Assembly: GCA_025201805.1 (NCBI GenBank)
Contig: MU619370.1
Coordinates: 30,172-88,004, forward strand
DNA from: Parasitella parasitica NRRL 2501
Taxonomy: Eukaryota > Fungi > Mucoromycota
DNA: 57,833 bases
Direction: 5' to 3'
Shown: piece by piece, positions 1 through 57,833 of the stretch
Layout of the letters: each line of letters begins with the position of its first letter
Position numbering within the stretch: the first letter of the stretch is position 1
Notes under the pieces: generated by a model
Told to the model about the DNA's origin: nothing
The model's input: only the letters and a program-made list of their open reading frames with translations
Database searches by the model: none
Translations under genes and position numbers: made by a program

Positions 1-130
1 ACACAAATAAATTTTGACTTTGGCACTTAGATCATAAAGTACTAGAATATGATACAAGTTCTATAAAGGGTTGCTGTTTTCAGGGCTGCGCCCTTGAATT
101 GAACCAAGAAAAAACCCCTTTGAATCTATT

Positions 131-280
131 CGGTATAGTCCCACAGTTGTGTTCGTGTCCCGTATTCTCTTATGTGTCCCATTTTCAAGTTGATGTCCCA
201 CTTTCATATTAACGTCCCATTTTCATCTTGTTGTCCCATTTTCGTATTCGTGACCCATTTTTGTAATCGTGTCCCAACTC
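131..280. repeat. Array of 8 units with exact 19-bp periodicity around a GTCCCA core; probable DNA-transposon subterminal repeats
   Basis: Core G(T/A)CCC(A/G) begins at 138, 157, 176, 195, 214, 233, 252 and 271. An inverted copy (GTTGGGACA) lies at ~495-503. Confidence 0.75.
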
Positions 281-882
281 AATTTGAAAATGACCAAAAT
301 TTATTTTCATTGGCCCAACCTGGTTTCGTCAACTGTAATGAGACACAATCTGGTTCAGTCCTTCCACTGTGGCCCTCCTCTCTTCCAGGCATAAATGGTG
401 CTTTTTTTTTTTTCTTTCCGAACCTCTTTCATGAGAATCACAAAATCGCAAAACAATGCGTAATAAAATAACATACTTTCTTTAACAATTTTGGGTTGGG
501 ACATTTTTACTTGAATAGTTTAATAAGCAGTTTTTTTGTGATCCAGACCTGACAGTCAATTTGTAACCGTAAACTAACTCGCAACTTGATGACTTTTCGT
601 TAAGAGATAATTTTCTTTTTTTTTTAAGCGGAATAGGTACCTATCTTTTTAGGGGAAACGGTAGTTATTAGTAAAGGAGATGGCCAAATTAATCAAGGAA
701 AGATATTCTTTATTACAATAATCTCCAAGATAATGCATGATATTGTATGCTAACATAAAGAACACTGTTCTGATACTGCAAAATCTCTGTCAGCTTGTAT
801 GCAAATTAAAGGATTTATTAATGTTAGGATGATAAGGGTAAATTATAGTGCGTATGTATACTCTATACAAGGTTGTTGTTTG

Positions 883-1560
883 TTATGATCTTCTGCTGTT
901 TACAAGATTTTTGAGTCTGTCTGTGGCACTTGAATCCATGATTGACGACGATGATGTTGCAGTGGACGATGAAGACAAATCAGGACATGCATCAGGCAAT
1001 TTTTTGAACTTTTTCCTTTCAGAAGGCAAAAGCCCACCATGAAATTTTGCACTGGTATCCAAACATTTACATCGCCACAAAATCTGCTCTTTCGACCACA
1101 ACTCTTTCTTTACAGGCTTACCGTCTGGAGAGTCTTTCTCTGGTAATAGTATACTCTGCAAGGACTCCAAGTAATAAAACTCACTGGCGGCTTTTTCGTA
1201 ATCACGGTTTCTGCGCTTGTAACACTGCTCTAATTTTTTCCAATGCTCTTTGGTCCATCTATTTGGATTGCCTTCGTCATATTCGCTGGTAAATGTATCA
1301 GAACGAGACATGCTGCTTGTAATAGCAGATCGTGATGGTGATGCAAACGGAGACGAATCATTGGTATATTTGCGTTTCAAAGACGCAGTAGCAGTTGTAT
1401 TTCCAATCGCATTTGTAGTATTAGCCTCTCGGAGTCGAGAGGGTGACGCATAACTTGATGAGCGTCGCAAAGTTGAAAGTATATTGCTGCTGCGATGCGG
1501 TGATCTAACGCTAGAGGAGTTGAAGGATGATGATCGTGTTGGCGATTTTTGAACTTTCAT
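883..1560 (-). CDS. Hypothetical 225-aa protein, Ser/Arg-rich, with a small Trp-containing helical domain
   Basis: Intact single-exon ORF with ATG and a pyrimidine-rich upstream region on the minus strand. Ordered-looking segment WTKEHWKKLEQCY...WSKEQILWRCKCL. Confidence 0.7.
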   Translation of the reverse strand: MKVQKSPTRSSSFNSSSVRSPHRSSNILSTLRRSSSYASPSRLREANTTNAIGNTTATASLKRKYTNDSSPFASPSRSAITSSMSRSDTFTSEYDEGNPNRWTKEHWKKLEQCYKRRNRDYEKAASEFYYLESLQSILLPEKDSPDGKPVKKELWSKEQILWRCKCLDTSAKFHGGLLPSERKKFKKLPDACPDLSSSSTATSSSSIMDSSATDRLKNLVNSRRS

Positions 1561-1715
1561 GATGCGTCAAGTATGAAGACAAGAAGAAGAGAAAAGAAAG
1601 AGAAAAGGAAGAAGAGCGAAAATTAAGGCACAGTGTTTATCAATCGTGACGCCGTTACTCCATTCAGGATTCGGAAACTATCATTTTTATTACTTGGCAT
1701 CCATGTTAAAAAGCT

Positions 1716-3134
1716 CTAAGGTCTCGTATTTTCGTGAGGATCAACTTGCTGGTCATCATCAAATGGATTTCTTCTTTCCTGGGAATTATCAGTAGGTGGT
1801 GGCAAATGCTGAGCAGGGGAAAATTGTTGCAACCAATAATGAGACATTGGATGATTGGGCGTAAATCCAAATAGCTCGTGCTGATTGTTGCTATGACGAG
1901 AACTGCCAAAATTATGATGCTGGTGCTGTGTGAAATAAAGAGGAACCCACATTGAAGGCAAGGGCGCAGTATTATCCCTATGATACTGATCTACAGTTGA
2001 TGAACTGCTGCTGCTTCCTTCTTCCCTTAAGCCTCTGATTTGAGTTACAATGGCTTGTTCATATTTAGGAGGCGTTGGATATGGCGACAAATATGAAGGC
2101 AATGGTTCGTTATTGGATGAGGAAGCAGTAGAGGATCGTCCTGACTGCGTTGATGGCTGATTTGTGTATGGTTGCAAATGTGGATGTCGAATTGCTGCCA
2201 TGTCTGGAGGTATCGATGAAAACGACGGTGGGGCAGAGCTAGGTATTGACGAAATTGAGTTGGAAGTGTCTGATTGCTGCTGTTGTTGCTGTCGCTGTGA
2301 TCTGCCTCTTCTTTTACCCGTAACTACTGCTGTTGCTGCTGTAAGTAATAAACGCTCTTTGTTGAATGGCCACCATCCCCTCTTTATAAACAGCCGTGTT
2401 ATCCAACAAATGGCAACTAGCGATACTAGAGAACAAACCACAGTTAATGCAATAGCAGAGGGATTATGAAATTTGTCATGGTGGTAATGGTGCCTGGCGC
2501 CAGCCTCAGATGCATCGTTGCTATTTATTGTTTTATTATTTGAATCGACGGACGGTTGTGAACTGCCAGCGTTCCCGGTCGGTTGAGGTGGTACAGGTAC
2601 TGGTGGTGGTGAACCATTACTAGCGATCAGTGTACAGGTGTTGGGATTGCATGTCAAATTGTGCCACGCATAGGTGACAGAGGGGCCAGCACTTTTGCGA
2701 TACTGATAGCACTCTGTACTTGTTGCACAATAGTCTAAACAAGATGTACATGGCTTAGTGTACGTTTCTATTTCTCAAGAGCATTTTTTATATACCAAAA
2801 TGCCATACTCACTTCCATTATTATCATTTTCACTTGAGAGGCAGTAATCGTACCAATTGTATAAATTTGTTGTGCCAAATTGAGTGGCATTGCAGTTGCT
2901 GCTTGTATTTATACTGGTACCGATATTTTTACTGAGGATACAAAAGCTTTGAAGACACATTGCACAATATTTGCAAATTCCATTCTGATCGCAATGCTGG
3001 CCTGATATAAACGCACAATCGTCATCATCATCAGCATCAGCATCGGCATCGTAGCTATTGTCGGCTTGCTGCTGTTTTGTTGTTAGGATGGCATTTGATA
3101 AAATGAGTGTAATGAATGTGAGCTTGGTTGGCAT
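1716..3134 (-). CDS. Single-pass type I membrane protein: signal peptide, Cys-rich ectodomain, TM helix, cytoplasmic PY and NPFxD motifs
   Basis: Exons 3134-2813 and 2734-1716, joined by a GTGAGT...TAG intron (2735-2812) that restores frame (..NNGNYCATSTECY..). TM segment AIALTVVCSLVSLVAICWI; motifs LPSY, PPKY, NPFDD. Confidence 0.8.
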
Positions 3135-3645
3135 TTTTTTTTTTTTTTTTTTTTTTTTTTAGAGAAGAAAAAAAGGGAAAAGGGCTTATCATGCAAGATG
3201 AGGGAACTGCCGTCTTAAACTCATAGTATACAGTGATTTAGATAGATATGGCAAATATGATCTGCACACATAATGGCGCTGATTTATTTGTTTTAAAAAG
3301 CAGTTAGTTTCACAAGATAGAGGTCCAGATGACAATGTGATCAGTATTGATCTGTATGATTTGTTGAATTATAGACAGGAGACTATGTATGTATGTATAT
3401 AATACGACAATGATTAAAAAAAAAACTAGTTACAAGATTGTTATTAAAAAAAAAAAGAGAACAAAAAGAGGAGAGAGAGAAAAGAGGCAGAAACAGAGAT
3501 ATTCAGGGCAAATTAGTCTGTAGTAATGAAATAAGAAAGAAACAAGGAGAGAAGTGAGTGAGGGATGTATGCGATATATTAAGGAGATATATAGGAAAGG
3601 AGAAGGGAAAGGGGGAGGGAATAATCTTCTTTTTTTTTTGTTTTT

Positions 3646-5176
3646 TTAAAAGGTATACATCTTTTCCATGGCTTGACGCTGGAGTACACCGTGTTGAAAT
3701 CTATAAATGAAATTGTCAATAAAGTGACTCAAACCAACACAAAAGAAAAACAGCTCACTTTTTTAACGATTCGTTCTCTTGTAAAAGTCTCTCGACTTCA
3801 GATAAAAGCTCAGTTTGCATGCCCTTCAAATGCTGAAGTTGCTGAACAGCTATTAATTTTACATGTTAGGCAAATTTACAAGAGAGAAAAAGACAATATT
3901 GCTTACTGCGAGTCAATAAGGCAGCTTTGCTCATCTTCTTGTTATTACAACCAGGTAAGTGCTTTCTTAATTCATCAAAGCCATCCTTAATCTGAGCACG
4001 TCTTTTTTGCTCTGACTGAATATGGATTTGACGACGCATCTCAGCGTTAGATGCATTGCCATTGAAGCTGTAGAGGGTGCTCATGTTAGTATAGAGTCAA
4101 TATTACATTTATGGATACTAACTCTTCTGATTTATATTCATTGTCTTCTTCGTCAAAATCATCATCAGAGTCTTCTCTTGGTTCTTGAACAGTGTTTGTT
4201 TTTTTTCTTTTATTCTGATGCTTTGGTTCTTGCGGAGACGAAGCATCATCTTGTTGTTGGACATTGTTACTAATTCTTTTACGTTTATTACGCTTATTTT
4301 CCATCTTCTTTTCATAAGTCTCTTTTGAATACTCTAAAAACTCGGTATGGTAAAACTCCATTGGAACCGAGTTAGCACGAGTAATCATTTCTTTCACACG
4401 AGCAGTAGTAGGGTTATTGAATCTCCCATTACTGCTAGTAGTAGTAGAGTTTATGGCGTTGTTGTTATTAATAGCAGCGGCGATCGATTTATTGTTGCTA
4501 GAAGTAATTGTAGATGTTGAAGAAGAGGAGGACGGAATAAGCGGGTTGATTAGCTCAGTATCAATGGCGTGCGAGGTCAATATTTGGCCGTTATTAAATG
4601 AAATACTGCTGCTACTGATAGACGTTGATGGCAGTGGAGGAGAGGGTGTGGGTGGAGATGACGATGAGATTGATTCGGGGCTGTTTGGTTGTCTAATAGC
4701 AGTAACAGCAGCTACAGCAGCAGCGGCAGTTGTTGTAGGATCATTGAAATAGCCCAAACGAGACATTTGATGTTGAGGATACTCTGGAACAGAAGGGAAT
4801 CCAATAGGCATTGGTTGAAAAGCATAGGCTATTGTAAATTAAATGTCGTGAAGAAAAATTGTGATATTTAGTAATCTAGTTACAACATGCCATTTTCATC
4901 GATCAAGTATCAAGTAGAAGCAGATAGTAAAATCAAAAACTCCTTATTCCAACTCAACCAATAAAAGCAGCAAGCTTAAATGCAAAAATTACCTGGATAC
5001 GATGTATATTGATGATGTGAGTTGTCCTCAAATGATGTTACTGGAGATGTGGAAGAATTATTGTTATTCGAGCTGTTTTTTTGAACTAATCCAGGGTTAA
5101 TGTTGACCATCATACTTCCATCAGAATAATCATAGTGATTTGTTGCTGTCGAATTGGATAACATGATTTCGCTCAT
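3646..5176 (-). CDS. bHLH-leucine zipper transcription factor (multi-exon)
   Basis: RRQIHIQSEQKRRAQIKDGFDELRKHLP..KMSKAALL basic-HLH motif followed by a zipper (LQHLKGMQTELLSEVERLLQENESLKK). GT-AG introns at ~4829-4992, ~4068-4122 and two more 3' of these. Confidence 0.88.
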
Positions 5177-6878
5177 TGTATGCTGTGTTAAATAGAAAGG
5201 ATTGGTGTGGGATTGATTTAAAAATGAGAGTAGATTTGTCAAGAAAAGGAAGGGATTTAAAGAGTTTTTTGACGATAAAAAAACAAGTAAAAAATTGTTC
5301 GAAGTGAAAGGAAAATAAAGAAAAGAAAAAGCTAAAAATGTAGAAAATATTTTATATTTATAAAAACAGGGATCCAAATGTTACTCTTGCAAGAACTGTT
5401 TTTTTTTAATTACAAGTACAACAGTAGTGTAATCCGAAAAAGGCTGGTTTAAAGAGCCGAAGTAGTAGAAAGGAGTAAATAGACGCTCATCATAATGATT
5501 CTACTATTAAAGACATATTATTTTCGCTCTACATGGCATTGTCAAGCTTTATACAAACAGTAACAGTGCACTGCTTCTAAAACAATATTGTATTTGTTGT
5601 TATTCTTGAAGCATTGATAAAAAAAGCAAGAATTTCTGGCTCTAGATTTTCATGCACTATGTTTTTCATTATATTTGGATCTGTTTTTTTTTCGTGTCTT
5701 TTAAATATTGACACAATCTTACACGTTCCGCATCGAATACACATATAATGGTATGGTGTTATATCAAAAATATTATAAAAATATACAGCGATTGTTTTAT
5801 ATATGATGTGTATGAAACAAGAGGGTTTAGCAAAGCAATTTAATTGTTACACATCATTACTCCTTTTTTCATTCAGTTGCTAAATGATGAGATATCCCTG
5901 ATGTCTGTACATGTAAAGTTAGAATTCGCCATTTGATGCCTACTTCTTATTGACAGATGTAAGAATGAGTGAATTGACTCATCCTAACAGCATTGTTCAA
6001 TTAAGAGCGTGTAGTCATTTATATTGCGACACAAATTTGGAAACGTGGAAGATACAATGTACTACTCTACTGTAGTAGACAAATACATTGAAGTACAGAC
6101 ATTTTGTGTAAAAGAACTATATAAAAGCCAAGCGCCTATAAATAAACCTCATTTTTCATCGTTACAACAATTAACGCCAAACTATTTACTGATTTTTTTT
6201 GTTTTTTTTGTTACTATTTGTTTCTTTTGTGGCGACCATCTCACTACTGTTGTTGTGTAATATCGACTACGCTTACCGGCAAACGCAAGAAAAAGGGAGA
6301 AGCTAGGCAACTATAGTTCTCGTTTTGTCTCATGCATCGTCTTGCTCCTTTTTTTTTTTCTATCCTATTCGTTTTTTTTTTAATGATTTTCGGCACCAAA
6401 TCAGAAATTCAAACAGTTTCATCTTTGGGATTTTTTTAAGGAGTGATACGTCTAATTATTTAAATGTATAATACACGTGCTTGCAACAGATTTACGCAAG
6501 TCTTATAGTTCAAGGAGCCCATTTCTCACGTTAGTATTGTGGTATAATAGCTTGGAAATCCATGCGAGAAGTGATTTGCTTTGCAAGTTGGCCTTTTGAG
6601 CAAAACGGGCTCCGCTGATAAAAAAAAACCAGCATTTGAGTGTTTCATACAGCAACTCATGCTCAAGTCAAGAGATTTGGAGTATGTGTCTTTTGTGTAG
6701 TTAGTATATACAGGAAGGCTTGAAGTGACATCACAATACACTCATAGTGTTAGCATTGTCCATGGATAATACCGTTTTTTTCTTGTGTTGTCGAGTGATT
6801 TGCATTATATTTTATATTTCCCGACTGTTTAATCTCTAACCTTTTCTTTCTCTTCTTTCAATTACAATAACAAATCAG

Positions 6879-9800
6879 ATGGGGCTAAAGAAGATATTCT
6901 CGACAAAAGACAAAAAAGACAAAAAAGACAAAAAAGACAAAAAAGACAAGGATAGCACCAGTTTGAAATCTGAAAAGAGTGCTCGGCGTGAATCACCAAA
7001 TACGCTCTCAAGAGCTTTCAGCAATTGGAGTAATCAACAGAAAGAGAGAAGCAAGCTGAAGCACTTGAGCCTGGGGAGCAATCGTTCCATCAGCAGCCAT
7101 AACTTGTCGGCACACGATGCCAAGCGTCTTTCTGAGCCGGTTGTCCCATCCCCATCGCTGTCCCATCAGCTGCCATTGACAAGAGGAAACAAGGTTACTC
7201 AAAACTACGACCAGCAACAAAAGACCCGCCAAACGAAAACAAATCCGTTCGCCGTTACCTCTCCAATCACTCCCTCAGACTCAATGAGAGATGTCAACAA
7301 TGTAGTCAACGTCCTAAGAAATTCAATGTCTTCTGCAGCTTCTTTGTCCACCTTTGCTTCGGCCACTGATGAAGAGAAACACACTCAATACAATACGTCA
7401 CACGAAACATTGGATTCACCAACTCCTGCTGCTGCCAAACAAAAAGATGGCACAAACCCTTTCCTTCAGAGTCATGATCCCAAGTCGGCTGCTGCAGTGC
7501 CACAGAAAAGACAGAGCCAAGTTTCCTTCCCTCTACCAATGAAATTTGACAACGACTCCAACAAGTACGAGCTCTCAGAAGACGAGTATCACGCTATGGA
7601 GCACGGCAATACTGATGCACCAATAACCCCCCCTGAATCTGCTCAATTTGAAACACGTAGCCAAGGTAATTACAATTAAATGTATGTAAAGCGAGCCTAC
7701 ATTTTAACTGGGCGTTAGTTGATAATGAGTCACTCTATGCAGCGCTGCTTGCAATTCAACAACAATTGGATGCAGTGAATCCAAACAATGCAGTGGATAT
7801 TCAAAAACGCCTTGGTGGCGTAAATCAGCTATTGGCAAAAGCACTGGATAACAGTAATCAACTAGAAATACGTCTGAAGTCTGTCATTGACACCTCCAAG
7901 CAAACCATCATAGCCATCGACGAGGAAAATAACCTTCTCAAAACAGCGGATGAAACTACCAAAGCGGAACTTGTGCACATCAAACAGCAGCACCAAGAAA
8001 TAAAAGAGAAACATCAGGACCAATTGAGGATATACCAAGGATTAAAAGATCAGCATGACGGCGTCGTCCAGGAGAACAAAGAGTTACTACAGAAAACACA
8101 GCAATTGCATGCTCAATTAGATCAACATATCGCCACTCGTAAAAACATCTCCTTTTTACTAAATGACGGTAAATCAGCCGAGGGTGAGGGTAATGATCAG
8201 GAGGGGGAGGAGACTAATTTACACGGTCAATTGAAGAAGATAATTGCATTATCAGCCTCGAGCCAGCTGCTAAATAAACAACTTGATGGAAAATTGCAAG
8301 CTGCTACAACGCAGCATACGCAAGAAATACAAGTCTTGAAGCAGACCTTTGAAGCTGAAAAGCAGCAGCATTTGGAGTCTAGAAAGCAAGATTTGGCTGC
8401 GTTAGAAACTGCAAAGGATCAGCAATTGGAGGTGAAGCAGCAGGAACTAGTAGCTCTTCAGATAAAACTAGAGAATGAAAAGGCTCAGGAATTGGAATTT
8501 AAAAATCAAGAATTAGAAGCTTTACAGATCAAAATGGACACCGATGCCAAGACTTTGCAAAGTGTTCACCAAGCTGAGATATATGCCCTGGAACAGGAAC
8601 AAAAGGAAAAGATTGATAATCTGGTTACACATCTCAAAACAGAATCAGATCAACATGCAGCCGCATTAGGGAAAAATCATCAAACTGAAATGCTAGAATT
8701 ACAAGCCAAATTAGAGCTTAAGCAGCAACAAAGAGAAGAGAGCCTTCAAGAAGGGCATCAGCAGGAAATGCAAGAATTAAAGGCCAAAGCAGAGAACGAC
8801 ATCACAGCACTGGAACAGCAATATCAATTAAAAATGCAATCCCTGGAAGCCAAGTACACCTACTTGATCACGGAAACATCTAACAGCATTAAAGAAGAAC
8901 AAGAAAAATGGCAACTAAGAGAGTCAGAATTGCTAAATCGAATTGAATGCCTAGAGGAGTCCAGTAACAAGAACAAGCTGGAACTGGAGTCCTGCACTGT
9001 GCACATGAACGAATTGGAAGAGGAAAACAGTCGGTTCCTGAGCCAAATTGATATCTTAAATAGCAATACTTCGGACCATGTTCAAAAGGTAGCCCATGAA
9101 AATGTTGGTTTCAAACAAGAATTGGAAAGGATGCAGAAAGAGCACCAGGATATAGAAATGCAACATGCAATGATGACAAAGGCCCTGGAATCTACAAAAG
9201 AGGAAAATCTCGGGTTACAATCAACTGTGAACGAGACACAACAACAACTTTTAGAACTCCAGTCTTCGAAAGAAGCTTCTGAAAAGGTGCTAAAAGAACG
9301 CATTCATATGATAAATGAGCAATCTACTCAATCGCTTGTTGAAGCGCAACAACAAAAAGAGAAAAAAGCTCTAGAATGCCAGCAGTTGAAAGATCAACTG
9401 GCCGAAATGGAACAAGTGTCAAGAGAAGCAGCGAAATCAGTAATAAATGAAAATGAACGGCTTGAGAATTGCCTTCATCAGATGGAGGCAAGCTCTCAAT
9501 TAGCGATTCATGAAAACTTAGCGCTGAACGAACAAGTTGAAATACTAAGTAAAAATACGGCTAGAAGGACAATTGTAGCAGAGAATCAGCAACTTAAGAA
9601 TGAACTCAAGATGATGAACAGTATTCGACAAGAGAATGTAAATTTGAGCGAGCTGGTTGAATGTTTGCAAGCAAAAGTGAAGGAACTGTCCATGGACGGG
9701 GGAAAAGCTATTTCGGGAGCCCATAGCAACAAAGACAATAGTAGCCAGCAAGAAGAATTGATGCTTATGCATACAAGAGCACAGCTTGGCTTGATTGAGT

Positions 9801-9949
9801 ATCTGGAAGGGGAAGATGATGTACTGTTAGCCATGTCTAAATTTAAAAAGCAATTAGAAGCCGAAATGAGAGGATTTGGGTCAACGATCAAAAAACAGGA
9901 TCTTGGCTTTATTTCTTCGGTGTCAAATTCCACCAAACACATGCGTTAA
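6879..9949 (+). CDS. Large coiled-coil protein (~1000 aa) with a disordered N-terminus carrying KDK repeats and two NPF motifs
   Basis: Two long ORFs joined in frame by intron 7666-7718 (GTAATT...TAG). Heptad-rich E/Q/K/L C-terminal ~700 aa. Confidence 0.85.
6902..6950 (+). repeat. 9-bp coding tandem repeat (GACAAAAAA)n encoding DKK repeats
   Basis: Directly visible; translates to KDKKDKKDKKDKKDKD. Confidence 0.9.
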
Positions 9950-10737
9950 AGTGAGATGATAATCACATGTAATTTAATATATAAATAACAATAAAAGGGT
10001 GCAACCCATAATTAAAACAAGGGGTTTATTCTGTCGATTATGTGCATGCAAGTATTATCATATCATCATCAAATATTAGAACAGCCTAAATGTATTTATA
10101 TCGACAGAGGGAGTTTATGTATCTCTATATATATATCTATACATGTCGATGAACAATCAATATAATGCACACGTGTATGAAATCACTCAAAATCATGGTA
10201 GATCAGCTTTCATTGTAACATTATATGAATAGAAGCTTAATTTCATATTATTCCAAAAAGTTCTTAGTCTGAGATAAACATTTGTTTTCTTTTCTATGTC
10301 ATTTGAAGTGTCAATATGTGTATTTGAGACTTCAACAAATTGACTATACATAGGCTTTATGCGAGTTTATTTTATGCTCAGGCTTTTTTCGCAACTATCG
10401 TGGCATGTAAACTTGACCTGACTTCATGTGTTCATGTCAAAATATCTGTAGTATCACAGCGGAATCTGCAATGGGTTTCATTCGGAACGTCAAATCGGAT
10501 AAGGCAAAAATCGAGGGGGTTTTTTTTTTTTTCAAAGAAGAGAGATAAACGCTTCAAAACCCTGCCAAAAACAACAACGCAACACGATTAACAATGATGA
10601 AAACGATAAGCCGGATTTGCCTTGTTCGGTCAACCTATAATCATTTAAATACAACTTGATTTCTGTTACAATTTAATTTTTCCTTTCTGTTTTCTCTTCT
10701 CTTCAAATACATCCTTGGAAAAAAAAAAAAATACAAA

Positions 10738-10893
10738 ATGCACCCAATTACCCAAGTTTCTACTGCTACCGCCGCTTACTGGTGTAAGGTATGTGGATCA
10801 AAAGTCCATATGACAAGTAAGTTTCTAGTAAAAGGGTCAAGGGCATAATACTAATTTTGCACATTTCTGATAGTGCATTGTCCAGTTGCCTAA
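10738..10893 (+). CDS. 32-aa spliced microprotein consisting of one CCHC zinc knuckle (MHPITQVSTATAAYWCKVCGSKVHMTMHCPVA)
   Basis: CAAAATG start after a pyrimidine tract. Exon 10738-10816, intron 10817-10873 (GTAAGT...CTAAT...TAG), exon 10874-10893. Splicing completes C-X2-C-X4-H-X4-C. Confidence 0.72.
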
Positions 10894-12789
10894 GATGTAG
10901 ACGAAAATCTACAATGTATAACCTCTTTTTTTATCGCCATCGATTCAACAATATACAAGAATTATGCATTCTCATTTTTATAAAACTAAGCTCTCCCAAC
11001 AAGATATCAATAACAACAACAACAACAACAACAAAAACAGGCACTCTTTCTCTTCTCATTTACTGTGCATTTCATCTCTTCGATGATCACAATACCTATG
11101 CTTCTTCATTCACCTCTGAAACAACAAAGTCTGCATTTATATACATATATAGTTTTTTTTTTTTTCATTTCCATGCCAATCTTATCTTTTTTTTTCTTAT
11201 AAATATTACAATAAAAAACATGCTGCTATGCCTTATGTACATACTAGTCGAACATGTATAAAAGAAAATTTTCGTTGCTTTATTTATTGTTGTTTTTTAC
11301 TTTACATTGAGGTGTGTCTTTGTTATCAGCTTTATTTATAGTTGTACAATAATTCAAATACATTGATATTGAAACTTTTGTAACATGAAATTGCAGTTGT
11401 TTATCAGTCGAAATATAGAAAATGAAAGTGAAAAATAAGGTCGTTTACTTTTCTCATGTTCGAATAGGGTTTTTATTATTGTGTCAAACTTGTACTCCCA
11501 TGTCACTTGTCACCCTTCATCCTTTATGTATATGGAAATAATGTAATGAGATAGGAGTAGGCTCCCCGTCCCCTTCACCCTTTATGTAATTTGAAACAAT
11601 AAAGGATCATGTAAAGAGGGAAAGAGATTACGGACTTCACGTGCTTTTCATTCTTCAGATAAATTGATAGATTGCGACATGCCGTAGTTCTATAAATTTG
11701 TCAAATATAAGAAATAGTTCTTTGTTAATTATTGGTCTGTTAGAAATCGAAATAGTTACCATTCTAAGGTTGATATTAAATATCATCAAGAAGAATGGAA
11801 CTTTCAATTCATTATGGTACCTTATACAAAGCGTTGATATAAATCGAGGTTCAAGTATATTTACAATGTTGAGCAAGATCCATGACTTATTATAAAATAT
11901 TACAAATAGGCGGGTTTCGTCTATAAATTTCGTAGAGTTAGTGTTCCATTAGGTAAAAACTTTATTAAACTGTCCCTCGATTGTTCTCACAATACAATCC
12001 GAATCGGTTGCACTAGAGCAAATAAAAAAAAGATCTGATAACACGCCAAGGTTGACATTTCATAGTATGCTGCACGATCCAGTAACATTATATTTCATCA
12101 GTGTAAAAAAAAAGCAGCTTAATGTCAGAAATACTCATACATACCGCTTGAAATTTTGAATTGAGTATTATCTAAACAGCAACTTGGTACAATAGACTGA
12201 AATTACCATTGTATAGAAATTCATTTTTCTTATCAGATCATGCAAGATAACAAAAAAAAAAAAAATCGATTTAATACCTTATATAGACTTGTGAATGTTT
12301 CTAACCTTCCAAACCCGACCATTTTTAGTACAGTTCAATTACGATTACCTAGACAATTGAAGTAAATTATTAAAGGGGTATCTACTCCATTACAGTATAA
12401 GCAGGAAACAGAGATTACTTTCAAAATAATGGATGCCGACTCATTCACAAGTTTCTTGTTTCGATCTCTATAATAATGAACCGTTGAGAATAGTGATAAT
12501 TACAATTCCAGAGTTCAGGTAGGATCAGTCAATGACTCGATTTCACCATGATTTGGTCCTGAATTGAAACAGACATCCATCAATCTACACGTTGAAAAAT
12601 AAGAGTATTACTTAGATACTTTATGTAATATAGCTAAAATTTGATATGCGTTATGTAACTGATGTTGATTTTTGGAAAGCAATCGTTTATTTTCACATAT
12701 TTAAATGAAGTAGTGTACAAAAAAAGGGGGGGGGGGTTCTACGCAAATGAAAAAGGAATATTGTGGCTAATTAACATATGAACTACAAA

Positions 12790-13594
12790 CTAATGATAAG
12801 CGCTGATACCTAAACATTCAGATACTGTAACAAAGGTATAGCCCTCGGATGTAATATAATCAACCATCCAAGGAGTGAGTTCAACAGCGGAAGACTCATG
12901 AACATCATGTTGAAGAGAGATATGACCGTTTTTGTCAGTCTCAACAACGTCCCGTACAAGCCCTTGTTCAAAAGCTAAACCCTTCAACTCATAATCTTTA
13001 GTATCGATATCCCACAAAATATTGCTGTAACCAAGGTCATTTAATACAACAGAAGCAGCATTATCAAGCTCACCCTCAGGAGGTCTCATAAGACGAGGTC
13101 TTGACGATGACAAAGAATGATTAGCATACTAAACCTGTCAAAATGTAAGAATAAGCTTACCTTTGGCCTATTGCTTGATAAATGAGATCAGATTGCTGGT
13201 TCATTTGATATTGGACTTCTGCAGTTGTTAGGCCTTTGAGTACCTTGTGCTCATAAGTATGACTACCGATTTCATGGCCCAGTTCGTGGTAATATTTAAG
13301 AACATCAGTGTAAGACTTGATGCCATCGCTTGTGCTGGTTGTAGCTGTGTCGAAATTTTCAACCCAATTATTACCATTTGTAAAGAAAGTAGCCTTGATA
13401 CCCTTAGAATGAAGATATTTAGCGAGATCCCACGAGTATTGGAATGGTCCATCATCAAATGTCAAGGCAAATTGACCAGGCTGGACACAGTGATTATAGG
13501 TAGGCACTGAGGAGGAAGAGTGTCTATTAGTAGTGGGAGCAGCAGAAGCAATGGCGGCTAATGTAAATGCGATAATAGAGGTGAATGCTTTCAT
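12790..13594 (-). CDS. Secreted polysaccharide/chitin deacetylase (CE4, NodB domain), copy 1
   Basis: Signal peptide MKAFTSIIAFTLAAIASA; motifs TFDDGP, HTYEH, RPPEG, DTKDY, LQHD; intron 13100-13160. Confidence 0.93.
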
Positions 13595-14426
13595 TTTAAA
13601 TTGTTTTTGAAAAATACACAATGATGGTGATGAATGAAAGAAGCTTCACTTTTTGACATGTATTTATACTTATCGAAACTATTTTTAAGCAAAGCCCAAA
13701 TGGCTTCGAGTTGCACAATACACAATGCGAAGCTACGTTACAGAATTTATGCGCAATCTGTCATCGATTCTAAATACAAGTACGAAGAATAAGTTTTCAA
13801 ATGGATATTTTGCGGTATCTTGAGGAAAATAAAAGCACTCGATTCCTGAATTCATCAGGCTGTAAAAACATTACACCATCAGTGCGCATTTTGCCTACAC
13901 AGACTATAATATATAATGTGTTGTCTATTTTTGTCGCTTTAGTAACTTAAGAGAACATGGTGCAGACGCCCAATGCATACTATTTATAACAACAGCGCAT
14001 TTGTGACCAAAATTATACAAATAAAGCGCACTCGACAAAAAAAAAATATGATAAAGTATAATCAGCCTCATGAAGAAAGATATTGTTTAAAGTATGCACG
14101 TACACCATAAAATATGTAATGTGGCTCAACAGTTCAACTTGAATAAACCTCCAGCAGGATGAAACGTTTATCTACCGTTCCCTATTGCATTTCTATAAAA
14201 AGCACAAGTCAATGCTATAATTGTACATTTCGTCATATTATCACAATTCTCAAGAAATACAAGATTGGCAAGAAATGTGTTCCGGTAACCACCAAGAACT
14301 CTATTCTTACTTTATATAGAAAACTTGATTTACGCCACCTTTGTATGTATTGATTTTAAAGGAGAGGGTGTAATAATTTATTCATAAATGTTTAATAGTA
14401 TACAAAAATATGGTTTGCTACGTATA

Positions 14427-15279
14427 TTAAGCGACTGGATGATAGGCATCCACACCAATACAGTCAGATACAGTGACAAATTGCAAACCTTTCTCTCTGA
14501 CATATTGAGTCATCCAAGGAACAAGTGTATTCACAGTACTAGCATGAATGTCATGCAAAAGACTAATGTGTCCCAGTGTTGTTGGAGTGTCAGCATCCAT
14601 AATTGTTTGGACAATGGCTTGTTCAGCAGCTAATCCACTCAACACCCAATCTTTAGTATCAACATCCCACATAACATTACTGTAGCCAAGCTCTTTTAAT
14701 ATTCTGCTTGCGCTATCATCCAAAGCACCCTCTGGTGGACGCATTAACTGAGGTCTTCTCCCGGTGGCGGCAAATATTACATCTGATTGCGCATTCATTT
14801 GTCTCCTCACTTCAGCCTCTGACTTGTTTGCTAGGTTGAGATGTTCAAAGGTGTGGCTTGCAAGCTCATGGCCACTATCATAGTAGTATTTGATAACTTC
14901 CAAATAAGTCTTCATGCCATCCGAAGTGTTAGTAGGCGTGTTATTATTGAGAATATCACTGATATGTATTATACACAAGATAATTAGAGATAAGGATATA
15001 TATGATTCAGCTTGTAAATGCATCAATTTCTTACACTGTGTTATTGCCATTGATAAAAAAAGTTGCTTTGATGCCCTGCTGGTACAGGGACTTTGCTAAA
15101 TCATAAGAGTACTGGGAAGGACCATCATCAAAAGTAAGAGCAAAGACCCCAGGTCTGTTACAATGATCGTAACGAGTAACTAAGGAACTGTCAATTGTGG
15201 AATTGGTAGTAACAACTGGAGCAGCAGCAGCAAGCCCGCTCAACATCAACGCAGTAAGAGTCAATACAAGACAATGCAT
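14427..15279 (-). CDS. Secreted polysaccharide/chitin deacetylase (CE4), copy 2
   Basis: Signal peptide MHCLVLTLTALMLSGLAAA; motifs TFDDGP, HTFEH, RPPEG, DTKDW, LLHD; intron 14959-15034. Confidence 0.93.
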
Positions 15280-16495
15280 GATTTTGGATTTGAATATATA
15301 AATTAGATGTTTGGGTATGTGTATTTGTTGAACTAAGAATAAAAATGAAAATCTTATACATGTATTTATACTTTCCCCACAATTTGTGAATTGCATGTCA
15401 TATAAAGTATCTATCAGAAGAGTCATTTGATTTTTTTTTCATAAACCACATATCATAGATCTTCCTTCTTATTGCAAAGCCCCGGCCTCTCTTTCTTCGT
15501 CTATCATATAAAAAAGGATTCCAAAGCCATATTATGCACAATAAAAAAAAATACAAAACACAGTGTTTATATATATACACCCTGCGAACTTTTTTTTAAG
15601 AAAAGTATAGACACGATATGTGTATAAAATAACTTACTCTATTGCTTTGTGAATAAAACTATCTATAATACATACATCAAATACTTTAATTTTGATGATT
15701 TTTCCTTTACAAGCTAAAAGAGATCTACAGGATCAACTTGTGTTATAAGAACTGAAATCTAAACTTAGGTTTTGCTGTTGTATCAACAAATAAAAATGAC
15801 TTTGGCTTAAACTTTATTTGTCAAGATATGGTATCTGCTTTCAGCCTCCATGATGATACAAGCCCAAATCATAAAACTCAATTACGTATAATCAGCATCA
15901 TTATGCACACCGTTTATTTTAGGATTTGCACAGCCATAATAATTTTCGTAGCAAAGTAAGTTAATTTTGTAAGCATATGTATCTGTAATAGAAAATCACT
16001 AGACTTTTCACTGACTGTGGCTGCGAATGTATTAGATCAAAGGATAGTTTATTCAGATATATATTTGTAAAAAGTATCACAACATCTGGGCATTCAGAAG
16101 GTCAATCATGAAAGGTAAATGTAGAATTTAATATTATATTTAAGATGTATCAATTTTGGCTGTAAAGCAAGTTCGCGCATTCTATATATCACAACTCAAC
16201 GAGAGGAGACGTTCACACAGCAGTGAAACTCTTGTTTGTTAGACCATGTCTAAATTCGAGAAAATTCAAGTTATTCTCCCGATTTGCACATAATTTACTC
16301 TGTTTAAAGAGCATTTATCTCATGCGTACTTTTTTTTAAAAAAATTTCTGAAATTGGAATATGAGGTTTGAAGCCCAAAAGCTGCAAAAAAAAGCTAGCC
16401 AATAGTAGCAGGTGAAGGGAACTTGAATATATTATAAGAGAGCAGGCCTTGGCTGTATCTCTATGCTTAGTAGTTTGCAATTGCAGATTATGCCT

Positions 16496-17700
16496 TTAAG
16501 CGGGGGACAAGCTAATATTTCAGATTTGGTGGTAATAATTTCATCCAAAAACGAGGGTATACAAAAATACTGAGCCCATATTATACAATATCTTAGCTAT
16601 CGATTTATATTGAGACATACCAAAGTTACCTAATAGGAATCAGCCTTTGCTCCTCAATTGAAAATAGGCGGTGTTCTCATTTACAGTGAGAAAAGAGGCT
16701 GTAAATTCAAGTGTGTTTCCATTTGACCCAAACCAGAATTGAAGAATTTTTGCAGTAGTTCATTGCTGGATAACTCAAAAACGTAATAGGTATATCGAAT
16801 ATGCGTGCTAAGTGTTTTATAACAAGAAATAAATTTTTCATCTATCCGTATAGATGACAGGGCTATATGAACATCTTTTCTTATTACCAATTTTCAAATA
16901 TCCGAAAAACGCACTTTTCGATAGTTTTTGAGTAAAAGCAAACATATTTTGAGCACATTCAGTTCTATAAACTTGACCAAACAAACCATCATGTCAATGC
17001 CTACACATCAGTATCTTTTTCACAACTGTAGCTTTATTATATCTGCCGAAAATCAAAATCTTGTCTCGACCAAAATGAATCCACCATTTTCCGGTCCTAT
17101 GATTAGAGGGCCAAAATGAAGCCATTCAAAAGGGTAAAAATCAATTCTGTTTTTCGAGATTTCCTCGCTCAGAAATTGGTATTTTTTGACCAAATAAAAA
17201 CCATTCGTCAGCTATGTTGTAGCTCTATTTTTGTGTTGCTATATTATGTATCGTTATATACCATTTATTGCTCTGAAATTTATGAAAATAAACTAAGCCT
17301 CTGCTAAAAACATATGAAAAAAATTTTTTTTCGACATATCTATCTAAAAAATGATACATCTAGTAGAGAATCAGATTTCAATACGATTTTAATAATTACT
17401 CAAGCCAAAGTGTCATAATAGTTTTTTGAGAAACAGGGTAACAAAGTTTAACGTAAAAAGACAAAATTGGCCCAAGCTTGTCGAATTGGAGCTTGAATAC
17501 GACATGTTTATTACCAGTAGCTGTACTAAAACGTGCTTTTTTACTTTACTTAGGAACCTGAACTTGGTTTAGTTGCAAAATTTGGTACTTCTTATAGGGT
17601 TACATGCTGTAAAATCTACAAAATCTGCAATATTTCGACAGCAAAGATGCGTATCGAGAGTCGTAAAACGTATTGATGTACAGTTATCATACTAGTATTA
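16496..17700. mobile_element. Probable non-autonomous DNA transposon relic (boundaries approximate)
   Basis: Non-coding; starts at TTAA-GCGGGGGAC. Nested palindrome: ACTCAAAAAC (~16772) / GTTTTTGAGT (~16924) flanking hairpin TCATCTAT-ccgt-ATAGATGA (~16838-16857). Recurring GTTTTT(C/T)GAGA motifs at ~17150 and ~17421. Confidence 0.45.
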
Positions 17701-18296
17701 GCCTGTATTCTTAGTTTGGATCTCAAATCACTACCTAAAAATGACCCTGAAGGTTGACCCAAAGTTGAGATTTTCTTCCGTTCGCTTCGGTCACTACAGA
17801 CCAGCTACGCTGTGATGAAAAATCTGTGGACTGCAACAAAAAAAAGAATACCTCCTTGGGGATCGGACTCGGGCAGCTATTGTGGTACAGTATACCAAAC
17901 AGTTTTTTTAGAAGCGCGCATCTTTTGAAAGAATGATATAACGAGGGTTGCCCATGATTTACCTCAGGTACCACTAATATCAGGAGTGAGACCACTCCTT
18001 CTTATCTAAGAGACCTACAAGATAACCTGAGTACAACAGCTAGAACACACATAAAATGCTGCTTGCGCTCATATGTAATGGTGCTAGCCTGTTTCTACTC
18101 ATCCACAATGCTTCCGCATAGCCAAGGCGAGCGATGAGCCACTCTTTGGCCATCCAGCAATACTTTGAAGTTTGCCTTGAAGAAATCAAGATGAACCTTT
18201 CTTGATGAGCTAACTGATGGTTTTTTTTTTTTTTTTTTTTTTTTTTGGGTTGATGACACTTATTTTTTTTAAACTTTATTTAATAGTAAAAAATAG

Positions 18297-19384
18297 CTAC
18301 TCCGTGTTTAAGAACTCACTAACAGATGGATCATCATCTGCATTGACCATTTCATTGAAAAAGCTATCAGTTCCCTCTTCTTCTTCGCCATCTTCGAAAT
18401 ACATTTCTATATTATCGTCTTGCTGCTGTCTGGATTGATTGGTATCCCCATTAGTTGCAGTGGGTTGATTATCGATATCCATGATTGATTGATCTTGTAG
18501 TGGGGTTTTGTTTTCTGCTAGAGAGTTTTCGATTTGTATTTGAGGTTGTTGTTGAATTTGAAGAGATTGCTGTTGCTGTTGATGCTGCTGTTGCTGTTGC
18601 TGTTGCTCTGTTTGAGACTGAGGTTGAGACTGGGCTGACGTGTCCTCTTCAATTCCAGGTATTGTAATAGCTTTCACATTTTGCGAAGAATGCTCAACTT
18701 GAGTGCCTAATTCTTTTGCTAAATGGTTGGCAGCTTCGTCAATAGACTAGAAATAGTTTTCGTTTTCATTCATTAGAAAGGCCTTCCAAGTCTATTAAAT
18801 CTGGGTTACCTCTAATGTGTTGGATTCGTTTAATCTGCTCATCAATGTCCAAAACGTCTCCTGTTCTTTTACAAGTCTCTGCATTTTATCGTCATGGTCT
18901 TTCTTTTGAGTTGATGTCTTTTCCTCAAGTTTTTCCTATATTTACTGAGTGTAAGTATCTCTCTCTCTTCTGAAGCTGTCTAAAATTACAATTTGTTTCT
19001 CGAGCTCTTCTTTAGTTTGACTAATATCTAACGGGGGTGGCAAAATAGATGCTGGAATATACAGTGGTAAGAAGGGATGATTGTTCACCGTGTCAAAACT
19101 GTTACCTGCGTTGTACGGCGTAAAAATTTCGGATAAATAATCATGATTGCGCTTGTATCTGGCCATGGCAATATCACGAGCAGAAATATCATCTAATTCA
19201 TCTCCTGAGGGCTCATCAGCATCGTCTGCCATGATAGGATTCTGTCTGGAAGGCTGTTTCATGTTAGACATGGCTAGATCCAGTAAATAAAATTGATTGT
19301 AAATTTACCTTGCTATGAGCACGCTTTCTATTAGAATCATTGATGACTTGACTTCTATATTGTTGCGGGTGTTGTTGTTGATGG

Positions 19385-19445
<61 letters not shown>

Positions 19446-19578
19446 GCTGGATGTAATGTTGTGGTATGGGATTGATTCCAATTTGGCCAGGGATACCTCT
19501 TTGTGGCTGCTGTTGAGTCATCGATGTAGGAGGAGCAACTCCAGCTTGTTGTTGATTATAATAGTATGCAGACGCCAT
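18297..19578 (-). CDS. PolyQ protein with SWI/SNF-RSC subunit Ssr4-like C-terminal domain
   Basis: GDELDDISARDIAMARYKRNHDYLSEIFTPY..ILPPPLDI resembles the conserved Ssr4/DUF1750 C-terminal motif (recalled, not searched). Several GT-AG introns, e.g. 19254-19308. Confidence 0.65.
19370..19448 (-). repeat. CAA/CAG trinucleotide repeat encoding a ~22-residue polyQ tract
   Basis: (TGC)n(TGT)n directly visible on the + strand. Confidence 0.95.
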
Positions 19579-19823
19579 GTTTGTGTGCTTAAAACGCGCC
19601 TAGATAAAATATTCCTTCTTTCAACTCTTTAATGTGACTCTGAGAGTACAATGTTCCCATTATGGTACGTCATCTGGGCATTGGATGTTTGATTTGATGA
19701 TGATGAACTTCGAGGCGGACTCTTTTTAAGAAGCTGAACGCGCGGCCCTCAGCGTATTAAAGCGACCTTCAAATGAGCAATATCTCTCTTCTTTCTACAT
19801 TTAAAAGTTAAAACACAAGCATA
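19579..19823. promoter_or_regulatory. Compact bidirectional promoter between the Ssr4-like gene and proteasome alpha7
   Basis: Divergent ATGs at 19578 (-) and 19824 (+), separated by only 245 bp. Confidence 0.65.
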
Positions 19824-20773
19824 ATGACTTCTATTGGTACAGGAGTAAGTCCAGATAACCAGCAAGCTCAACCATGATTGAATAACATAGGCTTAATTTG
19901 TCTTTTTTAGTATGATTTGTCCGTTTCAACCTATTCTCCTGACGGACGCGTGTTCCAAGCTGAATATGCAAATAAGGCGGTAGATAACAGTGGGTAACTA
20001 TCGCATATGTAATGGTTGAATAGCCGTGCACAGGTGCTCACGAAATACCTATTATAGTACTGCCATTGGACTTCGTGTTAAAGATGGCATTGTTTTAGCT
20101 GTTGAGAAGCTTGTTCAATCAAAACTTTTAGTTGAAGGCTCTAACCGTCGTATTCAAAGCGCAGATCTTCACATTGGTATTGTAAGTAAATACTTGTCAA
20201 GCCAAGTTGCGATACTCAACAAATTAACAATATATATATATATAAAAGGCTACCGCAGGTTTGTTAGCTGATGGCAGACACCTTGTAAACAGAGCTCGCG
20301 ATGAAGCACAAGCTTGGAGAGATATTTACAGACAACCTATTCCCGGAAAGACCATTGCTGATCGCATAGGCCAATATATTTCTGCCTATACTTTATACTC
20401 AAGTGTTCGTCCATTTGGTACATCCACTATTATTGGTGCCATGACCGAAAAAGAAGAGCCAACTTTATATATGATTGAACCCTCTGGAGTTTATTGGGGT
20501 TACAGAGGCTGTGCCATTGGCAAGGGCAAATCAGTAGCTAAAACTGAAATCGAAAAGCTCGACCTAGAGAACATGACAGTTCGCGAAGCAGTGACTCAAA
20601 TCACTCGGATCATTTATACATGTCACGACGATGCAAAGGACAAAGACTTTGAGTTGGAATTAAGTTGGATCTGTGCAGAATCGAAATACAAACATCAATT
20701 TGTACCAAAGAAACTCAAATTGGAAGCAGAGACACTAGCAAAGGAATCCTCGGACGATGAGATGGAAGATTAA
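19824..20773 (+). CDS. PRE10: 20S proteasome subunit alpha type-3 (alpha7)
   Basis: [27 protein letters not shown].., [22 protein letters not shown], acidic tail. Exons ~19824-19844, 19911-19993, 20059-20181, 20249-20773. Confidence 0.95.
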
Positions 20774-20874
20774 AAAGCAAAGAAGAAAAATAAAATGGGA
20801 ACACGATTTTTTTTTTATATATTTATATATTTATAAATTTATATATTTATTATATATTTATTGATTTATTGATT

Positions 20875-23800
20875 TTATTCTTTCTTTTCATTGAACAATT
20901 GCTCTTGTTTTTTGCGCCTCTTTTTCTTACTAGCACAGTTCTTCAATGCTAATTTCATTTCCATCATTGTAAACGGTTTACTGATAAAGTCATTCATTCC
21001 TGCATCAATGCAAATCTGGCGATCTTGTTTGGAAGCTGACGCTGTTAATGCAATAATATAGACATCATTGACATTTAGAAGAGGCTTCTGTTGCTGTGCA
21101 TTTTCAGGCAGAATAGGCGGTGGTGGTAAATTATGTTTGCGTTCAGATATAATATGGCGTGTAGCTTCCAAGCCGTCCATTTCAGGCATGTAAAGATCCA
21201 TGAAAATTACATCAAATTTATGTACACGCATTAATTCTAATGCTTCACGACCATTGCCAGCAATGATGACATCCTGAAAACCCAACCGTTTCAATATACT
21301 AACAGCGATTTTTTGATTTACTATGTTTCTTAATGTAAGTGCTACTTGACTAATTGTAGAGAGATAGCTGCTTGGTACTTACAGACATTATCTTCGGCCA
21401 ACATGATCTTGACAGGATATAATAAAGCGAGATTTTCTTCGTTGGGAACGTTATGCGATTTGCGGTTATGTTTGGATATAGTCATTTTCGAATTTGCAGA
21501 AGATTTCGTCTCATTTGACTCTTGTGGTTTAGGATGATGTGTCTGCGATTGTACTGTGGGGTCAATGGCAGTGTTGTTGTTAGCCATTGTAGTGGTAGTG
21601 GTAGTGGTAGTGGTAGTAGGACTAGCTGTTGCAGTGTTATTAAGATTGTTTGTAGATGGCTCTGTAGATATATCATGCGATTTCGACAGCATACTCTGCA
21701 GCCCTTTGCTAATGTTCATAGTAAGACTAATATTATTTGATATTGTATTAGGTGTACCGTTCATGCTGTTGAAGTTGAAAATATCTGCGTTTATTGTATT
21801 GCCTTGATCATTCAAAAATGTAGGTGGAGGTGAAGGAGTAGAGGGTATAATTACATTCTCCCAAGGAAAACTAGTTGTCGCGTTGTTATACGTTCTGCTG
21901 TTGATGTTGGTGAAATAGCCTGTCGAATTCGATGGCGACGAAGAAAATGTGTTGATAGTATTTCCATTCGCCTCAAGGTTACTCTTTTGATCGCCTATAC
22001 TTGAGCCACCATCCGAAATGGAGGAGCCTGGCGAAGGCGGCGAAGCAATCATACCACTACTGGCACTCTCTGATGTTTGACCAAAGCTAGATGTTGCGAT
22101 AGACGGCGGTCTTTTACAAGACACGGATAAAGGCATTGTTAATGTAAATCTCGAGCCTAATCCTTCTTCTGATTCAACCCAAAGACCACCACCCATACGA
22201 TTTACTAGCATATTTGAAATCGCCAAGCCAAGGCCAGTACCGCCATAACGCCTGGCAGTTGATATGTCTATCTGAGAAAACGATTTGAACAGCCTTGGAA
22301 GTCGATCAGCAGGCATACCAATGCCTGTATCAGTTACAGATATTTCCAGAATCACCTTCTCAGATGCATCATTCTCTTCTTCGGTTGTAGTGCCTTCTTC
22401 AGTATCCTCATTATAATAGGCGCCAGCGCCATTACTGTTTATTTCTCCTCTTTTCTGCATACCACGGGAGTAGATACCTTCACTTTTGGCATCATAACGT
22501 TCCTTGAAGTTTATAGATTTACAATCATCGTTAGATTTTTGAGTGCCTCCAGGAGGCGCATGGATGGCTATTTTGACACGAATGCCTCCTTTTTTAGTAA
22601 ACTACACCCGTTAAATAATAATGTACATTTAGCCATTTTTCGTTTTTTTTTTTTTCAACAGTATATTGTACCTTCACAGCATTCGAACACAAATTCAGTA
22701 GTATTTGAGTTAAACGCATGGAATCGCCAGTTAAGTAATCAGGAACATCGGCATCAATTTTCCATAGCAACGGCAATACCGTTTTTTCAGTGTCAAAATG
22801 TGGAATGGATTGATTCAGTTCAATTTGATCAATCAACCGATTTAACGGCGTGTTGTCATCTACATTAGGAGGGCATTCTGCGACACAAATCAGCTTGTTG
22901 TGTTGGGTCATTGAGGCTTGATGACGGGCCATGTTCAATGCATCTTTTTTTTTTTAAAAAAAAAAAAAGAAAATATGTAAGTATATATTAAATATAGAAA
23001 GATTTAGTATGGGCGACATGAATTAGACAATTGGTGAAGCACTGTTTTACCTTTTACGCATTTTCTAATGCTAAATCTTCTTTGCTCCAGCTTGAATTTC
23101 GGATCATGATTGATTTTAGAAATATCCAAAATATCGTTGATAACTGTCAAGAGATGATTGCCGCTAGTTTGAATTACTTCCAAGTGCTCTGTTTGCTCCT
23201 CATTCAGTAAACTTCTTTCCTGGAGCAAAAGATCAGTCAATGCAATGACTGCGTTCATTGGTGTTCTAAATGATTGTTAATGAGGTGCTATGATGTCCCA
23301 AATATATCATAGAAGCACACGTACCTAATTTCATGGCTCATGTCAGCAAGAAACTTAATTTTGCTTTGCGCATCTTTGATCGCTGCATTCTTGACCATGA
23401 CTAACTGCTCTCTTTGTCTCGTTCTTTCTATTTCGTTTTTCGTCCTTGTCTTCACAGCCAACAATATTTTCTGGATATTGTCCAATTGAGTTGCGCTTAA
23501 TGGACTATCGTTCATGACCGATATTAGTCCAACCGGCACTTGGTCTTCATCCAATCGAGTGCCAACATAAGTTTGAAATTTCGGGTAAATTGAGTCAAAC
23601 TCGTCGATGATTGTATAGTTTTCTTGGTGGATTGTCTGAATATGAGGTGAATTTGGCTCCAAATAGGATTTTGGTACAGCAGAGTGCTTGGTTCTACATA
23701 ATCAAGTTGAAAATGCCAAGTGATAATTAGCACGTTTAACCGGAAAGGGAGGAGGAGGAGGAGGAAGGGTGGGGGAGGGGGGGGGGGTTTAACTCACAGT

Positions 23801-24138
23801 GCAGAGTGATTGACATTGGAGTAACATGCTTTTACAAACATGTATTGCACTCTGTCTTTTGGGTGTTCTAGTCCGACTGGAGATGTCTCACGGCTTTCGT
23901 TATGACTATCATGCTGATCGTCATGTTCAATTACATTTATATATGAACATCCCTCATTGTGCTTCAAGTCGTGATATTCTTTACTAGTCAATAACCGCTG
24001 TATCATAACCGTTTGTACTCCAGTTGACAACGCAATTTCTTTTACTAATTTCTCTAGAAATGCATCGCTCACTTCTGAAAAACAATTGCTATAAATAGTC
24101 GAGATTACATCTTGGATAGCATGATTAGTGTCGCTCAT
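20875..24138 (-). CDS. Hybrid sensor histidine kinase (GAF-like N-terminus, HisKA, HATPase, receiver)
   Basis: H-box FLADMSHEIRTPMN; N-box QILLNLCSNAVKFT; G1 DTGIG; G2 GGTGLGLAI; receiver LAEDN..FMDLYMPEMDG..ALTA..SKPF; multiple introns. Confidence 0.95.
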
Positions 24139-24197
24139 TTTTTGATACGACTAGCACAAAGTAGATCGTCGTCTTTGGAGTATTAGTATAGATTGCA

Positions 24198-24199
<2 letters not shown>

Positions 24200-24278
<79 letters not shown>
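24200..24278. repeat. 79-nt poly(dA:dT) homopolymer just upstream of the histidine kinase start
   Basis: Directly visible; the length may be assembly-sensitive. Confidence 0.9.
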
Positions 24279-24280
<2 letters not shown>

Positions 24281-25071
24281 CAAGAAACGAGCTAATAGCG
24301 CTACTACAAAATACCACCAACAAAACTTATCTCAAAATGCACAATTCATAAAGGTACACAAAGCTGTATGTAAGAGGAGCCGATATCAAATAGTAATCAA
24401 CAAAAACACGTCATAGAAGCACAAACAAGGCTGTATTTGCCAGTGGAGAAACGTGTAGAATTTTCTTTGTCATCTTTTAGATGCCCAAGGAAATCGCAAA
24501 TAATTGTCCAGGTAATGCGACATCTTGGAGCAATCAGAAGCAATACAGCTTTTAAACATTTGATTCAAGATGCTTTTCATAATAGCTGTTGGCTACACCA
24601 AATTTAAAGTTTACAGAAATCCGTTTTCGTTTTCGAGCTATTCGAAAATAGCCAGACTTGGGATGATGCAACTGTTTGAAATGTTCTAGTTTTGTAAGAC
24701 CCAGGCATGGATATTTTCCACGACCTTATATATATATAATGTCATTAAAATAATAAGAACCAGTTTGATGCAAATAGCCGACTCAAATTGATTCACACAT
24801 TTTCTTTCCCCCAAATACCTTCCATTTGATCATTTGAACATGTCGCTTTTTTGCGAAATCAACTTTGCATTTTTTTTAGTCTTGATGATATAGACGAAAT
24901 TTCTAAAGATGTTTTGTCAAGCGCCATATATGTTCAATTTTATAAATTACATCACTTTGATTACACATCTAGATTTTTTTTTAGGTTTCATGCTAATAGT
25001 TTGATGAAACGTAACACCAAGCAAATAAATTGGGGTTTTTTCTCTGATTTTAAGAATTATTATATATTTAT

Positions 25072-25235
25072 TTAAACGGTGGTTTCTACTACATTATCAA
25101 TGAATGCTTGGTTTTTATCATCAGAATGGTCATCCTTGCTGGGTGTGGTAGGACGAGAAAAAGAATCGTTTGTACTGACGGAGGTCATTTCGTTGCTAGG
25201 TTGCTGGTGCTGATTGGAACCCTGAATTTAGAACC

Positions 25236-25272
<37 letters not shown>

Positions 25273-27869
25273 CTTGTATGAAGCTCCATTTTGAGCTCTT
25301 ACCTTGTTGGATACCTGGATGTCGGTAGCACTAGCCTTCACTGGTTTTACACCAAGTGATTGCCTCTTTTTCAATGTACTTGTGCGACGGGTAGGAGGAG
25401 GATTTTCTGTTTCTGTTGCTGCTGCTGCTGCTGCTGCCTTTTTGTTTGCACTAGCAACGGTGGGCGCTGTTAATCTTGAAATGAAATTTTTAGTTGAGGA
25501 TAATCTTTTTTTAGTCTTTTCTCCAGTGCTGGGATCATCCTTGGCCTCTTGCTCAATTTTTGATGCCAACGTTGGAGGTTTAGCAAGGGTGGCGACTCTG
25601 GGGAGATGCTTGGATACTTTTGTAACAGGCTTCTTGGCTGGTTGCTGCAATTGCTCTGCATCTTTTTTAACGGGTGCGCTTGGTCTAGCAATTCGAGTTG
25701 CACCAGCTTCTTTTGCTCTACCACCACTACTACCGTTACTAGCTGTTGTTACTGTGCGAGATTGAATGCGAGTTTTTTGATCTGAGCCTTCAACTGGTTT
25801 TTTCACTGCGTCTGACGGTTCTGCTTTTGTTGTACGAGACTGGAGTCGAGCCTTTTGATCCGGTCTTTCAGATGGCTTCTTTACTGAAACTGGTGAATCT
25901 GTTTTTATAGCGCTGGCTCGACCCTTATTGATGCTAGGTGGTCTGATCCGAGTGTTTGCAGTACTCTTTTTGATGCTTTCTTTTGTTGCACTTTTGTCAG
26001 AGTCTTTAAAAATATCATTTTTTTCTATACTGGCACTATTGCTATCGTTTGAAATGGATGTTCTAGAAGAATCCTCTCCTTGATCCGTATTAATGGCTGT
26101 AATTTTAATGTCTTCAGGGCATGATTTATCCGAGCTGATAGTTGAAGCGATCTCGGTATGATCTATTTCTGAGTTTGATTCCTCTTGATCTGTAGCAGTT
26201 GTGATCTCAGGTACGGTATCAGCAGGTTCAGCAAGAATGCCAGTAAGGGCTGTTGTAGTGGGCTCTTTGTTTGCTGGTTCTGGAATAACAATATCATGTA
26301 CGACAGGAGTTTCTTCTATGGTAACTTGTTTGTGTTCAGTCGTATTGCTATCGAGACTATCACTTGCGTTCTCTTTCTCAGTTCCAGACGTTGTGATTGC
26401 GGCCGATACAGCTGTAACAGCAGCAGAAGCTACTTCAGCAACTCCTGAAACAACAGTTGTGGCTACGGATGCAGCAGCGTTAGTGACAGTAGTGGCAGCT
26501 GATGCAATGGTATCTTGCTGTTGTTCCTCCTCATTTTCCTGTGATTCTTCAACATCAACTTGTTTTTCAACTTCTGATTCAACTAATCCTTGTATCTTTT
26601 CTTCCTCAGCAGAAGATTTGCTCGTATCGGCTGATATAACTTTGTTGCTTATTGCCTCAGGCTCTGTACTACTGGCTTCGACTGTCTCCGCATTGGAACT
26701 GGGAGCTTCATCAAGATCTTGTCTGCCCTCTGATCCAACATCTCCTCGCTTCTCTTGAGCATCAAGAGCAGAAGTATCTTCAGACTTGGTCGATATAGAA
26801 CCTCCACTTGGCTCGATAATAGCCTCATGATCATTTGCAGCAGGTGCTGTATCACTAACCAAATTGCTGTTACACATTAAACCGTCTTTAGCATCGTCTT
26901 CATTTTGCTGCTGCTGTGGTACCCCCTTGTTTTCCAGTGCCTCTTTGTCTTGATGAGTAATATCAGCAGTAGCAGCAACTACAGCTGGAGCTGGAGCTGG
27001 AGCTGGAGCTGTGTCAGTGTCAGTAGCAGTGGTAGTAGAAGAAGCAGCAATTGTCATGTCCCCAAACATATAAGCGATTTCTTTGCTTGCACTCTCGTCC
27101 GAATCGCTTCCGTGTGTGGCGTTTTGTGGAGCGTCTTTACCAAACAAGGCACGAATTCTTTTATTTGTATGTGTTAATGCATGCAGAGTGACATTTTAGT
27201 CCAACTAGCATATCATACTTACGAATTTGGGCTTGTTTTGCGTGCTTTTTTGTAAGTAGTGGGACCCATTAGGTGTCTCCAATCCTTGATAGCATTTTCT
27301 TTCTCCAATACAAGGGCACATAGGTTTGAACTGCATGGAATACATTAGTAGGATTCAGGCATCACCCATTGCAATTGCAACACATACCTGCTCAGCCATC
27401 GTATACCCTTTTCGTAATAATTCTGTTTGACATGATCTTGATAGAACTTTTCTGCTTCTGCTAATGTAAGTTCAAAATGCTTGGAAGCTATAACTTGAAA
27501 TCCATTGCCCTTGATGCATTCAATGATTTCATTCAAGTTGGGTGCGTCTGTGAGAATGGCTAAAGTACGTTCCTGATGGTTGTCATGGTTAGACAACACT
27601 GTAGTATTCTCCGATAGAGATGGCTCTTCATTTTCCTTGACAGTGACATTTGCTGTGTCATCAGGAGAGGATGCTTTTTTCAGACTATTGCTAGCTATAT
27701 CAGGCGTTAATTTGTATATGTTAGATTTTTGCCCAAGTGGCAGATATGTACCTTGTAAGAATTCATGCTCGTTAGTTTCGATTGATGGGCTCTAGCCAGA
27801 CGAAATAAAAAGTTTGTTAACTCGCACTAGTTGCGTATAAATTATACATACTTCTATAGCTGTAATCAT
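25072..27869 (-). CDS. Group II-like nucleoside diphosphate kinase domain fused to a ~650-aa acidic then basic disordered tail
   Basis: Spliced NDK domain ERTLAILTD..FYQDH..WRHLMGPT..PNSIRALFGKD..NATHGSDS..SASKEI. Introns ~27792-27851, 27331-27388, 27158-27222, 25223-25302. Confidence 0.85.
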
Positions 27870-29602
27870 TTTTTGCTTTTGTTTTTCTTTTAGAAAGTAA
27901 CAAAAAAAAAAGAGAAGAAAGAGAAGAAATAAAGGAGAGAAGAGCAACTTTGCAAAAATATGCACATCCAAACTATTCAGGAGTGTCTTGTGCGACCTGA
28001 AGCATAAAAGCGTGTATACATATAGCACTTTACGTCAAGAATGGGTCGCATTCGTGCTGGCGTAATCCTTCTAAATTAATCAAGCAGCTCTCCATGCCAT
28101 GCAATACACTGTTTTACATTCAATTTATGCTATTCCTTTTACAATTTTGTAGAGGTTTTAATGATCCTTTTTATGTCGGATGGTTTTTTTTTCCATGATA
28201 GAATAACCAGCGTTTGTCACGGATAAAACTTTACTTGGCATACAATATGCAAAACACCTATTAAAATACAGTAGCTCACTTTTGTTAAATTGCTGTAGAG
28301 CATGCAATTCCTACCAAGACTTCTTCTAAAACATACAGCAAAAACATATAGATGTAGCAACTCTTTCTTTACAGCGTATAACGTCAACATCCATGCTTCA
28401 AATACAAATATAAGTCAGACATGTCCAGGCTAGCCATTAAGCTCATACCTGCATTTGAATGATTATGCTGCATGAAACTCAATTATACATGCGCAAAGGG
28501 AAAACACGCGTTGATATTCGTTAACATTTAGGTAAAAAAAAAAATTGTCTATTAATGTCAATTTCGTGGTGAAATTATCTCCTTTCTATCTGCAATAAAA
28601 AAAAAGTGCCGAAATAAACACAAGTGCAAGCTGCATGTATAAACGGTAAAATATAGCCAAGGACCTGTTAAATTCCGTGTTTGAAATTACAGAATACTTG
28701 TATGATGTCTGTGTCTTTCGGTCTATACAATTATACAACGACTAAAGTAACAAAAATGTATTCTTTATGAGACGTACTTCCATGTGTATATCGATTCTCA
28801 TCAACTGCTTACATTGCCAAACCATGGCAGGTTTTAAAGAGATAATAGCGTGCTGGTGGAAAACATACAAAGCGTGCGCCTGTATATTTCTTTTTGGCCT
28901 AAAGTACATAAAAGTGAGGGGGAGAGGGTAAGATTATTGAAAATACTTGAAGCAAACAAGTCATTTCGCACAAGGTTAGAAACAGGCTGTATATTCTCAT
29001 ATGGATGCGACTGATTTTTCTTGAAACTAATGCCAAGATTATATTAAATGTTTGGCTCATTTTCTTTATAATGTCACAACATACCTAGTCCAATACAAGC
29101 AAAACTGTCATGATGCATGTATGTAGTGGGTCTAAGTAAAGATGTCAGTGCATTAGTTGCTCTATTTTCTAGGTCATGCCAATATAATGAAAATGAATCC
29201 TAGACAATCGCGATTTTCTGCCATTATGATACACGGCACGCACATTCATTTCGCTGTTTCAGCTGTACCACAACAAATATGAGATTGTAATCAGAGTTCG
29301 ATTGAACACACTGATGTAGGAAAGCAGGTGAGTGGATGAACGAGTAGGTACATGTGGGTTGGTTTGGGTCTGTTTTCAAAAGAATACTTTTTTTTTTTTT
29401 TGGCCATAGTCAACATGTTCAAGAATGTTCCTTATATTCAGGGAGTTCCTTTACAGCATTTTATACATGGAAATTGCAAGAATCACATGTGTCTACAAAG
29501 AAAAGGCTTTGGCGGTGCACCAAATTAAGAAGGCTCGCAATATAAAATAGACCCCCCAAGTGGATGAGCCAAGACCTATTTCTTTCATTCCACTTTTATA
29601 AA

Positions 29603-31966
29603 ATGGTACAGACAGCCTTTTCAGTCAAGATAACTGATGCACAGCCTGGAGAAGGGCCTACTCGTCGTTCAATTCTATCTCCCAGTCAGCTCATGACCAC
29701 ACCCGCAGAAGGCGTAGAGACATTATACGACAATCTACAATACGCTTCCAACACCTTCAAAAGTCGCAAAGGGTTTGGCTATCGTAAACTAGTGGACAAA
29801 TTCTCGACTACCAAAAAAGTGACCAAAGTTGTCAATGGTGTTGAAACAACTCAAGACAAAACATGGACATCTTTCCAATTGAGTGGCTACCATTACTATT
29901 CCTATGAGGACGCCTCAAAGATCACAAAGACCATCGGCGCCGGACTCGCTAAGCTAGGATTGAAAAAGGGCGACAAGCTACAAATCTCTGCTACAACAAG
30001 GTAAAAATAGTGCATGTATCTGGTGACCATATAGTAACGAAATTTCTTGTCATAGTGTTGAATGGATGTTTATGGCGCATGGTAGTACATACTAGTCTGG
30101 CAACAATTGTGTGAAATTAATTTCTTGCGTTTATTTACATAGGTGCTTTCACTCAGGCTTTGACCATTGTCACTGCTTACGACACGCTAGGCCCAGAAGG
30201 CCTGCAACACGCTATTAATGAATCGGAAGCCTCGCTTTGTTTTGTAAATGATGATCAGTTGCCTATCCTCAACGAAATTCTCTTGCAATGTCCTACCATT
30301 GAGTCTGTTGTTTACAGAGGACAAGCGAACTCCGAACATGTCGACCTTTTGAAGTCCAACGCTCAGCTCAAACACATTCTATCGTACGAGGAACTTGAAA
30401 AGCTGGGTCGAGATAACCCTGCTGATGTGGTAAAGCCAAGTGCCAGCGATATTTGCTGTATCATGTACACAAGTGGAAGTACAGGTAATCCCAAAGGCGT
30501 CGTGCTTACTCATGGCAATGTAGTGGCGGCCATTGCTGGAGTCTGTCGCATGCTGCAGCATTTGCTGGAGCCCAACGACACCATGATGGCCTATTTACCG
30601 CTCGCCCATGTCCTGGAGTTTTTAGTCGAGAATCTGTGCATCTTTTTGGGTGTGACTTTGGGCTATGGCTCTATCCGTACATTAACTGATGTATCCGTCA
30701 AGAATTGCTCTGGTGATTTACAAGAATTTCGTCCTTCCATCATGACGGGTGTCCCGCAAGTTTGGGAAACGATAAAAAAGACTGTACTTACCAAGGTCGC
30801 CGAACGTGGGCCCCGTGTAGAATCTATTTTTGGTGGCGCCATCAATTTGAAAAAGTTTCTAGGTGGCTATGGCCTTCCCACTGGGCTTCTGGATAAAGTT
30901 GTCTTTAACAATGTGAAAAAGCAACTGGGTGGCCGTCTTCGGTACTGTCTCTCCGGCGGTGCCCCTGTTTCAGCAGAGACTCAAGAATTCTTATCTTTGG
31001 CTGTTTGTCCTATTTTACAAGGTTATGGTATGACTGAAAGGTGAGCTACTATTCGATAACCTTACTTGATATTGGGGGGGGGAAGCTTTGATTTTTATTA
31101 TACTCATATCTCTTCTGATAGCTGCGGGTAAGATGATACAAAAGATCTGCATTTATGCAAGATTTCATAGTTACACTAACCATGTTTTAGTATGTGCGCG
31201 ATTATGGCACCTGAACAATGGGCCCTTTCTGAAGTAGGATCCCCTGTGCCTTGCGTGGAAGTTAAACTAATAGACCAACCTGAGCTTGGATATCTCTCAT
31301 CTAATACACCCCGCCCCCAAGGTGAGATTTGGATACGTGGCCCTTCAATTACAGCAGGTTACTACAAGCAGGATGAAATTACCAAAGAAACTTTGACTGA
31401 GGATGGGTGGCTCAAAACTGGAGATATTGGTGAATGGACTGAGCGTGGCACCCTAAGCATTATCGATCGCGTCAAGAATCTGGTCAAGTTGAGTAACGGT
31501 GAGTATATTGCGCTTGAAAAGCTGGAAAGCATCTACAAATCCTCCATTTTGGTCGAAAACATGTGCGTTTGCGCTGAATCTTTATACCCAAAACCTGTTG
31601 GTCTGTTGGTGCCTGTCGAGGGTCCGCTACGAAAGTTCCTTGCTGAAAGAGGTGTAGAAAATGAAGACTTTGAAGCACTTTGTGCAAGTGAAGAGGCTCG
31701 CAAAATTGTGCTGCAAGCCATGCAGGAGCAAGCCAATAAATCTGGATTGAAAGGTACTGAAGTCATTGCTGATGTTTGGATTTGCAAGGACCTTTGGACT
31801 CCTGAAATGGGTTTATTGACAGCTGCTCAAAAATTGAAGCGCAAGGAGGTTAACAAAGCATACGATCAAGAACTAAAGAATATGTATGTAAAAAAAAAAA
31901 AAATCTGTGGACATGCTAACTCTGCTGATACTCTTCTTGCAATGTAGGTTTTCTGCTATGAAATAA
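29603..31966 (+). CDS. Long-chain fatty acyl-CoA synthetase (Faa1/Faa4/Lcf1-like)
   Basis: AMP-binding motif IMYTSGSTGNPKG, GYGMTESCG, GWLKTGDIG, IIDRVKNLVKL..GEYIALEKLES; small exons at ~30056-30081 and 31122-31127. Confidence 0.95.
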
Positions 31967-34516
31967 CCAATCAAATAGATTACTTCTTTTTCTAATGATA
32001 TAGATGTTAACGTCTATAGTAATAATAATGTGTAATTTTATCTAAAAAACCTCTTTTATTAATGGATTTCATTTTAAGGCATTCATCCTTGTACATTTTA
32101 AATGCAAGAAACCAATTCAACTCGATCTATTACTAGCCATAATGAGTCTAGTATTCTCTTTTTATATACGATTTGTTCCAGAAGCCCAAAGAACATTTGG
32201 GTGATCTCAAAATACTTGACCCCTTAAAAGAGTTCTTTCATTGTTATCAAATTTGTAAGTGATGTAAGAGCCACATTCATGCATATACTTTTATCTTTCA
32301 CGAGTATTAGTGATATGATGATTTAATGAATAATGTAATTATAGTACGGGTAAGTATAAAATAAACTTTGCTTTCTTCTAGCGCACAGCTTCAAGCAAAA
32401 TCAACCTGTTTGTAAAAGACAGATTCAAATGCTTTATAATCTTTCACATCACCAAAGAATATGTAAAGCCTCCAACTCTGCTTTAAGCCAGGAAAAAGAA
32501 TTAATGTTTAATAAATTTAATAAACTACTTTGTTAATCTACAGAAAAAGAACCTGCATCTAGATTATCAATTCTGATATTGCTGTTCTCAAAGTTACTGA
32601 AAGCATCGACAACTTAATCGAGTAGCCTTGTTCTCAGTTTTACATATGCAAGTAACGCCCACAGATTCCTCTACGTTTAAATATATGGTATTATAGATTA
32701 TTAACTTGTGGGTATCGCCCAAAAGGTTGGCTCAAAGATGACAAAAGCTAAGCGTAGCCAGTCCTTTTACAATTGGCAGCCCTGTCATGCAAAAGCTCTA
32801 CAAACATTCTGTTAATAAAGTTATACGTTAAATTATATAAACAACATCATCTGAATTTATTCATGCAGTTTTAGGGATGTTTCTTCAAACTTGAAGTTAA
32901 ATATTACCATTTTATTTGGTAACGGCAATCTCATCAAAATATGTCCTGACGAAACGAGATTACTCTTGTCTAGTTGCTAGAGCTATTAAACATGATAATT
33001 TTGTTGTAAAAAATCCTTGCCATACTGGTATTTACATTATTTAATAATTACGAAAGCAACTCGTTTTACACTATTGATTCTTTTTCAAGAGAAATGCAAC
33101 ATTAAATCTAATAATTTCCAATGTTGTTGCTAAGACCTTTGACATCGAGCCTGACAGTATTAGTTACAATATCCATTACACTCATTCCTGTTACGTTATA
33201 ATGCATCCTTCACAAGTCGAAATGGCTATCAGACAAAGATAGTACTAGTGAGGTTATAATGAGATAACTCGTGCTACAGAAATTTGTTATCACTGGTATC
33301 ATTATTACTTTTACAATTTTTTTTTTTTTTTGACTGGTGGCATCATGGAAAGCGTATATGTCTTACAGACCGTATCCCAGCATCATTCAAGGTCATCGAG
33401 AGATTTGTATGATGTCTTTAAAAAATGAATTTGGCTCTATCTATCTTGACTCATCACAAAGCCGTTCAAGTATGTCTTCACTTGACAGCGTTTAATCGAA
33501 CAAAATCCAATATCTCTCACTCTCTCAATACCTTTACCCTTAACACTGTTGAGATTGCTTAGATACACATTTCTTATTAGTTTACAATTGAGTATTTTAT
33601 CATACAATATTAGTATTACTAAACTGTGTTTGTTGATTGAAAAAATAAACCTGAATCGCTATCGCAATTTGGTAGCATAGTTTTATCGTGTGACAACAGT
33701 GAGAATAAGAATTATATCATATATCCACGGTATGCTCACCGATTGGATTGCAAACTGCTTTTATTGTTCTCCTAATGTCTCCACCAAATCCAACTGATAT
33801 ACTCCCCTATGCATGATTATACATGTAAAATCTTTAGAGATGCATTCAACTCTAAATGTCGATTGATGAGCAACCTATCATTTCGTCTGCTTTTTTTAAT
33901 TTAGTAACAATGAGCATCTCGGTCGGAACACTGGTTGATGAATCAAACATTTATGCAAGGCAAGAGTACAAGATCATATGAAAGATTGAGTGTATATTGC
34001 TCCCTGGCCCGCCAACAAGAACTATTTTTAACAATTTCTGATTTACAAAAAATCGATTTATTGCGCTAATCATACCCTCCTCTTGTTTAATATGAATGAC
34101 TCATGGAAGTTATACAATGAATTAATGTTTATTTATAATTTATTACTGCTTAGGAGTTTTATATATAGTTTCCTCTTCATATCGATGACAGATGTCTTGA
34201 TAGATATTCATGTCATGAGAAAAGAAAGAAAAGAAAAAGAGGCGTTACACTGTATTTGTTGTTCGGAAAGGGGGTCATCTGCCTCAAACTTGGCATGACA
34301 ATGAAAAACATGTATTCTTTCGTATTTGTTATCACAATGAAAATGAGGTAAAAGAACAACAAAAACTACAAAAGGGAACCGCATCATGTACAACGCCCCG
34401 CTCGGATGAAAAGGACGATGTACAGTGTAGCGCCCCTTCCATCATTACTTAACTGTGATAAATAGGAGTGAAATTATACTTTGAACTTTATAGCTTCTTC
34501 TTCCTTCTCTTTCTTT

Positions 34517-34552
<36 letters not shown>

Positions 34553-34562
34553 NNNNNNNNNN
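34553..34562. other. Assembly gap (10 N) following a poly-T run
   Basis: Directly visible. Confidence 0.99.
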
Positions 34563-34592
34563 AGAAGAGAAAAACGCAATTGCTTTTTATAT

Positions 34593-35027
34593 ATGATGAC
34601 CTCCACCTATTCCGCCACCTCTGCTGTTGATTTCTCTTTTAACGAAACCAATTATCAGCCATTTTCATGTCAATATCAATATCAAGTGCAAGAAAAACAG
34701 CAGCAAGAGGAAGAAGAATGTTACACACAGTATGATTTAGAGGTCGCTAATGCAGTTGCTGAAGCAGACTATGAAGATTATTACTGTGAGAGCCACTATC
34801 AGGACAATCAAGATGAATCCATGAGCGAATATGAAGATGATCAACAACAAAATCAGCCCTACGATTACAGAAATGACTCTCTACTCTCTCTTGTTGTTGG
34901 CGTACAAAATTACCTTACTGAACAAGCTGATAATTCATCCAAATGCGATTCTCCACTCTACAACCTTCAGTATAAGATGTATATTTACATGCGTCAAAGG
35001 GCAATTGAGCTTGGTGTACAATTTTAG
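34593..35027 (+). CDS. Small acidic Tyr/Glu/Gln-rich hypothetical protein (144 aa) with a helical C-terminus
   Basis: Intact ORF with biased coding-like composition and pyrimidine-rich flanks. Confidence 0.7.
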   Translation: MMTSTYSATSAVDFSFNETNYQPFSCQYQYQVQEKQQQEEEECYTQYDLEVANAVAEADYEDYYCESHYQDNQDESMSEYEDDQQQNQPYDYRNDSLLSLVVGVQNYLTEQADNSSKCDSPLYNLQYKMYIYMRQRAIELGVQF

Positions 35028-38000
35028 CCTTTCTCCTAAACTATCCTTCTTGTTTCCATATTTTTCCTTCTTTTTTCTGGTTTCCTCCCTTTTCATACAA
35101 TCATAATCCCTCAAAAAAATTATTCATTCATTTATACATGTAACTCCCAAAACTAAATAATCAAATTAATCAATTACATTCTTTATAATCGTACATCGAC
35201 TTTTCTTCTTCTTTGCACTAGCGCCTCTCCTACATCGGCATATCCTTGCAAAGAGATAAAGGAAATAAAAACTGTAAAAATAGACCTTGTCAAAATCATT
35301 CGCCATAATTTATGTATCTTTTATGCATAGCAGAGGAAAAATCAACAGACCTATGCATAAACTGCTAGATTCTTGGCATTTGTTGGGTTTTCAAGGCAAA
35401 TACTTGTAATTTTAATTTTGTCAAGAAAAACGCAGGAGCCAACAGACATAACTACATAATTTTTTACAGGTGCTTTTGTAAACCCCTTATAATCAAAACT
35501 TCAAAGCTTGACAACATGTCATAAAAGGAAGTTTGACTCATGCTATCATAACGAGCGTATTACGGGGTTGTCATAGATTCCATCCTTGGTATCTACTTTC
35601 GTGGCCTCTTGCAATCTAACAGTGCATACTTTTTAAGTTAGATCAATGTTGCACATACTGTAGAGTTGTTCACTCGGTAGCGAATATTAATCAAACCATT
35701 TTCTTGAGTAATAAAAAAAAAAGTCGTACATTTACAACTGAAGATGAAACACAGTAATTACAAGCAATTTAATCCTGAACTGTACCTTATATGTAATGGA
35801 TCTTAATCCTTGTAAAGTACCTACATATAAAAAGTTACGAAAGGAAACTTACATATTCGGCCAGTCTACAATTTGGCGAAAGAATAGAACAGAACCCAAA
35901 CATTGAATTTATCTTGTCAAACTAATATTACTGTTTTATCAGATACACTCTACGAAGTATGGGATTACGGTAGCAGAACGATAAAAAATGCATTCTTTCA
36001 ATTATGTCTTTAGACATATTACATCATCCACTCAAAGAATGAGTTTTGTATTATCAAAGTTATCTACAGTAGTTGAATTTTTGTTCTATCGTGATTTCAA
36101 GCGAGTAAGCAAACAATTTCCAAATTGAAAGGCTAAAAATATGGGGATATTTTGCGAACGCTATTTTTAGAGTATTTACAGTAAATTACATTTTTTGATA
36201 GACATATCGTCCAGTGGAAATAAAGTTATGCTCGGATAGCGATGATCATGCATGTATTTATAAAACATAAAGCAGGCTTTATTTTGCTCTTTATCAAAAC
36301 CTATCAGCGATTTATATAAAAATCTGTGGTTTCTGCTGATGTTTATAATAAAATTCATAGACTATATTTTTATACTACTTTTACCAAGGTTTCTGTGATA
36401 TTATAGCGTATGGTGTTGGGAGAGACACTCCCTCAATTTAATTACATGCAACACCTTCAAACCCAATGCTGATGACAAAACAGCAGCCTGTTTCCCTTAA
36501 CATATTGACATAGTATTAAATAGAACAGTGCACAGCTTAAAAATATCGTCTTATTTTGTTGGACCATATCCAATTTCGAAAGATTCAAGCTTTTTCGCCC
36601 GACTTTCAACATTATTCACTCTTTTAAGAGAGTTTTAATTTTAAATTAATGTACATGATCATCTATTTCATGTTTTGTTTCATACGCACATATTCTACTT
36701 ATAATTTTCTGAAGTGCTTACGTATTTTTAATTAGTGTCTGAAAATGAGATGTGCTTGGCTTAACGCCGACTTCTCGAAAATCAACAAACTGGAATGGAA
36801 CTGAAAAAACCAACCAAAGCATTTGTAAACTCCATGCCTTCTTGTTTTATGTTTTTGTAGCTTTAGTCTTGTAATAATATTTTTGTGGTATTATTTCCTT
36901 TGAACTCAAATAATTAAATACTTAATTGGAGCTGCTTTTGAAGGAAAGTTTTCTTTCAATGTCCATAGGCAGGGCAACATCATCAATCATCGAGTGGAAG
37001 AAATACTTTTAAAAAAAATTATACATTAAAATCCGGTAATAACAGATGAATCATTTGCTTCCGTTTTTGTATCTTCATATTTATTTGCTTGGGTGAATAC
37101 TCTCAATATCAACGCAATTTTTTATTATTTCAAACTGTGCCTGGATTTGATAGTCTGTGATGGTAAGCTGATAACTTTTTACAACGTGACTTTCAGCTTA
37201 CTCTGATTAAGAGTGGTGTACCTGCTAGACTAACTGAAAACAAACTCCTGAACCGATAGTTTGGGATTTTATCGGGCGAAATGTATGATGACTTAAATCA
37301 TCGTCAGTATGACAGTAAATAATACACGGTTTCAGTTCGAGAGGTGTTTGCGGTACAATACCGGTAGTTAGTATTTGATTGTTGGGACCTTCGTAAAAGA
37401 AAGATCTGATAGCAGATTATTTGTATGAATTACTGTTTTGGTTTTGACATAATTGAATTTTCTCTTTTCTGCCAAATGTTTTGGTTTGCAAATCTCATGA
37501 TTCTATTCAATGTAATTTTATTGGGATAATCAAGAGGGACCATATCGTCAAGCAACATTCGTGTAAATCAGGGTAGATCTTTGCATTCAATTGTGGAGGT
37601 TCGCAAGCCGGCTGAATCGCTTAATTTATCGAAGAAGTGTTAGGGTTCAGCTGACGATGGTTATTAGAGGAAAAAAAGATGGGCGATAATAACGACATTA
37701 GATGTACTTTTGTGAAAAACCTTCTTTTCTTCTTGGTATTATCATTAGAATCGAAGAGTTACACCAAGAAGGGGCAAAATGTATAATAAAAATAAAAAAC
37801 CTTATAACAAGCATCCTTTGTCAAGTAAACGGATAACAACAAATTGATTGCAATCACATAAATATAAATATATATGAGTGTTAACAGAAATTGGTACTAT
37901 ATAAGTCTATTACTTTCTTTTGTTATTTTGGTTTTCTATATCAAGCTTGATGGACCGAAAAAATCTTATTGATGATAGACTTGTATCAAACAACCACATC

Positions 38001-38570
38001 TCTTTTTTCATTTTTCGTGGTTGCTCGTACCCAGTCTTAATATGTTTTTCTATTCTTTGGGGTCAGATAATTGTTAACATGTCCAAAGAATGCCCAAAAT
38101 AACAACAAGTAACACGTAACAAAATTTAATATCACTTACGCGTAGCTGTTGTACTTTAAAAGCGTCGCTTCAAAGCGGCAACATTAGCTGGTATTTATAT
38201 AGCAATAATTTAGCAATAGCAGCACCAACAGTTTCCATGCGTACGAGTACGGTACGAGAGTTTATATCCTGATATATCTACAATAGTGCCACGCTACCAT
38301 GTACAAATGGTTTACAACATGTTAAACACGCGAATACTGTATTTGCATCTCTTTCCTTTTTTACTAAAGCAGGCTAAAAAAACTATTTGACCAAAATGTT
38401 TTTTTTATCAAAGGTGTAAATGATAAGTTTATATGGATATGTATACGTTTTGTACAAATATTAAGAATTATAAAGGTTATGTGTATATTTTGTGAAAAAA
38501 AAAAAGGAACAGTTTTTGTTTTGCTACTTGCAAATGTGTAAATCTGATTTATAGAAATAAGCAAGATAAC

Positions 38571-41133
38571 TTAGTTTGGACCACTAGCTCTACGATACAT
38601 ATGTTGATCTTGTTGATGACGAAAATTGATTGCATATTGCTGCTGTTGTTGTTGTGCTCTTTTTTGTTGCTGCTGCTGTTGGTGTTGCTGCTGCTGCTGC
38701 AATAATTGTTCGTCCGTGATATAGGAAGTGGTAGGAAATACATTGGTTTGTTGAGAGGCGTTTTCCAGTTGATACGATGTAAACATATCATGATTTTGTT
38801 CGTCGGGCTGCTGTTGAGGCTGAGTTGAAGACACAAACTGCTGCATCATTTGAGAGGACGACGATGATGGTAAACCAGTAACTGAGGATGGTCTCGAAGG
38901 ATGCTGTTGCTGTTGCAGAGGATCTCTAAATGTATTATATCGTTGCTTGCCTATTTGCAATATGTAAGTGTGATGGTATCATCAGCAACAACTCGATTTT
39001 CTTACCGTCGTTTTCATCCATTATATTTTGCAATTGAGAGAATGTGGAAGGATATGCAGTAGGACGAACAATAGGTTGTTGCTCGATAGGTGGACCGCGA
39101 GGCATTGAAATAGATTGAGCTCTCATTACTGTTGGAATCGACGCACCAAATGTGACAGAATGAGGTCGTTCTTGTTGATGGTTAATAGAAGGTGATCTCA
39201 CGGGCGGTTGATTCATAAAAGAAGGGTCGTATATCATATGTTGTGGTAATTGCTGCTGCTGTTGTTGCTGTTGCTGTTGTTGTCTACTGTTACCGCTATT
39301 ATTTGCACTTATTGTAGGGTATACGTTATCTACTTGAGGAGAGAACGATGGCTGATGATGAGATGTAATAAAGTTACCACTATGCGCCGCCGCCGCTGCC
39401 GCCGCTGCTGCTGCTGCCACAGACATGGAGCCATCTTGGTTATAAAACAAATTTGGACCAGTTGCAGAAGATGTTGGAGCGATACGGTTTGGTGTTGAAG
39501 AGTTATATTGTGTGTGCATTAGTTGCTGTTGCTCCAGGTTGATATCATTAGGTGTGTTTGTGGTAATTGATGGTGTAAACATCATCGTTTGAGAATTGGA
39601 AGGTGAGGATTGAGTTGACATATCATCTAGTTCATCATCCATAATCGAAGAAGCAATCTGACGAGATAACTTTCTAGCAGGTGTGTCCAAATCCATAGAC
39701 TCATCATTGTCTTCTTCAGGTGCAAATAACGCTCTTGATCTTCTTCTTCGTGGTTCTCGATGATGCTGTGCTGAATACTGTAACATTGGATTTGGGTTTG
39801 ATGGTCTTTGCATATCGAAAATTGCCCGCCTAATGTCTCCAACTGAATTTTGACTGTACATCTTGACATGGAGGGCATGCTCCGGAATAGGTACGGCTAA
39901 GAAGCCTTTAGGTATGGTTTCGAAAGACTTCTTTTGGTTGATGGCAGAGGGTCTTTGTATCTATATCAAGAAAATGTGTTATTATTAACCATTACTACAT
40001 ATTTATAAAACAAGGACAAAAAAAAGCATACATCTTGGCTAATTGATTCTTCAGTCTTCTTGGAGCTACCGCTGTTTGTAGGACTATTACTGTTGCTTTT
40101 TTCCTCACGCTTACTTGCGCTGCTCATTGAAGCCCTTTTTAATCTGTTGTCTATTTCTTCGTGTAGTACAGAAAATGATGATGGATTTGCTAGCGTAGTC
40201 GTTAAAGCTGTAACGGGATCTCCTAAGGTAGCAAATGGCATAGGTACAGGCATCGTCATTGAGTTGCTATTAACATTGGCAAATTTGCAAGTATCCTCCA
40301 AAAGTGCAAGCAGTTTATTTTCCACATAGTGAGACAAATCTTCGCTGCCAGCATTGACCATGCAAATTTGAGCGCTGAGGTTGACGAGACGAATTGCCCG
40401 TAGTGCTGTATCACGTTGTTTCATCTTTTGACGTTCCTCTGAAAGTCTGTTATAAAATCTACGATCGTCCCAAGAAATATCAGGGTACTGTTCACGCACT
40501 CTTTGTCGAATCTCGTTTGTTGGAAGTCGTTGCCGTGCTAATTCGAATATCTTTTCAGATACTTCTCGAGGCCATTCTTTCTTTATTTCATCTGGTTTTA
40601 ATAGAGGATGGTTGTGAATAAAGGCATCAGCGTTTTGAGATTTACGAAACTCCCAAGTTTCTTGATTGTTTTCAAATAAAACAATACGCCAACGGCATTC
40701 GCATCTTTGAGATTGTCGATTTCTTTGTGGATTTACTTTTGGGTTTCGATGAGAATCGGGTAATCCTTCTCTTGAGCAATAAACATATATATTCTAAATG
40801 TATTATTAGCATACGCGCAGTTATGTGTGTATTACCCCCTCCCCCTTTTTTGTAGTCGTTACCTTGTGAGTACTTTGCTCTTGTTTGACAGTAAATCCAT
40901 GATTTGAACACAAATCTCTGCAGAAAATAATAGCCTCCGTATTCGACTTAAATGTTCTTGATAACAGCGTATCGTAAAATGTATCCAACTGGTCAAAAAT
41001 CATTAGTAAATGTTCTTTCAATGTGTATATTGATTATATTTACTGAATAAAATGGTTTGTCTGGGCTGTGATTTTGTGTGGGAACAGGGCTACCCGAGTC
41101 GACAGAGGTTCTTGTATTCTTTGATGTTGACAT
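38571..41133 (-). CDS. Transcription factor with a FAR1-like (WRKY-GCM1 superfamily, Mutator-derived) DNA-binding domain and Q-rich C-terminus
   Basis: F.S..EA..FC..HGFTVK..NIYVYCSREG..RCECRWRIVL..WEFRK..IHNHPL zinc-binding pattern. GT-AG introns join the ORF pieces; polyQ and polyA tracts. Confidence 0.82.
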
Positions 41134-42677
41134 ACTTTCACAAAACAAATGATATACGATTTAATAATCAAAAGTGTAGGGAAGAAAAGAGAAAAGAAGA
41201 GTTATTTTGCGTTTTTTTTTTCTTTTCAACTATGCTGTAGTTCTCTTTTTGGTAATTTTTTCTATGTCGTCCTTGATGGTATCCAAAGGTCGATGCCAAA
41301 TTCGAAAAGAGGAGCTCCTTGTACAATTGATCCTCTTTTTTTTAAAGTTTCTTAGATAACAGGATGTGGTGGAATATTGTTGAATAAAGAATAGATATTT
41401 TAGTAAAAAGAATCGCAATTCAGGTACCGGATTTCTTTTTGTCGTTAAAATATCAAGGCACCTTCTTTTCTAAAAAAAATAAAAATGTAATGGAATTAAA
41501 TGGATATAACTATCAAGCAATAAATATAATAAATATATAAAATCTTAGTTATTATATACAGAAAAAATTATGTAAAAAATCAGAAAAATAAAATAAAAAA
41601 AGAGGGAGGTAGGATAAATAAAATAAGAAAGAGAAGAAGAGCCAAATATTTTTTATTTGTGCTCTCATCACCTACTTTTCAATTGGGATAGAAAAAATAG
41701 CTTTTTATTAAGAGGGAACCATGGCCATGAAACAAGGCCAATTACAATGAACGAGGATGAAAGGGCTTTACTTTACAGTTTAGTGTTACGTCTTAGCTTC
41801 TAACCTGTCCCCAATTCTCCCTTTATTTACATGTAGTTGAAAGAAGATCAATCAAATGAATCAAAGGTTTATTTTTTTTTCTATAAAAACGCAAATTCAT
41901 TTAGGCAACCCGGTAAAATGTCAGTCTGATTTTTTTTTCTAACGTGTCAAAAAAAAAAAAGGTGAAACCACCCAAATGAAGGATTCCATCACTTTAAAGT
42001 AATAGTTAAAGACGCATTTCTGATCAAAAGAAATAGTGAGTATGCGGTATCTTAATTGCTTAATTCTGCTCCGTGCGTTTCCAGTTAATTTTATCATCTG
42101 TGAAAAGAAAATGAATGAAATGCTTGTTCCTATACTTAAATTATAATATTCACCATACGCCAACGCCCAAGAAGTTACTGGAAGTCATCAAATCTCGGGG
42201 CTATTTTATTGTAATTTTTCTGATCTGGTCTCATGAACTTTACAATGCAGATCACTTGGTTGCCATGTTGATCCTTTTCACGCTCATCATTTGTATTGCT
42301 ATGATAATGAACATCTCAGATTCTGATCTTACCATCGATACACCAAACATCAAACTTGACAAATGGGTGAAGATCAATTTAATGGTACTACTGATCATGA
42401 GGAACGTTACTTTCGAAGGCTCGTGTGAGAAAATGTATCTTTTATTCTAATTGGATTATGATTAATTAGGTGTTTAGGTGTACTTTGATGTAAATAATTA
42501 GGTGTTGAGGTTCTCCTTTTCAAATTAGACGAGATAAACACGGGTTGAAGAGAAGCCTGCATTTCCATTTTTATGAGTGCGGTTTGTCAAGTTTCATTCG
42601 GTGTATAGAAAAATCGGGAGAGAAAGTTAATTTTGGTTATTATGCTTTGTCTCACCACAGTGTAATGGTATTCATGC

Positions 42678-44077
42678 TTAGTATAGGCTTCCACAAAAAC
42701 TACGCATACCAGGTGTTTGACGCATGATTTTTAATAGTGTAGTTTGATAAGGCGAGAATGCGCCCGCATGCCATGAATCAAATTCTATAAATCCTCTTAA
42801 AAACAAGGGGAACGTATAACAAGCAAATCCCAACGTCCAGGCACGACGAAGCCAAATCATTATTGAGCTGTTTACCCAACTTTGCCCCTTGAAGGCCTTG
42901 GCAACGAATTTTTCAAGCATGACTGCGATACCATGAATAGAAAAAAAACACATTTCTTGTCCTATGAAGGTAGATTTGTAGCTTGCCAATCCAACATTGA
43001 CATAGACTAAATATTCATGCAACAAGCCAGAGATCATAAATACCGAAAGTGCAGCTACCATAATACCAAGTCTTCTAGCGTTCTTGACGTGATACTTGGT
43101 TAACAAACGTTCCATTAATATGCGAACCTCTTGAAATGGAAGGTTAAGCCAAGTTGGTTTAAGCGATTGATGCCAACGGAAAGACCAAATATCTCCTAGT
43201 GATGTGGCACAAATAGGGAACTCCATCAATCTACGCCACTGAGCTGTAATCCGAAGGTCATTAAAGTTATTAAGTTATACTAAACTTGATCACGCTTCAT
43301 ACATGTCTCCCTATTTACCTTTACAGTATGAACCCTTTTCGTACATTAGCACGTACGCAAGTTGCATAATATATCCATTAGCAACAAATCCACTACACAT
43401 AGCAACTAGAGCCATACAAAAAAAGCCAAAGAAGAAAAGGGGCTGAGAATGGTGCATTTGCATCAAATCTTCCTTGGTGAATGTCATGAACCAAGCACCG
43501 ATGGTGTCAGAAATAACAGCATGCACAATGAAATGAGGGATGATATGATAAAATTTCTATATGCCATTGCTGGCTCTATTAATCTTGCTCATTTGAAATC
43601 ATTCTACGTGTACTTACTCTATCCTTGACATATATTTTTTCTTCTTCTTTTGTCTTGGGAAACTTGCGCAAGCAAACCCAGAATTCTTCTTGTAAAAATT
43701 GCATAGAAGCATAGGCCTCTTTGCCTTGAACCACGGGTGCTACCCAGAAGAGATCGAGAAAGCGAAGAAAAGCCATAAAAGGAATAGTAGCACCGAGGAG
43801 ATTCCATGCTTTGCAGAAAAATGTTAATATCGTTGGCTATTTATTGTTAATTCTACAACTTACAACCACTCAACTCCATGTAAAAAATAGGAAACATTAG
43901 ATCAGCTATCAACAATGGAGTTGCTATAACTCTTTTCACGTTTGTTGACATGGCAGTTGGTTTGATAGAGGCTAATTTGTTCTGAGCGTAAAGTAACGCA
44001 GCAATCCAACCAAGGTAGTACGACGTACTGATGGGTATTCTGGTTGGGCCAGTTTCATAGTATGATGGTAACTTCAT
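42678..44077 (-). CDS. MBOAT-family O-acyltransferase (wax synthase / MBOAT_2-like)
   Basis: Multi-TM; P..ATSLGDIWSFRWHQ and VFMISGLLHEY motifs; four ORF segments separated by short introns. Confidence 0.88.
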
Positions 44078-44938
44078 TAACTTTTTGTAACAATTCTCCT
44101 TTAAATGTCTTTAACAAGGAGAAGAATAGTATGCTTTTAAGATAGTTTCTAGTAGTCTTTTCTTTATATTGTATGATTCTGAGCTATTTAAAGAACGAAT
44201 CCCCAAAAATTAGGGCAGAATGTCTCAAATTTCTTTTTTCTTTGTTCAAGTTGCGGCAACGAATGGAATAAAAGTATACTTTCTAAGAAGCAGAAGTAGG
44301 TATATAAAAGTTATATGAAATTAAACCTATACAGCGCAGTACCATGACATTTGTATGCATTTTAAAGCAAGCTTTTTTTTTGTTTTTGTAAATCAATCAT
44401 CGTTAAATGATTGAACTCATTTCACCATCAATGTTTTAGACTTTTGCCCGGCTGGCGACAATTATTGGGGCAAAGTTGCAGTTCACGGTTGTAAAATAAG
44501 TATACATTATTGTTTCAAGATATCTAAGCAAAATTAGTGTCAAATTATAACGATTGCTGATTCATTATTCAACAATCAAATAATGCACGAAATCAAAGCT
44601 CTGTCAATGCGGGATCACAGTAACCAACATTGCTTGAAGATAAAAAAATTCAGGTCAATGAGGTGATTTCTTAATTGTGTATGGTAGTAGTGCGCACAAC
44701 GATCTAGTATCAAGCCTAGTAGCTGATGGCGGTGTGGTAATTGGCTGCTGTTCTTTTGCTTGCGATTTTCGGTCAAGTGTTCTGTTCTCATCTGTCAATC
44801 GAACTAGATCTTTCGATAGTAATGTAAAATATTCCTCTCCTCCAATCAGTACGACGGGTATCTGTGTCCTATTTGTCCATGGTATCATAGATAAGGAGTT
44901 AATCGCTATATTAGGTACAATAATTCCTTCGTAGGATG

Positions 44939-45625
44939 TTTTTTCTTTTTTTTTTTTTAAAAAAAACAAATTGTGCCTATTATTGCTTGAGCCGCGTACT
45001 ATAGGGTATGAAGTCCTATCGAAGAGTCGGGTGCAATTGAGATAAAACATACTGAAATAGATATAAATAAAAGTGATACGAATAATAAGAAGTTAGTGAG
45101 ATAAAGAGAATGAGGAAACGATGTTAAAAAACAAGAAAAATAAAATGGCAATGCTAGCTAAAGAATTGTATGGAATTGGTCTTCCGCAATGGTCTGATGG
45201 ACAAAGGATCGGATACTAGCCAGAATTGCTGTTTGTACCATTGGCGTTTAATCAAAGATAAATCGCATATGAGCGAGCCAGAGTTGTGACGAAGAAATGA
45301 GGAGGATTTTGCATGGTTTGATACCAGTAAGTTTGCAATACCAGATATCAGTAAAACTCAGAGACGAAAGAGCCTCTTTGATATCGCTGATAGTCGTAGT
45401 AGGCCACAAAAAATCAGAAATCACACCTTGATAAACTTTTTCTTTGGTTGGACAGTGGAAGAGAAGATACTGTGTGTAATCATTGACAGTCAGGCATATA
45501 GGACAACGAGGAGAATCAAAACTGCAAGCATAATGTAATGCAAGAAACTGCGGTTTAGGATACTCCCAGCGATAAAGCGGTAAATAACATTTCGTTGGAC
45601 GTTTGTGGTAGTATGTTAGTCGCTA
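44939..45625 (-). mobile_element. 5'-truncated, decayed LINE (L1-like) 3' fragment: ORF2 zf-RVT C-terminus, 3' UTR, poly(A)
   Basis: Minus-strand translation VQRNVIYRFIAGSI..FLHYIM /frameshift/ FDSPRCPICLTVNDYTQYLLFHCPTKEKVYQGVISDFLWPT..LWLAHMRFIFD*..EDQFHTIL*. Terminal stop at 45158-45160, internal stop at 45248-45250, A-tail at 44939-44958. Confidence 0.82.
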
Positions 45626-46291
45626 TAATGATGAAACGGTAGCCAATTTATTTATCTTCAGATAGTCATCATGTATTCTTATTTCTAATAAAAATACTTT
45701 AAACAGAGTAAATCATTTTGAAAGTCGGATGAAACAGCTTGAAACTTTCAAAATTGAACTTCGTTAAGTAAAAAAAAGCAGTTGTATTTATTTTAAAGAA
45801 TTTGTACAATTGTATATAGCTGACATGTATCATAGTACAATTCATCAATTTGGTGTTGAAAACTTGGGAAAATATCAAGATTGACACTTTTCCTCTTAAA
45901 GGATTAGGGAAATAAAGGGTAGTTAACAACTTTCAAAGCAGCAAAAACGTCAAACACACGCTGCTTGAAATCCAAGTTTGTACCTGAATTGGTGAAACAA
46001 TGCCTATTTCGTTGTACGTTTGTTGGAACACGAGGCTTTTATAGGTCAAAATGAAAATGTTCGAACGCAAGACAATCTGACAGCATCGAATTTTGACATT
46101 TTTCTCTTTAAAAACAAAACTTTTCTAATGCTCACCTGTTTCACAATACATTCTCGCCTCATCTTGAAGAAATGTACAGTAATTCTTATATTTTTTTTTT
46201 TTTTTACGTAAAGGGCCAAAATTTATTAATAATTATATAGGGAAAAAAATTCGATAATTTATATATACATTTCGATGGTTAATTATTATAT

Positions 46292-48408
46292 TCAAGAAGA
46301 CTCTTCAGAAGATTTTTCACGTCCTTGCTCGATTTCATTTGCTTTCACATCAGCAGGAGTGATAACGCCGTGGCCACTTTGATCTTCAGCTAGGTTTTCC
46401 TTGAAATCTTTGTTGCGTTCCTCTTTACCAATCAAAGCTAAGAAAACTGTCAGACAAATGCGTATTTATAGTATATGCCCAATGCTTACTTATGATTAAT
46501 AACCCCGCACAAACACAACCCATGAAAATAGCTTGGGTTCGGCCATAATCAGCAATAGTTTTTCCCTGAGCATTCAGCTTGTAACTGCCATCGGCATTTT
46601 TCAAAGGATATCTTTCACCAATTATAGCTTCAATTTGACTTGAAGCAGCACTGATCTAATAAATCATTACGATAATACGTTAATGCTATCCTTGCTGCGA
46701 TATCTTACTACACTCACTAGATTACCCAGCTGATAGGCCAAACCGGGGATTAAGCCTCTGAATGCAGAAGGGGCTAGTTCGTTGATGTGTGCTGGGATAA
46801 CGCTATAGGTAAGCAAAGTGAGTATAAAAGGGATCGCCAGTTTGTTTATCGAAAAGAATAAAGAATATCTTACCCCCAGCCGCCTTGAACAAAGAATTGC
46901 ATAACAAATGCACCAAACTGCAATGATTGGATATTTGGAGCGTAAATCCACAGAGGAATGAATGCGCCAGCGCAGATTGCACAAATGCACAAAATAAAGC
47001 GACGGCCAAAGTAATTTGATAGGTAGCCAAAGATTGTGCCACCACAGATAGCACCAATATTCATAATGACATTTGTTACGGTCTGCTGAGTAGGAGTGTA
47101 GCCCAACTGTGCTGTGAGGAAAGTCGGATACAGATCTTGGGAGCCATGAGAGAAGAAGTTCATAAAGGCCATCAAAACAATCATGTAAATCATGCGCACC
47201 CAATGATTACGAACAGCCAATTTTGTCTCTGTCCACATTGATCTGCCCAAGATTTTGCGGGCTTCTTTTTGCTGTTCAAACGTCTCTGATTCTGGCACAC
47301 CAAATCTATTTTGCTTTTGTTAAAGGTTTTCATTGATTGCTACGATATATAATACATACCTAATAACAATTGCTAACAAAGCGAAACCTGCACCCACCCA
47401 GAACAGAATACGCCATGAAGAGCCAGTTTGAACAATGGCGTAATTGACGAGTGTAGCCAGTAAGTAGCCACAAGCATAGCCCTCCTGATAGATGCCTGAA
47501 AATAAACCACGAGCTTCAACTGGAAGCGCTTCTAAAGCCAAACTTGCGCCTAAACCCTAGTCCATACACAATATAAATATTTGCTATGCATGTACATATC
47601 TTCCTTTTCTGTCATATTACCCATTCACCGCCCATAGCAATGCCAAATACAGCACGAAGACCAATGAATGTTTGCAGATTGGGAGCGAAGCCACTGGCCA
47701 TGTTTATAACTGAGAATAACACAATGTCGATCATGAGGGGCCATCTACGGCCGAATTTGTCTGCTAACACACCAAAAATCAAGGCACCAATTGGACGCAA
47801 CATCTACAACACACAGTAAGTATTAGGACAAGGCGAGTTTTACATTGTAATAATTCCATACCAAAGTAGTAGTAATTGCGCCTAATTCAGACGACAAAAG
47901 GCTAATTTTAGTATGATGATAACTGAAAAGGATAAATTGTCCAAATGCTTACTTGTAACATCAGATGGTTGGACACCAAAATCCTCGGCTTTATAAAATA
48001 AATACATATTTGGTTATTTGGTTTAGTTTGCAATATACAGCACCACAACAATTACCAATACGAGTAGCTGACAAAGACACTGAAAAGAAATCAAATGCAT
48101 CCAATGTCCAGCCAAAGAAGGCTGATTTGATAAACTGAGTATTCATGGCTCCACGATACAATCAGGTACTTACCAGCCGCGAAGGTGATTCTTTGGGTAT
48201 TAGTTAAATTTGTCAATAAATGCCAGGCATTCTGTGTCTTTTCCGGTTTGGAATAAATGGAGTCCTTGAATCTGATAAAGATATTCTTTTTTTTTGGCTC
48301 TTCCTTGCCTGAGAACTCCTTGAAGCTTAGGTCATCGTTAGCAGGGCTTTCTCTTGAATGAACGCTCTTTTCAACCTGTTCGATTTTAGTTTCTTCAGAT
48401 TTAGACAT
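46292..48408 (-). CDS. JEN1: MFS carboxylate/H+ symporter, JEN1 family
   Basis: FFGWTLDAFDFF, LRPIGALIFGVLADKFGRRWP, GIAMGGEW, signature NFFSHGSQDLYPT; many short exons. Confidence 0.9.
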
Positions 48409-50114
48409 TTTGTATAGAAAATGAAAGAAAGAAAGGAGAAATGAAATGCCCTAGGAATTGTATTTATGTATGCTGTATGGAAACTTTGATCTCGTCGCTT
48501 AAATTACAGATAAAGTTTTGTCCTGTGTAACGGTTCTTTTTATTGTTGCAAATCGAATTTCCGAAATGAAAACAGCAATAATATCATTTCTCATAAGCGA
48601 TAGCATAGATGACAGTAAATCGTAAGCTGAATCGATATGCTTATACGGGAAATGCCTTGAACATGCATATCTCACTCCTCAATACAATTGTCGCAGGAAA
48701 CTAATAAAATGCGTGCATTTCTTGGTGTGGATTTTATTGGATTTTTTACACTCTATTGCCAGATAGTGTGCCAAATGGAGAAATATTAGATCATAACTTA
48801 TTTTTTCAGTTTTAGGTAACCCCAGATTCAGAGTTCTCAGTTTCATGTTATTTATGTAATGTAATATAGGTGACAAATATAAATCTTTATACATATGCCT
48901 GTCGGATTACCATCTTGATTTGGTTCAACTCGACATTTTAACGTGAATTAATCTTTTTCGAAGAAACAAATTGATGCGTCTGCTTGACTGATTTAATAAT
49001 TAAGCCAGCCTTATTGTTAATTATACGCTAGAAGATCTGTATGGGGAAAAGTTTTGGTAGGTATTCCTTCCTAATTTAGTTGATTTACCTTCGGACCGAA
49101 AAGACCATTATTATGCAGACAAAAGTTCATCACTAACAGAATCATATAAACAGTTAACATCTAAAAGTAGTTCCACAATAATGTTACTTTGATTCAGGCT
49201 TTAAAGGATTGTCTGAATGTGTTAATTTATCCTTCTTGATAAGTTTGTTGCACACTCTAGTATCATATAAAATGAACTATCATAGTGTTAGTGTATATGT
49301 CCTTTATGAGCACGAGATGGTGTTACAACTATAATAGCCATAAGCCTAAATGACACACTGAAACTCACTGATCCTGGGAATAGGGTAAAATTATAAGCAG
49401 TTGCAAATTCCATAGATTTCTCCCTTGCAGACATTAACTGCAACATATTCTTTGAATAGTATAGACCAAGAATTATCTACATGTACGTAAGCTTGCATAA
49501 TGGAGCCAGATGACCTCTATGCAGTGCAGTATAATGCCACGCGAGGTTTGAGTGGTATACGTCTAAAAATAACGCCGAACTAGATTCCCACGTTACGCAT
49601 ACCTGGTTATTAAACGTTTTATCCGTCGTTATTGAATCCAGAGAAGACATTATAGATTTGATGTAATGAGACTTTGCTTGTTAATATACATGTATGAATA
49701 TACGTGCTGCTTTTATTGGTCACTTATATAGAAAAATACAGATAATTGTCAAGCTATTTTACAGAATGGTATTTACTTGATAAACTGGTTATACAGCCAT
49801 AACAATGATGCAACCGTATTCTAACTGTATTGTCTGGACAACAGATGTAATTTCAAGAAAAAAGAGCCGTCTCTACAGATTCGTAGATATATGATACAAC
49901 TTGATAATCTTCTTTTAAGCTTTAGAAGGACAACGGTTGTAGCTACTGCTGAGTATTCACAACATGATCTGCTACAAACGACAACTCAGGAACAGCATAA
50001 AACATGAAAAATTGTCACATCGTTAAGGGCTTATAACTTTTTTTTTAGTATGATGCTTTCGACATCAAAACAGTTCTTCCACATTCTTATTCATAAAAAT
50101 ATAGCATAACAACA

Positions 50115-50600
50115 ATGTCAGGCCAAGAGTAAGTGCACTAAATACCAACTAAAAATGCATACTAACAATTTTTGATAGCATAACTGTAAGTTTCTGACTA
50201 ATTTTTTTTTTAATTATGTAGACACAAATAATTGATCTTGTTAGCATTTACAGATGGAAGAAAATGTCATGATTCTCGAAAAAGGAACCCAAGATGAGCC
50301 CACAGAAAGCAAAGTGAAGCAAACAACTCCTTACATGACAAGATATGAAAAAGCAAGAATATTAGGCACCCGTGCTCTTCAAATCAGGTATACTTTTTTG
50401 ATGTGGCTTTATTAATCCATTCACTGATACGTATGTCTAGTTTAAATGCTCCTGTCATGGTTGAGCTTGATGGAGAATCCGATGCGCTAGTCATTGCCAT
50501 GAAAGAGTTGCGAGAAAAGAAGATTCCTCTGATTGTTAGACGATTTCTTCCTGATCAAACCTTTGAGGATTGGGATGTAAAGGATTTGATTGTGGATTAA
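50115..50600 (+). CDS. RPB6: DNA-directed RNA polymerases I/II/III subunit RPABC2
   Basis: [56 protein letters not shown]. Proposed exons 50115-50128, 50179-50185, 50254-50387, 50441-50600. Confidence 0.93.
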
Positions 50601-50844
50601 ACTTTGTCGTAGTACAGCTTTCTTCTTCTCTCGATACATACATATGCACTTACATATACACACATTACATGCACTTTTTGCGATCCTGGACATTCGTCAG
50701 ATGACATTAGAAATTTTGGAGTAGTGGCAACAACGAAATCAAAAACATCTGCCTTCTAGACGTAATAAAATTTTATTGTTTATTCTAATACGTGCATTTA
50801 TGCTGCTGGGGTCATATTTTGTATACATGAATGAGGATATGCTA

Positions 50845-53469
50845 TTAGTACATGTTGCTTATTTTAAATTCGCTCGAATAACCATTGTGTGGAACGATTT
50901 TTCTTCAACATCTCATTAGCAAAAACTCCATGATAAGGAACTCATATATACTTACTTGCTAAAAGCCGTTCTGCTGTTTCCCATGTAGCCTAATCGGTAA
51001 ATGCCAGGTTCGACATTATTCGAAACATGCCACTCAACCTTGGCTTCTGACATGCCTAACAATTGATATGTGTATTTCCAGATAAATCTATTAGCATGTG
51101 AGTTTTTTTCCTTGCAATCTAACTTTGACCCCCTTATATACCTAGTATCATAGTCATTATCTGTCCGTATCACTGTCCACTGATTGTTTACTTTCTTTTC
51201 AACAGTTAAAAACGTCTTGCTAAGCATTGGATCATTTCGAGGATTGCCAGCGACAAAAGTAGCAGACACAACAAATGGAGTGGGTAATGTTCTCTTACTG
51301 TAGTAAGGAGAGACATCTTCAAGTACATCACCAAAGGAACGGAAAATGTGCGGCTGATCCGATCTGTATCTAGGAGAGAAATTGAATCCTTGTTTCGTGT
51401 AGTCTGGTAGCTTTTCTGACTTGATGGCATGATTATTAGGATTCGCCATCATAAAAACTAGTTGATCGAAAGCTTCTATGTATGCCTGTAATGTATATGG
51501 ACCATATGGAGTCTATTTTATATATAAAAGAGTCAATATGCGTATGTGCTTTTCAGATCTGAAGATTAATACCGATGCTCCTTCATATCGCTGATGCTGA
51601 TATTCTTCAAATGTTGAACAATAAGACTAACAAGCAGGTAAATGTCAGGACAATGTAGTTTACAAATACAAAATGCCATTAGTACATACGGCATATCCAT
51701 TAGCAGGGCCAGAATGAATGACTACTGTGTTTTGATCGCCCAATCGATGCTGGATCAATGATTTCTTTATCGACGCTCTCAATCGTCTTCCACTCATAGT
51801 AGTAAACTCTGAGGGTACCGCGTAAATGAATAAATTTCCTATACGGAACAGTTGGATATCCAAGATTTCTGGTTGCCAAGGGTGCAATGTCCCAATTTCT
51901 CCTGTATCTAACAAAATAGGTTTTGGTGATTGACATGCTTTTTGCGTTTCAGTTGGTTTTTGGATGATATTTTTGATTAAATTCCAACCAAATGTTCCTT
52001 TTGTCGTATTTTGATAAAATCCATTAAGTGCAGGGCCATCAGTAGTTCCGGCAGCTGTGTATAATATTATATTAGTCTAAAATGTGCTTAATAAAAGGAG
52101 GCATGATCTTACCAAAAGCATAGCCCTAATATTCTTGTTAATGATATCATATATGCATTTTGTAATATGTTCTTACCATCGCCGGATAACAAAGTTTATG
52201 CTGATCTCCATTCTGATCCTTGACGATAGCTTTTGTAATATCCCAATATCGTTGCACAAAATCAACCTTCCCTTGCACTGGCTGTGCTGACAATATAGCA
52301 TGATATAGTTCCAGCGCCTTGAATGCCTGATTTTCCCCAATGATCCGATTTGATTGTAAATCACTCTTCGGCCATGCAGGTCCCCTTGATAAAAATTTTA
52401 AGAATTATGAGTTTTAATTGCGGCCCAAACATAGCGGCATGTGGTGGTGTTACCTGCCAACACATCTGCTGCCATTGGGGCATTTTGAGTCGCGAGTTCC
52501 ATCACAGGGTGTGTCAGTTCCTGTACAGAAAGCACCAAGCGTATTGGGGCTCACATCTCCTTCGTTACTTTGAGCAAATGCAGCTACAAATTTTCCGTGG
52601 CTATATCTGCCGCCGTTCACCATTTTCTCTGTAAGATAGGCAGCGTAGCCTTTGTTGTCTCCATTGACTAGTTTGTTTGTGTTATTGACAGATACACCAT
52701 GTACAGCGAACCTATGTATTACGTAAGATATTGGTACGAGTAAAAACCACAATTGAGGCTTTTAGAACATACCAGCTAATGAGGCCTAGGTCATCACCTG
52801 CTTTATTTTTGAAGCCAAGGACTGTCATGGTTTTATCGACATCATATTTATAAAATGACCTCTCTTCTTTGGGGTTCATCAGATACGCTTGTGGTGATCT
52901 GTTGATATTTGTGTTTAATAATTCCCCTTGAGATAGCGCAAGTGATCCATCTTCAAGGTTATCATGTGCATTGATGATCGATTGCACAATACCATCTACC
53001 ATCGGTTTTACTGTTTCTTCAATCCAGCCCAAAGATGCAAATTCATACAAGGCTTTCATTCGAGTTGGTAAATAATTTGATTACGATATATAGGCTAAAA
53101 ATACCTACTATATTGCAGATATCCTCCCATACCGCTGTGCGAATGTGTGCTAGATATCATGACGTTTTTCTCTGTATACAATGCTCCATATCTCGCTTCC
53201 AATGCATCGATAACTCGTTTTTTAACGATGTCGCCCATTGATTGTGTATCCGTATTTACAAATACAATTCGATTGTCTTTATCCTGTACGATGAACGAGC
53301 GAGCCCAAAGCCGTTGAAGAATTCCTTGTCCTGTCTGCCCCATTTCTGCGTATCCCATCAGCATGACTTGTGCCACAGGTCCAGTTATATCATATATTCC
53401 TGCTCCAATGCGATAACTGTACACTGCCGTTGCTAAAACGAGTATTGATAGTGAATATAAATACATCAT
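50845..53469 (-). CDS. Secreted neutral/alkaline ceramidase
   Basis: Signal peptide; IGAGIYDITGP, STHSHSG, NINRSP, FAVHGVS, GDVSPN, GTTDGP, EFTTMSGRRLR, QRYEGAST; about 8 introns. Confidence 0.95.
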
Positions 53470-56400
53470 TGCTTGATTTTGATTTATGAATTGAGCCAAA
53501 TGAACGTATTGATGTAGTTTCGGGAAATGCCAATTGCTAGGAAATATTATATATACCGTAATAAAGAAAAAAAAAGAAAAAAGAGGATAGTAAGCTTTAT
53601 TTATTGGCAACATTGGGTATTTATGCTTGATAAACACTTTCAACCCTCGTGATATGCAGATATGATAAAAAATGCGTAGTCGAATCTTGGAAATGCACAT
53701 CTGATTCCTTTTTTTCTAAATAGTCTTTTAAATGTCTAAATTCCTCATTGATGGTAACCAGATTCATTGCTTCATCAGAGTTCAGTTGTTGAATATATGA
53801 AGATATAACGTTTTAAATATCTTGAAAAGACATGTTTGTTCATGTGAAAAATTACGTAATTCACTTGGAAAACTCCAAATTGGCATATAGTACCTTTACA
53901 ATATTCATGGCACATCTGATTCGATTTGAAAGTTCAGTCAGTGACGGGTGATACAAAATGAGAGGAGTATTATAGCCTAGTTCAATCGACCAGCATGAGT
54001 TATCAAGTGACCACATTCATTAATACAGTTTTATGCTGTAATCCAAGGAGAAAGGGGGGGGGGATAACACACCGCCTGAAAGCTCAAATAAAAAAGGCAG
54101 CATATCGTATAGTTTCATTGATAACTAGACTTTATGCCACATAAGTTCATAAAGGGACGCTAAGCTGAACATACTTGGGACAACTTATGAAGATACTCTG
54201 TATCAGCTCATTCCGACCACAATGAAATCTGTTTCCTTATTCCCTAAAGAAGCCTAATTCTGGCGCGAGATATATAATCAAAAGGCAAACAATTCACTAT
54301 CGAAATAGTTCAAGCAGACTATTTTCTCTTGACCAAGTAAGCTTCAGATATTATACACGGCAATTTATCTTGTTGGAAAAAAAATATTGTTGTTGTACTT
54401 AGAAGGCTTTTAAATTCGTTGAAAATGAATAGTTTCTTTCGTTGGCAATGAGAGGAATAGGCTATAGAAACCATTCGGTTCAGAAGCGCTAAAGCCTATT
54501 ATTAAAAAGAAAAGGAGACACAAAAACTCAAAATAGCTTTAATTTTAATATCTAATGTTTCCAAACCTTGGTTATTTGTAGCATTATTTATATCCATTAT
54601 GAACATAGTTGAGGATGTATGGACTTGACTCTTTGCCTGATGTATATATCATATTCTTTTCATAATCTTAGGCCATCGCAAAAAAAAAAATTTAAATGCA
54701 CATCAGTGCAATGGACATTAGAATCATACAAAAATTGAAATAAAAGCTTTCATACTGTAATAGGATTATCATCGCTTTGCTCAAATACAACTTTTCAGTT
54801 CAATGATTGATAAGATTATCTAAATAATTCTTTTAGGTAGGTTTTCCTAAATTATCCCAGTAAATGAAGCTAAACATATGTCAATCAACTTCTAGGAAAC
54901 CTTTTACTTAATTACGGATTTCGGGTTCACAAACTCGCCTAGTACCATATTAACAAGATAATCGAACGCTCTAATCTCTTCAAACATAGCCAAAACAAAA
55001 AAAAATTGCTGGCTGATGGCATATAAGCTTATAGCAAGTACCAGATTTCACAAAAACCATATCTGAGAATGTTGTGGAATGTATATTGGTATATGACATA
55101 TGCTCTTCAAGGTTAAATTCAGCAAGAAACCGGAACCAAATATATGTTTTTTTTTGAAAGCTTTACTAAGACTCATACATTTTTTTTTAGTTTTCCACCA
55201 TAATAGTAGGCGTGACATAGATGTGGAAGTTAGAGATAGATATGAGTACAATGGAATGACATCACTAAAAGCAATTAATCTCTAAACGTTAAGATTCGAT
55301 GTTGTAGCTCCAAAGCCAACCTATTCAGAATGTAAAGGACACTGCCAGAATGTACGAGAAGGTGGCATGGTATAAAGATTCACGTAGCAAAACATTATGT
55401 AAAGAATATTTCCAATACCTTCAATACTTTCAAGAGCTGTCTGATTGGTACACGACAATTAATCACATATCTGTCGTCAATAGTAAAAAGATCATGTATT
55501 TTTTTAAATCATTAAAACTTTAGCCTTCTTTATTTGATTATCTTATTACTAGAATATTGCATCAAATGTCAAATGAAATAAGTAGTACATATCTGCAATA
55601 AAATTGAGATCAATTTTATGTGAAAATAGAAAACAGTAAAAAAAAATAAAGCCAGAGAAATACAATTATATTATAGTTCTCCACGTTTATTTTCGATTAA
55701 AAGAAATCTATAGAAAGGATACACGTTCTTTAAAAGAGCTTGTTTTTATAATACTTGTAAAATATCCTCACTACAGCGAGAATGCTTATTTTACAGCTTA
55801 TTTGAAAATGCCTTTTGTTGACATTCTCTCACTTGTATTGCAGTTGAGATTTCGATACGTTGGTGATTTATCAGAATGAGAAATTATTTAAATAAAACGG
55901 TTGTAAATTAATCAGGTAAAGATCTCGTTTATTACATGGAAAAAATGACGGTTTATATACTAGTGAATCTAAGTGGACTGATGGGACGATAAGATACAAG
56001 TGTGAAACATGGTGTGATTTAGAGAATGGAACGATAGATTGTATCTATTGTCCATGAACATGCCATGTTGAGTTATAAATAAGGAACATGATCTATTGGG
56101 ATATGTTCCTAAATTATGTTCAGGATTGAGCTTCCTTGAGTTTGACTTCCGGTTGGGAAATTGACACATCAGTTGGTATTGAAGTTAATACTATGGTTTG
56201 GGGAGGATTGTAATGTTTGAGGATCCCAACTATTTCTAATGCTACTAAGCTTTTCTTATTGTTGTATAAACAAGCCATTTCCAGCATCTAGAGTTACTGC
56301 AATTGTTTATACATGTTTGGAACTTGTTTATTTGTGATTATGAGCAGCGTTGTTCAACATTAGCATGTGCCAGAGTTGTAGGAGATTGTACTTTGATCAA

Positions 56401-57833
56401 GAGTGCAAGCTTCTACAAATACTTGTTAATGTCTATTTGTGCTTTTCATGTATTTGATTCCTGAATGGATCAGCCATGATTCATTTGGATTTTATTTCAA
56501 TGTAATTTTGGTTCCATTTCATTACGATATTGTTGAAGCTCAACATTACAAATAATGCTATTAAAATAAGCCGATACAAAAATATTAATAATGTGTCTTA
56601 TCTTATACATGTAGCGCTGGCAGTCAATTATTAAAGCTATCTTCTGTGATATCAATAACATGCTATAGGGCTTGTAGCCAGATCAAGGGGCTAAAGCCAA
56701 TGTGCGTCGGTGAATCAGGAATTTACACCGCATGCTTAGTATATCTTAGTTACAGTCGTACATTATGATATTAGCAGATAATGTTGGTTTATATAAATAC
56801 ATCCGAAAGATGTATTTCTAATAATAAATTATATATAAAAGGTAATACTTTGACAGATTCATTTTACTGCTTTTTTATTTTAACGTAACATATTCAGTGA
56901 CAGTGTTGGTATTAGAGCGTTGCGAAATTAGTGGCTTTTGAAGAAATAATATTTGTTAAATTTTTTTATTCTCTCTGTTGGATCAGAAAGACAATAAAAA
57001 CCAAATGTTAACGAAATACGAAAACTTAAGGATAATTTATTTAAGATCCAAATTGCATCTGCTATTTATACTTTTTTCAGTGATATATACGAATAATTGC
57101 TATACAAAAATATATATAGTAGTTATAAATTGACAGATAGTATGTTTGCCGACTGTAAAAACAAAGAGATACTATTCAATAATATAAAGTCCGTAGAAAA
57201 GGACTAGTTCCCTGTAGTATAAATAAATATACACTAGAGAGGAATGTATGTAAAATAATGTAAAGTTAAGTCTACGATAGAAAAAGGTTCTTTATTATCC
57301 ATGTTGACATATGCAAAGCATATGCAACTTGCAGTAATAAGATCGATCAATTACTATATAAAGATGTGTAATCAAAAATGTACACTACAGCTACTTGCAC
57401 ATATCAACAGCTACATAAATTTATGGTGGCTTATTTAGATTACTAATTGACAAGACTAATTCACAGTGACAATCTACTTGACAGGGTGCAGCGAAACGCA
57501 GTAAAAAAAGTGTAAAAAAGCAAGATACGATTAAAATCCTTCTTTATTTTGAAAGTAGATTGAATGTGCAATAAGCTGTTATTTTATATCTCTATTTATA
57601 TTATTTGAGTGTCGTCTTACTAGCAGACAATTGTTTCGTTATTTCTTAACCGTTCCATTATTCTTTATATGTTGTGTTATGAATTCTAATCAGCCGTTCT
57701 GGCTTAGTAGTAAACTATCATACTACTTGTTGGGTTGATTAGAGATGGTCATTCATCAGGTCAATAGGATAATTCTATCGTAGCTATTCTAATCTTACGT
57801 GAGTGTGAATATTATTGAGTTGTTTATTGACGT

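Follow-up and report, generated by a model that had tools for sequence, protein, structure and literature searches.

Neighbourhood, transcript and splice structure

The window analysed here is a 57,833-nucleotide stretch of contig MU619370.1 from Parasitella parasitica NRRL 2501, and all positions refer to it. A short spliced transcription unit lies on its plus strand, between a coiled-coil gene and a pair of chitin deacetylase genes. The upstream gene (6879-9949, plus strand) encodes a coiled-coil protein of about 1,000 residues, with one intron near 7664-7717 and no Pfam domain; the 234 residues searched are 88% identical to a P. parasitica hypothetical protein and 56-58% identical to Mucor proteins. 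Four relatives were found, from Parasitella, Mucor or unnamed sources, and the N-terminal KDK repeat is longer here than in these relatives. Downstream, and convergent with the unit, two tandem polysaccharide (chitin) deacetylase genes occupy 12790-13594 and about 14369-15438 on the minus strand. This pair shows very high contig depth in the RNA run described below (X1), and the X1 joints between the two genes look like paralogue assembly chimeras. Elsewhere in the window, ORFs on the minus strand at 38935-40793 have a weak FAR1 DNA-binding match below the cut-off and possibly represent a gene derived from a MULE transposase; a run of 10 N at 34553-34562 marks an assembly gap.

The features of the unit are as follows.

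10498, 10544 and 10605 (spanning 10498..10609), plus strand: three GATAA words, possible GATA-factor sites (motif scan, post hoc)
10636..10641, plus strand: TATA-like element, putative core promoter (from the motif; no ATG from there to 10738)
10712..10737, plus strand: 5′ leader, covered by the X1 RNA contig and A-rich 5′ of the ATG
10738..10816, plus strand: coding exon 1, residues 1-26, including Cys16, Cys19, Gly20, His24 and Met25
10817..10873, plus strand: spliceosomal intron of 57 nt, GTAAGT...TAG, with a branch-like ACTAAT at 10850; removed in X1
10874..10893, plus strand: coding exon 2, ending in the stop; residues 27-32, among them Cys29-Pro30
10894..11215, plus strand: 3′ UTR containing (ACA)n and T-rich stretches; X1 contig as far as 11135, with a further 40 letters in a repeat that was skipped; an AATAAA begins at position 11210

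An ATG at 10738-10740 opens a plus-strand ORF that consists of a 79-nt exon 1, the 57-nt intron and a 20-nt coding exon 2, with a TAA ending at 10893. The product has 32 residues (3.5 kDa). Its potential zinc ligands, Cys16, Cys19, His24 and Cys29, form a C-x2-C-x4-H-x4-C motif with Gly20 after the second Cys and Pro30 after the last, and three residues and the stop follow the fourth ligand. An earlier note, made from the letters of the DNA alone, had proposed this ATG, intron and 32-residue product, and all of its coordinates were reproduced exactly, as were the precise motif spacing that appears after splicing and the stop three codons on; the branch-like CTAAT that it described is the one within ACTAAT. 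The intron interrupts the zinc motif 20 nt upstream of the stop. Its length is a multiple of three and it holds two in-frame stops, a weak point since all three frames contain stops. The start context is A-rich and similar to the one around the start codon of the chitin deacetylase gene at 13594. Among 11 AG acceptors tested, two complete the CCHC spacing, the second being AAG at 10959, so the fourth Cys alone is less surprising than had been claimed.

Evidence for the transcript comes from X1, the single public run containing the stretch, which belongs to one study and is possibly the source material of the window itself. X1 is not recorded as RNA and was taken as such from its predicted type and its intron-skipping joints; between 6000 and 16000, GT..AG introns are missing from its contigs and intergenic DNA is uncovered. 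A 413-letter contig aligns to 10712-10816 and 10874-11135 with no mismatches, at a depth of 248 and with 105 letters on the shorter side. The predicted join of 10816 to 10874 is thus present precisely, the intron (10817-10873) has zero depth, and X1 contains no alternative acceptor, the use of which had been considered as a way in which the motif might be broken. The X1 contigs carry neither strand nor level, and the plus strand is deduced from the orientation of the intron. No paralogue at 80% identity is present in X1 or in the window.

X1 cover is absent from 10008 to 10675, and the contig of the upstream coiled-coil gene stops at 9873. Because of this uncovered gap, we regard the knuckle RNA as separate from the coiled-coil mRNA, and the RNA contigs likewise support the proposal that the gene is independent of its neighbours. 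The description of the surrounding 2.8 kb as empty did not hold, since a weakly covered spliced RNA occupies about 11503-12680 on the minus strand (contig depth 3-7, GT..AG introns at 11690-11820 and 12349-12418, no ORF of more than 33 codons). This RNA, which converges on the knuckle gene, is either an lncRNA or chitin deacetylase read-through.

The 32-codon ORF is overlapped by a 137-codon ORF in another frame, from an ATG at 10791, and might be a uORF that regulates that frame (137 or 115 codons, from 10791 or 10914 to 11261), which is open across the same junction. However, the longer ORF has a coding log-odds of -44.9 and low complexity, as expected of non-coding sequence, and no Pfam match. 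Moreover, the RNA contig ends before its stop, and the AATAAA lies at 11210. We consider the likelihood of a uORF to be close to negligible.

Chance occurrence, coding potential and knuckle features

The motif is the sole CCHC match in the window, spliced or unspliced, on both strands, and no spliced match and two unspliced ones turned up among 60 Markov copies of it. A null set of 9,120,000 simulated non-coding 413-nt transcripts was also generated. Of these, 2,000 had the motif in a sense frame, 468 in an AUG ORF and 93 in the first-AUG ORF; the microprotein ORF likewise starts at the first AUG of the spliced transcript, as defined by one run. Combined with the Gly and the Pro, the motif was found in any sense frame in only 2 of the 9,120,000. 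For one transcript, the motif is far beyond chance, at about 1 in 100,000 in the first-AUG ORF, a per-transcript figure that is eroded because the find was picked out of a very large scan. The GC content of the ORF is 0.458, as compared with 0.28-0.33 in the flanks and intron, and 2.5% of non-coding windows reach that value. Codon-usage tests were not significant, with 14%, 11% and 8% of 7,066 overlapping non-coding windows scoring as high.

These results bear on the possibility that the unit is a spliced lncRNA, or a young or decaying gene, in which the ORF carries a functionless motif. Such an RNA would fit the codon-usage scores, the second acceptor that completes the spacing, and both the atypical free positions of the knuckle and the lack of a detected homologue that are described below. 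Intergenic lncRNAs are reported from Mucorales in the hundreds, most of them with poor conservation (10.1101/2025.10.01.679568, partial text). It is opposed by the rarity of the motif under the null, greater still with the Gly and Pro, and by the first-AUG position, the start context and the raised GC content. Furthermore, no RNA family or fold was found, as the 3′ UTR shows no unusual fold (z -0.38) and no match in Rfam. We consider an RNA with a functionless ORF to be unlikely, and the unit is probably a real microprotein gene for a variant knuckle, its function being predicted only.

A zinc knuckle is defined by its four ligands and the distances between them (PMC9100697, PMC11702985; both partial text), and the CX2CX4HX4C ligand spacing of the CCHC knuckle (ZCCHC / PF00098) is found in the spliced product. 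The peptide is therefore a candidate member of PF00098 by its defining spacing; a Pfam scan of the unspliced frame and of exon 1, both without the fourth ligand, returned no zf-CCHC, and the best match was C1_2 below the cut-off. Of four secondary consensus positions described for wheat knuckles (PMC9100697, partial text), two agree, namely Gly20 after the second Cys and Met25 after the His. At the other two, which are typical and not invariant, Lys17 stands where a hydrophobic or aromatic residue is usual and Val23 where a Gly usually precedes the His. The peptide has a single knuckle, a net charge of +2 and two basic residues only. Tyr14, Trp15, Met25 and Met27 would make up a hydrophobic face, and Cys, His and Met together account for 9 of the 32 residues, including a His-Met-x-Met-His-Cys run.

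The earlier note had suggested a free RNA-binding regulator, and a translated knuckle might indeed bind single-stranded RNA or DNA directly through a guanine pocket, as do Lin28 and nucleocapsid. In Lin28, the residue that follows the first Cys and one other residue flank each guanine; in knuckle 2 these two are His and Met (PMC3759924, partial text). The exact spacing of the fungal motif is consistent with direct binding, Met25 matches the Met of this second Lin28 pocket, and Tyr14-Trp15 could stack on a base; in addition, most characterized ZCCHC proteins act on RNA (PMC11702985, partial text). However, the fungal peptide has the pocket Met only, with Lys in the place of the His or Tyr of Lin28 and of the hydrophobic or aromatic residue of wheat knuckles (PMC3759924, PMC9100697; both partial text). 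The lack of an aromatic residue after the first Cys, the Val in place of the conserved Gly, the net charge and the presence of just one knuckle weaken the suggestion, and we judge direct binding to be distinctly unlikely.

The high content of Cys, His and Met would also suit a peptide that buffers or senses a metal, zinc or copper, in a metallothionein-like role. Two features of the locus point the same way: the three GATAA words upstream, and the neighbouring chitin deacetylases, which are metal-dependent enzymes. Metallothioneins, however, show Cys-x-Cys clusters, whereas this peptide has only three Cys, in exact knuckle spacing. In a count made post hoc, none of the other 120-nt non-coding windows (710, overlapping) contains three GATAA words, and the window as a whole holds no excess of the longer ATCNGATAA word (5 occurrences against 3.5 expected). 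The accessible text of PMC10616654 gives no GATA-site consensus. We regard a metal-buffering role as quite improbable.

Homology searches and the knuckle ORFs of phage contigs

Homologues were sought with the unspliced frame or exon 1, in collections without a Mucorales genome. A word-based search with the unspliced frame found no homologue. HMMER against 1.84 billion representatives gave five matches, all long repeat proteins of 489-661 residues and none homologous, and an Atlas search, with a best score of 0.83, also found no homologue. PDB sequences gave weak zinc-finger matches only, and nothing in Pfam or PHROGs exceeded the cut-off. A pattern built on exon 1 had no match in metagenomes and three in viral contigs, of which the two translated are short unrelated frames. 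Searches for synteny by way of the upstream gene recovered no locus in the metagenome or prokaryote collections, and a search for gene order with a chitin deacetylase exon gave no match at a strict threshold. These blanks carry little weight, because exact look-up in the 15-billion set also failed to find five of five phage knuckle ORFs.

The knuckle pattern matched 61 loci in prokaryote genomes, mostly off-frame or with stops, a few being of the phage-type family. Viral and bacterial contigs yielded 21 stand-alone one-knuckle ORFs of 17-45 residues, which are pattern-selected and not all real genes; one type recurs in three contigs, in two of them behind a clear Shine-Dalgarno-like leader. 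An alignment of 14 two-knuckle ORFs (A2) retrieved 321 relatives from 405 candidate stretches in viral contigs. Among the matches listed by a knuckle scan, 108 distinct knuckles have a Met at the second position ahead of the first Cys, and 13 of them lie in ORFs of 40 residues or fewer. An unnamed phage family of one- and two-knuckle CCHC microproteins includes L026:1486-1680, L007:1495-1575 and L030:1483-1575. When 12 phage knuckle ORFs were scanned, only L005 rose above the Pfam cut-off, and the best PHROG E value was a weak 0.001. Knuckles are stated not to be found in bacteria (PMC11702985, partial text).

The best pairwise match between the fungal peptide and a phage ORF covers 11 of 16 residues and came from a pattern built on the peptide itself. 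At the free positions, the peptide did not resemble an unbiased set of 66 representatives (p 0.41, with scores this low in only 6% of members), and the agreement with 39 representatives seeded from the peptide-based pattern was modest (p 0.009); in both sets, it scores below about 95% of members. Judged by their sequences, lone knuckles appear to exist as small genes in phage contigs. Their likeness to the fungal peptide is one of design, with kinship not established, because the free positions are unmatched in the unbiased set.

These searches also address whether the peptide could be a captured retroelement Gag or phage knuckle that serves as a decoy against mobile elements. The rank-5 Atlas cluster is viral and carries zf-CCHC on 40% of its members (score 0.82, a lead only), and the 11 of 16 identities are with a phage two-knuckle ORF (L026, L040). 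However, that match reflects the pattern from which it arose, and the unbiased profile was negative. In addition, a scan of 26 frames of the window found no retroelement domain, the locus is not repeated there, and an intron lies inside the motif. A captured decoy thus seems very improbable, and nothing was found in support of the dominant-negative competition with retroelement Gag that had been raised earlier.

Predicted role and comparison with known systems

Summed over the readings, it is quite likely that the peptide is made and used. The role that we favour, tentatively and at a little short of an even chance, is that of a zinc-folded docking module acting in trans on a protein or ribonucleoprotein. 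We infer that the first ORF of this separate spliced gene is translated to the 3.5-kDa peptide, in which Cys16, Cys19, His24 and Cys29 are predicted to coordinate a single zinc ion as the centre of the fold. The hydrophobic face would then contact a partner, either a protein or a ribonucleoprotein and probably one involved in RNA metabolism, and the peptide might be an accessory subunit or might compete with the knuckle of a larger protein. Alone, it would bind RNA weakly at best. A docking module is favoured over a free RNA binder because the peptide has no aromatic residue after the first Cys, no second Gly and only two basic residues. A knuckle that binds protein is known from Air2p, in which ZnK5 binds Trf4p (PMC3384339, partial text).

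More broadly, a conserved gene with an intron might exist in Mucorales that encodes a free knuckle of 32 residues, which would control, in trans, a complex for RNA processing or silencing, and some of the conserved or essential transcripts annotated there as 'lncRNAs' might be genes of this type; we hold this extension to be doubtful, though a serious possibility. If the proposed role is true, the peptide would rank at or near the bottom of the size range of folded zinc-finger proteins in eukaryotes and would offer a clean test of the abilities of a lone knuckle. Mucor is genetically tractable, and the peptide is synthesizable.

To our knowledge, eukaryotic CCHC knuckles have been described as parts of larger proteins. 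In a literature search that left most subscription papers outside its reach, no eukaryotic gene consisting of a lone CCHC knuckle was found described, and the literature on knuckles, micropeptides, small ORFs and ribosome profiling in Mucor, Parasitella, Mucorales and fungi likewise described no such gene. The fungal product shares the exact spacing, the Gly and the hydrophobic residue after the His with the knuckles of Lin28, Air1/2, CNBP/Gis2 and retroviral nucleocapsid. By contrast with those ZCCHC proteins, the entire product is 32 residues long and comprises a single knuckle; an aromatic residue does not follow the first Cys, the His is not preceded by Gly, and basic residues are few. Some retroviruses have processed single-knuckle nucleocapsids, but the fungal knuckle is not cleaved from a polyprotein.

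The phage one- and two-knuckle ORFs (A2; L007, L008, L030, L026) share with it the C-x2-C-G-S-x2-H-x4-C-P core, the stand-alone form at 17-70 residues and, in the short ones, a charge near +2, whereas they belong to prokaryotic viruses and differ at the free positions. Haloferax volcanii has one-domain zinc finger micro-proteins encoded by genes of less than 70 codons, and deletions of these genes gave phenotypes (PMC6562870, partial text). The fungal gene resembles them as a one-finger gene of less than 70 codons; theirs, however, are archaeal, with a pair of C(P)XCG motifs and no intron, and no sequence link was found.

Closest in setting are the intergenic lncRNAs of Mucorales, studies of which filter transcripts by coding-potential tools (10.1101/2025.10.01.679568, PMC10769135; both partial text). 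Judging from these methods, standard coding-potential filters would likely call the fungal transcript non-coding, and an orthologue may therefore sit in the catalogues that they produce. The locus would thus provide an RNA-supported example of a gene class likely misfiled by annotation and lncRNA pipelines in early-diverging fungi. Like the catalogued lncRNAs, the fungal RNA is a spliced intergenic transcript of more than 200 nt; unlike them, it has a first AUG that opens an ORF in which a metal-binding motif is complete.
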